Source: Nitrospirota bacterium
Lineage (GTDB): Bacteria; Nitrospirota; JACRHJ01
Assembly: GCA_963733375.1 (NCBI GenBank)
Contig: CAVTDB010000026.1
Span: forward strand, 416,001 to 480,000
Length of the DNA: 64,000 nucleotides
Direction of reading: 5' to 3'
Shown here: piece by piece, positions 1 to 64,000 of the stretch
Numbering within the stretch: the stretch's first letter is position 1
Layout of the letters: every line of letters begins with the position of its first letter
Program-made: the position numbers and the translations under genes
Notes under the pieces: model-generated
The model's input: the letters and a program-made list of their open reading frames with translations, nothing else
Database searches by the model: none
What the model was told of the DNA's origin: nothing

Positions 1-725
1 GAATATCCGACCTCCATCACCTCGAATGTTATATTATTCGAGAAGAGCTTGATCTTCAACCCTTTATAGACCCGGCCATCAACCACCCGGACCAGCACCA
101 CCACGCCCTGATAGGTATCGAACCAGGAGTCGAATATCAGCGCCTTGAGCGGCGCGTCAGCGTCGCCCTCCGGCGGGCTTATCGTATTCACTACCGCTTC
201 GAGCGTCTCCCGTATCCCGATCCCTTCCTTGGCGCTAACGGGGATTGCCTGGGACGCGTCCAGCCCTATCACCTCTTCTATCTCGTTCCGGACCCTCTCG
301 ACATCGGCGCTCGGCAGGTCTATTTTGTTTATTACGGGGATTATTTCGAGGTCGTTATCAATCGCCAGATAGGCGTTTGCAAGCGTCTGCGCCTCCACGC
401 CCTGGGAGGCGTCCACAACGAGCAGCACGCCTTCACACGCGGCGAGGCTCCTGGAGACTTCGTAGGTAAAATCGACGTGTCCGGGCGTATCGATTAAGTT
501 CAGGACATAGCTCCGTCCATCCGCCGCAACGAAATTTATCCTGACGGCGTGGGATTTTATGGTTATCCCGCGCTCACGCTCAAGCGGCATGTCGTCCAGG
601 ACCTGGTCCGACATCTCCCGGGCGCTAAGCGCTCCGGTCAACTCGAGTATCCTGTCCGCCAGCGTGGACTTGCCGTGGTCTATGTGAGCTATTATGCTGA
701 AATTTCTTATGTTTTTGATTTGCAT
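1..725 (-). CDS. lepA: Elongation factor 4 (LepA), 5' part; runs off the left edge of the window
   Basis: Manual translation from ATG at 725 gives [25 protein letters not shown]; downstream [10 protein letters not shown] and NKID GTPase motifs. Confidence 0.96.
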
Positions 726-737
726 TGCGAACTAATG

Positions 738-766
738 ATTTTATATTGAATTTATTTGAAAGTCAA
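738..766 (-). promoter_or_regulatory. Sigma70-type promoter of lepA
   Basis: TTGACT-17 nt-TAAAAT on the minus strand, 12 nt before the ATG. Confidence 0.65.
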
Positions 767-1174
767 AGGGTTTTAGGGGATATGTCAAATAGGGCAGCTG
801 AATATTTGTCGATATACCATCTCCATTCATTCTTAATAACCTCTCTCGACTTGCGCGCCAACACATCGCCGCGTAATGCTTAATCATATATAAATGGGTT
901 TATTGACGGATTTTAGCGGGTACGAATCTGGCGTCATTTCACCCCATTCGGGGCCACTTTTGGGGGTAAAAAAGCGGGTTTCGGAAGGCATCTTTTTAAA
1001 AGGGCAAATGGACCCGTTTTCTGTTATTTTGTATGGAGTTATGCCGCAGAAATTTGCAGATTGCCGACGGAGGAAAACCCGGTTTTCGTCTCACTCAACC
1101 AATTGAAAAATAAAGGTTCTCTCACACTGATTTTTGCGGATTTCTATATACCGCCAGCATTAATAAGCAGCTAT

Positions 1175-2143
1175 TTATTTGACCCGTATTATTTTCAGCG
1201 CCAGCCCCGCCGCGCCAAGGATTCCGGCGTCGTCTTTCAATTTGCCCCGGACTATCCTGCACCTCTCGGCGGGTATTTTGAACGCCCTTGCCCTGACTTC
1301 CTCTTTTAACGGACCGATGAAGAGGTCCCATGCCCCGGCCATGCCGCCCCCGATGACTATGCACTCTATATTGAGCAAATTAATCAAATCGGCAATGGCA
1401 ATGCCTAGGTATTTCCCCACATCGAAATATATCCCGCCTGCAACTCTGTCCCCTTTTTTTGCCGCATCCGCCACCGCTTCCGCCGTTATCGGAAGTCCAG
1501 CTTTTTTCAGGTCTTTTAAAGTTGTGTTGACCCCCCTTGCTACCGCCGCGCCAGCCATCTCGATGACCGCGGTGGCGGAAGAGTACCTCTCCAGGCACCC
1601 GCGGTTCCCGCAAGGGCAGAGCGGCCCGTCAGGGTTAACCGTGATATGCCCGACTTCCCCCGCCATGCCGTCCGCGCCGCGCCAGATATTACCTCCCAGT
1701 ATTATACCGCCGCCCACCCCCGTGCCGAGCGTAATGCAGACCATGCTGGAGGTCCCTTTTCCGGCGCCGAACCAGTATTCACCCAGGGCATAAGCGTTGG
1801 CATCGTTTTCCACATGGACCGGATAGGAGAAACTCTCCTCAAGCCTTGCGCGGAGCGGGATATCCTTCCAGCCCGGCAGGTTCGGAGACAACCGCACGAT
1901 GCCCTCCTTCGCCGAAATTATCCCGGGGACGCCGATGCCTATACCGGCTATTTTCATCCCGGCGGCCTGGGCTTTTCTTGCGAGAGTCTGTATCCCGCCC
2001 GTCAGCCGCTCCAGGACTGTTTCCGCCCCTTCTGCCGCCATAGTCCCGGTGCGCCGGCGGGAGATAATTTTTTCGTCCTCTCGCACCAGCCCGAACCGCA
2101 GGTTAGTCCCGCCGAGGTCAACTCCTATAGCGGTTTTTTGCAA
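1175..2143 (-). CDS. glk: ROK-family glucokinase
   Basis: GVDLGGTN, ENDAN, LGTGVGGG, GEVGH and CPCGNRGCLE motifs; TTG start at 2143 preceded by AGGAGG. Confidence 0.88.
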   Translation of the reverse strand: MQKTAIGVDLGGTNLRFGLVREDEKIISRRRTGTMAAEGAETVLERLTGGIQTLARKAQAAGMKIAGIGIGVPGIISAKEGIVRLSPNLPGWKDIPLRARLEESFSYPVHVENDANAYALGEYWFGAGKGTSSMVCITLGTGVGGGIILGGNIWRGADGMAGEVGHITVNPDGPLCPCGNRGCLERYSSATAVIEMAGAAVARGVNTTLKDLKKAGLPITAEAVADAAKKGDRVAGGIYFDVGKYLGIAIADLINLLNIECIVIGGGMAGAWDLFIGPLKEEVRARAFKIPAERCRIVRGKLKDDAGILGAAGLALKIIRVK

Positions 2144-2175
2144 CTGAGCGCCCTCCTGTAGTAATAATAGATAAA

Positions 2176-2204
2176 ATAATAGTTCCCCCTGGCCCTTTTG
2201 TCCA
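2176..2204 (-). promoter_or_regulatory. Putative sigma70 promoter of glk
   Basis: TGGACA-17 nt-TATTAT. Confidence 0.45.
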
Positions 2205-2304
2205 TAATAAAACTTTAGGGTTACTATTGGCGTCATAAATGATAGGATTTCGCAACCTCCGGCGCAAGACTCGAAATTATTAAAGAAAAACTAGTTTATT
2301 ATTC

Positions 2305-2333
2305 TTGAATTTTTTTAAAATCCGTGTTAATAT
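2305..2333 (+). promoter_or_regulatory. Putative sigma70 promoter (extended -10) of the perR/hfq-like operon
   Basis: TTGAAT-17 nt-TAATAT with TG at -15/-14. Confidence 0.5.
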
Positions 2334-2379
2334 TTGCCCCGTATGCAATTATCTAATAATAATAAATGGGATGCCTGCC

Positions 2380-2781
2380 ATGAAAAACGAAAACGGAATT
2401 AAGTACAGGATGACGAAACAGAAGAGAGTTATCCTCGAAGTCCTTAAGAATACGAAATCTCATCCCACCGCGGATTGGGTTTACGACAAGGTCAAGAAAA
2501 AGATTCCGAACATCAGCCTCGGCACGGTATACAGAAATCTTAACATATTGAAAAACCAGGGCGAGATACTCGAACTGTCCTACGGCAAAGGCTTCAGCCG
2601 CTTCGACGGCAACTCTTCAAAGCATTATCATTTCACCTGCGAGCACTGCGGCAGGATATTAGACGTCGAAACACCGGAATTTCCCGAAATCGAGCAGGAA
2701 GTTACCAGGCACATGGGCGTCAAGGTGGCGCGGCACCGTCTTGAATTCTACGGTTCCTGCCCGGACTGCATTACCGACTGA
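2380..2781 (+). CDS. Fur-family regulator, PerR-like
   Basis: HPTADWVY, SLGTVYRNL, RFD, HYHFTCEHCG, ILDV and CPDC; the His/Asp ligand pattern matches PerR, with two CxxC for structural Zn. Confidence 0.9.
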   Translation: MKNENGIKYRMTKQKRVILEVLKNTKSHPTADWVYDKVKKKIPNISLGTVYRNLNILKNQGEILELSYGKGFSRFDGNSSKHYHFTCEHCGRILDVETPEFPEIEQEVTRHMGVKVARHRLEFYGSCPDCITD

Positions 2782-2801
2782 CCCCAACCTTACGGCACCG
2801 A

Positions 2802-3290
2802 ATGACCCAGGCACTGAAGCTCGAAGAATCTTTTTTTAAAATAGCTGTCGAAGAGGCTGTCGCCCTGAGGCTTACTCTCGCGAACCGCGAAAGGCTGACA
2901 GGCATAGTAAAAGCGGCGGGGAAATACGATTTAAACATCGAATCGGAAGGGCGCATCATTGCGCTCATGAAAAAAGAAGTTTTTCAGGTCCTCCCCTCCA
3001 GAAACCTCATCGATGAATCTTTTTTCCAGCCTCAAGCAGAGGAAGAGCAGCTCCCCCATAAATCACGGGTGCAGGACGAATTCCTGGGCCGTTACGTAAA
3101 GGAGCGGACGCTCGCGCTTTTGCGTCTCGTCAACGGCGAGGAGATACGGGGCGTCATCGAAGGGTACGACGGCTTCACGATATCCATAAGAACGGGCAGG
3201 GGCCAGACCCTGATATACAAGCACGGGCTCTGCAACATCAGTCCCGGTTACAGACGTCGCCAGAGGGAAAATGAACACCAGCCCATTTGA
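2802..3290 (+). CDS. Protein with two tandem Hfq/Sm-like domains
   Basis: C-domain QDEFL..LVNG..GVIEGYDGF..QTLIYKH aligns to Hfq; N-domain LEESFF..LANR..LTGIVK..LMKKEVFQVLPSR is a degenerate copy. Confidence 0.8.
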   Translation: MTQALKLEESFFKIAVEEAVALRLTLANRERLTGIVKAAGKYDLNIESEGRIIALMKKEVFQVLPSRNLIDESFFQPQAEEEQLPHKSRVQDEFLGRYVKERTLALLRLVNGEEIRGVIEGYDGFTISIRTGRGQTLIYKHGLCNISPGYRRRQRENEHQPI

Positions 3291-3676
3291 TGAAGCGTTG
3301 GAAGGGTTTTATTCCAAGGGTGCGGAAGCCGCTATTACCTTAAAAGACGGCTCCGAGCTTAAGGGCAAGGTAAAGAAATACGACGGCTATGTCATATTCC
3401 TGGACAACGGGGCCGAAATGATGGTCTATCGCCATTCGATCCTGAAGCTCTCCGAAGCGGCGCGGCCGGCGCAACGGGCGGAGAAGGCCCAGGCGCGCCC
3501 CAGGCCAGCACCCCGGACGGCTCCTGCGCGAATGCCCCAGAAGTACGCGCCCAAAAGAAAAGGCCGCCCAGGAAAGAGCCCTTTCAGGCCATTCCCCAGA
3601 AGGAACAGGAGCCAGGTGGTATATCCCGGATGGGAGAAGAACTGCTGAAGTGGCTGAAGAACCAAAAGGGCAATGA
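3271..3676 (+). CDS. Divergent Hfq-like protein with Pro/Ala/Arg-rich tail (one apparent indel near 3590)
   Basis: ITLKDG..LKGKVKKYDGYVIFL..MMVYRHSI Sm1/Sm2 pattern; an alternative frame gives EEQEPGGISRMGEELLKWLKNQKGQ* ending in an ATGA overlap with lnt. Confidence 0.75.
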
Positions 3677-5197
3677 GTAACATCTCTTTGTTTTTCCTCC
3701 CCCTGCTCTCAGGAATACTCCTCGCGCTCTCTTTCCCAAAGGCGGACATATCCGTCCTTGCCTGGGTCGCGCTGATACCGCTTCTTTATTCCATCAGGGA
3801 CAAGTCGCCCAGACAATCTTTTAAAGAGGGTTTCATTGCCGGGATAGCCTTTTACGCGCTCTCCCTGAGATGGGTTTTAATCGTCATGCGGGATTATGGC
3901 GGCATAGGCTCCCTTCCGAGCTTTTTCCTGCTGCTCGCGCTCTCGGCGTACCTCGCCCTGTACATCGGCACGTTCGCCTGGCTTTATGTCAAGGCGCGGG
4001 AACATGCCGGGCCAGCCTCGGTACTGCTGGCCCCTGCATTCTGGGTGGCTCTGGAACTGCTCCGGAATTACCTTCTCTCCGGCTTTCCCTGGAACCTGCT
4101 GGGATATTCGCAGCACCAGAACCTGCCCCTGATACAAATTGCCGATATTACCGGAGTTTACGGCGTCTCCGCTTTAATCGTTATGACAAACGCGGCGATT
4201 ACCGAATTTATTGCGGTGATGTCTTACAGGGAATATGCGGACCGGAAGATAATCTGGCCTGTCACGGCCGTGGCGGTAATGGCCGCTCTCCGCCGTCTAC
4301 GGACATTACCGTCTGACGGACCTCCCGCGCCCGTATGGTTCCATGACAGTAACCGTCGTGCAGGGGGATATAGAGCAGTTCCATAAATGGGACCCGGCGT
4401 TCCAGATGCAGGTATTCGATGTTTATAAAAAATTAACAGCCGATGCCGTGGCACAGAAAAAGCCGGACCTCGTAATCTGGCCGGAGACCGCGACCCCTTT
4501 TTATTTTCAGGACAGGGTTCTGGTCGGGGAGCTTTCCGACTCGGTTAAAAAGACAAATACCTGGCTTCTGACCGGTAGCCCTTCCATCGAGGAGCGCGGC
4601 AGCGATTACGTCGAGTACAACAGTGCATATCTCATTAATCCCTCTGGAATACCGGCGGACCGCTACGACAAGATGCACCTGGTGCCGTTCGGGGAATACG
4701 TGCCGCTTAAGACCCTCCTGCCGTTTGTAAGCAAGATGGTCCACGGCATCGGCGATTTCGGCGCGGGCCGCGACTATACCGTCATGCGGATGAGCAAGGG
4801 CTCTTTCGGGACCGCGATATGTTTCGAGGTTATATTCCCGGAACTCGTGCGGCATTTCGTGTTGGGGGGCGCGAATTTCCTGACCAGCATAACCAACGAT
4901 GCATGGTTCGGAAATTCCGGAGCTCCGTATCAGCATTTCGATATGTCGGTGTTCCGGGCGGTGGAGAACCGGAGGTCTATGGTGCGCGCGGCCAATACGG
5001 GCATATCGGGTGTAATACTTCCGTCGGGCGAAGTGATTGCGAGGACGAGTCTTTTCAAGCGGGTACGCGATTACGGCGGAGGTGCCTTTGATGAAAGAAA
5101 AAACCTTCTACACCCTGTACGGGGACATATTCGCGTACTTATGTTCTGGAATTACGGCATGCTTTATTGCTATAATTTTATACAGGAGGTCCTTTAA
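3673..5197 (+). CDS. lnt: Apolipoprotein N-acyltransferase (broken by indels near 4295 and 5065)
   Basis: GFPWNLLGYSQ, WPETA, YDKMHLVPFGEY, ICFE, TNDAWF and RAANTGIS motifs across three frames. Confidence 0.93.
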
Positions 5198-5201
5198 AAA
5201 G

Positions 5202-6333
5202 ATGATAACAATGGAAGAAGTACAGCGGGAGCTCTCAAGCCTGCGGGATAGGGTTTCGGCCCTGAGGAGGCATCTTTGACATACCCGCCAAGGAGAAGCG
5301 CGTCCAGGAGATAAACGGCCTGATGGAGGTCCAGGAATTCTGGGAGAACGCGGAAGCCGCGCAGTCGCTCATGAAGGAGAAAACCGGCCTTCAGAGCGCC
5401 ATCTCGTCCTGGGACTCTTTAAGCAAGGCATCTGAAGAGCTTGACGTGATGCTGGAGCTTGCCTCGGAGGAGGGCGGCGAAGAGCTTACACTGGACATAG
5501 ACGCGGCGATGAAAAAACTCGCCCATGATATAGACTCGGCTGAGCTGGAGCTGATGCTATCCGGCGAGAACGACCGGCTTAACGCCATCCTTACCGTCCA
5601 CCCGGGCGCTGGCGGGACGGAATCCCAGGACTGGGCGGAGATGCTGCTCCGGATGTACCTTAGGTGGTGCGAGCGCAGGGGCTACAAGACCGAGATAATA
5701 GACTACCTCCCCGGCGAAGAGGCTGGCGTGAAAAGCGTCACGTTCGAGGTCACGGGCAAGAACGCATACGGATATTTAAAGGCGGAGGCCGGCGTCCACA
5801 GGCTGGTAAGGATATCGCCTTTCGACTCCAATAAAAGAAGGCACACGAGCTTCGCGTCCGTATTCGTCTATCCGGAGGTCGAGGACGACGTAAAGATAGA
5901 GATCGACGAGAAAGACTTGCGGATAGACACCTACCGGGCTTCCGGCGCGGGCGGCCAGCATGTCAACAAGACCTCCTCCGCCATACGGATTACGCACATA
6001 CCGACGAATATCGTCGTGCAGTGTCAGGACGAGCGCTCGCAGTTCAAAAACAAGGACAAGGCATTCAAGGTCCTGCGCTCCCGCCTCTACGACCTGGAGG
6101 TGAAGAAGAAGGAAGCGGAGCGCGACAAGATGAACAGCACGAAAAAGGACATCGCCTGGGGAAGCCAGATACGCTCCTACGTCTTCATGCCCTACCAGAT
6201 GGTTAAGGACCATCGGACCGGCCATGAGGTCGGGAATATAAGCGCGGTTATGGACGGCGACCTGGACGGCTTCATCGAGGCCTATCTCCTCGGCAAGCGC
6301 GCGCAGCCGGGCGCCGCGACAGACGACATCTAA
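5202..6333 (+). CDS. prfB: Peptide chain release factor 2 with programmed +1 frameshift
   Basis: SPF and GGQ motifs; the 25-codon first segment ends in CTT TGA C and continues as DIPAKEKR in the +1 frame. Confidence 0.97.
5265..5280 (+). promoter_or_regulatory. RF2 autoregulatory +1 frameshift site
   Basis: AGGAGG-CAT-CTT-TGA-C: internal Shine-Dalgarno 3 nt before the canonical slippery site. Confidence 0.95.
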
Positions 6334-6971
6334 TGGACATAAACGACCTCCTCCGGCATTACAAGGGCCGCAAGAACGAAATCCGCGCCCGCCTCGCCGA
6401 GTTCAAGGAAACATGGCGGCAGGGAGACCTTGCGATATTCAAGGAACTCTGCTTCTGCATCCTTACCGCCAATACCTCCGCGAAGATGGGCATCAACTGC
6501 ATCGAGGCCGCCGGCGACGATATACTCACCGCTGACGTTGAAGGTATAAGGAATATCCTCTGCGGCAGGTACCGCTTCTGGAAGATTCGCCCGAACTATA
6601 TCATCCATACGCGGGAATACCTTCAACAGGAATGCGCCCTCAAAATAAAAAAGAAAATCGAGTCGCTTGCCGACTTCCACCAGCGCCGCGATTTCTTCGC
6701 GGACAACCCCGGCATAAAAGGTTTAGGTTATAAGGAGGCGAGCCATTTCCTCCGTAACATCGGGTTTGAAGGCTATGCCATTTTAGATATCCACGTCGTC
6801 CGCCTGCTCCACGAACTGGGCATACTCCCGGAGGCGAAACGCCCGGCGAACCGCAAGCAGTATGTCTTCATGGAAGAGAAGATGCGCGAATTCTCCAAAG
6901 ATATAAAAATCGGAATGGACGAACTCGACCTTGCGTTATGGAGTTACCGGACGGGGGAGATACTTAAATAA
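6333..6971 (+). CDS. ogg: 8-oxoguanine DNA glycosylase/AP lyase (Ogg2 type, HhH-GPD)
   Basis: ELCFCILTAN, KGLGYKEASHFLRNIG, AILDIHV and a C-terminal Lys. Confidence 0.88.
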   Translation: MDINDLLRHYKGRKNEIRARLAEFKETWRQGDLAIFKELCFCILTANTSAKMGINCIEAAGDDILTADVEGIRNILCGRYRFWKIRPNYIIHTREYLQQECALKIKKKIESLADFHQRRDFFADNPGIKGLGYKEASHFLRNIGFEGYAILDIHVVRLLHELGILPEAKRPANRKQYVFMEEKMREFSKDIKIGMDELDLALWSYRTGEILK

Positions 6972-6988
6972 ACTGTTCCTTTATTCCC

Positions 6989-7017
6989 TTGACCTGCCTA
7001 TAATTTCTTTCTATAAT
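6989..7017 (+). promoter_or_regulatory. Sigma70 promoter of lysS
   Basis: TTGACC-17 nt-TATAAT. Confidence 0.75.
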
Positions 7018-7051
7018 TCCAACACTTTATAAATTCATGAAAGGACTCGTA

Positions 7052-8602
7052 ATGCTCGAAGAGAATGAACTGATACAGGTGCGCAGAAAGAAGCTCGAAG
7101 ACTTACGTGCGATGGGGATAAACCCTTACGGGCAGAGATATGAGGTAAAAGACCACGCGAAGGAACTGCACGATAAATACGGCCCGACATCCAAGGAAGA
7201 ACTGGAAAACAATAAAGTCCAGGTAACGGCGGCGGGACGGATCGTGGCCTTCCGGAGCTTCGGAAAGGCCGCTTTTGCGCATATACAGGACGTAAGCGGA
7301 AAGATACAGATTTACATGAAGCGCGACATTCTGGGAGAGGAGCAGTTCAAGCTTTTAAACCTGCTTGATATAGGCGACTATATCGGTGTGGAGGGTTTCC
7401 TGTTCCGCACGAGAACGGACGAGCTGACGGTAGAGGTGGAGAAACTAACGCTCCTTTCCAAGTCCCTTCGCCCCCTGCCTGAGAAATGGCATGGCTTAAC
7501 TGACATCGAGACCCGCTACCGCCAGAGGTACGTGGACTTGATCGTGAACCCGGAGGTCCGCGACACCTTTGTCACGCGCAATAAAATAATCAAGGCCATC
7601 CGCGCATCCCTGGAGGAAAAGGGTTTTCTGGAAGTCGAGACGCCCATGATGCAGCAGATACCCGGCGGAGCCACCGCTAGGCCGTTTATCACGCACCATA
7701 ACGCCCTGGACATGGACCTGTACCTGCGCATCGCGCCGGAGTTGTATTTAAAGCGTCTTATCGTCGGCGGGTTCGAGAGGGTCTACGAGTTGAACCGGAA
7801 CTTCCGGAACGAGGGTATCTCCATCAAGCACAACCCCGAGTTCACGATGCTGGAGTTCTATATGGCGTATGCGGACTACCACGTCCTGATGGAACTGACG
7901 GAGGAGCTTTTTTCGCGCATAGCACTGGAAGTGAAGGGCTCGCTGAAACTTGCGTACCAGGGGGACGAGGTGGATTTGACCCCTCCCTGGCCGAGGATGA
8001 GCATGGAGAAAGCGATTGTAAAATTCGCCGGCGCCGGCAGTGATGATTTAAACGACCTGGAGCGTGCGCGGGCGTTCGCGAAGAAGAATGACGTGCCGCT
8101 TGAAGATGGACTTTCCCTGGCGAAGGTGGTCAACGAGATATTCGAGAAGACCACGGAGTTCAGGATAATCAACCCGGTCTTTATAACCGATTACCCGGTC
8201 GAGCTTTCGCCGCTTTCCAGAAGAAATGACCAGAATCCGGAGTTGGTCGATCGTTTCGAACTGATAATAGCCGGGCGAGAGATGGCAAACGCATTCTCGG
8301 AGCTTAACGACCCGCAGGACCAGCTCTCGCGCTTTCAGGACCAGGTCTCCCAGCGCGAGAAGGGCGATGTTGAGGCGCAGTTCATGGACGAGGACTATGT
8401 ACGCGCGCTCGAATATGGCATGCCTCCGACAGCCGGAGAGGGCATAGGCATCGACCGCCTGGTGATGCTGATGACGGACTCCCCTTCCATCCGCGACGTA
8501 ATCCTTTTCCCGCAGTTGCGGAAGGAGTTCAAAAAGGGTACAAGCGATATGGGCGCATCGGCGGCTGGAATTAATAAAGAAGATCCGGAAGAGCGGCGTT
8601 AA
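7052..8602 (+). CDS. lysS: Lysine--tRNA ligase (class II)
   Basis: [40 protein letters not shown]; ATG at 7052 after AAGGA. Confidence 0.98.
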
Positions 8603-9829
8603 ATGTCCTACTCCGCTTTTATCGCCCTTCGTTATCTTAAAGGAAGACGCAGGCACACCCCCATCTCGCTCAATACCATCATATCCATCGGCGGGGTTGC
8701 GTTGGGCGTTATGGCGCTTATCGTCGTGCTCTCGGTTATGAGCGGGTTCGAGCACGACCTCATGAAAAAAATACTGGGCACCAACTCCCCCATCGTCGTT
8801 TCGTCCTTCAACGACAAAGGCATCACGGACTATAACCAGCAGATGAAGAAAATCCAGGCGATCCCTCACGTAATCTCCGTCGCGCCTTTTACCTACAGCG
8901 AAGTAATGCTCACCTCGCCAAGCAGCGTCTCCGGAATAATTTTGAAGGGCGTGGACCCCGCCTCAATCGGCAAAGTAACCGAGCTTTCAAAAACTATGGT
9001 GGCCGGGAGCATATCGGGGTTGAATACGTCCGGACCCGTGCCGGGAATCCTGCTGGGGCGGGAGTTGGCGGCAAACCTTGGCGTGCGCACGGGCGAGAGG
9101 GTACGGGTGGTGTCTCCTTTCGGGACGATTACACCTCTTGGCATGGCGCCGAAATTTCAGGAATTCGTCGTTACAGGGCTTTTCGATACCGGCATGTACG
9201 AATACGACTCCAAGCTCGCATATATATCGATACCGGTGGCTCAGAAATTCTTCGGCCTTGGCGATTCCGTCACGGGTTTCGAGGTTAGAATCGACGACCT
9301 TAGCCTCTCGGCGCCTCTGGCCCTTACGATACAAAGCCACCTCGGATTCCCGTTCCGCGCGCGGGACTGGATGCAGATGAACAGAAGCCTTTTCTCCGCG
9401 CTGAAGCTGGAGAAGATAACAATGTTCGTCATACTGGTGCTCATCATCATCGTCGCCTCGTTTAATATCGTGAGCACGCTCATAATGATAGTAATAGACA
9501 AGGCGCGGGAGATAGCGATACTCAAATCCATGGGCGCGACCCGCGCCGGGATAATGAAAATTTTCATGATAAACGGGACCATAATCGGCGTTGTCGGAAC
9601 CCTTATCGGACTTGCGGGAGGGCTGGCTGTTTGTTTTATCATCGAGAAAACCAGCCTCATCACCCTCCCGAGCGACATCTATTATATCAGTCATTTGCCG
9701 GCGCGGGTCGACCCCGTGGAACTGGTTGTCATATGCGCCTCGGCGATAATAATCAGTTTCGGGGCGACGCTTTACCCGTCATGGCAGGCGGCGAAGCTCG
9801 ACCCGCTGGAAGCTCTCAGGTACGAATAA
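8603..9829 (+). CDS. lolE: Lipoprotein-releasing ABC transporter permease, LolC/E family
   Basis: LIVVLSVMSGF, REIAILKSMGA, PLEALRYE. Confidence 0.92.
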   Translation: MSYSAFIALRYLKGRRRHTPISLNTIISIGGVALGVMALIVVLSVMSGFEHDLMKKILGTNSPIVVSSFNDKGITDYNQQMKKIQAIPHVISVAPFTYSEVMLTSPSSVSGIILKGVDPASIGKVTELSKTMVAGSISGLNTSGPVPGILLGRELAANLGVRTGERVRVVSPFGTITPLGMAPKFQEFVVTGLFDTGMYEYDSKLAYISIPVAQKFFGLGDSVTGFEVRIDDLSLSAPLALTIQSHLGFPFRARDWMQMNRSLFSALKLEKITMFVILVLIIIVASFNIVSTLIMIVIDKAREIAILKSMGATRAGIMKIFMINGTIIGVVGTLIGLAGGLAVCFIIEKTSLITLPSDIYYISHLPARVDPVELVVICASAIIISFGATLYPSWQAAKLDPLEALRYE

Positions 9830-9847
9830 AAGAAGGAGGTCCTATCG

Positions 9848-10499
9848 ATGAAACTCAGGATAATATCAGCGGTTGTGCTCTTCTGTCTCTGCATTGCTTC
9901 TCCGGCGCTCTCGGCGGACGCAAAGGCAAAGCTGTCGTCCAACTCCGGCTTTCTTCTCCGCGGCACTGTCTACAAGCAGAGCGGCGCCGCAAGGAGCGGG
10001 GTAATTACCATCCGCACGAGTTGGAATTTGCCGGGTGCTTCGCCCATTTACAGGTACGATTTTGACATCCTTTACGGGAACACGGAAGGCAATCTGTACA
10101 GCTTCATGCTCTCGGACATCTCGGAGATAGAGTTCCTGCCGTTAGAGGGAAACAGGCAGCCGGTGAACGTGCTGCTCCGGAACGGCACGCTGCAAAAGGT
10201 AACGCTCTCGTCGAACGATAAATTTATTATGGGGACGATGAACCTGAAGCTGAGCGAAGTTGACGTCCTCACGGACACTTACGGGGATAACGTCATCTCC
10301 GGCGGCGATGTCCAGAAGATAGTTTTCTCCGCTTCCCCGGCAGTTCAGGACGAGTCCCTGAAGGACGTCGTCAAGCTCACTCGGCGACGCGCTTCAGGTC
10401 GGGGCGAGAGATGGACTGGTGGATGACGATTTTATGACCGTACTTCAGAAAATATATTCCAGGCTGAAGACAAAGGCCGATGAAAAAAGCGGAAAATAA
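9848..10499 (+). CDS. Exported hypothetical protein (indel near 10375)
   Basis: GGAGG RBS; signal peptide ending ALSA; an alternative frame continues LGDALQVGARDGLVDDDF..KSGK* up to the lolD start. Confidence 0.7.
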
Positions 10500-11183
10500 G
10501 TGACCGCTCCTTTGATTATATCAGTCCGCGGCCTGTCCAAATCATTCCGGATGGGGAATACGGAGGTCGCGGTCCTGAGAGGCATAGACCTGGATATCCC
10601 CAAAGGGGAAATGCTGTCCATCGTCGGGGCGTCGGGCGTCGGAAAGAGCACCCTGCTGCACGTTATCGGGGCGCTGGACAAGCCCACTTCCGGACAGGTC
10701 ATTTACGATGGCAGAGACGTATTCAGCATGTCCAACGGCGAATTGGCGACGTTCAGGAACAGGAATGTCGGGTTCGTATTCCAGTTCCACCACCTACTGC
10801 CGGAGTTTTCCGCTCTGGAAAACGTCCTCATCCCTTCCATGATAGGCGGCATGGAGCCTAAGGAGGCTAAACACCGGGCGGAAGCGCTGCTTGAGGAAGT
10901 AGGACTTTCCGGCCGGCTTACGCACAGGCCCGGAGAGCTCTCAGGCGGAGAGCAGCAGAGGGTGGCTATAGCGCGGGCGCTGATGTCCGAGCCAAAGGTG
11001 ATACTCGCGGACGAGCCCACGGGCAACCTGGATACGCATACGGCCCAGTCCGTCCACGAGCTTTTAAAAAGGCTCAATCGCGAGAAGGGTCTTACTTCAA
11101 TAATCGTAACCCACAACGAGAGGCTTGCCGAGATGGGCGACAGGACGGTCCGGATGGTGGACGGGCTTATATTTCGGCCTTAG
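10500..11183 (+). CDS. lolD: Lipoprotein-releasing ABC transporter ATPase
   Basis: [19 protein letters not shown] (LolD motif), [17 protein letters not shown]. Confidence 0.95.
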
Positions 11184-12858
11184 GCGCCTTTGCCAGTATT
11201 TCCTCAACCGTCGTCAACCCGGCGTTTACCTTATCGATCGCGTCTTCAAATAACGTCCTCATCCCATTCTCTCTCGCGGCTTTCCAGATATCTTCCTCGG
11301 AAGCCTTTTTAGCGACTAAATTCCTGATGCTTCTGTCCAGAGGCAGATATTCGAAAATCGCAATCTGGCCATGGTAACCCGTCCCGTAGCATTTGTGACA
11401 GCCAGTCCCGACAAAAGTCTTGCCAAGACCTTGAATACCTACCGCCGCATTATTTTTTTCCGGTTCCTCTTTCTTGCAGTAAGGGCAAATGCGGCGGACT
11501 AACCTCTGGGCGAGCACGCCGGTCAGTGAAGAGCCGACAAGGTATGCCGGTATTCCTATATCGATAAGCCTGGTGATGCTGGAAACCGTGTCGTTGGTGT
11601 GGAGCGTCGTCAGGACCAGATGCCCCGTAAGTGAAGATTTAACGGCTATGTCCGCCGTCTCCATGTCGCGTATCTCGCCCACCATTATTATATCGGGGTC
11701 CTGCCGGAGCACCGAGCGGAGCACATTCGGGAACGTGAGGCCGATGGCCTCGTTGATTCCCACCTGCGTCACGCCCGACAGGCGGTATTCCACAGGTTCC
11801 TCTATGGTTACCACGTTCTCCTTCTCCGAGCGCACCTGCTGGAGTATTGCATAGAGCGTCGTGGTCTTGCCGCTCCCGGTGGGGCCGGTGACCAGCAGGA
11901 AGCCCTGCGGCCGCGAAAGCGCATCCAGGAGAGGTTTCTTTATCCTGGCCGGAAAACCTATCTGGTCGAGCGAAATCAGCCCCTTGCTCTTATCCAGCAG
12001 GCGTATGACCACCTTCTCGCCGTAAAGCGACGGAAGGGTCGAGATGCGGAGGTCCACTTCGCGGTCGGACAGTTTCAGCTTGCTCGTCCCGTCCTGCGGG
12101 AGGCGGCGGTTCGTTATGTCCATGTCCGCGATTATCTTTATGCGCGAGATGACGTAGTCCTTTATCCGGCGTGGAATAGTCAGCGCCTCGCGGAGGTCCC
12201 CGTCCACCCGGTAGCGTACGGCGACGCTATCCTCCCGCGGCTCAATATGGATATCCGAAGCGCGCATCTTCACCGCCTCGACTATTATCATCGTCACGAG
12301 TTGTATTATCGGCGGGGTTTCACTTAGCTTGTAGAGCGACTGGATGTTCACGACCTTATCGTCTGCGCGGTCGCGCAGAAATTCAGCATCCTCGTAAGAT
12401 TTTATCGAGTTCATCAGATGAAAGACCTTTTCCTTCACCTGATAATGTTTATCAATGCAGTCGATGATGCTTTTTTCAGTCGCGACTGCGGGACGGATTT
12501 CGCACCCGGTCTTGAACCTTATCTCCTCGATCGTCTGATAATCCAGCGGGTCCACCATCGCAAGCGTCAGCTTCCGCCCTTCTAAACGCACCGGGAAAAT
12601 TTTTTTTCTCTCGGCGTCCTCCTGCGATACCAGGTTCAGCGCTTCGTGGTCAACTTCCACGGACTGCAAATCTATTGAAGGAATTTTAAGCTGAAGGGCG
12701 AGTGCATTGACGAGGCTCTTTTCGCTTACAAAGCCGAAATCGGCCAGGACCCTTCCGATTTTTGCATTCCCGGTCTTCTGGAATAAAAGAGCCTTTTGCA
12801 GGTTTTCCGGGGAGAGCGAACTTTCCTCTACCAGCATTTCACCAAGGCGTTTTCGCAT
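11167..12858 (-). CDS. Type IV pilus/T2SS assembly ATPase (PilB/GspE family) with N-terminal MshEN-like domain
   Basis: [54 protein letters not shown]. Confidence 0.92.
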
Positions 12859-12905
12859 ATTAACCCCGTTATTTTACGATAGCGGGACAGTTTAAAAGTT
12901 TTTGG

Positions 12906-12931
12906 CGTTACCTTTTTCCAAAAAGGTAACG
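12906..12931. repeat. Perfect 12-bp inverted repeat upstream of the pilB-like gene
   Basis: CGTTACCTTTTT-CC-AAAAAGGTAACG. Confidence 0.85.
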
Positions 12932-12985
12932 GTTTTCTGATTTTTACTGTATTTCTTTGAAGTTACAGGACTGCTGTGGGAAGGA

Positions 12986-13825
12986 CTAATTTTCTCGCTT
13001 GCAGATCTTCGCTATCCTCTCCGCCGCGTCAGAGATATCGGAGGGCATTCCAACATCCAGCCCTTTCTCCTGAAGCTCTTTAAAAAGCTCTATCAGGATA
13101 GGAAAATCGAGTCTGGCATGTTTGTAATAGTCCGTGCGGGCGAAAAGGTCCGCCGGCGTGTCGCGAACCATTATCCTGCCCCCCTCCCCCAGCACGTATA
13201 CCGAGTCCGCCATCTGGCTGACGATATTTATATCGTGTGTTGACATAATGATCGCCATGCCCCATTTCTTATTCAGCCGGTTAAGAAGCGCGGCCAGCTC
13301 TTTACGCGACATCGGGTCGAGCCCCTCGAAAGGTTCATCGAGCACAAGTAGTTCGGGCTTCAGTACCAGGGCTCCCGCAAGCGCGACTTTTCTCTTCTCG
13401 CCGCCGCTTAAGTAATGACAGACCTTCTTGCGGATATTATTTATTCCAAGTTCGCTTAACGCCTCTTCCACAAGGTGCTCTATCCCATGCTCGGGATACC
13501 CGTAATTCCTGGGAGCGAACGAGACGTCGTCTTCAACCGTGGGCGCGATAAGCTGGTCGTCCACGTCCTGGAGCACCACGCCTATCTTCTCTCTTATTTT
13601 ATCATAGTTCTTGGAAGGGTCATGTCCGAAGACCTTGATGTCTCCCTTGTCTGCCTTGAGAAGCCCCAGAATGTGGAAAAGCAGGGTAGTTTTCCCGCTT
13701 CCGTTCGGGCCGATTATAACGACTCTCTCCCCTTTCCGGACGACAAAATCAAGCCCGCAGAGATAAACTTCGGTAGAATCGGGATAAATGTGTCTCAGAC
13801 AGCTTATACGGACGATCTCTTCCAA
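12986..13825 (-). CDS. cbiO: ECF Co/Ni transporter ATPase (CbiO/NikO)
   Basis: GPNGSGKTT, QDVDDQL, LSGGEKRK, LDEP. Confidence 0.85.
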   Translation of the reverse strand: MEEIVRISCLRHIYPDSTEVYLCGLDFVVRKGERVVIIGPNGSGKTTLLFHILGLLKADKGDIKVFGHDPSKNYDKIREKIGVVLQDVDDQLIAPTVEDDVSFAPRNYGYPEHGIEHLVEEALSELGINNIRKKVCHYLSGGEKRKVALAGALVLKPELLVLDEPFEGLDPMSRKELAALLNRLNKKWGMAIIMSTHDINIVSQMADSVYVLGEGGRIMVRDTPADLFARTDYYKHARLDFPILIELFKELQEKGLDVGMPSDISDAAERIAKICKREN

Positions 13826-14610
13826 ATCCTGAGCGCCTCCGTGAATATAAAATAAACGGCTACCAAACTGATTATATAAAGCCCGCCCCCGAAATGGCTG
13901 CCTCTGAATATGACAGAAAGGGCCAGAATCGCGGCCGCGGCAATCATGAACGGCAGGTCCGTTACTTCGATCGGCCCCACCTTTCTTCTGATGCCCAGTT
14001 CTCCGCTGTAACCCCTTATAGACATGACGTCGTAGAGCCTTTGACTCTTATCGTACGCCCTGATGAATAAAAAGCCCAGCCCGGAGGCCATGTTACGCGC
14101 GTTTTTCATAACCTTCCTCGGCTCAAAACCTCCGCGCAGCCGAAGCGCTGTCATGAAATTGCCCGCGAGTCCCAGCAGGATGAAAAAAGACCTGTACGTC
14201 ATGAAAAGACCGTCGTAAACCACCTGCGGCATGGCCCTGCCCAGAAGACCCACCACCTCCGCATACGGCGTCGTGGATATAAGCAGTATCATGGCCGTGG
14301 CGGCCGTCATGGCCTTGACTATTATAAGCACGGGATAGTCCAGCCCCCTGCCCGCCTGGCTCACGGCATACAGTATGGCGAAAAGCCCTGGAAATACCGA
14401 GATGGCCAGGATCATCCGCATCGGCAGACGGGCCGCGCGCACCGTTACCAGCACTATGGCGTAAACCCCTAAAAGCGCCTCGATATCGTCCGTGACAACC
14501 ACTGCGGCAATCAAAAAGCCCGTGGCCAGCATCTTCGAAATAACCGAGGATTTATGGACCGGGCTAATAGTGCAGTTAGCCCAGTAGTCTATGCGAGAAA
14601 TATCGAGCAA
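13804..14610 (-). CDS. cbiQ: ECF transporter T component (CbiQ/NikQ)
   Basis: Multiple TM segments, LRLRG and SIRG coupling motifs, position between M and O. Confidence 0.82.
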   Translation of the reverse strand: MLDISRIDYWANCTISPVHKSSVISKMLATGFLIAAVVVTDDIEALLGVYAIVLVTVRAARLPMRMILAISVFPGLFAILYAVSQAGRGLDYPVLIIVKAMTAATAMILLISTTPYAEVVGLLGRAMPQVVYDGLFMTYRSFFILLGLAGNFMTALRLRGGFEPRKVMKNARNMASGLGFLFIRAYDKSQRLYDVMSIRGYSGELGIRRKVGPIEVTDLPFMIAAAAILALSVIFRGSHFGGGLYIISLVAVYFIFTEALRIWKRSSV

Positions 14611-14616
14611 GTTACC

Positions 14617-15322
14617 TTAAGCCCCGCCGATAATTTCCGGCTTCACCTTTGAGATGAATTTTATAGCCAGTGAGGTGACAATCGCCTCAATCGTCCAGCC
14701 TATGAAACCAAGACCGAATGCGGCTATAGCGAACAAGCGGAAGTTAAATCCCTGCCTCAGACTGAAAAGCTCCAGGAGTTTTGCGGCGGTAGGCGTCTCC
14801 AGGATGTCGCGGACCTCTGCCATGCCCTGAGAGCTCAAATGCACGTTGGCGATGAATACTATGAAAAGCATTAAACAGGTGGAGATAAAAAGGGTTATAT
14901 AAGTGGTTATCAAGGCGGAAGCGCCAGGGTTTACGACCTTCCTGAGGGCATTGAACATCAGCCATCCAAGCACCCCTTCCGACCCGATTATTATGGTGTT
15001 CAGGCCGACAGTAGTCACCCCGCCGTGCCCTACCAGGGAGAGTATGAAATTTACCATGAACGCGGCTACGATAGCCAGCCAGGGGCCCAGGATGACGCCG
15101 GTTATAACGGAGAGGTTCACATGATAGGCTATTGGAACTATCTCAAGGCTCATCCCGACCAGCATCATGGCGGACATCATGCCCAGAAGGGGCACCTTTT
15201 TTTTAAGGTCCATCCGTCTCGTCATAAACAGTGAAAAAGAGACCATAGCGCCCTGCGATAATAAGACCGGTAAGCCATAACCATACCGGCAGAACCCCAT
15301 CCGGTACATGCAGATGGGACAT
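14617..15322 (-). CDS. cbiM: ECF S component (CbiM/NikM), indel near 15255
   Basis: Manual N-terminus MSHLHVPDGVLP from ATG at 15322 (TGATG overlap with the upstream gene); YHVNL and GHGGVTTVGLN motifs. Confidence 0.85.
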
Positions 15323-15708
15323 CAGGGCCTTCCTTTAAAGAAATGGAACTCGGCATCGAACAGGATGGATATGAACCAGCTGACAAGGCTTATGACAAGC
15401 GCTCCCCAAAAAGCCGCCCAGAACCCTTCCACGGCAAATCCGGCCACCGCCCATGCGACAAGCTTCAGCATCAGGGCGTTTATTACGAGCGTGAATAGCC
15501 CCAGCGTCAGGATACTCAGCGGCAGTGTCAATATTATCAGGACCGGCCTGATGAAGGCGTTTACTATTCCCAGTAGTGCGGCGGCTATCACGCCCGACCA
15601 GAAGTCCGCGATGTGGATGCCGTGGACCAGATAACCGGCCGCGAAGACCGCAAGGGAGTTAATAAGCCATTTTATTAATAGCTTGGGTATCATTTTTGGC
15701 CCTGGCAT
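15322..15708 (-). CDS. 4-TM phage holin family / YvlD-like membrane protein
   Basis: GIVNAFIRPVL..LTLPLSILTLGLFTLVINALML..GFWAAFWGAL. Confidence 0.85.
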   Translation of the reverse strand: MPGPKMIPKLLIKWLINSLAVFAAGYLVHGIHIADFWSGVIAAALLGIVNAFIRPVLIILTLPLSILTLGLFTLVINALMLKLVAWAVAGFAVEGFWAAFWGALVISLVSWFISILFDAEFHFFKGRP

Positions 15709-15717
15709 CAGGCGGAT

Positions 15718-16170
15718 TTATTTTTCCACCCTTGACATTAGATAATAGGAAAAAACCAGGACAAGCACTATTGCGGTGCTGACGCCAAGCTCCGCCATCG
15801 GATAGTAGTCCGTGTGCCTGTCCATGGACATCTGCGCCTCCACCATCAATATACGCCTGAGGCTGGAAATAATGCCTATCGCCAGGAAGGGCTTCAGCGA
15901 GAACTCCTGGCGTTTCAGGTACCTGATGACCGTCCAGAGGAGCTCCATTACGATCAGTACGAACAGGACGTCGTTTATGACCAGGAGTATCGAGTTGACG
16001 TTTATGGAGGCGAAGTTCGTCGCCGTGAACACCAGCATGAACACCGCGGCGAGAAGGAGCGCCACGGCCACCAGCACGTGCACCGCATCGTCCGCGAATA
16101 TCAATGCCTTTCGTATCTTGCATATCAACGCCGGGGTAGTCCTGTGCCCGTTTTCGTGTTCCTTGACCAT
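15718..16170 (-). CDS. PsiE-like (phosphate-starvation-inducible) membrane protein
   Basis: LFVLIVMELL..PFLAIGIISSLRRIL pattern; GGAGG before ATG at 16170. Confidence 0.75.
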   Translation of the reverse strand: MVKEHENGHRTTPALICKIRKALIFADDAVHVLVAVALLLAAVFMLVFTATNFASINVNSILLVINDVLFVLIVMELLWTVIRYLKRQEFSLKPFLAIGIISSLRRILMVEAQMSMDRHTDYYPMAELGVSTAIVLVLVFSYYLMSRVEK

Positions 16171-16243
16171 CAAGGCCTCCGCCCGTAAAACTTGTCCATT
16201 AAAATGGGAAATATAGCACGGGAAGGTATCTGTGACAATTAAA

Positions 16244-16272
16244 ATAATACCAAAGTAACACTCTCTCTGCAA
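16244..16272 (-). promoter_or_regulatory. Putative sigma70 promoter of the psiE-holin-cbiMQO unit
   Basis: TTGCAG-17 nt-TATTAT with extended TG. Confidence 0.5.
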
Positions 16273-16288
16273 GCGCCTCCCGGATTTC

Positions 16289-16317
16289 TTGACTAACGCT
16301 TCAAATTAAAATATCAT
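16289..16317 (+). promoter_or_regulatory. Sigma70 promoter of queD-pmbA
   Basis: TTGACT-17 nt-TATCAT. Confidence 0.6.
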
Positions 16318-16357
16318 TAAGGGGTTTACTGATTCCAAACAATCCGAGAGGAACGCA

Positions 16358-16726
16358 ATGTACGAACTGATGATCGAGACGAAATTCGCGGCCGCCCACC
16401 AGCTCCGGAACTACGGAGGCAGGTGCGAGAGGCTCCACGGCCACAACTGGAAAGTGGTCGTGTACGTAGTCGCGGAGAATTTAAACGAAATAGGACTGGC
16501 GATGGATTTCAAGGAGTTGAAAGACCATACCAACGACCTGCTTTCCTCCGTCGAGCATGCCTTTTTAAACGACGTCTTCCCGTTCACGGAGATTAACCCG
16601 TCATCCGAAAATATAGCGAAATGGATATACGACAGCTTATCCAAAAAAGTAAACACCGACAACGTGCAGGTGTCGATGGTGACCGTCTGGGAGTCTGACA
16701 CCGCCTCCGCCAACTACTATGAATAA
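16358..16726 (+). CDS. queD: 6-carboxytetrahydropterin synthase
   Basis: FAAAH, CERLHGHNW, NPSSENIA, VWES. Confidence 0.93.
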   Translation: MYELMIETKFAAAHQLRNYGGRCERLHGHNWKVVVYVVAENLNEIGLAMDFKELKDHTNDLLSSVEHAFLNDVFPFTEINPSSENIAKWIYDSLSKKVNTDNVQVSMVTVWESDTASANYYE

Positions 16727-18083
16727 AATGGACATAGACGACAAAGCTATTTTAAATATTGCCGAAGACGCCGCGGAAATTCTGCGTGAAAAAAGCGTGG
16801 ACAGCTTCGACGTTTATGTGCGCTGGAGCTCTTCTATCAGCGCTGAAGCGAAGGAGCAGAAGCTGGATGCCTTCGAGCAGGCCCAGACCTGGGGCGTGGG
16901 GATAAGGGCGCTTCTGCCGGGAGGCCGGCTCGGTTTCGCATTCGCCACCGGCTCGCCCGAGGCCGTGCGCGAGGCGGCTTCGATGGCCGTCCAGAACGCG
17001 CGTAACTCGGAGCCGGACGATTCAAACACCATACCCCTCCCATCCCGTGATGCATTCCCGGAAATAATGGAATATGACGAAGATGTCGCCAAAGTCACCG
17101 CGGATGAGGCGATAGCCCGCGCGGTTGAACTGGAAAAGGCGGCCCTGGATTATGACCGCAGGATAACCAAGGTGCGCAAGGCTTCATCGTCATTCAGCGA
17201 ATCCCGCTGGGCCATACTCAGCTCGGAGGGCCTGAAGGCGCAGTCGCGCGGAACATGGCTTTCATGCGGGGTAATGACCGTCGCGGAAGAGGATAACGAC
17301 TCCCAGATGGGATACGGGTTCGATTACTCACGGCGGCTCTCCGGAATCGATTATTTATCTGCCGGGGCGGAGGCCGGAGAGAAGGCGGTCAGCCTTTTGA
17401 AGGCCAAGAAAGCGCCGACTGGAAATTTCCCGGTAATCCTGGAGAACGAGGTCGCGGCGGAATTCCTGGGGGTGCTTGCTTCGTCATTTTCAGGCGAGGC
17501 GCTTGTAAAGGGCCGATCGCTTCTGGCTGACAAGACCGGACAGAAAATATTTTCGGAAATCCTGAATATCTACGACGATGCCACCCTCCCCGGCGGGCTT
17601 TCCACCCGCCCGTTCGATGACGAGGGAGTCTATTCCAGAAGGATTCCTTTAGTGCAGAACGGCATGTTCCAGGGGTTCCTGCATAACTCTTATACCGCTA
17701 AAAGGACCGGTACCGCCTCCACGGGCAACGCGGTAAGGGCGGGTTTCCGCTCGGCCCCCGGCGTCAGCCCCACAAATTTATACATCGATAAGGGCGGCCT
17801 CGACAAGGAAAGCCTGATTGGCCGGGTGGACAAGGGGCTATTGGTCCGGGAAGTGCTGGGGATGCACACGGCGAACCCGATATCCGGCGATTTCTCCGTA
17901 GGCATCGCGGGGTTATGGATAGAAGGCGGGAAGGTTGCCTACCCTGTCCGTGAAGGCGCCATCGCCGGGAATCTCATCTCGATTTTTTCAGGTATCGATG
18001 CGGTAGGAAGCGATTTGCGGTTCGTCGGCAGGCTGGGCGCGCCGTCGCTACTGCTTAAGCCCATCTCCGTCAGCGGGAGCTGA
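16719..18083 (+). CDS. pmbA: TldD/PmbA family protein (PmbA/TldE type)
   Basis: PFDDEG, STGNA, NPISGDFS; no HExxxH motif. Confidence 0.88.
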   Translation: MNKMDIDDKAILNIAEDAAEILREKSVDSFDVYVRWSSSISAEAKEQKLDAFEQAQTWGVGIRALLPGGRLGFAFATGSPEAVREAASMAVQNARNSEPDDSNTIPLPSRDAFPEIMEYDEDVAKVTADEAIARAVELEKAALDYDRRITKVRKASSSFSESRWAILSSEGLKAQSRGTWLSCGVMTVAEEDNDSQMGYGFDYSRRLSGIDYLSAGAEAGEKAVSLLKAKKAPTGNFPVILENEVAAEFLGVLASSFSGEALVKGRSLLADKTGQKIFSEILNIYDDATLPGGLSTRPFDDEGVYSRRIPLVQNGMFQGFLHNSYTAKRTGTASTGNAVRAGFRSAPGVSPTNLYIDKGGLDKESLIGRVDKGLLVREVLGMHTANPISGDFSVGIAGLWIEGGKVAYPVREGAIAGNLISIFSGIDAVGSDLRFVGRLGAPSLLLKPISVSGS

Positions 18084-19340
18084 TTTTCTCGTAGAGTTCT
18101 TCATCCGCGCCAACACCTGCGCCTTCCCGTCTTTGAATGCCGCCCATACGCGCTCTCTGCGGAAATAAAGCGTAATTATCGACCCGAACATGACGATGCA
18201 GGAGGCGATAAGGGCGATCAGGGCGCTCGGGTCGCGGTTAATGTCGAAGGTGATGTATGAAAACGTATCAAGGTCCGCGAACTTGACATCCACGTCAGGG
18301 TCCCGAAGCGTATTACTCTCCGGCATCCTCAGGAAAATCCAGCCGGAGCTTCTTGGTTTTCCGTTCTCCATCACGGTCAGCATGAGCGCCGGGTTCGCCA
18401 GGTCATCCGATTGAGAATAGGGCACACCATTTTCGTCCACCGCAAAATCATTTATGAAACGGTCGATGCGAAGCCCGTACGGAGTCCCCTGGAGTTCGGC
18501 GTAATAGGCTCCTTTTGGAATTTTTAAGTACCCGCCGGTCTTGAAGGATTTCAGCGATACCTGAAGGATGATGCCTTTAAAATCCTGCCCCAACTCACGC
18601 TGGTATATCGCCCCGCCGCCCGCGAACATCGGCCTGTTCGCTCCGGCGAAGCCATTTTTTATCACGCTGCCGTCGTCCTTTAATGCGGTCAGTTCGCTTC
18701 CGTAGTCCTTGAGGCTTCCGTCACTGCGATAATCCATGCGCACCTTGTCCAGCCGGATATAATAATCTCCTTCCGGGGCCTTCACCGTCTCTCCCTCGTT
18801 TATCCTGATGCCGGAATGCCTGTACCCCGTCAGGCCGCTCACCAGATGCGCTACCAGAAACAGCAGTACGCCTGCATGCACGACATACGGGATAAACGGG
18901 AGCCAGCGGTTCTTTTCCGCGAAAAGGAGGTTGTCTTTGGCGAAGACTTTATACCTTTCCTTCGAAAGCATTGCCGATAACGCCGCCTCCGAAAGCTCCA
19001 CCGCGATTCCTTTTTCTCCGCCCGTCTCGATTTCACGGAGGTTGGATAGCGGCTCCTTGTATCTTTTTATGACCTTGGGCAGGCGCAGGACGGTGCAGGC
19101 GAAGGTGTTTATTCCGAAAAGTATTGCGATGAAGACCAGCAGGAAGAGCCACCAGGACTGGGAGAGGTGTTGAAGACCCACGGAAAAAAGAAACGGGAAG
19201 AACAGATGCATATCCATATCCCCGTAAATCTGGGGATGGAGATATATAACGAAGGAGCCGTACATGGCGACGGCGGTCATCGCCAGCACGAGGTAGACCG
19301 TGAGCTTAAGCGAGTTAAAGAATTCCCATAGCTTACTCAA
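18048..19340 (-). CDS. resB: Cytochrome c biogenesis protein ResB/CcsB
   Basis: FNSLKL N-terminus, SWWL..NTFACT, VVH TM His, NRDP before the last TM. Confidence 0.85.
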   Translation of the reverse strand: MSKLWEFFNSLKLTVYLVLAMTAVAMYGSFVIYLHPQIYGDMDMHLFFPFLFSVGLQHLSQSWWLFLLVFIAILFGINTFACTVLRLPKVIKRYKEPLSNLREIETGGEKGIAVELSEAALSAMLSKERYKVFAKDNLLFAEKNRWLPFIPYVVHAGVLLFLVAHLVSGLTGYRHSGIRINEGETVKAPEGDYYIRLDKVRMDYRSDGSLKDYGSELTALKDDGSVIKNGFAGANRPMFAGGGAIYQRELGQDFKGIILQVSLKSFKTGGYLKIPKGAYYAELQGTPYGLRIDRFINDFAVDENGVPYSQSDDLANPALMLTVMENGKPRSSGWIFLRMPESNTLRDPDVDVKFADLDTFSYITFDINRDPSALIALIASCIVMFGSIITLYFRRERVWAAFKDGKAQVLARMKNSTRKSAPADGDGLKQ

Positions 19341-19352
19341 AGACCGCGCCCC

Positions 19353-20132
19353 TTAAAGCTGGTGAGTGTTCTTCATGAAAATGCCCACGCCGATGTATGT
19401 GAACATGGTGATGGCGAACCCCAGGATGGAAAGCCATGCGACCCCCCTGCCCCGGAGTTTCTTTACGTAAAAGGAGTGCAGGAAACCGGCATAAAAAATC
19501 CATATAAGGAACGACCACATCTCCTTCACCTTCCAGAGCCAGTAGGTCCCCCAGGCGAGGTATGCCCAGATGCCGCCTATTACCATGGATATAGTGAACA
19601 GGATGTAGCCGTAGTAAGCCGTGCGGAAGATAAGTTTTTCCAGCCGTCTTCCGGCCTCCGCCTTCGAGACGAGGTAGAGCACCGCGCCAGCGAACGAAGC
19701 CCCGAAAAAAGCATATCCCACGAAAGCCGAACCGACATGGGTGGAGAACATCCAGGTATCGAGGGCGGGATACAGAGGCGTAATCTCGCTGGGAGAAATG
19801 CGTACCAGGACCATCACCAGCGAAGCTAAGGGGAGGAGAAAATACCCGACGCGGAACTCCTTATAGCGGATTCTGACATACCAGTAAACGAAGCCGATGG
19901 ACCACGCAAAGGAGGCAAGGGATTCATACCTGTTGGCCATCGGCGCATGGCCGGACTTTATACTGCGGGCGGCAAGCGATACAGTCATCGCCAACAGGTA
20001 CAAAAACGCCAGCGCCTCGGCAACCAGAAGGACCGGCTTCTTTGCCATAGCCAGCCGTAACAGGAATGCCAGCGCCGCGCCTATTGATAACCACAGGGCC
20101 GCCTCCCGCGCGAATGGCTCAAGGTCAAACAT
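19353..20132 (-). CDS. ccsA: Cytochrome c biogenesis protein CcsA/ResC
   Basis: GHAP..YES, THV, GGIWAYLAWGTYWLWKVKE WWD-like domain, LH and a terminal H. Confidence 0.88.
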   Translation of the reverse strand: MFDLEPFAREAALWLSIGAALAFLLRLAMAKKPVLLVAEALAFLYLLAMTVSLAARSIKSGHAPMANRYESLASFAWSIGFVYWYVRIRYKEFRVGYFLLPLASLVMVLVRISPSEITPLYPALDTWMFSTHVGSAFVGYAFFGASFAGAVLYLVSKAEAGRRLEKLIFRTAYYGYILFTISMVIGGIWAYLAWGTYWLWKVKEMWSFLIWIFYAGFLHSFYVKKLRGRGVAWLSILGFAITMFTYIGVGIFMKNTHQL

Positions 20133-20230
20133 GCGCTTCCATGAAAGTCCCTTGAATGATTGATTCAGCAATTGATTTTGACCTTGGAAAATATTAATAC
20201 AGAAGGGGAAATTATTCAAGAGAAAACGAG

Positions 20231-22453
20231 TCAGGCGCGCCTTAAGCGAAGAGAGTTGGTGACGACGGAAACGGATGACAGCGCCATCGCGGCGGCGGCC
20301 ATTACGGGTTTTAAGAGGATGCCGAAGAACGGGTACAACGCTCCCGCAGCCATGGGGATTCCGACGGTATTATAGAAAAACGCCCAGAAAAGGTTCTGCT
20401 TTATCGTCCTTAGCGTCTTCCGGCTGATCTCCAGCGCATCCGCCGCCTTGGTCAGTTCCGGCCGAATCAGCATTATGTCGGAGGCCTCTATGGCGACATC
20501 CGTCCCTGTCCCGACCGCAATGCCTATGTCCGCACGGGCCAGGGCGGGCGCGTCGTTTATGCCGTCCCCCACCATCGCGACTATTTTCCCCTGCGCCTGG
20601 AGCTCCGCCACAGCCTTTTCTTTCCCGTCCGGAAGCACTCCCCATATTACCTTTTCGATGCCTACCTTGCGCGCCACCGCCCGCGCCGCAAGTTCCGTGT
20701 CTCCCGTCAGCATTATCACATCCAGCCCCAGGGCCTTTAACCTCCGGACCCCATCCGCGGAGCCTTCCTTTATGCCGTCGGCGATTGCGATCAGTCCGAC
20801 GGGCTTTCCATTTTTTGCGACAAATATGGAAGTATACCCTTCCTGGGCAAAACCGGCCTCGGCGTTCTCGAACCTCCCCGTTTTCACCCCGCGCTCTGCC
20901 ATCAGACGGGCATTTCCGATGAGAATATCATCATTGCCGACTTTCGCGCGCGCGCCGTAACCCGGTAGTGCTTCAAATCCTTCCGCCTTCGATACCGCCA
21001 GCTTTTCCTCGCGCGCCTTCTCCGTGACCGCCAGCGCCACGGGGTGCTCGGAATAATTTTCTACCGACGCGGCCAGGGCAAGAAAATCTTCATCCCCCTC
21101 CCCCAGCTTCTCAATCGCCATCACTCTCGGCTTGCCCTCAGTAACCGTCCCGGTCTTATCCAGCACAATGACATCCGCCTTTGCAAACCGCTCCAGCACG
21201 TCTCCGCCCCGGAATATTATACCCTTCTCCGCGGCCCTTCCGGTCCCGACCATTATCGCGGTGGGGGTGGCAAGCCCCATTGCGCACGGGCATGCGATAA
21301 TAAGCACCGCAATAAAAGCCAGCAGGGCGAAGGTAAACCCCGCCCCGGCGGCAAGCCAGGCTCCAAAGGATATGAATGCGGCTACAATGACCGCCGGAAC
21401 AAAATAGGCCGCCACCTTATCCGCCAGCCTCTGTATCGGCGCTTTAGCGCCCTGGGCCTCCTCCACCAGTTTTATTATCCCTGCCAATACCGTATCTTTT
21501 CCTACCTTTTCGGCCTTAAACCTGAAGCTTCCCGTTAAGTTTAACGTCCCGCCAAACACGCTGTCGCCGTCACTCTTTTCGGCGGGCAGGTTCTCGCCGG
21601 TAAGCATGGACTCGTCCAGGGACGAGAAGCCGGAAATAACAGTCCCATCCACGGGCACTTTTTCGCCTGGACGAACCACAACCTCGTCGCCCGGCATCAC
21701 GTCTTCCGCGGATACCTCAACTTCACGCCCGTCCCGCATAACTCGCGCCGTTCGCGGGGAAAGCTTCATCATCCGTTTCACCGCCTCGGACGCCCTGCCC
21801 CGGGAACGCGCTTCAAGGAACTTCCCGATCAGGATAAGGGCTATTATCATCGCGGAGGTATCGTAATACACGGCGTCGCCATATTCAGCGAAAGCGGCCG
21901 GGAAGAAGGTGATAACGGCGCTGTAGAAATAGGCCGCGGACGTGCCGGTCGCTATCAGGACGTCCATATTGGCGCTCCCGTGGGAGAGGGTGCTCCACGC
22001 GCCCTTGTAGAACCTCCAGCCTGCCCAGAACTGCACGGGCGTTGCCAGCGCGAAAAGGATGAGGTTCAGGACGGGGTGCGATACGGGCAGCGCATATGCC
22101 CCGTGGAAAGACGCGGCCATGATTATGGCGCTTAAGGCAATGCTGACTATGACCTTGATCTTCAGCTCGTGAAGTCCTTCTTCCTCCCTTGCTTCTTTAA
22201 CTTCGGGGGCGGCCTCCTCTTTCTCAAGGACCTGGTATCCCGCTTTTACAACCGCTTCCTTTAATTCATTTTCGGATATCTCGCCCGGCACATATTCGAC
22301 CCGTGCCGTTTCCGCCGCTAAATTCACATTTGCCTTAATCACCCCCGGCCGCTTCTTGAGCGCCCTTTCCACCGCCGCGGAACAGGAGGCGCAAGTCATG
22401 CCGCCTATGTTTATCGTGCTTACGGCATCCGCTTTTTTATCATTTTCCGACAT
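20231..22453 (-). CDS. copA: Cu(I)-translocating P1B-type ATPase
   Basis: [29 protein letters not shown] and MALSS. Confidence 0.94.
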
Positions 22454-22459
22454 AATTTT

Positions 22460-22488
22460 ATTGTAATCATTCCACTTCGCCAGAGCAA
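22460..22488 (-). promoter_or_regulatory. Sigma70 promoter of copA, leaderless geometry
   Basis: TTGCTC-17 nt-TACAAT-6 nt-ATG, no SD. Confidence 0.6.
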
Positions 22489-22489
22489 T

Positions 22490-22515
22490 AAAAAAAGGGG
22501 CCCTGGAAGGCCCCT
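22490..22515 (-). terminator. Intrinsic terminator after ytxH
   Basis: AGGGGCC-TTCCAG-GGCCCCT followed by a T run. Confidence 0.85.
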
Positions 22516-22538
22516 GATTTAAGATTATTTTTCAGGTT

Positions 22539-22856
22539 TTATTTCAAGTGGGACATGAGACGGGATTTTTCCTCTTCCATCGCCTTTTTACCGGCTTCTA
22601 CCGCACTCTGGAGTACCGGTTTTTTCTCTTCTATATATTCCCGTCCGCGGCTTAAGGTATCGGCGATTTTAAGCTTCGCGCTCTGGCCCGCTGTCACGAT
22701 TCTCTCTTTGGCGTCGCCCGCCATTTCGCCTATCTTCTCCCTGGTCTCGCGTCCCGACTGCGGTGCCGTAAGAAGCGCGACTCCGGCGCCGACTATCCCG
22801 CCTACAAGGAAAGAAAGAACGATAGAGCCCGTGGAAAAATTCTTCTCTTCGTACAT
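22539..22856 (-). CDS. YtxH-domain protein
   Basis: FLVGGIVGAGVALLTAPQSGRETR. Confidence 0.9.
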   Translation of the reverse strand: MYEEKNFSTGSIVLSFLVGGIVGAGVALLTAPQSGRETREKIGEMAGDAKERIVTAGQSAKLKIADTLSRGREYIEEKKPVLQSAVEAGKKAMEEEKSRLMSHLK

Positions 22857-23269
22857 TACGCGACCTCCTTTTTTTTCCGTAACCTGATGTTTTCGACTAA
22901 TGTCTGTACCCCGGCCTTTATACCTACGAGGTACGCCGCCGCATCGATCAACGACCCCCTTATCTTCTCATCGACTATGTCGTTTATCCCGTCTACCGTG
23001 CCGGTTAGCGCTTCCACCGTCTCCTCGACTTTTTCAACTCCCGACTTGGCGATTGCGACTACTTCGTTCACCTCGTCAACCACATTTCTGACCGAACTTA
23101 CTAACGGCAATATCTCCGTGTTTATCAAGGTCTTGACTGACGTGTTAAGGTCATTAAGAGTGGATTCCACCGATTTCAGCGTCCGCATAAGCTGGAATAT
23201 CGCCGGTATAAGCGCCAGGGCTGCGACCGCGAACGCGATGGCTATTATTAAAACCGCCACTGGAATCAT
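22856..23269 (-). CDS. DUF948/YtxG-like protein
   Basis: N-terminal TM plus coiled coil, directly upstream of ytxH. Confidence 0.7.
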   Translation of the reverse strand: MIPVAVLIIAIAFAVAALALIPAIFQLMRTLKSVESTLNDLNTSVKTLINTEILPLVSSVRNVVDEVNEVVAIAKSGVEKVEETVEALTGTVDGINDIVDEKIRGSLIDAAAYLVGIKAGVQTLVENIRLRKKKEVA

Positions 23270-23298
23270 TCAACCCCTCCCTTACTTTTAAATATACC

Positions 23299-23739
23299 TT
23301 AAACGGGCCGTATTAACAAGACGGCGCAGTGCGCTCTCCTGGCCACTGATTCGGCTACGCTTCCCAGTAGAAGCCTGTTTAAGCCCCTTCTGCCGTGCGT
23401 GCCCATGACTATGAGGTCCACCCCCCTTTCCTTTGCCACGCTTATAATCTCGTCGTGCACGTCCCCTTCCTTCACCAGCATTTCCGGCTGGATTCCGTGC
23501 AACGCGGCTTTTTGCTTCAGGGTAGTCATCAGCTTGTCTGCATGCTCCTGGAAAGCCTCTCGCATCGCCTCAACGTTCGCCATCGCGGCTTCAGGATCGG
23601 GAATGGTCAAAATGGTGATGTCCAGGGCATAAAGGAGCGTCACCTTTGAGCCCAGTTTGGATGCAAGGAGAAAACCCTGCTCTGCGGCGAGGTTGGATAC
23701 CTCGCTCCCGTCCACGGGGATTAAGATATTTTCGTACAT
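23299..23739 (-). CDS. Universal stress protein
   Basis: ILIPVDGS, DLIVMGTHGRRG..LLGSVAE. Confidence 0.93.
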   Translation of the reverse strand: MYENILIPVDGSEVSNLAAEQGFLLASKLGSKVTLLYALDITILTIPDPEAAMANVEAMREAFQEHADKLMTTLKQKAALHGIQPEMLVKEGDVHDEIISVAKERGVDLIVMGTHGRRGLNRLLLGSVAESVARRAHCAVLLIRPV

Positions 23740-23745
23740 TATAAA

Positions 23746-23774
23746 TTTATAGCAGATGGACGGTATTTAGTAAA
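23746..23774 (-). promoter_or_regulatory. Sigma70 promoter of usp, leaderless geometry
   Basis: TTTACT-17 nt-(TG)TATAAA-6 nt-ATG, no SD. Confidence 0.55.
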
Positions 23775-23818
23775 GAAAACCCCTTTTGATGTTATATTTA
23801 AAAAGAGGAGGGGGAGTT

Positions 23819-24265
23819 ATGCCGCACTTCGGACTGATAGACGAATACAAGATGCAGCCGCACGAGGCCGCGCTCATGCGCGCAAGGCTCCATATTCGGA
23901 GCGGCATGAGAAGGCTGCGCCAGGGCATGCTGAAAGAAGGTCTTTTCACACTTTATGATGCGCTCTATTCCGGGATGAGGTTCTATATTCTTTCACCCGA
24001 CAATAAGGACAGGTTCGACGGCGCGGACGGCATTCAGCGGACGGAGGAGATGGCTTTATATGAAATGCTCCGGCACGCGGGAGTGGTGGACGGCTCTTTC
24101 GATTTCGAGTCGTTTTTTGCTTTAATGGAGAAGTTAATAGACGGGGCCGATGTTGAAATCAACAGCGCGGAAGCGCTGAAAGGCTATGACAAGCTAATGA
24201 CCCAGCTCGGCGTCATGCCGTTCGACGAATCGGCCCTTCCGCCGGAGGACCCGACGAAGCCTTGA
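23819..24265 (+). CDS. Hypothetical all-alpha protein
   Basis: Strong GGAGG RBS; 148 codons filling the gap between opposite-strand genes. Confidence 0.75.
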   Translation: MPHFGLIDEYKMQPHEAALMRARLHIRSGMRRLRQGMLKEGLFTLYDALYSGMRFYILSPDNKDRFDGADGIQRTEEMALYEMLRHAGVVDGSFDFESFFALMEKLIDGADVEINSAEALKGYDKLMTQLGVMPFDESALPPEDPTKP

Positions 24266-24292
24266 TTATATTTATTTAAGAGCGGAGGTTTT

Positions 24293-25151
24293 TTAGCGTG
24301 TTCGACGCGGGACTGCCCCTTGATTGTCTTTAGTAAAAAGGATGCCGCTTACGACCTCGCCATGCTTGCCAAAGGGCCCCGTCTTCTTGCCGTTCAATTC
24401 GGCGGTCACTCCGCCTGCGTTTCCCAGGGTCAGGACAATCTCGTCGTCCGCCTTTATCTCGATGGTCTTCCCCTTTTTTAAAGTCCCGCTCATCCTTCTG
24501 GACTTGTCCGCGCTGTAGGAGTAGTAGCTATCCGAAGTCGCGAAAAGCTTCAGTAAAAGCGGGCCTGACTTTTGTACTGGCTTCTGCGCCTGCGGTGCGG
24601 CGGCGGTATGCGGCTTAAAAGCAGTCGCATTTTTTAAGGCGGTAGTAGACGGCTTCTGTACCGGCGGGGCGGGGACTTTCCTGATGGCCGCGGGCAGGGA
24701 AGGAGGCTGTACTTCCAGCGGCTTCACCTTGGGAGTCAGCAGGAGCATTATCCCCGTTATAGCCGCACCAAGGATGATTCCGCCAATGATTATCAGATAA
24801 ATTGGATTTTTTTTCTTACCAGGCTTTTCCGCCGGATTCCTTCTGCGGGATATGCTTATAAGAGAAGGCTTCGGATGGTGCTGTACCTCTCCGCCCTCAG
24901 GCAGTCGGCACCTCTTTCGGCGGGAAAAGCTCCCTGTACCGTGCCATTACATCCTTGACGTTCAGGCCCAGTTCTTTCGAATAAGTCCGCAGGAAGCCGA
25001 TTACGAAGACCTCGCCGGGAATAACGGAATAGTCGTCTTCTTCAAGCGCCTTAAGGAAGGTGTGGCTTATCCTCGTCTTTTCAGCGATCTCGGTGAGGGA
25101 AAGACCTTGCGCCTCCCTCGCCGCTTTGAGTTCTTCACCGATAGTAGGCAT
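24293..25151 (-). CDS. rodZ: RodZ-like HTH/TM/DUF4115 protein (indel near 24900)
   Basis: IGEELKAAREAQGLSL..ALEE..GFLRTYS HTH; a TM near 24750-24800; LTLGNAGGV C-domain. Confidence 0.85.
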
Positions 25152-25895
25152 TTATTTCAATAGGTCCAGATATTTATCCGCCTGCGCCGCAAGGTCGGTA
25201 TTGGGCGCCAACTGTTTTGCTTTTTCCAGGCTTTCCTGCGCCGCCGCGTTTTTGCCCTGCTTAAAGTATATCAACCCGAGTTCGAAATACGGCTGGGGGC
25301 TTTTCGGCGCGGCTTCGATGGTCTTCTTATAAAATTTTTCCGCCTCATCCGCCTTGTTCATCTTGTTATACTGGTCGGCAAGGCTATACATTGCGGCCAC
25401 GTTATCAGGCGCCGCCAGCAGTGCTTCCCGGAAAGACTTTGCCGCGGCTTCGTGGTCGCCGATGGTGTCATAGACATATCCCAGGTTGACCAGCGCCTGG
25501 TCCTTCGTCGGGTAAACCGGGTTATCTATCGCCTTCCGGATTTCCTTTATCGCGTCAGGATAATCCTTCTTCTGCGCGTATGTGAGCCCCAGATTATGGT
25601 GGCCGTCTCCAAAATCAGGATCGATAGATACCGTCGTTTTGAACTCGTCCAAGGCCTTATCGAAGTTCTTTTCCCTGTAATAGATTATCCCCGCCGCGAA
25701 ATGCGCGTCCAGGTTTTTGGGGTTCTCCGCTATCGCCATGTTGAATTCATAGAGCGCGGACTCGTCGTTTCCAGACTCCATCCGGTTCAACCCGTTCTTG
25801 TAGTGCGACAGGGATTGCTGGACTTTAGTCGGACCAGTCGCACAGGCGGGTAGGAATAGTGCGGCGGCCAGGACAAGAAATAGCCGGTTTTTCAT
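25152..25895 (-). CDS. TPR lipoprotein (PilF/PilW/Tgl-like)
   Basis: Lipobox LPAC, TPR repeats, NPVYPT motif, position upstream of rodZ. Confidence 0.8.
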   Translation of the reverse strand: MKNRLFLVLAAALFLPACATGPTKVQQSLSHYKNGLNRMESGNDESALYEFNMAIAENPKNLDAHFAAGIIYYREKNFDKALDEFKTTVSIDPDFGDGHHNLGLTYAQKKDYPDAIKEIRKAIDNPVYPTKDQALVNLGYVYDTIGDHEAAAKSFREALLAAPDNVAAMYSLADQYNKMNKADEAEKFYKKTIEAAPKSPQPYFELGLIYFKQGKNAAAQESLEKAKQLAPNTDLAAQADKYLDLLK

Positions 25896-26803
25896 CCTAT
25901 ATCCTCAAAAGATGTTATTTTTCTGAACTCGCGATAGCGCCCTTCTATTTCCTTATAGTCAAGGCTTTTCATCCTGTTCAGGCTGAAGTCCTCCACATTG
26001 AAGGAGGCCATTACGCTTCCGAAGATTATGGCCTGCCGAAGCGACGCCTCGTCGAAATTCCTCACGTTATCCAGATAACCCATGAACCCGCCAGCGAAGC
26101 TGTCTCCGGCTCCGGTGGGATCGAAAACCGCCTCCAACGGATATGCGGGAGCGGAGAATACCCCTCCGGAGTTGAACATCACCGAGCCGTACTCGCCCCT
26201 CTTCACGATAAGGGTTTTCGGTCCCATCGCCTGTATCGCCCGCGCCGCCTTCACCAGGTTCGGCTCGCCGGCAAGTTCCCTCGCCTCGGCTTCGTTTATC
26301 AGCAGGATATCCACCTCGGCCAGGGTCTTTATAAGTTCGTCCCTTTTCCCGCCAATCCAGAAGTTCATGGTATCGCAGGCTACCAGCTTCGGCTTGTCTA
26401 TCTGGTGGAGCACTTCTCTCTGGAGGACCGGGTCTATGTTCGCCAGGAATACGACTTCAGATGAGCGGTAGGCGTCCGGGATTTTCGGTTTAAAACTTTC
26501 GAACACGTTCAGCTGGGTATCAAGCGTCCTGGCCTCGTTTAAATCAAAACCGTACTCGCCCTTCCACCGGAAGGTCTGGCCTTTGGACTTCTGGAGGCCG
26601 GAAACGTCGATGTTCCTGCTTTTCAGGAAGTTGACGTGTTTATCCGGGAAATCATCGCCCACCACCGCCACCAGCTTCACGGAAGTGAAATAGCTGGCCG
26701 CCGTGGAGAAATAGGTCGCGGAGCCTCCCAGGACTTCGTCTGCCGCCCCGAACGGGGTCTTGACGCTGTCGAACGCTATGGAACCAACCACTAGAAGGCT
26801 CAC
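25892..26803 (-). CDS. PfkB-family carbohydrate/nucleoside kinase
   Basis: GGSA, NEAE, DPTGAGDSFAGG. Confidence 0.9.
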   Translation of the reverse strand: MSLLVVGSIAFDSVKTPFGAADEVLGGSATYFSTAASYFTSVKLVAVVGDDFPDKHVNFLKSRNIDVSGLQKSKGQTFRWKGEYGFDLNEARTLDTQLNVFESFKPKIPDAYRSSEVVFLANIDPVLQREVLHQIDKPKLVACDTMNFWIGGKRDELIKTLAEVDILLINEAEARELAGEPNLVKAARAIQAMGPKTLIVKRGEYGSVMFNSGGVFSAPAYPLEAVFDPTGAGDSFAGGFMGYLDNVRNFDEASLRQAIIFGSVMASFNVEDFSLNRMKSLDYKEIEGRYREFRKITSFEDIG

Positions 26804-26806
26804 CCC

Positions 26807-27679
26807 TCAGACCTCCTGTCCCACGTATTTGCCGATGATTATATCGAGCTTGTTTTTAGCCTCTTCAGGTATAAGCTCCGCCGGGGTCATTATTGCGTAT
26901 TTCAAAGACTCGCCGCACGGACAGGAGCGCGAAACGGACAGAGACGAGACCGTGAACTGAATGATTTTTTTCGCCGTCTCCACGTTCTTCTTTAAGATAG
27001 CGATTACCGCCTCGACGGTCACGTCCTCCTCGGTCTCATGCCAGCAGTCGTAGTCAGTGGCAAGGGCGAGCGTGGAGTAGCATATCTCCGCCTCACGCGC
27101 GAGCTTCGCCTCGGTGACGTTGGTCATGCCGATGACGTCCACTCCCCAACTCCGATATATCCTGGACTCGCCCCTCGTCGAGAACTGAGGGCCTTCCATG
27201 CAGATGTACGTCCCGCCCTTGTGCATTTTGGCCCCGGCCTTCACGCCGGCGTCGTAAAGCGCCCCCGCCAGCTCCTGGCAGACCGGGTCCGCGAACCCGA
27301 CGTGAGCGACTACCCCGCCGCCGAAGAACGTGCTGATCCGGTTTTTCGTCTGGTCGTAGAACTGGTCCGGGACGACGATGTCGCCAGGCGCGATATCTTC
27401 TTTCATGCTCCCGACGGCGGAGACGGATATGATGCGTTTGACGCCGAGTTTCTTCATGGCGTAGATGTTCGCCCGATAATTTATTTCCGAGGGAGTGAAC
27501 CTGTGACCCCGGCCATGCCTGGGAAGAAACGCCAGCCTTCTGCCCTCCAGCGTCCCCAGGATGAACTCGTCCGACGGCGCTCCGAAAGGAGTATCCACCC
27601 GGACGGAGGTGACATCTTTCAGGCCCTCCATGTCGTAGAGGCCGCTTCCGCCTATTACTCCTATTTCCGCTTCAGGCAA
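26807..27679 (-). CDS. mtnP: S-methyl-5'-thioadenosine phosphorylase
   Basis: IGGSG, RHG, EGPQFST, GMT, TDYDCW; TTG start after AGGAG. Confidence 0.92.
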   Translation of the reverse strand: MPEAEIGVIGGSGLYDMEGLKDVTSVRVDTPFGAPSDEFILGTLEGRRLAFLPRHGRGHRFTPSEINYRANIYAMKKLGVKRIISVSAVGSMKEDIAPGDIVVPDQFYDQTKNRISTFFGGGVVAHVGFADPVCQELAGALYDAGVKAGAKMHKGGTYICMEGPQFSTRGESRIYRSWGVDVIGMTNVTEAKLAREAEICYSTLALATDYDCWHETEEDVTVEAVIAILKKNVETAKKIIQFTVSSLSVSRSCPCGESLKYAIMTPAELIPEEAKNKLDIIIGKYVGQEV

Positions 27680-27770
27680 TTTAATTTCTCCTAAAAATAT
27701 CAACTGAAACAGCCGGATTATAAGCCAAAGGGAGTATTTTGTAAAGGGATTTCGGGTAGTTTTAATAGTT

Positions 27771-28169
27771 TTAATACCGGCCGGAGAAATAATCCTCAAG
27801 TATACGGGGGTGGTCGAAACAGATGGGAGAGGGCAGGCTGCCTTTGGCGAAAACGCCTATGCCCTTTGCGTCGTCGCCCGCTCTCGGCATGCCTTCCGCC
27901 CTGGCTATGAATACCGTCGATATGGTGTGGAAACGGGGGTCCCTTTTCGGGTCGGAATATGTATGGAACTGACGGATCAGCAAAACGTCTAAATCAGTCT
28001 CTTCCCTGGCCTCCCGGACGGCCGCGGCCTCGGCGCTCTCGCCGTAATCTATGAACCCGCCCGGTATCGCCCAGCCATGCGGCTCGTTCTTCCTCTCTAT
28101 CAGGACTATCCCCTCCGGCAGCTCGATTATGATGTCCACCGTGGGGAAGGGGTTCTTCCTTTCAGGCAT
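27771..28169 (-). CDS. NUDIX hydrolase
   Basis: [22 protein letters not shown] Nudix box, RDPR. Confidence 0.92.
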
Positions 28170-28495
28170 CAGCCTTCCACCCAGGGCTCCTCGGACTCCG
28201 CCGGTACCGGGGCCGCCGTCTCCGGCAGCGGGATTTCCCTGGCGTCCTTCGGCTCTTGCTCGGCATGGTTTACATGGCCAGCCAGTTCCACCGCGCGCTC
28301 CGGCACGATCGAATTGATGGCGTGCTTGTAGATAAGGTGCTGGCCGTCATGCTTAAGCAGAATGACGAAGTTATCGAAGCCTTTCACCAGGCCCTCGATC
28401 TTACCCCCTCCGGCGATATTCACGACTACCGGGATTTTCTCTTTTCGCACGTGGTTTAAAAACGCGTCCTGCAGGTTTATCTGGGACCTCGACAT
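28169..28495 (-). CDS. hfq: RNA chaperone Hfq
   Basis: [20 protein letters not shown]; directly downstream of miaA. Confidence 0.93.
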
Positions 28496-28554
28496 ATCTC
28501 TCCCTTTTTTCCAAATGTGTTAATACTTCTCCGCCCTACCCATCTTATAGAAAA

Positions 28555-29529
28555 CTATCGGAAATCCCCGGAAATATCAAGTGCTTTCTTCACCGAGTCC
28601 ATGGATGACGCTAAATTTTTATCAGAAATATCAACCCACTGCACGCCTTCCTGGCCGTTGAACCAGGTATATTGCCTCTTGGCGTAGTGCCTCGTGTCGC
28701 GTTTTATCAGCCGCGCCGCCTCATCCAAGCCCAGTTCGCCGTCCAGATGCGCCAGGAGCTGCTTGTAACCGAGGGCATGCATGGAGGGCATCTCACGGGT
28801 GCAGCCTTTATCCCGAAGCGTCTTCACCTCGTCAAGAAATCCCTCATCCAACATCTTGTCCACCCGCGCTTCTATACGCCTGTAAAGCTCCGGCCGGGGC
28901 ATTGTCAGGCCCGCGATTTTACAGTTGTACCTGCCGCCCCTGTCAGCACCCCTATCTGAGCGTCTATCTGAGCCTGTGGCTGAGCCTGTGGCGCCCCACT
29001 GAGACTGGCTCTCGCTGATTGGCTTGCCGGACTTTTGAAATACCTCCAGCGCGCGAATCGTCCTCCGTACGTCCGAAGGATGTATCTTTTCCGCCGCCTT
29101 CGGGTCGGCATTTTTCAACATACTATAAAGCGCGCCCGGCTCTTTGCGTTCAGCGTCCATCAGTTCTTCCCGCAGGGCGAAATCCGCAACCGGACCCTCA
29201 AACAGCCCCTCCGTGAGCGCCCGTATATACATTCCCGTCCCGCCCACGACCAGGGGGATTTTTCCCCGTCCAGTTATATCCTTTATCGCCTCATCCGCAA
29301 GCTGGACGTACCGCCCGGCTGAGAATTCCTCCTTCGGGTCCGCCACGTCTATCAGGTGGTGCGGCACCCGCGCCCGTTCATCCGGTGTCGGCTTCGCTGT
29401 GCCGATGTCCATGCCCCGATAGACCTGCATGGAGTCCGCGGAGATTATTTCCGCGCCTATCTCTTCGGCAATGGCTAACGATATTTCAGTCTTGCCGACT
29501 GCGGTCGGGCCGACGATAATATAAATCAT
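28555..29529 (-). CDS. miaA: tRNA dimethylallyltransferase
   Basis: GPTAVGKT, ADSMQVY, DIGTAKP, VGGTGMY, YAKRQYTW. Confidence 0.96.
   Translation of the reverse strand: MIYIIVGPTAVGKTEISLAIAEEIGAEIISADSMQVYRGMDIGTAKPTPDERARVPHHLIDVADPKEEFSAGRYVQLADEAIKDITGRGKIPLVVGGTGMYIRALTEGLFEGPVADFALREELMDAERKEPGALYSMLKNADPKAAEKIHPSDVRRTIRALEVFQKSGKPISESQSQWGATGSATGSDRRSDRGADRGGRYNCKIAGLTMPRPELYRRIEARVDKMLDEGFLDEVKTLRDKGCTREMPSMHALGYKQLLAHLDGELGLDEAARLIKRDTRHYAKRQYTWFNGQEGVQWVDISDKNLASSMDSVKKALDISGDFR
28930..28992 (-). repeat. Degenerate 12-bp tandem repeat inside miaA
   Basis: ACAGGCTCAGCC/ACAGGCTCAGAT/AGACGCTCAGAT/AGGGGTGCTGAC/AGGGGCGGCAGG. Confidence 0.7.
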
Positions 29530-31296
29530 TTCCTCTTGAACATCTTCTCCAGCTCGTTCAGCCCGAACTTTATCACCGTCGGTCTGCCGTGTGCGCAGGT
29601 GTATGGCATCTCGCAGGAGAAGAGTTGTTCTATGAGCCGCTCCATTGCGTACGGGTGCAATTTTTTGCCAGCCTTGACGGCGCTCTTGCAGGCGACCGAT
29701 TTGCAAATTTTTTCCCGAAGCTCCTCCGCCTTCCCTTTCACGTCCGCGCTTTCCAGCTCGGATACCAGCCCCAGCACCACTTCCTTTATGTCCGCCTTCT
29801 CAAGGAACAGCGGCTTTGAGCGGATGAGGAAACTCCCGCCGCCGAAAGGCTCCGCATCTATGCCCAGTTCCTTAAGCTCCGGCAGGACGGCCTCAAGGAG
29901 CGCCGCCTCCTTCGCGGTAAGCTCTATGCGCTCCGGGACCAGTAACCCTTGCGAGGATTCCCCGTGCTTGCCGAACCGGGCCTTCACCTTTTCATACTGC
30001 ACGCGCTCGTGCGCCGCGTGCTGGTCGATTAAGATAAAGCCGTCTTCTCTCCTGGCAATGATGTAGGAATCCATAACCTGCATGGGGAACTCCCGGCTGA
30101 ATTCCCGTTCCGGTTCCGGATGTACATTCCTCTCCGTGTGGAGCGGAATCCTCTCCTGGCGGTGCTCATACGTACTCCCCTCTCCCGGCGCTCCGCGCCA
30201 CCCTCTCCCACAGGTGGAGAGGGAAAGCGGGAGGGGATATTATACGGCGGGGCGAATGGGGCAGGGGCCTCGCGCACTGTGCCGGCATCCATGAAGGCAT
30301 CGGCGCCGGGGGCGCACTCGGAGCTTTTCAGCGCACAGATAACAGCCTCTTTTATAGTCCTCTGCACCCCTTGCGCATCCGCGAAACGGACCTCCCTCTT
30401 GGCCGGATGCACGTTCACGTCCACCTGAGAGGGTTCTATATCTATGAACAGGATTGATGCCGGGTGCCGCTCCTTCATCAGCAGCGACTCGTATGCATCG
30501 TAAAGGGCGCGGGTTATCACACGGTCCTTCACGGGCCGGTGGTTCACGAAGGTCTCCTGCCTTGAGCGGTCGGAGAAGGTGCTTCCCGGCGCGGAGACGA
30601 AACCATGAACACGGCATGCTCCGCCGCCGTTATTTATCTCCGAGAGTCCCTTCGCGAAGTCTCTTCCGTAAACCTGGGCCACCCGCTCCCTGAGCTCCCG
30701 GACCGGCGGGCAATCGAACAATTCCTTGCCGTCACTTGTCAGCCTGAAATGGACCATCGGGTGCGCAAGCGCCAGCCTCTCAACCGTCGCCGCGATATGC
30801 GACAGCTCGGTCTCCCGGCTCTTTAAGAACTTAAGCCTCGCCGGGGTATTGAAGAATAAGTCGCGCACCTCCGCCGTGGTCCCCCTGGCCGCGCCGACCT
30901 CCTTCACGCCCTGGATTTTTCCGCCTTCGATTAGATCAATGAGCCGTGGCCCTCACCCGTGGAGGTGGTGAGCCTGAACCGTGAAACCGATGCGATGGAC
31001 GGGAGCGCCTCGCCCCGAAAGCCCATGGTGGAGATTGACAAGAGACCTTCGTCGGAACTCAGCTTGCTGGTGGCATGGCGTTCGAATGCCAGGAGTGCGT
31101 CGTCCGGGGACATCCCCGAGCCGTCGTCGATTATCTTTATTACCTTGGTCCCGCCGCCCCCCGTCTCGATGAATATCCGGGATGCGCCCGAATCGAGGGA
31201 GTTTTCGACCAGTTCCTTCACCACCGACGCCGGACGCTCCACCACTTCTCCGGCGGCGATTTTATTGGCGATATTTTCAGGAAGGATTTTAATCAT
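29526..31296 (-). CDS. mutL: DNA mismatch repair protein MutL (at least two indels)
   Basis: [39 protein letters not shown]. Confidence 0.96.
30177..30223. repeat. CCCTCTCCC-type palindromic repeat within the mutL linker
   Basis: CCCCTCTCCC-GGCGC-TCC-GCGCC-A-CCCTCTCC-CACAGGT-GGAGAGGG, two hairpins. Confidence 0.7.
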
Positions 31297-31745
31297 GTTC
31301 CAGTGTGCCCGAATCCTCCGTCCCCGCGTTTAGTTCCGTTTAGTTCTTCGACGTGGATCAGCTCCGCCCGGACCACCTCGTTTATCACCATCTGGGCGAT
31401 GCGGTCGCCGCGTTTTATGGTAAACGGCTCTTCACCGAAATTAATCAGTATGACCTTTATCTCGCCGCGGTAATCGGCATCCACCGTCCCCGGTGCATTG
31501 ACCAGGCTTATGCCGTGTTTCGCGGCCAAACCGCTCCTCGGGCGCACCTGTGCCTCATACCCTTCCGGAAGCTCGATGGATATGCCAGTAGGGACAAGCG
31601 CCCATTTTCCGGATGGGACAACCAGCTGCCCGTCCACCGCGGCCAAGAGGTCCATCCCCGCGGAATGCTCCGTCTGGTACGACGGCAGAGGCAGGTCTTC
31701 GCTTTCAGGTAATTTCTTTATTTTTATTTTTAGTTGTACGGGCAT
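31293..31745 (-). CDS. dut: dUTP diphosphatase
   Basis: [32 protein letters not shown]. Confidence 0.97.
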
Positions 31746-31749
31746 TTCT

Positions 31750-33006
31750 TTAATGGACGGGGATTTCTTTTTGAAGCTCTGCCTTCTCTATCGGCCCCAG
31801 GGCGCTCATGGCTATTTCCTCGCTGCCGAAAAGCTCATGCACCAGCCTGTTCACCTGTTCCGCATCCACCTTCTCGATTTCCGCGATTATCTCGTCCAGG
31901 GTGTAGCGGCGGCCCAGGTACATCTCCTGTTTCGCGAGCTGGCTCATCCGGTTGTACGTATTCTCCATGCCGAGGACCATATTTCCTTTAAGCTGTTCTT
32001 TTACCTTCTCCAGTTCGTCTTTCGTCACGCCCTCCTCCCGCAGCTTCTTTATCTCTTTCCAGATAACCCTGACCACCGATGCGGCCTTGGAAGGGCTGAC
32101 CCCGGCATAGATGACGAATAGGCCGGTATCTTTCAAGGAAGTGAGGTATGAATAGACGGAATAGGCAAGCCCGCGCTTCTCGCGTATCTCCTGAAAAAGC
32201 CTGGAACTCATACTGCTCCCCAGCAGGGTATTCAGGGCATACATCCCGAACCGGTCCTTGTGCGAGTACGGCAGCCCCTTCGCGCCCATGCAGACATGGA
32301 CCTGCTCCAGCTTCCGGTGTCTCACGTTGATGGCCGGCTTGAAACCGGCTGAATCGCTCTGGGGCCTTGCCTTCTTCTTTTTCCTCCCGCCGAAGCTTTT
32401 GTCCAGCGTCTCCATCAGGAGGTCGTGGTCGAAATTGCCGGCGGCGGAGATAACGATCTCGGAGGGCACGTAATAATCTTTCATGTAGTTGATAAGGTTT
32501 TCGCGTGACAGGCCGCTCATGCTCTTCCGGGTCCCTAAAACGGGCTGACCAAGCGGGGTGCCCTTCCAGACCGATTCGTAGAGGAGCTCATGCACCAGGT
32601 CGTCGGGCGTATCCTCGACCATCTTTATCTCCTCCAGTATCACCTTGCGCTCACGGTCGAGCTCTTTCTGGTCGAATATGGAGTTGTTGAAGATGTCGGT
32701 CAGGAGGTCCACGGCGCGGAACAGGTGTTCGTCCAGGACCTTTACGTAATAGGTCGTGCCTTCTTTGCTGGTGAACGCGTTGAGCTCGCCGCCCATGGAG
32801 TCCATCTCGATGGCGATGTCCCGCGCGCTCCTCCTGTTTGTGCCCTTGAAGAGCATGTGCTCTATGAAATGGGATACACCGCTCAGCTCCGGGGATTCGT
32901 CCCTCGCGCCCACGTTTATCCAGACGCCGAGCGATACGGACCGGACGTGGTTTATCCGCTCGGTCACTACGCGCATCCCGTTATCTAACAGTTCTCTTTT
33001 ATACAT
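31750..33006 (-). CDS. M16 (pitrilysin) family peptidase
   Basis: HFIEH inverted zinc motif, [15 protein letters not shown]. Confidence 0.93.
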
Positions 33007-33029
33007 GGCGTTACCTAAGATATTACCAT

Positions 33030-33069
33030 AAAAAAAAGGAAACGAGCCAAGTCATTGCCCATTTCCCTT
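33030..33069 (-). terminator. Intrinsic terminator after pnp
   Basis: GGGAAATGGGC..GCTCGTTTCCT stem with G-U pairs, followed by a long T run. Confidence 0.7.
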
Positions 33070-33095
33070 CTTTTCTTCGCGTTTATCTTATTGCC

Positions 33096-35192
33096 TTAGT
33101 CTTGCTTCGCCTTTAAATCCTTGGCCGCTTCCTTGGCCGAGAGGCGTATCTTGCCCTGGCGGTCAACTTCCAGGACCTTCACCATTATCTCGTCGCCTTC
33201 CTTAAGCTCATCGGCGACATTCGTCACCCTGTGCTCGGCGATCTGGGAGATATGCACCAGGCCGTCCGTCCCCGGCGTAATCTCGACGAAGGCGCCGAAG
33301 TCCATGATCTTCCGGACCTTGCCTTTATAAATCTTGCCTATCTCCGGCTCCATGACGATTCCCTGGATGATGTCGATGGCCTTCTTTGCGGCGGCCTCAT
33401 CCGAGGAAGCTATGTTTATAACGCCGGTGTCCTCGATATCAATCTTGCAGCCGGTTTCCTCCACTATGCCCCTTATCACCTTGCCGCCGGAGCCTATTAC
33501 CTCTCGTATCTTGTCCGGCTTTATCTGGATGGTGAATATCCTGGGGGCGTGCGGGGAGAGGTTCGCCCTGGGCTCCGGCAGCGCGTCCAGCATCCTGCCA
33601 AGGATATGGAGCCGGCCTTCCTTCGCCTGGGCAAGGGCTTCCTTCATCAGGGCCTTGGTGACGCCGCCTATCTTTATGTCCATCTGCAGGGCGCAGACGC
33701 CTGCACTTGTGCCGGTCACCTTGAAATCCATGTCGCCCAGATGGTCTTCAAGCCCAAGGATGTCCGAGAGTACGACGTACTTCTCGTCTTCCTTTATAAG
33801 CCCCATCGCTATCCCGGCCACCGGCGCCGTTATGGGCACGCCTGCATCCATCAGGGCGAGCGTTCCGCCGCAGACGGAGGCCATTGACGAGCTGCCGTTC
33901 GACTCGGTGATGTCCGAGACTATACGGATGGTGTACGGGAATTTCTCCTTCACCGGGATTACCTGCCTGAGCGATTTTTCCGCCAGGGCGCCGTGGCCTA
34001 TCTCGCGCCTTCCGGGGCCGCGCAGGAATTTGGCTTCGCCTACGGAGTACGGCGGGAAGTTGTAGTGGAGCATGAACGGCTTGTAGCTTACGCCTTCGAG
34101 CGCGTCTATCATCTGCGCGTCATCGGAGGTGCCGAGAGTCGCGGTAACGAGCGCCTGGGTCTCGCCTCTCGTGAAGAGCGCCGAGCCGTGCGTCCTGGGG
34201 AGTATGCTCGTATCGCAGGTTATCTGGCGGATGTCCCGGACACCCCTGCCGTCAGCGCGGACACCCCTCTCCAGTATCATCTTCCTGACCATATCCCTTT
34301 CGATATCGTGGAAGATGATGCTGATGTTCCTTACTCTGGTGATGTCGTCCCCGCCGATCTCCGCCGTTATTTCCGACTGGAGGTTGTCTAACGACTTCTG
34401 GCGCTCGGTCTTGTTGGGGATCGCGATAAACTCGCTTATGCCGGAGACGGCTTTCGCCTTGACTTCCTCCACCAGCGCGGAGTCTATCTTGATCTCCTTG
34501 ACCGTGCGCTTCTCTAACCCGGCCTGCTCACGGAGCTTCTCCTGGAGCGCGACGCCCTTCTTTATCTCTTCGTGCGCCAGTTCCAGGGCGTCCAGCATGA
34601 CGTCCTCGCTGACCTCGGCCGCCCAGGACTCTACCATCATTATGGCTTCTTTCGTCCCGGCGACGGTGAGTTCGAGCTTCGTCTGCTCCATCTCCTTGAG
34701 GGTCGGGTTGACGACGAACTTGCCGTCCACCATCCCGATCCGTACGGCGCTGACAGGTCCGTTAAACGGGATATCGGAAATGGAAAGGGCCGCCGACGCG
34801 GCGATCATCCCCATTATGTCAGAGACGTTCTCCTCGCCGAATGAAAGGACGTTGGCTATTATCTGCGTCTCGCAGAGGAACCCTTTCGGGAACAGGGGCC
34901 GAAGCGGCCTGTCGATCAACCGGGAGGTGAGGGTTTCCTTCTCGGTGAGCCTGCCTTCCCTCTTGAAGAATCCGCCGGGTATCTTGCCAGCGGCGTAAGT
35001 CTTCTCGAGGTAATCGCACGTAAGGGGGAAGAAGTCCTGCCCCTCCCGCTCAACCTTTGAAGAGACTGCCGTGGCGAGGACTACGGTGTCCCCGAATGTC
35101 GCTATAACCGCACCGCTCGCCTGCCGGGCAATCTTGCCCGTCTCCAGGGTGAGGGTGCCCTCCCTTAAGGGCATTTCTACTTTATGAACCAT
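33096..35192 (-). CDS. pnp: Polyribonucleotide nucleotidyltransferase
   Basis: GKIPGGFFKREG, RREIGHG, DMDFKV; KH and S1 domains. Confidence 0.98.
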   Translation of the reverse strand: MVHKVEMPLREGTLTLETGKIARQASGAVIATFGDTVVLATAVSSKVEREGQDFFPLTCDYLEKTYAAGKIPGGFFKREGRLTEKETLTSRLIDRPLRPLFPKGFLCETQIIANVLSFGEENVSDIMGMIAASAALSISDIPFNGPVSAVRIGMVDGKFVVNPTLKEMEQTKLELTVAGTKEAIMMVESWAAEVSEDVMLDALELAHEEIKKGVALQEKLREQAGLEKRTVKEIKIDSALVEEVKAKAVSGISEFIAIPNKTERQKSLDNLQSEITAEIGGDDITRVRNISIIFHDIERDMVRKMILERGVRADGRGVRDIRQITCDTSILPRTHGSALFTRGETQALVTATLGTSDDAQMIDALEGVSYKPFMLHYNFPPYSVGEAKFLRGPGRREIGHGALAEKSLRQVIPVKEKFPYTIRIVSDITESNGSSSMASVCGGTLALMDAGVPITAPVAGIAMGLIKEDEKYVVLSDILGLEDHLGDMDFKVTGTSAGVCALQMDIKIGGVTKALMKEALAQAKEGRLHILGRMLDALPEPRANLSPHAPRIFTIQIKPDKIREVIGSGGKVIRGIVEETGCKIDIEDTGVINIASSDEAAAKKAIDIIQGIVMEPEIGKIYKGKVRKIMDFGAFVEITPGTDGLVHISQIAEHRVTNVADELKEGDEIMVKVLEVDRQGKIRLSAKEAAKDLKAKQD

Positions 35193-35212
35193 GTAATAGT
35201 TTTTCTCCAGTC

Positions 35213-35482
35213 TTATTTTCTGAGGCCCATTTCTTCGACCATCCTCTTGTAGCGGTCAACGCTCTTTTTCTTGAGGTAGTCAAGGAGCCTTCTCCTGCGT
35301 CCGACCATTTTTAAAAGCCCGCGCCTTGAGTGGAAATCCTTTTTGTGGGCCTTAAAATGTTCGGTAAGATATTTAATCCGCTCGCTCAGGAGTGCGATCT
35401 GGACCTCCGGCGAACCGGTATCTGTGTCGTGTACTTTAAATTTTCCTATTAAATCCTGTTTCATGTCCTTCTCCAGCGCCAT
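35213..35482 (-). CDS. rpsO: 30S ribosomal protein S15
   Basis: [23 protein letters not shown]. Confidence 0.98.
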
Positions 35483-35579
35483 CTCTGTTACCTCCTTCCC
35501 ATGGAATTGCCAGTCATTGAATATTGATAGTCCATAAACTCAAAAACTAACATAACCATCATAGTTTGTAAAGCTTTTT

Positions 35580-36476
35580 TTAAATCAGCACCACCTTGGG
35601 CAGTATCGGGTTTTTTGCCCCTTCGCCTGCCGGTTCACCGATAGCCAAAAGCTTTCCGGATTCATCCATCAGACGGACCGGCGTACCTTCCCGCAACTCC
35701 GGCATTAAAATGAAATCGTCATGCGCCGGCGGCCTCCCATGGCATACGTCTTCCACCCCGCGCGGGGTCAACCTGACCGCCGGGAGTTCCGGCAGAAGCA
35801 TATCGATTTGCATTACTCTCTTGCACGCCTCATCGGGGGCCGGCTTCGGCTCAAGGGACAGCGCGTCTTCCACCTTATATAGTCCGGCCGCCGTCCTTCG
35901 CAGCTGGACCAGATGTCCGCATGTCCCCAATGCCTCGGATATATCCCTGGCCAGAGAGCGGATGTAGGTGCCGCTTGAGCATAGGGCATGGAATGAAAGT
36001 TCGTCTCCCGAGAGTTCCAGAAGTTCCAGCGAATCTATCACTACCCGCCTCGGCGGGGCCTGAACCAGAAGACCCTTCCTGGCCTGCCTGTACAGCGGCT
36101 CTCCGCCGATTTTCACTGCGGAATAGGCGGGCGGGACCTGTTCAATTTCCCCGGTGAAGCGGGAAAAAACTTCCTCCACTTTCCGCCTGTCAAGCGCGGG
36201 CACGGACATTTCGCGTATTATTTTCCCCTCGGCGTCAAGCGTATCCGTCTCGCATCCCAGCTTTACGGTAGCAGTATATTCTTTTTTATTGCCGCCGTAA
36301 AATTTTGCGAGCCGCGTCGCTTTGCCCAGGAGGACGAGCAGGAGTCCAGTCGCGGCGGGGTCGAGCGTACCCGTATGTCCGGTGCGTTTTTCTTTCAGCA
36401 GTCCGCGCAGGAATGAGACCGCGTCGTGAGAGGTCCAGCCAAGCGGCTTGTCGATCAGGATGAGTCCGTCCATCAA
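35580..36476 (-). CDS. truB: tRNA pseudouridine(55) synthase
   Basis: DKP, GHTGTLDP, SSGTYIRSL. Confidence 0.96.
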   Translation of the reverse strand: MMDGLILIDKPLGWTSHDAVSFLRGLLKEKRTGHTGTLDPAATGLLLVLLGKATRLAKFYGGNKKEYTATVKLGCETDTLDAEGKIIREMSVPALDRRKVEEVFSRFTGEIEQVPPAYSAVKIGGEPLYRQARKGLLVQAPPRRVVIDSLELLELSGDELSFHALCSSGTYIRSLARDISEALGTCGHLVQLRRTAAGLYKVEDALSLEPKPAPDEACKRVMQIDMLLPELPAVRLTPRGVEDVCHGRPPAHDDFILMPELREGTPVRLMDESGKLLAIGEPAGEGAKNPILPKVVLI

Positions 36477-37444
36477 GCGGTGAATCTCTTCATGTGCTCA
36501 AATACCTTCGGGAGGACGAAATCTTTGGTTTTTTCAAGAGGCATGTCAACGACCGCGCCGGACGCGTTGGGATGCCCTCCGCCGCCCAGGCTTTCGGCAA
36601 GCGTGGAGACGTCCACCCTGCCCTTGGAGCGGAAGCTGATCTTTACTTTGCTTGGCCCAGCCTCCCGGAAAAGCACGGCCGCCTCCACACCTTTTATCGC
36701 GCGCGGATAATTAATGAAGCCGTCCGTGTCCTCCGCCTTCGTGCCCGTCACGCTGTAAAATTCTTCCTTCACCGTGACCCAGGATACCAGGCCGTCCTCG
36801 CTGATTTCCAGCCCCGCAAGGACCAGGCCCAAAAGCTTCATTCTGCCGAAGGACTTCGTCTCGTAGATGTTTTCCGCGATCTGCCACGTTTCTACTCCGT
36901 AACCCAGGAGCTTTGCCGATTTGGAGAGGGCGTCCGCGTCCGTATTGGTGTACCTGAAAGAGCCCGTGTCGGTGAATATGCAGGTATAGAGGTTGGTCGC
37001 TATATCCTTGTCGATCGGCGCATTCATAAACAGGAGCAAGTCGTAGACCATCTCCCCCGCCGCGGCCGCTTCCGGGTTCACCCAGTACACGTCCGCCGTC
37101 TTCGGGTTGGTTACATGATGGTCGACGTTAATTATTTTTTTTATCGGGGCGCCTTTGATTTTAAGTCCCGTCCGCTCCGGCTCGCAGTCCACCACGACCA
37201 GCGCGTCGTGCGGCTCTGTAATTTCCGTCCCTATCCTGATAAGCCCGGACCCGGGCAGGAAATGGAGGAACTCCGGCACCGGATCGGCATTCAATATTGT
37301 CACCTTCTTCCCCATCTTGATGAGGGAGAGGGCAAGCCCAAGCTCCGATCCTATGGCGTCCCCTTCAGGGCTTACGTGTGTGGAAATGACAAGGCTGTCA
37401 AGGCCTTTAATCGCCTCGGCGACGCCCTCTATCCCGTGAGTCAT
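36473..37444 (-). CDS. nrnA: DHH-family oligoribonuclease/pAp phosphatase
   Basis: DHH, DTGSF, SFRS, GGGH. Confidence 0.88.
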   Translation of the reverse strand: MTHGIEGVAEAIKGLDSLVISTHVSPEGDAIGSELGLALSLIKMGKKVTILNADPVPEFLHFLPGSGLIRIGTEITEPHDALVVVDCEPERTGLKIKGAPIKKIINVDHHVTNPKTADVYWVNPEAAAAGEMVYDLLLFMNAPIDKDIATNLYTCIFTDTGSFRYTNTDADALSKSAKLLGYGVETWQIAENIYETKSFGRMKLLGLVLAGLEISEDGLVSWVTVKEEFYSVTGTKAEDTDGFINYPRAIKGVEAAVLFREAGPSKVKISFRSKGRVDVSTLAESLGGGGHPNASGAVVDMPLEKTKDFVLPKVFEHMKRFTA

Positions 37445-37815
37445 TCCCCCTCCTCCTCGTCCTCTTTAATATCCAGGCCCCGGAGAAGTTCCAGGATCCT
37501 CGAACCTTTTTCAATGGATTCGTCCAACTGGAAGAAAAGCTCCGGAGTCGAGCGGATCTGAAGCCTGTGCCCAAGTTCGGTACGCAGGAAACTGCTCCCG
37601 CTTTTGAGGCCCTTCAGGGCCTCCTTCTTCCTCGCCTCGTCGCCTATTATGCTGACGAATACCCTGGCGTTCCTTAAGTCGTCGCTTACTTTTACATAGG
37701 TTATCGTGACGAAGCCTACTCTAGGGTCCTTGGTTTTCCGAAGCAGGATGTCGGAAAGCTCCACCCGTATCTGTTCGCCGACCCTGTCGGCGCGTTTATA
37801 GTCGTGTGATTTCAT
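37441..37815 (-). CDS. rbfA: Ribosome-binding factor A
   Basis: KDPR, SDDL..A, PELFF..D. Confidence 0.95.
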   Translation of the reverse strand: MKSHDYKRADRVGEQIRVELSDILLRKTKDPRVGFVTITYVKVSDDLRNARVFVSIIGDEARKKEALKGLKSGSSFLRTELGHRLQIRSTPELFFQLDESIEKGSRILELLRGLDIKEDEEEGE

Positions 37816-37825
37816 ATTCCATAAC

Positions 37826-37864
37826 TCTCCCTTAAATCCCCATCTTAATCTTAAGAAGGGGAGT
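37826..37864. repeat. Small intergenic palindromic element
   Basis: CCCCATCTTA-ATCT-TAAGAAGGGG hairpin between DUF503 and rfbA-side gene rbfA. Confidence 0.5.
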
Positions 37865-37876
37865 TCAGGTGCGTTA

Positions 37877-38158
37877 CTATAATACCTCTATTTGATAATC
37901 TATTAATTCGAGGCTGGTATTGGAGCGGATTAAATCCACTACCTTGTTCAGTACGTCCGAGGTAAAGGCTTTTTCCCCGGACACGCAGGCCACGCCCAGC
38001 GTCGCCCTCTGCCAGAGGTCCTGGTTGTCCACTTCCGCGACGGAGACGTTGAACTTGCCGCGTATCCGGTCTTTCAGGCCTTTTACGACGCTCCGCTTGC
38101 TCTTTAAAGAACCTGCGTCATAAACGACTATCTCTACTGTAAGTATCCCAACGAACAT
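37877..38158 (-). CDS. DUF503 (YlxP) protein
   Basis: SLKSKR, FNVSVAEV, QDLWQ; canonical position between infB and rbfA. Confidence 0.9.
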   Translation of the reverse strand: MFVGILTVEIVVYDAGSLKSKRSVVKGLKDRIRGKFNVSVAEVDNQDLWQRATLGVACVSGEKAFTSDVLNKVVDLIRSNTSLELIDYQIEVL

Positions 38159-38161
38159 AAA

Positions 38162-40993
38162 TTAAAGTTTCGTTGCGAGTTTTTCCACGTCATAGGCCTC
38201 AATGACGTCACCGACTTTGATGTCGTTGAAGTTCTCGACGCCTATGCCGCATTCGTATCCTGTCTGGACTTCGCGCACGTCTTCTTTAAAACGCTTCAGC
38301 GAGGACAGCTTGCCTTCAAATACCACCACGTTGTCCCGGAGCACCCTGACTCCCGCGCTCCCTCTGGTGATAACGCCGTCCAGGACGTAGCATCCGGCGA
38401 TAAGGCCTATTTTCGGCACGCTGAACGTCTGACGGACCTCCGCGCGTCCGAGTACCTTCTCCTTGAGCGTCGGCTCCAGCAGACCTTCCATCGCCAGCCG
38501 GATCTCATCGATTGCGTTGTAGATAATGTTGTATAGCCTTACGTCCACACCCTCCGCCTCCGCAAGCTGGGATGCCTTGGGCTCCGGACGGATATTGAAA
38601 CCTATGATAATGGCGTTAGACGCCGACGCCAGCATCACGTCGGACTCCGTTATCGCGCCGACCGAGCCGTGTATCACGTTCAGCTTCACCGCCTCCGTGG
38701 ACAGCTTGGTGAGCGACTCCGAGACCGCCTCCACCGAGCCCTGCACGTCGGCCTTTATTATGATATTAAGCTCTTTGACCTCGCCCTTCTGTATCTGCGA
38801 GAACAGGTCGTCGAGCGTAACTCTCTTGTGGAGGGCAAGCTCCGCTTCTCTCACTTTCTGCATCCTGGACTGGGCGACCTGGCGGGCCTTCTTCTCGTCT
38901 TCCATCACGACGAACGAATCTCCCGCCTGCGGGACTCCGGAGAGCCCTATGACCTCGACCGGATATGAAGGCGTGGCCTCCTTCTCTTTCTTGCCTTTGT
39001 CGTTTAAGAGCATCCTTATGCGTCCGGAGTGCTGGCCTGTCACGAATACGTCTCCGGGCCTGATGGTCCCGGTGGAGACCAGCACTGTGGCCACGGGGCC
39101 GCGTCCCTTGTCAAGTTTGGCCTCGATGATAGTGCCATGGCCGGGCTTGTTCGGGTTTGCCTTCAGCTCCATTACGTCCGCCTGGAGGAGTATCATCTCG
39201 AGAAGGCTTTCGATGCCGATGCGCTTCTTCGCGGATACCGGGACGAATATCGTATCGCCTCCCCAGTCCTCCGGCACAAGGCCCTGGTCGGAAAGTTCCC
39301 TCTTCACCCTGTCCTGGTCCGCTTCAGGCTTGTCTATCTTGTTTATCGCGACGATAATGGGCACTTTCGCCGCTTTTGAATGGTTAATGGCTTCCAGGGT
39401 CTGGGGACGCACGCCGTCTTCCGCCGCCACGACCAGGACGACTATGTCCGTCACCTGTGCACCCCTCGCCCTCATCGCGGTAAAGGCCTCGTGGCCCGGG
39501 GTGTCCAGGAATACTATATCCTTATCCTTCAGGCGCACCCTGTATGCGCCGATGTGCTGGGTGATGCCGCCGGCTTCATCCTTCGTGACGCTCGTCTGGC
39601 GGATCGCGTCAAGGAGCGAGGTCTTGCCGTGGTCGACGTGCCCCATGATGGTGACGATGGGCGGACGCGGCCTCAGGTCCTCCGGGCGGTCCTGTTCCTC
39701 TTCGACAAAAGCCTCCTCGTCGGTTATCGGCGTTACGTCCACCTTCAGGCCGTACTGGTCCGCCAGGAGTACCGCGGCGTCCGTATCTATGGCGTTATTG
39801 ATGGTCGCCATCATACCCATCTCGAAAAGCTTTTTAATTACATCGCCGGATTTGACGCCTATCTTGTCGGCGAAATCCTTAACCGTAATGCCCTCGGTAA
39901 TCTTCACGGCCTTTTTCCTTGCCACGGTTGAGGCGATATCCTCCACGGCCGCGGCAGCAGCTGAAGGGGCCTGATGTTTCTGATGGCTTCTGAAATCCTG
40001 CTTCTGGCCCCTCTTTTTCGACCCTCTGAAATCCTGCCACTTCTGAGGTCCGCCCCCTTCTTTTTTGGGGAAGGTGGTCTCCGGCCCGGTCGGTTTTTTC
40101 TTTACGGTCTGAAGGCGGTTTTTCAGCTTGGACGAAATCGTAGGCACCTTATCGACGCCGTCCATCACTTCCACTTCCGTCCGGACCGGCTTGGGTCCCT
40201 TCGACTTTTTCAGTTTTGCGAGCGCCTCTTTTGCCGCTTGCTCCTTCTGCGCCGGCGTCTGCTGCTGGGCGCGGCGCGGGACGAGAAGGCCTGCTGTTGC
40301 GCCAAGGCGAGTTCCTTCTTCCTGAGAGCGTCCGCCGCAAGACGGTCGAGCATTTCCTGGGGTACAACCTGCCTTGTAGGCGCTTCCGGTATCGACGGCG
40401 CCTTAGGCTGCTCCTGCACGGCAGGTTCCGCCGTTTTTACCTCGGCCGCCACGGGCTCCTCAGGCGCTTTAGGCTCCTCGGTCGCCGTGACTTCATGTAC
40501 CGCAGCTTCCTGGACGGGAGGGCCGCGAGGCGGTTTCTATTTTTTCTTCAGTCGGCGGCTGTTCAACGGGCTTTACCTCGATCTTCGGTTTTATGATTTC
40601 CGCGGTCCCCGCGCCGGGGCTGGTAGCCACCGCGGTAGTATTCCTGTGCTTGAAGAAGCTCCCGAAACGGGAAATAGGAGCCGGTTTTTCCATCTCCGCC
40701 TTTTCTACTTTTTTGGCGGCCGCCGGTCTTGCTTCTTCGTCGGAAGAGGGCTCGGAAGGGGCCGATTTGATTTTGACGGCGCCGGAAGGTTTTGAGCCAA
40801 GCTTCAACACTTCCGGTTTCACCGGTTTATCCTTGGCCTTTCCGAACTTGTCCCGGATCAGCTTTACCTGGCTCTCTTCGAGACTCGACGAGTGGCTTTT
40901 TACCGCCGCTCCCGCCCGCTCAAGCTCGGCAAGGATCTCTTTGTTATCGACATTGAATTCCTTCGCGAGGTCATAGACTCTCGGTTTTGCCAT
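38162..40993 (-). CDS. infB: Translation initiation factor IF-2 (indels in the N-terminal linker)
   Basis: RVYDLAKE N-domain; [18 protein letters not shown]. Confidence 0.97.
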
Positions 40994-40996
40994 TGG

Positions 40997-41593
40997 TTAA
41001 ATCACCCCCTGCTGACATTTAAAAAAACGCGACAGTTCCCTCGCCAAAGACCGCGAGAGCTCCGACGGCTTCACGTATATTATCCCGACCGGCGAGGAGC
41101 CTAAAATAGCGCCAAGCGCCTCTTTGTCCGAAAAAGTAAATACCAAGGTATTGTCCCCGTCCATCCTCTCAAAAAGCCTCTTCCTGCTGTTTTCCGCCAG
41201 GTCTTCCGAGACCACCATCACGCCGCCGGGCGTCTTATAAGCCTGGCCGAGCGCCGCGTCAAACCCATATACGGCCAGCCCCGCCTTCCTCGACATCCCA
41301 AGGAGAGCCGAGGCTTTTTTCCCGACCTTATCCTTAAGCTCCCTATAAAAGGCTTCTCTTTGCGGCGGCTCGACTTGCTGCTTCAAAGCCCGCGAAAGCG
41401 CTCCGCCAGCCCCCGCCTTCAGGAGCTTTTCAATGCACTGCTTTTCCGGGCATATGTAAGCCCCCCTGCCGGGGACCTTCTCATTATAATCTATTATTAT
41501 AACGCCCTCCGGAGAGGCCGCCATCCTTATAAGCTCCCCTTTTTCGCCCTTCTTGCGGCAGGCTATGCACGTCCTTTCAGGCTGCGCCTTCAT
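40997..41593 (-). CDS. YlxR (DUF448)-L7Ae (YlxQ) fusion RNA-binding protein
   Basis: PERTCIACR..GRGAYIC followed by LLGMSRKAG..SEDL..LGAILG. Confidence 0.85.
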   Translation of the reverse strand: MKAQPERTCIACRKKGEKGELIRMAASPEGVIIIDYNEKVPGRGAYICPEKQCIEKLLKAGAGGALSRALKQQVEPPQREAFYRELKDKVGKKASALLGMSRKAGLAVYGFDAALGQAYKTPGGVMVVSEDLAENSRKRLFERMDGDNTLVFTFSDKEALGAILGSSPVGIIYVKPSELSRSLARELSRFFKCQQGVI

Positions 41594-42751
41594 CGCTCGT
41601 TTCGGGCTCGGCGGCTTCGGCCGATTCTGCATCTGCCGCCTGCGCCTCATCCAGGAGCCTGGACTCGCGCGCGATTGCCTCCTCTATCTCCTTCTCCCTG
41701 TCCTTCATGGGTCATCTTGTCGTATTCGGACTCGGAGTAGATGTCTATCTTCCAGCCGGTAAGCTTCGCGGCGAGCCGCACGTTCTGCCCCTTCTTGCCT
41801 ATCGCAAGCGATAGCTGGGTATCCGATACTATAACCAGCGCGGATTTCTCGTCCTCGTCCACGGCGACCTTTTCCACGGTAGCGGGAGAGAGAGCCTTGC
41901 TTATGAACTGTATGGGGTCCTCCGTCCAGGGGATGATGTCTATTTTCTCGCCCCGGAGTTCCCGGACGACCGCCTGGACCCTGGAGCCCTTCATCCCGAC
42001 GCATGCGCCGACCGGGTCCACGGCGGAATCCCTTGACTGGACGGCAATCTTCGTCCTGTCGCCCGCCTCGCGCACCGCGCCTTTTATCTGGACGATATTT
42101 TCGTAAATCTCAGGCACTTCCATCTCAAAGAGCTTCGAGACGAGTTCCGGGTTGCTCCTGGAGAGCACTATCTGCGGCCCCTTGTTGGTGGTCCGGACGT
42201 CCAGCAGGTATGCCCGCACCCTGTCGCCCTGTTTGTAGCTCTCCCGGGGGGCCTGCTCGCGCATCGGGAGGACCGCTTCGGTCTTTCCGATGTCGATGAT
42301 GTAGTTGCCCTTCTCCTGGCGCATGACGATACCGTTCACAAGGTCGCCGATCCTGCCGGAGTACTCATTCACGATGATGTCGCGCTCGGCCTCCTTGACC
42401 CGCTGCACTATTACCTGCTTCGCGGTCTGGGCCGCTATGCGCCCGTAACCTTCAAAGTCCTGGAGGATGTCCACCTCGCCGCCGATTTCCGCCGTTCGGG
42501 TCCAGTTCCTTCGCCTCTTCGAGCGTCATCTGGTTCCCGGGTTCCTCTACTTCCGTCACTACCTGGTAGATTAAATGAATGGAAATCTTTCCGTTTTTCG
42601 GATCGACTTTGACCCTTATATTTTCGTTTTCCGGGAACTTTCTCCTTGCCGCCGAGACCAGGGCGGACTCCACCGCTTCGAGGAGCACGTCCTTCGATAT
42701 GCCCTTCTCCTTGCATATCTGGTCGATCACGGTAATCAGTTCGTGGTTCAT
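41577..42751 (-). CDS. nusA: Transcription factor NusA (indels near 42480 and 41710)
   Basis: GRIAAQTAKQ, FEMEVPEI, DPVGACVG, LAIGKKGQN; an acidic tail ends at 41577. Confidence 0.96.
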
Positions 42752-42764
42752 GGAAAAAATCCTC

Positions 42765-43233
42765 CTAAAATTCGACTTCGAGGCGGGCCTTCTCGACCTG
42801 CCCATATTTTATATAGACCGTCTTTTTCCCGTCATTTAAGAGTAAATTAAACCCGTCATTATCCGGCGAATCTATCCTGCCGACCATTACCTTCTGCCCG
42901 TCGATAGCCTCGTTCGTCTTCACCTTGGCGAGCTTGCCGGTGAAACGCTCGTAGTCGGCGGGCTTATAAAGCGGCCTGTTCAGCCCCGGAGAGGAGACTT
43001 CCAGGACGTACGCGCCCTGTATGAAGTCTTCCACCTCGATTAAGGTGCTTATCTCCCGGCTGACAGTCTCGCAGTCGCCAAGGGTCACTCCGCCCGGCTT
43101 ATCTATGAAAAATTGCAGGCGCCAGCGGCCGCTCTCCATGATGAACTTGAGGTCGGCGAGCTTCAAAGCCCATCCCCTCAATCACTGGCCCGACGACACG
43201 CCTCGCGGCCTCGACTACCTTTTCCCTGGCCAT
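42765..43233 (-). CDS. rimP: Ribosome maturation factor RimP (indel near 43165)
   Basis: GVTLGDCE.VSR, YVLEVSSPG. Confidence 0.94.
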
Positions 43234-43251
43234 ACGGATCACCAAGTCCTT

Positions 43252-43284
43252 AAACAAAAAGAGTGGGCCTTTCGAGCCCACCCA
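43252..43284 (-). terminator. rimP-leader attenuator hairpin
   Basis: GGGTGGGC-TCGAAAG-GCCCACTC-TTTTTGTTT about 20 nt upstream of the rimP start. Confidence 0.8.
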
Positions 43285-43366
43285 GCAGTATTTGCTTCTG
43301 AGTTACTGTAATTTTTATCACAAACAGCTACGGATTGCAAGCAAAAAGTACAATCCGGCAGTATAT

Positions 43367-44560
43367 TTAGGACAGTTCCGACACCGCCTTCTCTATCCTG
43401 TCCAAGCCCTTCTCTATCGCCGCCATGGAGGTCGCGTAAGAGAGCCGGATGTACTCGTCCGCGCCGAAGGCGTCGCCGGAAACCACAGCCACCTTCGCCT
43501 CCTCCAGGAGATACGCCGCGAGGTCGGCGGAGCCTTTTATCTTTTTGCCCTTAAAACTTTTCCCGTATATCGGAGAGACGCGCGGGAAGGCGTAGAACGC
43601 CCCCACCGGCGTCGGGCAGGAAACCCCCGGTATCGCGTTCAGGCGCTCCACGATATATTTGCGCCTCTTGTCGAACTCCGCGACCATCACCGGCAGGAAG
43701 TCCTGCGGGCCGTTCAGAGCCTCCACCGCCGCTTTTTGCGTGATGGAGCACGGGTTGGAAGTGCTCTGGGACTGTATCTTGGTCATCGCGCCGATGACTT
43801 CCTTCGGCCCGGCGGCATAGCCCAGCCTCCAGCCGGTCATGGCGTGGGATTTGGACAAGCCGTTAATCGTGATTGTCAGGTCTTTAATTTCGCTTCCCAG
43901 CGAGGCGATGCTGACGTGCCGGAAGCCGTCATAGGTAATCTTCTCATAAATCTCGTCCGAAATTACCATCACCTTGTGCCTGACCGCCACCTCCGCGATC
44001 TTCTCCAGCGCCTCTTTCGGATAACCGAGGCCGGTGGGGTTGGACGGGCTGTTCAGTATCAGCGCCTTGGTCTTTGGCGTTATGGCCCTCTCAAAGGCCT
44101 CCGCCGTCAGGACGAATCCCTCGTCTTCCCTCGTCTGGACTATAACCGGCGTCGCGTCGTTTAAAATGACCTGATCGGGGTATGACACCCAGTAAGGAGC
44201 CGGGATTATCACCTCGTCGCCGGGGCCATAGAGCGCCTGGGCTACGTTGTATAGCGAATGCTTCGCGCCGGTGGAAACGATTATCTGAGAACGGTCGTAC
44301 AAGATGCCGTTGTCGTTTTTCAGTTTATTGATTATGGCGTCTTTAAGCTCGTCCGTGCCGCCGACGGCGGTATATTTCGTGAAGCCGCTTTTTAATGCCT
44401 TGACCGCCGCTTCCTTTATATTCTCCGGCGTGTCAAAATCAGGCTCTCCCGCGCCAAAACCCACCACGTCTATACCTTCCGCCTTCATCGCCTTCGCCCT
44501 CGCGTCCACCGCGAGAGTGGGAGAAGGTTTAATACCTTTTACTCGCTCCGCCAGAACCAT
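43367..44560 (-). CDS. aspC: Aspartate aminotransferase (class I PLP)
   Basis: GEPDF, NSPSNPTG, SDEIY, SKSHAMTGWRLG. Confidence 0.9.
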   Translation of the reverse strand: MVLAERVKGIKPSPTLAVDARAKAMKAEGIDVVGFGAGEPDFDTPENIKEAAVKALKSGFTKYTAVGGTDELKDAIINKLKNDNGILYDRSQIIVSTGAKHSLYNVAQALYGPGDEVIIPAPYWVSYPDQVILNDATPVIVQTREDEGFVLTAEAFERAITPKTKALILNSPSNPTGLGYPKEALEKIAEVAVRHKVMVISDEIYEKITYDGFRHVSIASLGSEIKDLTITINGLSKSHAMTGWRLGYAAGPKEVIGAMTKIQSQSTSNPCSITQKAAVEALNGPQDFLPVMVAEFDKRRKYIVERLNAIPGVSCPTPVGAFYAFPRVSPIYGKSFKGKKIKGSADLAAYLLEEAKVAVVSGDAFGADEYIRLSYATSMAAIEKGLDRIEKAVSELS

Positions 44561-44561
44561 C

Positions 44562-45195
44562 TCAAAAGCCTCCTTGATTTGCTAATTTTATTATTGCATT
44601 CACCACCGCCGCCGCAACCGGAGTCCCGCCCTTTCTGCCGCGGTTGGTGATAAATGGGACTTCCGTGATGCCTTCCAGCGCCTCTTTCGATTCCGCCGCG
44701 CCCACGAACCCCACCGGCACACCCACAATGAGCGCGGGCCTGACCCCCTCTTTCAGAAGGCGTATCAGCTCAAAAAGCGCCGTCGGCGCGTTGCCTATGG
44801 CCACTATGGAGCCGTCAATCAAGCCAAGCCCGGCGGCCTTTCTTATGCCTGCCGCGGAGCGTGTAATCCCTTCGCCTTTGGCAGTCTGCTTTTACGTCCT
44901 GGTCGGTAATGAAACAGAAGGCCTCGGCGGCGCCCGGCCTTTCTTTCGTTATGCCGGCGCGCAGCATGTTCACGTCAGTTATTATATTGCAGGATGAGGC
45001 GATGGCGGAAATACCGGCGGCTGTCGAGCCTTCGGAGAAGATCAGCAGGTCCGCGAACTCCAGGTCGGCGGTCGCATGCACGACCCTTTTCAGGACTTCC
45101 CTCTCCGGACCCTTAAATTCTTTGCCCGCGAGAAGCCCTTCGATAATCTCAAAGCTTCTGGACTCGATTGCGCGGGGGTCCGAGAGGAATTCCAA
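44562..45195 (-). CDS. cbiC: Precorrin-8X methylmutase (indels near 44830-44900)
   Basis: IESRSF, RVVHATAD, IGNAPTAL, PVGFVGAAESK, GRKGG. Confidence 0.9.
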
Positions 45196-45196
45196 C

Positions 45197-45627
45197 CTAC
45201 TTGGTCCCCTCTTTTTCTTCTGGTCCGTCGCTATGGCGAGTTTCAAAGCCCCGGCCTGTTTTGCCATGTCCAGGATCTTCACGACCACACCCTCCATGAC
45301 AGTCTCGTCGGCCTTTATGACGACCGTTTTGTCCGGGCTTACCGCCATGCGGGAGGCCAGGAGCCCTTTTAAATCATCCATGGTGACCTGGGCTTTGTTC
45401 AGGTAGATTATGTTTCCGGGAGCGACGGATACGACGGTAGTCTGCTCTTCCTGCGGCTCCGCGGTAGAAGCCTGCGGAAGCTTTATTTTGAACGCATTGT
45501 TCATCATGAGCGGCGTCGTAACCATGAAAATGACCAGGAGCACCATCACCACGTCCGTGAGCGGAGTGATGTTGATGTCGGACATTATCTTGGTCTTGCT
45601 GGTCCTGGTAATGCCCCATTTGCGCAT
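45197..45627 (-). CDS. exbD: ExbD/TolR family protein
   Basis: INITPLTDVVMVLLVIFMVT, IKAD. Confidence 0.9.
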
Positions 45628-45628
45628 A

Positions 45629-46255
45629 TTATGCCTTCCTCTCGAGCAACGTATCGATAGCCTCGGAGGCGGTGGACTCCATCTCCGAGACCATCCTGTT
45701 GACGCGGTGGGTGTAGTAATTGAACATTATGACCGCCGGGACCGCCACGAAAAGACCGGTGGCCGTGGCCACCAGGGCCTCCGCGATGCCGTTGGCGACT
45801 ACCGCCGGGCCGCCGCCCGATGCCAACGAGAGGTCGTGGAATGCGCGGATGATGCCGATGACGGTGCCGAAGAGGCCGACGAAAGGCGTGACGCTTCCGG
45901 TGGTGCCTATTATGCCGAGATTTCTCTCCAGGTGCAGCGTCTCCTTCATCGCGGCCTTCTCCATAGACTCGCCCATAGCCTCTTCACCGTGATGGAACGA
46001 GGAAAGGCCGGCTTTTACGATAGAGGCGAGCGACGTGGTGGAACTTTCGCAAAGCTCAAGCGCATCGGAGATATTCCCTGACCGCAGGACTTTTTTAAGC
46101 CTGCCCAGGAATTCCGATTTGCCTTTCTCCGCCTTGTGGAATACCCATCCCCTCTCCAGCATTACCGCGATTGAAAGAATGGAAAACCCGGCAAGGACTA
46201 TCATAGTCCAGCCGCCTTTTGACAGGAGTTGGAAAAAGCTTAGGTCTTGAAACAT
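45629..46255 (-). CDS. exbB: ExbB/TolQ/MotA proton channel
   Basis: PFVGLFGTVIGI, GIAEALVATATGL. Confidence 0.9.
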   Translation of the reverse strand: MFQDLSFFQLLSKGGWTMIVLAGFSILSIAVMLERGWVFHKAEKGKSEFLGRLKKVLRSGNISDALELCESSTTSLASIVKAGLSSFHHGEEAMGESMEKAAMKETLHLERNLGIIGTTGSVTPFVGLFGTVIGIIRAFHDLSLASGGGPAVVANGIAEALVATATGLFVAVPAVIMFNYYTHRVNRMVSEMESTASEAIDTLLERKA

Positions 46256-46280
46256 GCCCCTAATCCTCCGTGATACATTG

Positions 46281-46547
46281 TTATTTTGAATTTTTAAGGA
46301 CGAATTCAGCGAGCGCGTTTATAGAAGCGAAAGCCTCCCGGCCCACCGCCTCGTCCGGCACCTGCACTCCGAACTCCTGCTCAAGGCCCACGACGAGCTC
46401 CAGCGCGTCTATCGAATCCAGGCCCAGCCCTTCACCGAAAAGCGGCGCGTCGTCGTCTATTGCCTCCGGCTCCATCTGGAGCTTCAACCTCTGGATTATC
46501 AGTTTCTTCAGCCTGTCTTTGACTTCCATCAACTCTACTTCCTGCAT
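46281..46547 (-). CDS. Acyl carrier protein
   Basis: PLFGEGLGLDSIDALEL phosphopantetheine site; GGAGG RBS. Confidence 0.9.
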   Translation of the reverse strand: MQEVELMEVKDRLKKLIIQRLKLQMEPEAIDDDAPLFGEGLGLDSIDALELVVGLEQEFGVQVPDEAVGREAFASINALAEFVLKNSK

Positions 46548-46588
46548 CTTGCCCTGCCTCCTTCAAAACTATAGAAAAACGAGAGATT

Positions 46589-46618
46589 ATTGTATTACCG
46601 GGAGCGTAACATTGTCAA
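46589..46618 (-). promoter_or_regulatory. Sigma70 promoter of acp-exbBD
   Basis: TTGACA-18 nt-TACAAT. Confidence 0.6.
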
Positions 46619-46654
46619 GCCAAAGTTCACTATAGTTATACCGTTTCACCGATG

Positions 46655-46680
46655 CCCCTCTCCCATAAAGGGCGAAGGGA
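46655..46680. repeat. Degenerate CCCTCTCCC-type palindrome
   Basis: CCCCTCTCCC-ATAAA-GGGCGAAGGG. Confidence 0.5.
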
Positions 46681-46706
46681 GTCGGCGGGCGGGGAATTTT
46701 TTCCGC

Positions 46707-47375
46707 CTACCAGAAGAAGCTCCTCAGGAACATTATGCAGATGTGATAAGTATCCGGCACGTTCCTGAAATGGCTTCTTTTGAGCGCTTCCTCACTGTAA
46801 ATTGTCCTGACGGGCACGCTTATTATCTTGTATCCCATAATCCCCGCGCGCATCAGCATCTCCGATTCCGCCTCGAAACCGGAAGATTTCACCTTCATTT
46901 CGCGCAGCAATTCCGCCTTGTATATACGAAACCCGGACTGGGAGTCCAGTAGCGGGTTCCTTGCCCTCCAGGAGATGCACTTCACTCCGACCATGTTGGC
47001 CCTGTACCTGGCGGGCGGGATTTTATCCTTCTCCGTAAGCCTGGCGCCTACTACAATCCCGGCATCGGACGACACGGCGGAAAGGAGCTTCGGTATTTCA
47101 TCCGGGTCGTGCTGGCCGTCCGCGTCCATAGTCAGGACGGCGTCATATCCTTTTTCGAGCGCATATTTGAAGCCGGTCTTCAGCGCCGCCCCTTTTCCCA
47201 TGTTACGCGGATGGGAAATTATTTTTGCGCCGGCCCCGCTCGCCTCGCCGGCCGTATTATCGGAACTCCCGTCATCGACTACCAACACTTCGGGCAGATA
47301 CTTCAGCGCCTTTTCCACTACGCCCCCGACCATCCCCACCGCGTCATATGCCGGTATCAGGCCCAACACCTTCAC
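46707..47375 (-). CDS. Glycosyltransferase family 2 (DPM-synthase-like)
   Basis: IPAY, VDDGSSD, GKGAAL, DADGQH, DSQSGFR. Confidence 0.92.
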   Translation of the reverse strand: MKVLGLIPAYDAVGMVGGVVEKALKYLPEVLVVDDGSSDNTAGEASGAGAKIISHPRNMGKGAALKTGFKYALEKGYDAVLTMDADGQHDPDEIPKLLSAVSSDAGIVVGARLTEKDKIPPARYRANMVGVKCISWRARNPLLDSQSGFRIYKAELLREMKVKSSGFEAESEMLMRAGIMGYKIISVPVRTIYSEEALKRSHFRNVPDTYHICIMFLRSFFW

Positions 47376-48034
47376 GGGATATCGCCCCTGATGTGCCTTA
47401 CCGCTTCTTCCAGAAGCTCATCGCGGTTGGCCGCCGTTATCGTAAGCAGGTGTATATCCTTTCGCGCCTTTAACTCTTCGACAAATGGCGGCCCGTCAAC
47501 CGGCACCGTCGCCACGAGGGGTTTATCGCCTTCCACCGCGTTTGAGGCTATCTGCCTGAAATGGCCGCTCATAAGCTCCATCTTTCCGATCTCGTCTATC
47601 ACCACGAGATCGTCTTTGAGAAGGGCTTCTTCGACCGATTTCACCCCGACCTTTTCCAGGTCTTCCACGTTTACCGTATATTTGCCTACTTTCAGGCCGC
47701 CCTGTATTTTTTCGTGCGCGAGGACCCCTTCGCGCTTGTCCAGCGTAATTATTTTAAAGCCCTTCCGCTCGCCGTGCTCCCTTATCTCGCGGGTATAGAA
47801 CCCGCCCATTTTTACATCCTGGAGCTTCGTAACCAGCCGCTCGATAAGGGTAGTCTTACCGGAGCCGGGCTCTCCCTGAATAATTACTTTTATCCCTTTT
47901 TTGCCGGGATAATCCTTTATGCTTAAATCCCTTGAGAACTCCGCGCAATGTGAAGGGTCCGCCATGGAGAACTGTTTTTTGCAGGACTCCCTCCATGCGC
48001 ATATTACGCAGGAAGGCTTTATGCCGCTTGCCAT
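47372..48034 (-). CDS. THEP1-like NTPase with an N-terminal four-Cys domain
   Basis: GEPGSGKTT, GGFYTREIR..RKGF, VGKY, IDEIGKMEL; N-terminal CVIC-x5-C-x11-C. Confidence 0.85.
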   Translation of the reverse strand: MASGIKPSCVICAWRESCKKQFSMADPSHCAEFSRDLSIKDYPGKKGIKVIIQGEPGSGKTTLIERLVTKLQDVKMGGFYTREIREHGERKGFKIITLDKREGVLAHEKIQGGLKVGKYTVNVEDLEKVGVKSVEEALLKDDLVVIDEIGKMELMSGHFRQIASNAVEGDKPLVATVPVDGPPFVEELKARKDIHLLTITAANRDELLEEAVRHIRGDIP

Positions 48035-48879
48035 GCTCTCTCCTTCAGGAATGCAGCGATTACATCCTTTATGTTCTGGATAAAGCCGCCTTTACTGTTC
48101 ACTATGAATATCCGCTCCCCCACCCTGAAAAGCTCGTCCTTCCACCTCACCACGGGGGTCGCCCCGAGGGACGACTTCGGGAGGGTCTGCTCGAACATAA
48201 AAACGATTTTATCCTTCATCCGAAGCTCCGTGTCCACGATGAAAAGAGAGAGGTGCGGAGAGAGTTTGAGCGTCCTGTCGATGAAGGATGCTATCTCCGT
48301 GTCATATATCTGTTTCGGCGGGGACGATTTCACTTCCGCGTAAATCAAAAGACCCTCCAGCGCGGCAAGAAGGTCGTAATCTCCGCCAGTACCTGCCTCC
48401 CTGAAACTCACGCCCCATACGGCGTCGGCATAAAGCTCGCGCCTCATTACCTCCGCCAGATACCATTCAAGGGTGGGGCCGAAGCTCTTTACCGGCCCGT
48501 GCGACAGGGACAGACGTCCATCTCCCAGTTCCTTTGCAATGCCGGATTTAATTAAAAATTCTCCAAACTCCCTTGCCGCCTCGTCGCCGATAAACCTTGA
48601 GAGGCCTTCGGGAGTGAAGCCGTCCTGGTATTTTATCACATCCCGCAGGAAGAGCCGGAAAGAATATTTCCCCATCAGAGAATAAAACTCTTCCTTGAAC
48701 TGTGCGCCCGATTTAAGTACGTCCTTGTCCCGCTCTTTCCTGTAAATCCGGAAGCCCCGCCGGACGAGCATCTCTTCCACCCCGTTCCCCAGGGCCTTTT
48801 GAAGCCTGATTATCTCTTCCTTTAAGTCCCGGACCTCCTTTTCGAGGCCGTCTATTTTTTTCGCGGCATCGCCGTCCAT
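48019..48879 (-). CDS. Hypothetical protein with a PD-(D/E)XK nuclease-like motif
   Basis: GPTLEWY..GGDYDLL..YAEVKS. Confidence 0.65.
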   Translation of the reverse strand: MDGDAAKKIDGLEKEVRDLKEEIIRLQKALGNGVEEMLVRRGFRIYRKERDKDVLKSGAQFKEEFYSLMGKYSFRLFLRDVIKYQDGFTPEGLSRFIGDEAAREFGEFLIKSGIAKELGDGRLSLSHGPVKSFGPTLEWYLAEVMRRELYADAVWGVSFREAGTGGDYDLLAALEGLLIYAEVKSSPPKQIYDTEIASFIDRTLKLSPHLSLFIVDTELRMKDKIVFMFEQTLPKSSLGATPVVRWKDELFRVGERIFIVNSKGGFIQNIKDVIAAFLKERAWQAA

Positions 48880-49080
48880 CTATTTCCTCTCGAAAGACTT
48901 CACGAACCGTTCATAAGAGCGGTCGTAAGACCTCTCGTCCTCCGGCTTGAAGAAACAGCCAGGCAGTTCCTGCGATTTCCTGTGGTACGATATGCACTCG
49001 CAGCACATCCCCTTCCGGGGACAGGGCTCGTAGGTGCAGGTACATTTCGATTTATTTTTATGTGCATTGCATTCAGACAT
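48880..49080 (-). CDS. Small Cys-rich protein (DUF6485-like)
   Basis: CTCTYEPCPRKGMCCECISYHR..LPGCFF; GAGGG RBS. Confidence 0.75.
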   Translation of the reverse strand: MSECNAHKNKSKCTCTYEPCPRKGMCCECISYHRKSQELPGCFFKPEDERSYDRSYERFVKSFERK

Positions 49081-49096
49081 AAACCCTCCGGCAAAG

Positions 49097-49486
49097 TCAC
49101 TTTATTTTTATATAAACCTTCCTGCTGCGCGGCCCGTCGAACTCGCATAAAAATATTCCCTGCCAGGTCCCCAGGACCAGCTTGCCGTCCTCTATGAAGA
49201 CAGTCTCCGAACAGCCGAAGAGGCTGGATTTTATATGTCCGTCGGAGTTCCCTTCAGAGTGCCGGTAATCCCCGCTCTCCGGCACGACACTGGACATGTG
49301 CGTCTCGATATCCCGCACCACGTCCGGGTCCGCGTTCTCGTTTATCGTGACGGCCGCGGTGGTGTGCGGCACGAAAACGTAGCATATCCCGTCCTTGACG
49401 CCGCTCTCGGCCGCGGCACGGCGCACCTCGTCCGTTATGTTTACCATCTCGACGCGGCTCTTGGTGCGCAGCGTTATCTGCTTCAC
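49097..49486 (-). CDS. yjbQ: YjbQ/UPF0047 protein (secondary thiamine-phosphate synthase)
   Basis: [33 protein letters not shown]. Confidence 0.92.
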
Positions 49487-50594
49487 TTGGTCACCTGGAC
49501 GAACTTGCCGCCATCGACTTTCCAGATGACGTAATGGGCGTTTTTGTTGTCGCCGTTTTTGCTGAACTCGATTTTGCCGAGCGGCGAATCGAAGCTGTTT
49601 TTGCGGAGATAGTCAGCCAATACCTTTCCGTCGGTGGATTTCGTATCGTTTATAGCCTTAAGCATTATATCCGCCGCGACATATGCATATATGGAATAGG
49701 GGCCGGGCTCGCCGAACTTCCTTTTGTATTTATCCAGGAAGTCCCTGGCGCTTTCTATGCTGGAAGGGTCGGGAGTGAAAGTTATATAAAAACCGTCCGC
49801 GCTCCCTCCGGCAATCTCCACCAGCTTCCTGTCCATCGCGCCGTCTCCGCCGACAAATATCGCATCAAGCCCGATCTCCCGCGCCTGCCTGACAAGGAGG
49901 CCCGCTTCCGGATACATCCCGCCGAAATAAACCACTTCAGGGTCCGCGCTCTTTATGCTGGCCAGCACGCTCTTGAAGTCCTTGTCGCCCTGGATGATGC
50001 TGCCGTCGTAAACTACCTTCGCCTGCGGCCCAAGGTTCTTCTTGAACTCGTCGGTTATACCCTGGCCGTAGGTGGTTTTATCCTGGATCACCGCGATGCG
50101 CGTTTTCTTCAGCTCATTAGTAACGAACTCCGCCGCCACTTTCCCCTGCTGGTCGTCCCTTCCGCATACGCGGAAAGTGTTCCAGTATCCCTGCTCGGTG
50201 AACTGCGGATTGGTAGTGGCCGGGCTTATCATCGGGATGCCTCCGTCCAGATAGACTTTGGAGGCAGGTATGGAGCAGGAAGAATTGAAATGTCCTATAA
50301 CACCGGCTACGTTCTCGTTTATCAGCTTATTGGCCGCGGATACCGCCTGTTTCGGGTCATGCTGGTCGTCCTCCAGGAACACCTGCACCTTCTTCCCCAT
50401 GACCCCGCCCTGCGACTCCCATTTCTTCACGGCCATTCCGACGCCGTTTTTAAAGTCCACTCCGTAGCGGCTCTGGTCTCCGGTCATCGGCCCGGCGACG
50501 CCTATCTTGATTACGTCGCCCCCGCCTTTGGAACAGCCGGAAATTAACAGTAAAGCCGCCGACAAGGATGCAATAAAGATTAAAAACCCGCGCA

Positions 50595-50595
<1 letters not shown>
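49483..50595 (-). CDS. Branched-chain amino acid ABC substrate-binding lipoprotein (LivK/J family)
   Basis: Lipobox [23 protein letters not shown]. Confidence 0.9.
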
Positions 50596-51239
<644 letters not shown>

Positions 51240-51240
<1 letters not shown>

Positions 51241-52574
51241 TATTTATTGAATGTTTCGAGGAACGAGGTGCTGTATATCCCGGAGCGGAAGACCGGGTCC
51301 AGGAACACCCGCCTGTGGAGAGGGATGGTAGTCTTTATCCCTTCGATTATAAATTCCTCGAGCGCCCGCGTCATCCTCGCCATCGCTTCTTCCCTGTCAA
51401 TCCCGTGGACGATAAGTTTCGCGATCATGGAGTCGTAGTTGGGCGGGACGGTATAATTGGAATAAACTGCGGTGTCCACGCGGACGCCGGGGCCGCCAGG
51501 CGCGTTGTAGGTGGTTATGGTGCCCGGGCAGGGAGTGAACTTCTGCGGGTCTTCCGCGTTTATCCTGCACTCGAAGCTGTGGCCGTCGATTTTTATATCG
51601 TCCTGCTTGTATTTCAGCGTCAGGCCCGCGGCCGCTTTTATCTGCTCTTTTATCAGGTCGATCCCCGTCACCATCTCCGTGACCGGATGCTCCACCTGTA
51701 TGCGCGTGTTCATCTCCATGAAAAAGAATTTATCGCCTGAGACGATGAACTCCACCGTGCCCGCATTTCTGTATTTCACCGCCTTCGCCGCGGCAATGGC
51801 CACCTCGCCCATTTTCTTGCGCATTTTGGGCGTTATGGCCGGGGAAGGCGATTCTTCAATCAACTTCTGATGCCGCCTCTGAACCGAGCAGTCCCTCTCG
51901 CCAAGGTGTATTATGTTGCCCTTTTCATCCGCAAGTATCTGCACCTCGACATGCCGGGGCTCCGTTATGAACTTCTCTATGTACACCTCCGGATTGCCGA
52001 ATGAGGACATCGCCTCGGCCTGCGCCGTCAGGAAAGAGTTTATCAGGCTTCCGGCGGAATGCACCACGCGCATGCCGCGCCCCCCGCCTCCCGCGGACGC
52101 CTTGATTATAACCGGATAACCGATTCTCGTGGCCAGGGTAAGGATTTCGTCCTCGCTGCTGACAGTCCCCTTGCTCCCAGGGATCACCGGGACGCCAGCC
52201 TTCACCATCGTCTCCTTCGCCTTGGCCTTGTCCCCCATCAGCCGGATATTCTCCGGAGTAGGGCCTATGAACTTTATCCCGGCGGTCTCGCACATCTCCG
52301 CGAAATTCGCGCTCTCCGCCAGAAAACCATAACCTGGGTGGATGGCTTCCGAGTCCGTTATCTCCGCCGCGGAAAGGATGGCCGGGATGTTTCGGTAACT
52401 TGCCGCCGAATCGGCCGGTCCGATGCAGATGGACTCGTCCGCGAAGCGGACGTGAAGGGACTCCGCATCTATCGTGGAGTGTACCGAGACCGTCTTGATC
52501 CCGAGCTCTTTGCAGGCGCGGATTATACGAAGGGCAATCTCGCCCCGGTTGGCAATCAGTATCTTTTTGAACAA
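51240..52574 (-). CDS. accC: Acetyl-CoA carboxylase, biotin carboxylase
   Basis: [30 protein letters not shown]. Confidence 0.97.
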
Positions 52575-52598
52575 ACTTTACCTCGAGTTAAGGCGGGT

Positions 52599-53057
52599 TC
52601 AGACAGGCTCGATATGGAAAAGCGGTTCCCCGTACTCCACCGGCTGGGCGTTATCCACGAGTGCGGCCACGATCTTTCCGCTCACTTCGGCCTCTATTTC
52701 GTTCATCAGCTTCATGGCTTCGATGATGCAGAGTATCTGCCCCTTCTTGACCACGTCGCCCACCTCCACGTAAACCGCCGCGTCCGGAGTGGGCGCGCGG
52801 TAGAACGTGCCGACTATCGGCGAATTCACCACGAACAGATTTTTCTGCACGTCACCCGACGGCTCGGCCGGGGGCGCGGCTACTTGCGCCGGGGGCTCTC
52901 CCGCAGGCGCCTCCCCGGCCCGCGGAGCAAGAACCCGCTCACGGCCCGCCGCGCCTTTTTTAATCTTAATCCTCGTGCCCGCTTTTTCCAGCTCTATCTC
53001 GGTCACGTCCGAGTCTTTCAGGACGTCGATAAGCTCTTTTATCTCTTTCAGGTTCAT
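52599..53057 (-). CDS. accB: Biotin carboxyl carrier protein
   Basis: SPIVGTFY, EAMKLMN. Confidence 0.97.
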   Translation of the reverse strand: MNLKEIKELIDVLKDSDVTEIELEKAGTRIKIKKGAAGRERVLAPRAGEAPAGEPPAQVAAPPAEPSGDVQKNLFVVNSPIVGTFYRAPTPDAAVYVEVGDVVKKGQILCIIEAMKLMNEIEAEVSGKIVAALVDNAQPVEYGEPLFHIEPV

Positions 53058-53083
53058 GATTTATCCGCTCCTGTCAGGGCAGA

Positions 53084-53644
53084 CTACTTTACCCTCTCCA
53101 GATATTCACCGGTCCTGGTATCGACCTTTATGACCTCGCCTTCCTCAAGATAAAGCGGGACCTTTACTATCGCGCCCGTCTCTAAGGTTGCGGGTTTCGT
53201 CCCGCCGGAGGCGGTGTCCCCTTTCACGCCGGGATCGGTCTTTACCACTTTCAGTTCCACGAACATGGGCACTTCCACGTTTATGGGATCTCCGTTATGG
53301 TACAGGACCTGCGCCAGCATGTTTTCCTTAAGCCATCTCGCGCCGTCGCCTATCTGTTTTCCGGTCATCGAGAACTGCTCGTAGCTCTCCGAGTCCATGA
53401 AGAAATATTCTTCCCCGGTGTTGTAAAGGTACTGCATCGACCTCTCTTCCAGGTTCGGCGTCTCCACCTTTTCGCCGGAGCGGTACGTGCGGTCGATTAC
53501 GTTACCTGATCTTAAGCTTTTCAGTTTCGTCCTGACGAACGCGCCGCCCTTGCCGGGCTTTACGTGCTGGAACTCGATTATAACAAACGGCTCGCCGTCT
53601 ATCTCTATCTTGGCGCCGTTACGGAACTCTGCGGTCGAAATCAC
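53084..53644 (-). CDS. efp: Elongation factor P
   Basis: VKPGKGGA, PGVKGDTA. Confidence 0.97.
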   Translation of the reverse strand: MISTAEFRNGAKIEIDGEPFVIIEFQHVKPGKGGAFVRTKLKSLRSGNVIDRTYRSGEKVETPNLEERSMQYLYNTGEEYFFMDSESYEQFSMTGKQIGDGARWLKENMLAQVLYHNGDPINVEVPMFVELKVVKTDPGVKGDTASGGTKPATLETGAIVKVPLYLEEGEVIKVDTRTGEYLERVK

Positions 53645-53649
53645 TAAAT

Positions 53650-54742
53650 TTACCTCCTGTTACGTTGAAAGTCCATGTCCTTGGGAAGCGACGTCAGAAC
53701 CTCGCAGCCTTCCGCCGTCACGAGGACCATATCCTCTATCCTGAAACCGCCCCACCCGGGTATGTATATCCCCGGCTCTATCGTTATGACCATTCCCGCC
53801 TGGAGCACGTCTTCGCTCAAATACGACACGGACGGGGACTCGTGCACCTCCAGGCCTACTCCATGCCCAAGCCCGTGGCCGAAATATTCGCCGTAGCCCT
53901 TGGCTGCGATGTGGCCCCTGGCCGCCTCATCGACCTCCTTGCAGGATACCCCCGCGCGGACCTTATCCATGGCGCGCTTCTGGGCCTCCAGGACTATATC
54001 ATATATCTCGGACTGTTTCCTGTCCGGCTCGCCTACCACGCCGCTCCTCGTTATGTCCGACTGGTAGCCGTGGGCCTCGCCGCCGAAGTCTATTATCAGC
54101 GTCTCCCCGTCCTTCATCTCTTTGCCGGAGGCTAACCCATGCGGCAGGGCGGCCGCGCTCCCCGGATGCGACTATTATGTCAAAAGGCACCTTCTTGGCC
54201 CCCAGTTTCCGGATGTTGAACTCCAGCCCAAGCGCGGTCTCGTTCTCCACCATGCCGGGGGCAATCCGTGAGATGTTCTCCCGGAACCCTTCCTCGGCGC
54301 GCCTGACGGCCTCGGAAATTTTATCTATCTCATCCTCGTCTTTTATCGCCCGGAGCTTTTCCACCGCGTCCTTTACAGGCAGAAGCTCCATCCCGCCAAG
54401 TTCATTTTGGAGTGCGCCGTGGAAATCGAACGCTACGTTTCGTGACTCAAAACCAACCTTTTTCGCGCCCAGCTCTTTTAAGATTTTTCCAAGCTCTTCC
54501 GACAGCCGGCCCTTCTGGATCCGTACCTCGTAACCTTCCACCTCATCCCGGCTCTGGGTCGTGTACCTGGAGTCGGTTATGAAAAAAGCTTTTTTCGGGG
54601 TAACTACCGCATAGCCCGACGAGCCGGTGAAACCTGTTAAATACGAGACGTTCGTTAAGTTTGTGACTAAAAAAGCGTCCGCGCCTTCGGAGACAAAACG
54701 CCTCCTTAAGCCCTCCAGCCTCTTTTCTCTTTTATCAGCCAT
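53650..54742 (-). CDS. Xaa-Pro peptidase (M24), indels near 54130-54150
   Basis: [36 protein letters not shown]. Confidence 0.92.
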
Positions 54743-55190
54743 TTGCGTTTTTACCTGTTTTCAGGATGCTGAGCGCGGCGCGGATGCCCAGCATGTAGCT
54801 GTTTATCCCGAAACCCGATATCACGCCCACCGCGACTTCCGATATATAAGATTTATGCCTGAAATCTTCCCGTTTGTAAATATTGGAAATATGGACTTCC
54901 ACCGTAGGGATGCCGACTGCGGCTATGGCGTCCCTTATAGCGATACTCGTGTGGGTGTATGCCCCGGGGTTTATGATTATGGCCTCGAAATTTCCATCGG
55001 CCTTCTGGATAATATCGACTATTTCGCCCTCATGGTTTGACTGGGCTATCCCTAACTCCACGCCCGCTTTTAAAGCGGCTTTCCTGAGCATGCTGTTCAG
55101 TTCATCAAAAGTTACGCGCCCGTAAGTATCCGGCTCTCTCTTGCCGAGCAGGTTCAGGTTGGGGCCGTGGATCACGATGATTTTTTTCAT
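54735..55190 (-). CDS. aroQ: Type II 3-dehydroquinate dehydratase
   Basis: [25 protein letters not shown]. Confidence 0.96.
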
Positions 55191-55204
55191 GGAACCGGTC
55201 TCCG

Positions 55205-55561
55205 TTAGAATTCTTTTATCAGTTTGTCCGCGGCAATCCTAAGCAGAAACCGGCCCTTGCCCAGGTTTGATTCCGGAGAGAGCAGGAGGGCTATGAAATA
55301 GTCGTCATTAATCTTTCGCATGACAAGCCACGCCCTTTCGGCGGCTATGGAAATTTCTTCCGTCCCGCCTATCTGAAGGGAGCGCGACGCGGCCTGGGCG
55401 CCTTTCAGGAGGTTCCCGTATTCCGCCCCCACGGACTGCAGGTCCACCCCCGTCTCGGCGGCAAGCTCTTCCACTATGATTCCGTCCATCCCGACGACTG
55501 CGGCGCCCTTAGACCCCGGTATACCTTCCGTCAGCTCTTTGAGGACTTCCGAAAAGCTCAT
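55205..55561 (-). CDS. Roadblock/LC7 domain protein, MglC-like
   Basis: MSF..L..VVGMDGI..EY..YF..NLGKGRF pattern. Confidence 0.85.
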
Positions 55562-57059
55562 TTTCCGGCCTTTCTCCTGATTGTTTCAAGGAATCCTTCC
55601 AGCCTCTTCACTGCTTCCAGGTTTTTCGATCTGACCTGGGGCCTCGGCGGTTCCCCGCTCTCATCCGTCCTCTTCCCCAGGCTCGCCGTAAAACTCCCAG
55701 GAGTCCATGGCGTCAGCTTCCGGGGATTCATCCTCCCAGGGGGGCAGGATTTCGCCCGCCAGATCGGCATCCAGAACCTCTTCGGCCTCTTCCTGTTGAC
55801 CCCTCTTCCCGATATTCGCCAGGAGGTAGAGGTCTTCGAGCTTCTGCTTGAGACTCATGTCCGCAGGGGACAAGACGATGAGATTTTTATAGATGTTTAT
55901 GGCCCTGTCGTAGAACCCCTGGGCGACATATAACTCCGCCAGGGTCTCCGTCTCGAACACTTCCTTCCGCCCGGTCTCCGGCGGCGGCGCCTGTTCCTTC
56001 GGGGCCTGATACACAAACCCGTCAAGCTCAAAAGAGCTTAGGTCGTCGGTTATCTCGTATACCCCAGCCGGATTTTCATGGCTCTCGTCTTCGGCGGGCC
56101 CCTCTTTATATGCTGAAAATATATCCTCAACGTCTGTCTGGGTGGCGTCTATCGAATATGCCTGTACCTGCCCCTCCACTTCATCTTCCATTACGATTTC
56201 TGGAATTGCTTCGGCTTCTATATCTTCCGGCTCCGGCAGAGCGTCATTTCCGGCAGAGCGTCTATTTCCGGTTGAGCGTCCATTTCCGGTTGAGCATCCA
56301 TTTCCGGTAGAGCGTCCATCTCCGGTAGAATGTCCATCTCCGGCAAATCATACAGCTCCGGCATCGCTTCAACTTCCGAAAATACATCGGGCGCCGTATG
56401 GAGGTCTTCAATCTCCACTGACGGGAATTCCGGCTCAGGCTCCGGAAGCTCGATAAGCCGCCGCGAACTGGTCCTCCGGGAGCGGGATTTCCATTTCGGG
56501 CTCCGGCTCTTCCTCCGTCTGACTTATTTCGGAAATATCGAATATCGTACTTTCCCGCGGCTCAGGTTCAGCATCTTCAGCCTGCGCGACAGTCGGTTCC
56601 TCTTCGTCCGGTTCCTCTAAACTGGCGGCCCGCGGCGATTCCGCTTCCTTCAGCAGGGCCTTTGCCTCCTCGTCCTTGGGGTTCAGGAGCGTAATTATCC
56701 TGAAATGAGCTTACAGCCTCCGCCATCATCCCCATGCCCAGATATATCTCGCCCAGTTTCCTGTGCGCGAGCAGGTTGTCCGGGATTGCCTTTACCACCG
56801 CCTCGAACTGCTCTTTGGCCTTCCCGGTGTCCCCATTCTGCAGGTACGCCTTGCCAAGGAGCACTTTCGCGCTCATGTAGTAGGGGTTGGCGTTCAGGCC
56901 GTTCTCCAGCGTGGAAATAGCCTCCCCGGCCATCCCCGCCTTGAGGTACTCCTCGGCAAGAGGCATGAAGAGCTTGGACCCGGGGTCTTTTGCTAACTGG
57001 GCTCTGAGGCGCGCTATCTCCGGAGAAGCGCCCCCTTCACCGTCAAAGGGAGTGGCCAT
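55558..57059 (-). CDS. TPR protein with a long acidic linker (several indels)
   Basis: N-terminal TPRs (DPGSKLFMPLAEEY); C-terminal TETLAELYVAQG TPR and RLEGFLETI helix. Confidence 0.8.
56237..56361. repeat. Seven copies of an 18-bp tandem repeat encoding PEMDA(L/Q)
   Basis: Units such as TTGAGCGTCCATTTCCGG; one unit is 17 bp. Confidence 0.9.
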
Positions 57060-57094
57060 AAGTGCAAATCCTCAATAAATTCCAAAACTTCCCT

Positions 57095-57122
57095 ATTTTA
57101 GCAGAGGCGGATTCAATGTCAA
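57095..57122 (-). promoter_or_regulatory. Promoter of the TPR-roadblock-aroQ operon
   Basis: TTGACA-16 nt-(TG)TAAAAT. Confidence 0.6.
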
Positions 57123-57196
57123 GAAAAAGTTTTTCCTTGATAAAAGCCAACTTGAGTGGTAAATTCCTATAATTGAACGTTTTTTCTGAGGTCATC

Positions 57197-58565
57197 ATGC
57201 GCGAAACTATCCTTTTAGTCGATGACGAACAAAATACCCGCGAGGCGCTTTCTATTGCGCTCGGACGGGAGGGTTATAATATAATCCCGGCTTCCAACGG
57301 CGGAGAGGGCATGAAGCTCCTCGAAAAAGAGCCGGTAGATTTAATAATTACCGACTTGATGATGCCGGGCGTATCCGGGATGGACCTCCTGGATTTCGCC
57401 AGGAAGCACCGTCCGGAAGTCATGGTCATTATGATGACCGGCTACGCCTCGGTGGAGACTGCCATCACCGCCATGAAAAATGGGGCCTTCGATTACATTA
57501 CGAAACCGATCAAGCTTGACGAGGTGAAGATAATCATCCATCAGGCTGCGGACAAGCGTAACCTGCTGCTGGAGAACATCTCCTTAAAAAAGGAGCTGAA
57601 GGGAAAATACACCTTCGATAACATAATCGGGACCAGCAGGCCGATGCAGGAAATATTTTCCAGTAATGGAGAGGGTGGTTAATTCCGACAGTACCGTCCT
57701 CATCACCGGCGACTCCGGCACCGGGAAAGAGCTCGTCGCCAAGGCCCTCCACTATAACGGGCCGCGGAAAGAGAACCCGTTTGTCGCGATCAACTGCGCC
57801 GCCATCCCGAGCGAGCTTCTGGAATCGGAGCTTTTCGGCCATGTCAAGGGCTCCTTCACCGGCGCCGTCGCCAACAAGCCGGGTAAGTTCGAGCAGGCCA
57901 ACACCGGGACGATGTTCCTGGATGAGATAGGTTCGATGACGATGGCCCTTCAGGGCAAGCTCCTCCGTGTACTCCAGGAAAAGGAGATCGAGCGGGTCGG
58001 AGGGGCGAAACCGATGAAGATCGACGTCCGTATAATTTCAGCTACGAATACCGACCTCGAAAAGGCGGTGAAGAAGGGCCTGTTCCGGGACGACCTTTTC
58101 TACCGGCTGAACGTCATACCCATCCACCTGCCTTCCCTTAAGGACCGGGCGGAGGATATCCCGATGCTGGCCGCTCACTTCATAGGGAAGTACAACGAAA
58201 AACTGAAGAAAGGGATAAAGGGGCTGGCAAGCGGCGTGATGGATTATCTCGTGGCGTACGAATGGCCCGGGAATATCCGGGAACTGGAGAACGTAATCGA
58301 ACGGGCGGTCACGCTTACAGATGGAGAATATATCCAGGAAAGCGCTCTGCCGCAGTCCATATTGGGAGTTGCCGGGCAAGAGTTTTACAGCGTGCCCCAG
58401 ATACCGGACAGGGGGACAGACCTTGAAAAAGAGCTGGAAGGTTTTGAGGCCGCGATGATACGGATGGCCCTAAAAAAAACCGGCGGCATAAAAACAAAGG
58501 CCGCCGAGCTATTGAATTTGAAGCGCACCACACTGATAGAGAAGATGCGCCGTCTTAACCTCTGA
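57197..58565 (+). CDS. Sigma54-dependent response regulator, NtrC family (indel near 57660)
   Basis: REC domain (VDDE, TDLMMP, KP); GDSGTGKE, ELFGHVKGSFTGA, WPGNIREL; Fis-type HTH. Confidence 0.93.
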
Positions 58566-58568
58566 CCT

Positions 58569-58670
58569 TCAGAAAAGAATGCCTGCCCACGCCCTCTGAA
58601 GGCTGACCAGAAGGTAAAGAAATACCGCGCACGCAACGTAGTGCTTGCCGCATCCGATGTCAGTTCCCAT
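58569..58670 (-). CDS. Putative 33-aa hydrophobic small protein
   Basis: GGAGG-6 nt-ATG; MGTDIGCGKHYVACAVFLYLLVSLQRAWAGILF*; upstream promoter. Confidence 0.5.
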   Translation of the reverse strand: MGTDIGCGKHYVACAVFLYLLVSLQRAWAGILF

Positions 58671-58705
58671 ACCCGTCCTCCATCTATAACTCATCAACTT
58701 TGATA

Positions 58706-58734
58706 ATAATATAGCATACAAATATTAAAAGCAA
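58706..58734 (-). promoter_or_regulatory. Putative promoter of the small ORF
   Basis: TTGCTT-17 nt-TATTAT. Confidence 0.45.
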
Positions 58735-58778
58735 ATTAATAGCGAGTTAAATGACTTTAAGGAAAGAATCGTTTAAAT

Positions 58779-58809
58779 AAAAAAGGCGTCTTGCGACGCC
58801 TTTTTTTTT
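58779..58809. terminator. Bidirectional intrinsic terminator
   Basis: A6-GGCGTC-TTGC-GACGCC-T9. Confidence 0.9.
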
Positions 58810-58832
58810 AGTTTAGTTCATGTCGCGGCTTT

Positions 58833-60089
<1,257 letters not shown>

Positions 60090-60090
<1 letters not shown>

Positions 60091-61241
60091 TATATGCCTG
60101 CCTCCTTCTTAAGGGATTTTGCCACGTCCGTCTTCTCCCAGGTGAAACCGGGCTCATTCCTCCCGAAATGCCCGTACGCCGCGGTCTGCTTGTATATGGG
60201 CTTCCGAAGGTCGAGCGACTTTATTATCCCGTTGGGGGTCATGTCGAAATGGTCCCTTACAAGCTGGACGATTTTCTCCTGCGGGATCTTCCCGGTTTTG
60301 TAGGTATCGACAAGGATGGATACCGGCTCGGCTACGCCGATGGCGTATGCCAGCTGTACCTCGCAGCGCTCGCATATACCGGCGGCGACAAGGTTCTTCG
60401 CCACGTAGCGCGCCATGTACGATGCGGAGCGGTCGACTTTGGACGGGTCCTTGCCGGAGAAAGCGCCGCCGCCATGGCTTCCGACTCCGCCGTAGCTGTC
60501 CACGATTATCTTCCGCCCGGTGAGCCCGGTGTCGCCCTGCGGACCGCCGATGACGAACCTGCCCGTCGGATTGATATGATAAATGATATCTTCCTGGTCA
60601 AGAAGTTCCTTCGGGATCACGGGTTTTATTACCCTCTCCACGATGTCCTCGCGGAGCTCTTTCAGGGTTATATCCGGGCTGTGCTGGGTGGATATGACCA
60701 CCGTCCTCACCTTGTACGGTTTCCTGTCCCTGTACTCCACCGTTACCTGCGATTTACCGTCCGGCCGCAGGTAGGTAAGCACGTCGTTTTTACGCACCTC
60801 GGCGAGCTTCCTGGTAAGCTTGTGGGCAAGCATTATCGGAAGCGGCATCAGTTCCGCAGTCTCGTCGCACGCAAAGCCGAACATCAGCCCCTGGTCTCCC
60901 GCGCCGCCTGTGTCAACGCCCATCGCAATGTCCGGGGACTGCCTGTCTATGGAGCTGAGTATGGCGCAGGTCTCGTAGTCGAAGCCATATTTTGCGCGGG
61001 TGTACCCGATGTCTTTTATGGTGTTCCTGACTATTTCGGGTATATGGACATAGGTACTCGTCGTTATCTCGCCGGCGATCATGGCCATGCCGGTGGTGAC
61101 CAACGTCTCGCAGGCCACCCTCGCTTTGGGATCGTCCTTTATTATCGCGTCAAGGATAGCGTCGGAAATCTGGTCGGCTATTTTGTCAGGGTGGCCCTCG
61201 GTGACGGACTCCGAGGTGAAGAGGTAATTTATTCTGCTCAT
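60090..61241 (-). CDS. metK: S-adenosylmethionine synthase
   Basis: [26 protein letters not shown]. Confidence 0.98.
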
Positions 61242-61262
61242 CTTTTGAAATCTCCCTTTCGC

Positions 61263-62471
61263 TTAAATTACTTTCAGCAGCGGCAGGCCGGCGGCGCAGT
61301 CCAGAAGCATGCCGGCGGCCTCATCTTTTGAGACGAGCCCCGTATCCATGGCAAGCCCGTTTTTATCGTATATATAAAGCCTGTTCTCCAGGCTCCCGAA
61401 GCCGGTGTCTTTTCCGACAAGGTTAGCCGCGACGAGATCAGCGTTCTTTTCTTTAAGTTTCTTCTGCGCGTTCGGGCCGACGTCATCGGTCTCCGCGGCA
61501 AAACCGATTACCACCTGCCCCTTTTTCTTCATCTTTCCAAGGGCGCTTAATATATCAGGAGTCCGCAGCAGTTTCAAAGAAAAATTTTCCCGGCCACCTT
61601 TTTTTATTTTGGCCGGGGAATATTCCGACGGAGCGAAATCGGATACCGCGGCGGCCATGACGGCTATATCCGCTCCCTTGAAGGCGCCGAGCGCCGCCTT
61701 CTCCATCTCCTTAGCCGAGCGGACCGGTATCGCTTTGACTCCCGAAGGCGGCGTGAGCGCGGTAGGTCCGTAAATCAAAGTTACTTCGGCTCCCCGGGCC
61801 AGAGCCTCTTTCGCGACCGCGAAGCCCATCCTGCCGGTGGAGCGGTTCCCGATGAACCTTACAGGGTCCAGGTCCTCATATGTCGGACCGGCGGTTACCA
61901 GGATTTTTCTGCCGGAGAGCGTCTTCTCCCTGAATAACGAAAGCGCCGCATGCAGGATGTCGGCGGTCTCGCTCATCCTGCCCCAGCCGAACTCGTTGCA
62001 CGCCATCGGGCCCTTGTCCGGCCCGGCAAACAGGACGCCCCTGTCTTTCAAGGTTTTCAGGTTATCCTGGAGCGCGGGACTGTCAAACATCCGGCAGTTC
62101 ATCGCGGGGGCGAAAAGCACCGGGCATTTTGCGGCCATGAGCATCGTGGACAGCAGGTCGTCGGCAATCCCGTTTGCGGCTTTTCCGATAATATTCGCGG
62201 TGGCGGGTGCGACGATGAACGCGTCCGCCCTGGCGGTTAAATCGATATGGGGCATGGGGCCCCGGGACTCGAAAAGGTCCGTCCCCACTTCTCTGCCGGA
62301 AAGCGCGGAAAATGTAAGCGGCGAGATGAACTTGCAGGCGGCCTCCGTCATCACGACGCTCACGGACGCGCCCTTCTCACGGAGACCCCGGACGAGCTCG
62401 CAGGACTTATAAGCCGCGATGCCGCCGGTAACCCCTAAAATTATCTCCTTACCATCCAGCGGCTGACCCAT
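61263..62471 (-). CDS. coaBC: Phosphopantothenoylcysteine decarboxylase/ligase
   Basis: GGIAAYK, PAMN, TAGPT..DPVRFI.N.STG, AAAVSD. Confidence 0.96.
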   Translation of the reverse strand: MGQPLDGKEIILGVTGGIAAYKSCELVRGLREKGASVSVVMTEAACKFISPLTFSALSGREVGTDLFESRGPMPHIDLTARADAFIVAPATANIIGKAANGIADDLLSTMLMAAKCPVLFAPAMNCRMFDSPALQDNLKTLKDRGVLFAGPDKGPMACNEFGWGRMSETADILHAALSLFREKTLSGRKILVTAGPTYEDLDPVRFIGNRSTGRMGFAVAKEALARGAEVTLIYGPTALTPPSGVKAIPVRSAKEMEKAALGAFKGADIAVMAAAVSDFAPSEYSPAKIKKGGRENFSLKLLRTPDILSALGKMKKKGQVVIGFAAETDDVGPNAQKKLKEKNADLVAANLVGKDTGFGSLENRLYIYDKNGLAMDTGLVSKDEAAGMLLDCAAGLPLLKVI

Positions 62472-62477
62472 CGGCGG

Positions 62478-62906
62478 TTATTCCTCGGAGCCTTCTTCCT
62501 GGGACTCTTCCTCATCTTCGGGAATGATATCTTCTTCAATCTCGGCGCTTTCGGGCGCCGCTTCGGACAGGACCGCCGTCTCCGCCTTGTACGCCTCTTT
62601 TATCTCTTCTATCTTCTCTAACGATGCGGCGGCGGCCTCTTCCATGCTATCTTTGGCGATCCTCTCGCGCCTCATCCGATATTCGTACTCCCTGGCCCGC
62701 TTGGCATCCTCGCCGGTCAGGTACTTGAGCTTCCCTTCTATAGCCTCTTCCAAAGCAAGACTGATGTTCTTCACATACTTTTTCTTGACCAGTGCAGGAG
62801 AGCCTTCCGTGAGCTGTCTCCCCCTCTGGGCGACGACAAGCACCAGCCGAAACCGGCTGTCGAAAAGTTCGTTACCATACTCTATCGGCAGTTTTATAAT
62901 GTCCAA
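62478..62906 (-). CDS. rpoZ: RNA polymerase omega subunit with acidic C-terminal extension
   Basis: SRFRLVLVVAQRGRQL..K..ALEE; lies between gmk and coaBC; TTG start after GGAGG. Confidence 0.88.
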   Translation of the reverse strand: MDIIKLPIEYGNELFDSRFRLVLVVAQRGRQLTEGSPALVKKKYVKNISLALEEAIEGKLKYLTGEDAKRAREYEYRMRRERIAKDSMEEAAAASLEKIEEIKEAYKAETAVLSEAAPESAEIEEDIIPEDEEESQEEGSEE

Positions 62907-62932
62907 TTCATTTCCTCCCGTTATCGCCTGCT

Positions 62933-63549
62933 TCAGGCAAGCCCGAATTTTTTTCTCGTGGCGGCGGCATCCACATTCGCCAGCCTGCATCTCTCCGCCA
63001 GGATTACCGATCTCAGGGCCTCCAACGCCTTCCCCAGGTTATCGTTAATAATTATGTAGTCGTACCGGTCGAAGCTGTCCAGCTCCTCCACCGCCCTTTT
63101 TAGCCTTCTGGCTATCTCCGCCTCGTCGTCCGAGTCCCTTCCCCGGAGCCGTCTTTCCAGCTCTTCCATGGACGGCGGCAGTATAAAGATGAAAACACCC
63201 TGCGATGCCGGACTGTCTTATCTGCATCGCGCCCTGGGTGTCTATGTCCAGGATTACGTCTTTCCCCTGGCCGAATATCCGGTGCCAGCTCCTTCTTCGA
63301 TGTCCCATAGAGATGGCCGTGCACGGTGGCGTATTCCACGAAACCGCCCTCTTCGGCTAGCTTCTTAAATTCCGTTTCGGATACAAAATAATAATGCTCG
63401 CCCTCTTTTTCGGTGGGTCGGGCCGACCTCGTCGTATGCGAAATCGCATGAGATATATCCGGAAGATACCCGGCAAGCTCCTTGCAGAGAGTAGTCTTGC
63501 CAGCGCCGGACGGCGCCGACACTATAAACAGCAGTCCTTTGCTACTCAA
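62933..63549 (-). CDS. gmk: Guanylate kinase (two indels)
   Basis: SAPSGAGKTT, SHTTR, YGTS, LDIDTQG, RLRGR. Confidence 0.95.
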
Positions 63550-64000
63550 TATTCTGCACCTGTTCGCGTATTTTCTCCATCTCCGCTTTCATCTCGATTA
63601 CGCGTTTCGCGATTTCAAAATCCGAGGACTTGCTCCCGACAGTGTTCAACTCCCGGTTTATCTCCTGAATGAGGAAGTCCAGCTTCCTGCCTACCGGGCC
63701 GCCTTCGTCCAGCATCTTGTGCAGTTGGGCCAGATGGCTCCTGCCGCGGACGACCTCCTCGGTCACGTCGCACCTGTCCGCCATCAGCGCCGCTTCCTGC
63801 GCCAGCCTTTCCCCATCCAGTTCGATCCCCTGGGCGAGTTTCTCCACTCTCTCCTTGAGCTTCGCCTGGTACTCCTTCACTACCTCCGGGGAGCGTTTCG
63901 CTACTTCGTCCAGACCGAGAGAGATGGTCAACGAGCGGTTCCGGATATCGGCGTCGAGATTTGCCCCCTCTTCCGCCCGCATCCTTTCCAGCGCGTTCAT
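63542..64000 (-). CDS. yicC: YicC/YloC family endoribonuclease, 3' part; truncated by the window
   Basis: GRKLDFLIQEINRELNTVGSK, REQVQNIE. Confidence 0.93.
   Translation of the reverse strand: MNALERMRAEEGANLDADIRNRSLTISLGLDEVAKRSPEVVKEYQAKLKERVEKLAQGIELDGERLAQEAALMADRCDVTEEVVRGRSHLAQLHKMLDEGGPVGRKLDFLIQEINRELNTVGSKSSDFEIAKRVIEMKAEMEKIREQVQNIE

Follow-up and report, generated by a model that had tools for sequence, protein, structure and literature searches.

Two adjacent genes of a Nitrospirota genome, here called AB and C, encode three non-identical Hfq-like domains and may well supply both kinds of subunit for a single specialised Hfq-like ring, apart from the housekeeping Hfq, a reading to which we give moderate confidence. 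Textbooks present Hfq as the homo-hexameric Sm protein, and the evolution of mixed Sm rings is usually assigned to the eukaryotes, and perhaps to the archaea; AB–C may form the first such mixed ring to be known from bacteria. In its full form, which we hold more tentatively, the proposal is of a natural heteromeric Sm ring, the first in bacteria, with a two-fold (A-B-C)2 arrangement built from a fused degenerate-plus-canonical chain and a tailed third subunit, independent of eukaryotic Sm/Lsm and coupled through a helix to a lipoprotein-maturation partner linked to lnt. If true, this would be an independent and simpler bacterial case of how a homomer turns into a heteromer, its three Hfq domains being subfunctionalised, and it would show how non-equivalent RNA sites are placed on one ring. 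The idea of a mixed ring is directly testable with recombinant proteins.

Organization of the locus

The window, by which we mean the whole stretch of 64,000 nucleotides that was analysed, contains gene AB at 2802..3290 (+ strand), a 162-aa ORF for a tandem Hfq paralog whose single chain has two Sm/Hfq domains, and gene C at 3271..3680 (+), which is read across one frameshift and was delimited from the window ORF 3271-3648 (125 aa) and from alignment with relatives. The AB and C ORFs lie on the same strand and overlap by 20 nt. A preliminary description of this DNA had proposed two overlapping genes with three Hfq-like domains, and this layout is confirmed by the ORFs, by Pfam, by profile comparisons and by the predicted folds. 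A gene for a Fur-family regulator (2305..2781, +; Pfam FUR, 114.4 bits) ends 20 nt upstream of AB, and lnt, encoding apolipoprotein N-acyltransferase (3673..5197, +), follows C and is split near 4287 into ORFs 3673-4386 and 4343-5197; lnt also holds one of the terminator-like sites found between 2000 and 6600, on the + strand. The normal hfq gene mentioned in the same description is indeed present at 28169..28495 (108 aa; Pfam Hfq, 87.6 bits), but its description has to be corrected, as it lies on the minus strand, beside and downstream of miaA (28555-29706, −).

The Rfam scan of positions 1-8000 returned no RNA family reaching its gathering score. Between 2000 and 6600, promoter-like sites (5 vs 2.8 expected) and terminator-like sites (7 vs 5.4 expected) occur at chance level, and these counts would neither prove nor disprove a single operon. 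Among the 24 sequencing runs listed for this locus none holds it as RNA, and the four runs compared with the window consist of DNA contigs.

Domains A and B of gene AB

Domain B (residues 88-149; 3063..3248, +) is a near-canonical Hfq domain, sharing 37% identity with the canonical Hfq of the window (E 1e-13). It carries the score of AB against the Pfam Hfq model (PF17209), which amounts to 63.8 bits over two stretches, the best being residues 90-148, for a curated cut-off of 27 bits. Domain A (residues 5-66; 2814..2999, +) is degenerate: taken alone, it aligns with model positions 4-62 at 12.8 bits (E 0.22), which is under the cut-off, and BLASTP gave an E value of 0.088 against canonical Hfq and did not align it with B. 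Since this BLASTP result is not significant, profiles were needed. The profile of A aligns with that of B in hhalign over 60 columns in register, with 95.8% probability (E 7.4e-9), and when PDB sequences were searched with the A profile in hmmsearch, there were 42 matches at E up to 1, of which the top ten are all Hfq chains (best E 6.3e-7). By family profile, the degenerate domain A is thus clearly a true Hfq domain.

AlphaFold2 predicts a helix plus five strands, twice, in AB (mean pLDDT 78.5), with a pLDDT above 90 in domain A. When this model was compared with solved Hfq structures in VIA-align, the predicted domain A (model residues about 1-78) accounted for 49 of the 50 matches (Z 10.9-12.8) and the predicted domain B for one (Z 11.9). 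The preliminary description had made its proposal depend on an Sm fold in A and C, and an Sm/Hfq fold is indeed predicted for both, by AlphaFold2 and, for A, also by VIA-align. The two domains of AB are joined by an acidic, poorly conserved linker (residues 67-87; 3000..3062, +) that is predicted to be disordered, with a median net charge of -2 in 41 sequences and a pLDDT below 50 at residues 79-87. Because the pTM of the AB monomer is 0.52, the orientation of A relative to B is not fixed by the monomer model. The homologs of AB fall into 25 clusters, with lengths of 137-164 aa.

Domain, tail and terminal helix of gene C

Domain C (residues 1-62; 3271..3456, +) scores 36.5 bits against PF17209, over the 27-bit cut-off, and the AlphaFold2 model of a C protein from a genus-mate shows a helix plus five strands, with a pLDDT above 90 in the domain. 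The domain is followed by a basic tail rich in Pro, Ala, Gln and Arg (3457..3629, +), inside which the frame of the window shifts. Such tails comprise 48-102 residues in all 26 sequences, with a pI of 10.0-12.0 and a net charge of +4 to +9, and are predicted to be disordered (pLDDT about 50 in the genus-mate protein). The protein ends with a conserved helix motif, M-G-E-E-L-L-K-W-L-K-N-Q..., which together with the stop codon occupies 3630..3680 (+) in the post-indel frame, the start codon of lnt (3673) lying inside this stretch. Among the 26 sequences, the Trp of this motif is invariant and the preceding Lys nearly so, a conservation equal to that of the Sm2 motif, and in the genus-mate protein the helix spans residues 121-134 with a pLDDT of about 81.

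In relatives, C comprises 127-148 aa, or 241 aa in one case, and the conserved helix is read in frame at its end. In the window, the C ORF stops at 3646-3648 and the helix lies in the next frame, ending at the TAA codon 3678-3680, 4 nt beyond the end at 3676 that had been given previously. Two close relatives have one more base than the window near 3539-3552, and an 836-nt contig from run X3, which is 95-99% alike over 3142-3976, has a net additional base at 3539-3548. The amphipathic C-terminal helix announced in the preliminary description therefore lies outside the frame of the window ORF, and it is only moderately amphipathic.

We also considered a membrane anchor as the role of this helix and rejected it: with a hydrophobic moment of 0.32-0.66 and a mean hydrophobicity of about -0.5 to +0.05, thus near or below zero, the amphipathicity was judged too weak against the threshold used for comparison, and an anchor is not indicated. 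In an Atlas search with C from which Hfq clusters were excluded, nothing scored above 0.77.

Residue signatures of the three domains

The motifs previously listed for the three domains are all found in the translations, namely AVEEAV and LMKKE in A, VQDEFL, LVNGEE and LIYKH in B, and LKDG and VYRH in C. We then counted the residues at the positions of the proximal site and Sm2 motif in 41 sequences for A and B and in 26 for C, taking the roles of these residues, apart from Q8 and K56, to be those known for Hfq. The roles of Q8 and K56 are those given in the available part of PMC5348863. The residue equivalent to Q8 is Glu in A (41/41), Gln in B (41/41) and Phe, Leu, Ile or Val in C (26/26), which means that the Q8-equivalent is lost in both A and C. 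The Sm2 motif is Y-K-H in all 41 B domains and Y-R-H in all 26 C domains, and its equivalent in A has an invariant Lys between Pro, Leu or Met and Lys or Gln ([P/L/M]-K-[K/Q] for Y-K-H). Domain B keeps every proximal-site residue, its Gln, Asp and Y-K-H being invariant in 41/41 and its aromatic residue being retained. Domain A retains the aromatic residue at the F42-equivalent position and has no basic residues at the positions equivalent to the rim. Because these signatures are conserved and not interchangeable among A, B and C, they fit fixed positions in a mixed ring.

Co-occurrence and linkage in Nitrospirota

Of 301 Nitrospirota genomes, 74 have AB-type matches, and these same 74 have the C-type ones, the two never being found apart. 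C lies directly downstream of AB on the same strand in 72 of these genomes, and the remaining two have both genes at contig ends. Co-occurrence of the two genes in relatives, on which the preliminary description had also made its proposal depend, is thus strict, and the pair spans five coded families. Since it recurs in 74 genomes, the three-domain architecture is far beyond chance. In 13 loci where the genes are intact, the AB to C junctions range from -59 to +14 nt, the window being included for this junction, and the C to lnt junctions from -25 to +12 nt.

Many of the genomes with AB–C also have a separate canonical-type Hfq match. As these matches are separate and the canonical hfq of the window stays beside miaA, the AB–C module is an addition and not a replacement. 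It also differs from canonical Hfq in its surroundings, being located beside lnt and not beside miaA/hflX.

Prediction of a mixed ring

We modelled a complex of two AB chains and two copies of C residues 1-68, thus cut before the tail and the terminal helix, as the sole assembly. The model closes into an (A-B-C)2 ring with an ipSAE of 0.80, whereas the best of three controls, which were unrelated proteins and not other Hfq domains, reached 0.00. The score mark is reached by 116 of 157 solved complexes vs 2 of 215 mismatched pairs, in a calibration based on single-chain pairs and the operators' own alignments, from which the ring job differed. At least 88% of the contacts recur between runs, and the pLDDT of the partner is at least 83. 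In the model, residues 140-148 of B contact residues 48-53 of C, and the ring closes where residues 55-62 of C contact residues 51-56 of the second AB chain, the subunit edges being of the canonical beta5-to-beta4 type. The mixed ring suggested in the preliminary description is therefore supported in part, since the (A-B-C)2 assembly closes, but its score may merely mirror the likeness of these domains to the many solved Hfq hexamers.

Alternatively, AB could form a trimer, i.e., a pseudo-hexamer, next to a homo-hexamer of C, their adjacency reflecting duplication history and co-regulation, which we regard as rather unlikely. Tandem Hfq without a C-type partner does exist elsewhere, as the metagenome scan with profile P0065 revealed low-GC loci with a 159-167-aa tandem Hfq whose gene precedes a CheY-like receiver gene and no C-lnt, and many library representatives carry two Hfq stretches. 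The metagenome scan with profile P0055 for AB-type genes found nothing. A trimer has been put forward for Zymomonas in the available part of PMC2877685, and the aromatic residue and Y-R-H retained in C would suffice for the pockets of a homo-hexamer. Nevertheless, the sharing of the same 74 genomes, never apart in 301, and the tight or overlapping coupling of AB and C speak against separate rings, and the hydrophobic Q8-equivalent found in 26/26 C sequences would leave a C6 ring without this base-contacting residue in all six pockets. The closure of (AB)2C2 with high confidence also argues against them, in a comparison that is one-sided as only that assembly was modelled. The computed masses are about 68 kDa for (AB)2C2, about 56 kDa for (AB)3 and about 93 kDa for C6.

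In the mixed ring that we favor, AB and C would be coupled in translation and produced in roughly equimolar amounts, and two AB and two C chains would assemble into a six-domain ring in the order A-B-C-A-B-C, the beta5 edge of each domain pairing with the beta4 edge of the next one, as in Hfq hexamers. In all three domains, the proximal nucleotide pockets would retain their aromatic 'walls', with the full Q and Y-K-H set in B only, a hydrophobic residue and Y-R-H in C, and E and x-K-K in A. Because the pocket set differs among A, B and C, such a ring would have two-fold symmetry and RNA sites that are not equivalent. C would contribute unspecific affinity for RNA through its long basic tail, and its conserved terminal helix would dock on a putative partner, the AB–C module being presumably expressed together with lnt.

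Linkage to lnt and frame breaks

A protein with LNT_N and CN_hydrolase domains is encoded directly after C in 12/12 distant loci, and lnt follows C in 8/9 close loci, thus in every locus long enough to show it. Among the close loci, seven encode an intact Lnt of 509-519 aa and one has a split lnt. The other neighbors vary among families, both upstream of AB and further downstream; the Fur-family gene is seen in close loci and absent from distant loci, and is therefore limited to the window's own family. From its sequence, lnt is predicted to be translationally coupled to C. This unbroken linkage may point to an unexplored tie between RNA control and envelope lipoprotein maturation.

The same linkage could be taken as a sign that the ring is a protein scaffold and not an RNA chaperone, i.e., an Sm-like ring without general RNA binding that works with the envelope/lipoprotein machinery, the C helix recruiting Lnt or another membrane protein. 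The narrow C to lnt junctions amid varying neighbors, the terminal Trp and Lys of C, conserved like the Sm2 motif, the absence of the Q8-equivalent in A and C and the lack of basic residues at the rim of A would all agree with such a role, and cyanobacterial Hfq is an example that binds a pilus ATPase rather than RNA. We nevertheless consider a scaffold improbable, as B has all proximal-site residues in 41/41, C has the aromatic residue and R-H, the strongly basic tail of C is as expected for nucleic-acid binding, and the linkage to lnt may be mere co-transcription of housekeeping genes.

Besides the missing base in C, the window has an extra base in lnt compared with relatives, contigs of runs X1 and X3 having one base less at 4287. 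These two breaks, together with a domain A under the Pfam threshold, could indicate decaying or redundant hfq duplicates without a function of their own, at least in this genome, and this genome's copy would be decaying if both breaks are real. As a general explanation, decay appears very improbable, since 74 genomes, from five coded families, keep the pair, with family-specific invariant residues even in domain A, and relatives at 95-99% identity have intact frames. Moreover, for two breaks within 750 nt of an 81%-complete assembly of 26 contigs, assembly error fits at least as well as decay.

Comparison with known systems

Compared with the bacterial Hfq homohexamer (PF17209 / TIGR02383), A, B and C share the same fold and the same predicted beta5-to-beta4 contacts, and B has the proximal-site residues. 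The differences are that three non-identical domains are encoded by two genes, that A and C have fixed variant signatures, and that the predicted ring is two-fold and not six-fold symmetric.

The preliminary description knew of no characterised system of this layout, which no longer applies to tandem Hfq itself: the available part of PMC2877685 reports a tandem Hfq with two Sm domains in Zymomonas mobilis (ZMO0347) and in six other Sphingomonadales, and suggests three chains per ring. These proteins share with AB the two Hfq domains in a chain of about 160-176 aa and a ring made from fewer chains, neither structure nor stoichiometry being given in that part of the paper. In Nitrospirota, in contrast, the first domain is degenerate, a third-domain gene is strictly linked and a canonical hfq is kept too. 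It is this combination of a degenerate first domain and a separate third-domain gene, linked to lnt, that seems to be new. Against NCBIfam NF010691, AB scores 36.1 bits (E 4.5e-9, residues 22-149), below the cut-off of 270 bits.

In eukaryotes, three Sm paralogs can form a mixed hexamer, as in Lsm(6-5-7)2 and Sm(F-E-G)2, and the available part of PMC3710371 describes a similar use of three paralogous Sm domains in two copies each, with conserved paralog-specific residues. The present proteins differ from these in belonging to the Hfq branch by sequence, in having two domains fused and in being bacterial, with an assembly that is predicted only. Against the Pfam LSM model (PF01423), AB and C score 12.9 and 13.0 bits, respectively (E about 0.09), below the cut-off of 23.4 bits.

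Burkholderia Hfq2 has a basic C-terminal extension, a long tail that resembles that of C. Additional Hfq genes are described in the available parts of PMC5348863, for Hfq1-3 in one Bacillus anthracis genome, and of PMC3474761, for the paralog Hfq2 of Burkholderia. They are similar to AB–C in that more than one Hfq gene is present per genome and that divergent paralogs show altered oligomer behavior; these genes are, however, unlinked and single-domain, and the same parts describe no gene pair, degenerate fused domain or lnt linkage. The literature search, including PMC4174439 and with sources available mostly as listings, gave no description of a linkage between an Hfq gene and lnt or of a natural Hfq heterohexamer. 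Outside the Nitrospirota search, the nearest Atlas cluster is a 139-aa Hfq-domain cluster that is commonest in Deferribacterota (score 0.95), which we consider as a lead only.

Three Hfq-like domains in two overlapping genes

AB (162 aa; 2802-3290, + strand), which encodes the degenerate domain A fused to the near-canonical domain B, and C (125 aa; 3271-3648, +), which encodes a third Hfq domain, a basic disordered tail, and, in the frame read by its relatives, a terminal helix, are open reading frames that overlap by 20 nt in the window. AB is preceded at a spacing of 20 nt by a Fur-family gene (2305-2781, +; Pfam FUR, 114.4 bits), and C is followed by the apolipoprotein N-acyltransferase gene lnt, present as two overlapping pieces (3673-4386 and 4343-5197, +), and then by prfB (5202-6333, +). 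The canonical hfq (108 aa; 28169-28495, −), which scores 87.6 bits with Pfam Hfq, sits immediately downstream of miaA (28555-29706, −). The source assembly comprises 2.39 Mb in 26 contigs, the window being in contig 26, and is rated 81% complete. We also observe in prfB the usual programmed +1 frameshift site, CTTTGAC at 5274-5280 with AGGAGG before it, a classical feature of this gene.

AB matches the Pfam Hfq model with 63.8 bits in two stretches, the best covering residues 90-148, and C matches it with 36.5 bits over residues 7-60. Scanning the genome in six frames with this model gave scores of 88.4, 54.0, 37.5, and 12.8 bits for the canonical Hfq, B, C, and A, respectively; the match of A has an E-value of 0.22, yet it is colinear across model positions 4-62. 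We read one further match, located on a different contig (11.5 bits across 17 model positions), as noise. Pairwise BLASTP against the canonical Hfq detected B at E 1e-13 (37% identity) and C at E 5e-10 (29% identity) but not domain A. A profile of 18 A domains aligned with that of the B domains of the same 18 proteins with a probability of 95.8% and an E-value of 7.4e-9, 60 of the 62 columns being in register, and a search of the A profile against every PDB chain sequence returned 42 sequences at E ≤1, of which the top ten are all Hfq, led by Aquifex Hfq (E 6.3e-7). Judged by these profiles, the assignment of domain A as an Hfq domain can be considered secure.

The AlphaFold2 prediction for AB (alignment of 24 rows; mean pLDDT 78.5, pTM 0.52) consists of a helix and five strands occurring twice, with pLDDT >90 for residues 7-65 and about 85 for residues 89-148, joined by a disordered linker. 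Every row among the Foldseek matches listed for this model is an Hfq structure; with VIA-align, 49 of 50 rows fall on model residues ~1-78, i.e. domain A (Z 10.9-12.8, rmsd 0.8-2.3 Å), and one on residues 86-150 (Z 11.9). Because C is frameshifted in the window, its model was made from a genus-mate sequence, in which residues 5-62 are predicted to adopt the same fold as A and B (pLDDT >90), residues 63-120 are disordered, and residues 121-134 form a helix (pLDDT ~81). The three distinct Hfq-like domains of the preliminary description are thus real by Pfam, profiles, and predicted folds, and the Sm fold that it expected of A and C, a helix with five strands, is predicted in both.

The stop codon of C in the window is at 3646-3648. 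Compared with two relatives (93-95% protein identity), one base is missing at about 3545-3552, and past this break the next frame encodes the relatives' tail, the conserved helix, and then a TAA at 3678-3680. A contig of 836 nt from a public run (spanning 3142-3976, 95-99% alike, depth 6.2) shows −1 at 3539 and +2 at 3547-3548, a net effect of +1 base in the C tail. The frame of lnt changes at 4287, where contigs of two public runs are without one base; in genus-mates lnt is intact (509 aa). These contigs come from related strains and not from the window's strain, so that they show the relatives to be intact and not the window to be in error. Taken together, the breaks in C and lnt suggest either indel errors of the assembly or recent decay; our own reading is assembly error, since the two breaks are 750 nt apart and one of them is inside lnt.

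AB, C, and lnt form a constant block in part of Nitrospirota

A word-indexed search of 5.8 billion proteins gave no more than 25 AB clusters, of 137-164 aa, and 12 C clusters. All nine AB loci in species genomes are titled Nitrospirota or Nitrospirae MAGs; C is directly behind AB, or a remnant of AB, in eight of them, and in the ninth the contig ends <350 nt from AB. Across 301 Nitrospirota genomes in 34 coded families, AB-type matches across both domains, counting pieces at contig ends, occur in 74 genomes from five families: the window's own (the window genome and 9 of 11 relatives), f5 (59/64), f6 (3/3), f7 (1/1), and f14 (1/1). C-type matches (E 2.6e-56 to 4.3e-17) are found in exactly the same 74 genomes. 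In 72 of these, C is located downstream of AB and shares its contig and strand, the two matches being −8 to 385 nt apart, and in the remaining two AB and C are each at contig ends. The co-occurrence in relatives on which the preliminary description had staked its proposal is therefore borne out and, as far as its points are computable (predicted fold, co-occurrence), all came out in its favor.

Most other families show single-domain Hfq-type matches only (AB profile), and no Hfq-type match to the AB or C profile was found in f9 (0/50), f10 (0/28), f16 (0/11), or f17 (0/25), whose listed genomes are mostly 95-100% complete. Large parts of Nitrospirota may therefore be devoid of Hfq.

In all 12 loci inspected from four other families, AB is followed by C and then by a gene whose product has LNT_N and CN_hydrolase domains. 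The AB-to-C junction ranges from −59 to +14 nt (13 loci with intact genes and the window), and the C-to-lnt junction from −25 to +12 nt (13 loci with intact genes). The upstream neighbor of AB is fur in the window's own family, a gene for a VTT-domain protein in f7, one for a class A PBP in f6, and, in most f5 loci, a PTPS-family gene in divergent orientation, beyond which lies a TldD/PmbA gene; downstream of lnt is prfB, or recO in convergent orientation. Because these outer neighbors vary, the constant block is AB-C-lnt. One locus of the window's family (L013) has an extra small ORF between fur and AB (3527-3946; 139 aa), which is regulator-like and presumably of the Rrf2 type.

Domain-specific residues

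Residues are given as E. coli Hfq equivalents, mapped via alignment to the window's canonical Hfq, with F42 and H57 taken in the roles commonly ascribed to them. The counts (41 sequences each for A and B, 26 for C) include near-identical rows and hence do not represent independent events. The Q8-equivalent is Glu in A (41/41), Gln in B (41/41), and Phe, Leu, Ile, or Val in C (26/26); the D40-equivalent is Gly in A (36/41) and Asp in B (41/41) and C (26/26). The F42-equivalent is Tyr, Phe, or His in A (40/41), Phe or Tyr in B (41/41), and Tyr (25/26) or His (1/26) in C. The Sm2 motif reads (P/L/M/S/T)-K-(K/Q/H/R) in A, with Lys in 41/41, Y-K-H in B (41/41), and Y-R-H in C (26/26). In Hfq, Q8 and K56 belong to the proximal face and Y25, I30, and K31 to the distal face (PMC5348863). 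A scaffold tied to the envelope and having no RNA role is a possible though improbable function for AB and C.

All 26 C sequences carry a tail of 48-102 residues (pI 10.0-12.0, net charge +4 to +9), at the end of which a Trp is invariant and the Lys before it nearly so, a conservation equal to that of the Sm2 motif. A C-type protein of 241 aa in one family (L022, G034:C18; 2247-2972, minus strand) has an insertion of ~55 residues between Sm-domain strands 3 and 4 and a longer tail, and retains Y-R-H and the terminal K-W motif. The window's canonical Hfq has, in the alignment, Asn at the Y25-equivalent and Gly at the I30-equivalent, with a distal-face numbering that is in part our assumption; the site for A-rich RNA on this protein may thus be unlike the enterobacterial one.

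A modeled mixed ring and its relation to known systems

The complex was modeled from two AB chains, with an alignment of 41 rows, and two C chains cut to residues 1-68, with one of 27 rows; C served as the scored partner, and (AB)2C2 was the sole assembly. The score is 0.80 versus 0.00 for the best of three controls, which were unrelated proteins and not other Hfq domains; in the calibration, 116 of 157 solved complexes attained this mark, as did 2 of 215 mismatched pairs, and our run differs from that calibration by its author-made alignments and 2+2 format. Agreement between the runs is at least 88% of contacts, with a partner pLDDT of at least 83. In the model, the β5 region of B (140-148) contacts β4 of C (48-53), while β5 (55-62) and the helix (4-10) of C contact β4 of domain A (51-56) in the other AB chain, and these B-C and C-A contacts close a six-domain ring in the order A-B-C-A-B-C. 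Given that solved Hfq hexamers are plentiful, the score may reflect likeness to these rather than binding.

The most likely reading is that AB and C form a specialized mixed Hfq ring, (A-B-C)2, with putative non-equivalent RNA sites, a basic tail, a terminal helix that would bind a partner, and co-expression with lnt, a proposal that we consider evenly balanced between right and wrong. Its main rival is that AB and C form two separate rings, which we hold to be rather unlikely; a ring from three tandem-Hfq chains was raised as a question by the authors who described tandem Hfq with two Sm-like domains in Zymomonas mobilis (ZMO0347) and six other Sphingomonadales (PMC2877685). Mixed hexamers of three Sm paralogs, as in the proposed (A-B-C)2 ring, are known from eukaryotes as Lsm(6-5-7)2 and Sm(F-E-G)2 (PMC3710371). 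Bacillus anthracis has several unlinked Hfq paralogs per genome, of which one is a monomer with a dominant-negative effect in E. coli (PMC5348863), and the avoidance of artificial Hfq heterohexamers is discussed in PMC4174439. Literature searches on Hfq heterohexamers, Hfq with apolipoprotein N-acyltransferase, and Nitrospirae Hfq paralogs returned, at the level of search entries, no description of the module.

The claim that no layout of this kind had been characterized needs narrowing: the tandem Hfq idea itself is not new, being in print in PMC2877685. What appears new is the layout of three domains in two strictly linked genes beside a retained canonical hfq, together with the signature residues fixed in each domain and the association of AB-C with lnt. 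AB scores 36.1 bits against NCBIfam NF010691, the Sphingomonadales tandem type, below its cut-off of 270, and is therefore not a member of it. When the AB profile was run with HMMER against 1.84 billion representatives, it gave 3912 proteins at E ≤0.001 and seven at E ≤1e-30; the best 150 of the 3912 include about 12 AB-type proteins, with both domains matched as a single stretch, and roughly two dozen others, 101-202 aa long, in which two or three Hfq stretches are matched separately. Both halves are near-canonical in 8 of 11 such multi-stretch proteins read.

Another tandem Hfq lineage, on metagenome contigs of 37-42% G+C (L029-L034; 159-167 aa, genes at ~3731-4507), has Y-K-Q or N/S-K-N/R in the first domain and Y-K-T/N/S replacing Y-K-H in the second. 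Downstream of it, no more than a few nt away or slightly overlapping, comes a gene for a CheY-like receiver instead of C and lnt, and dnaN is found upstream in two of these loci.
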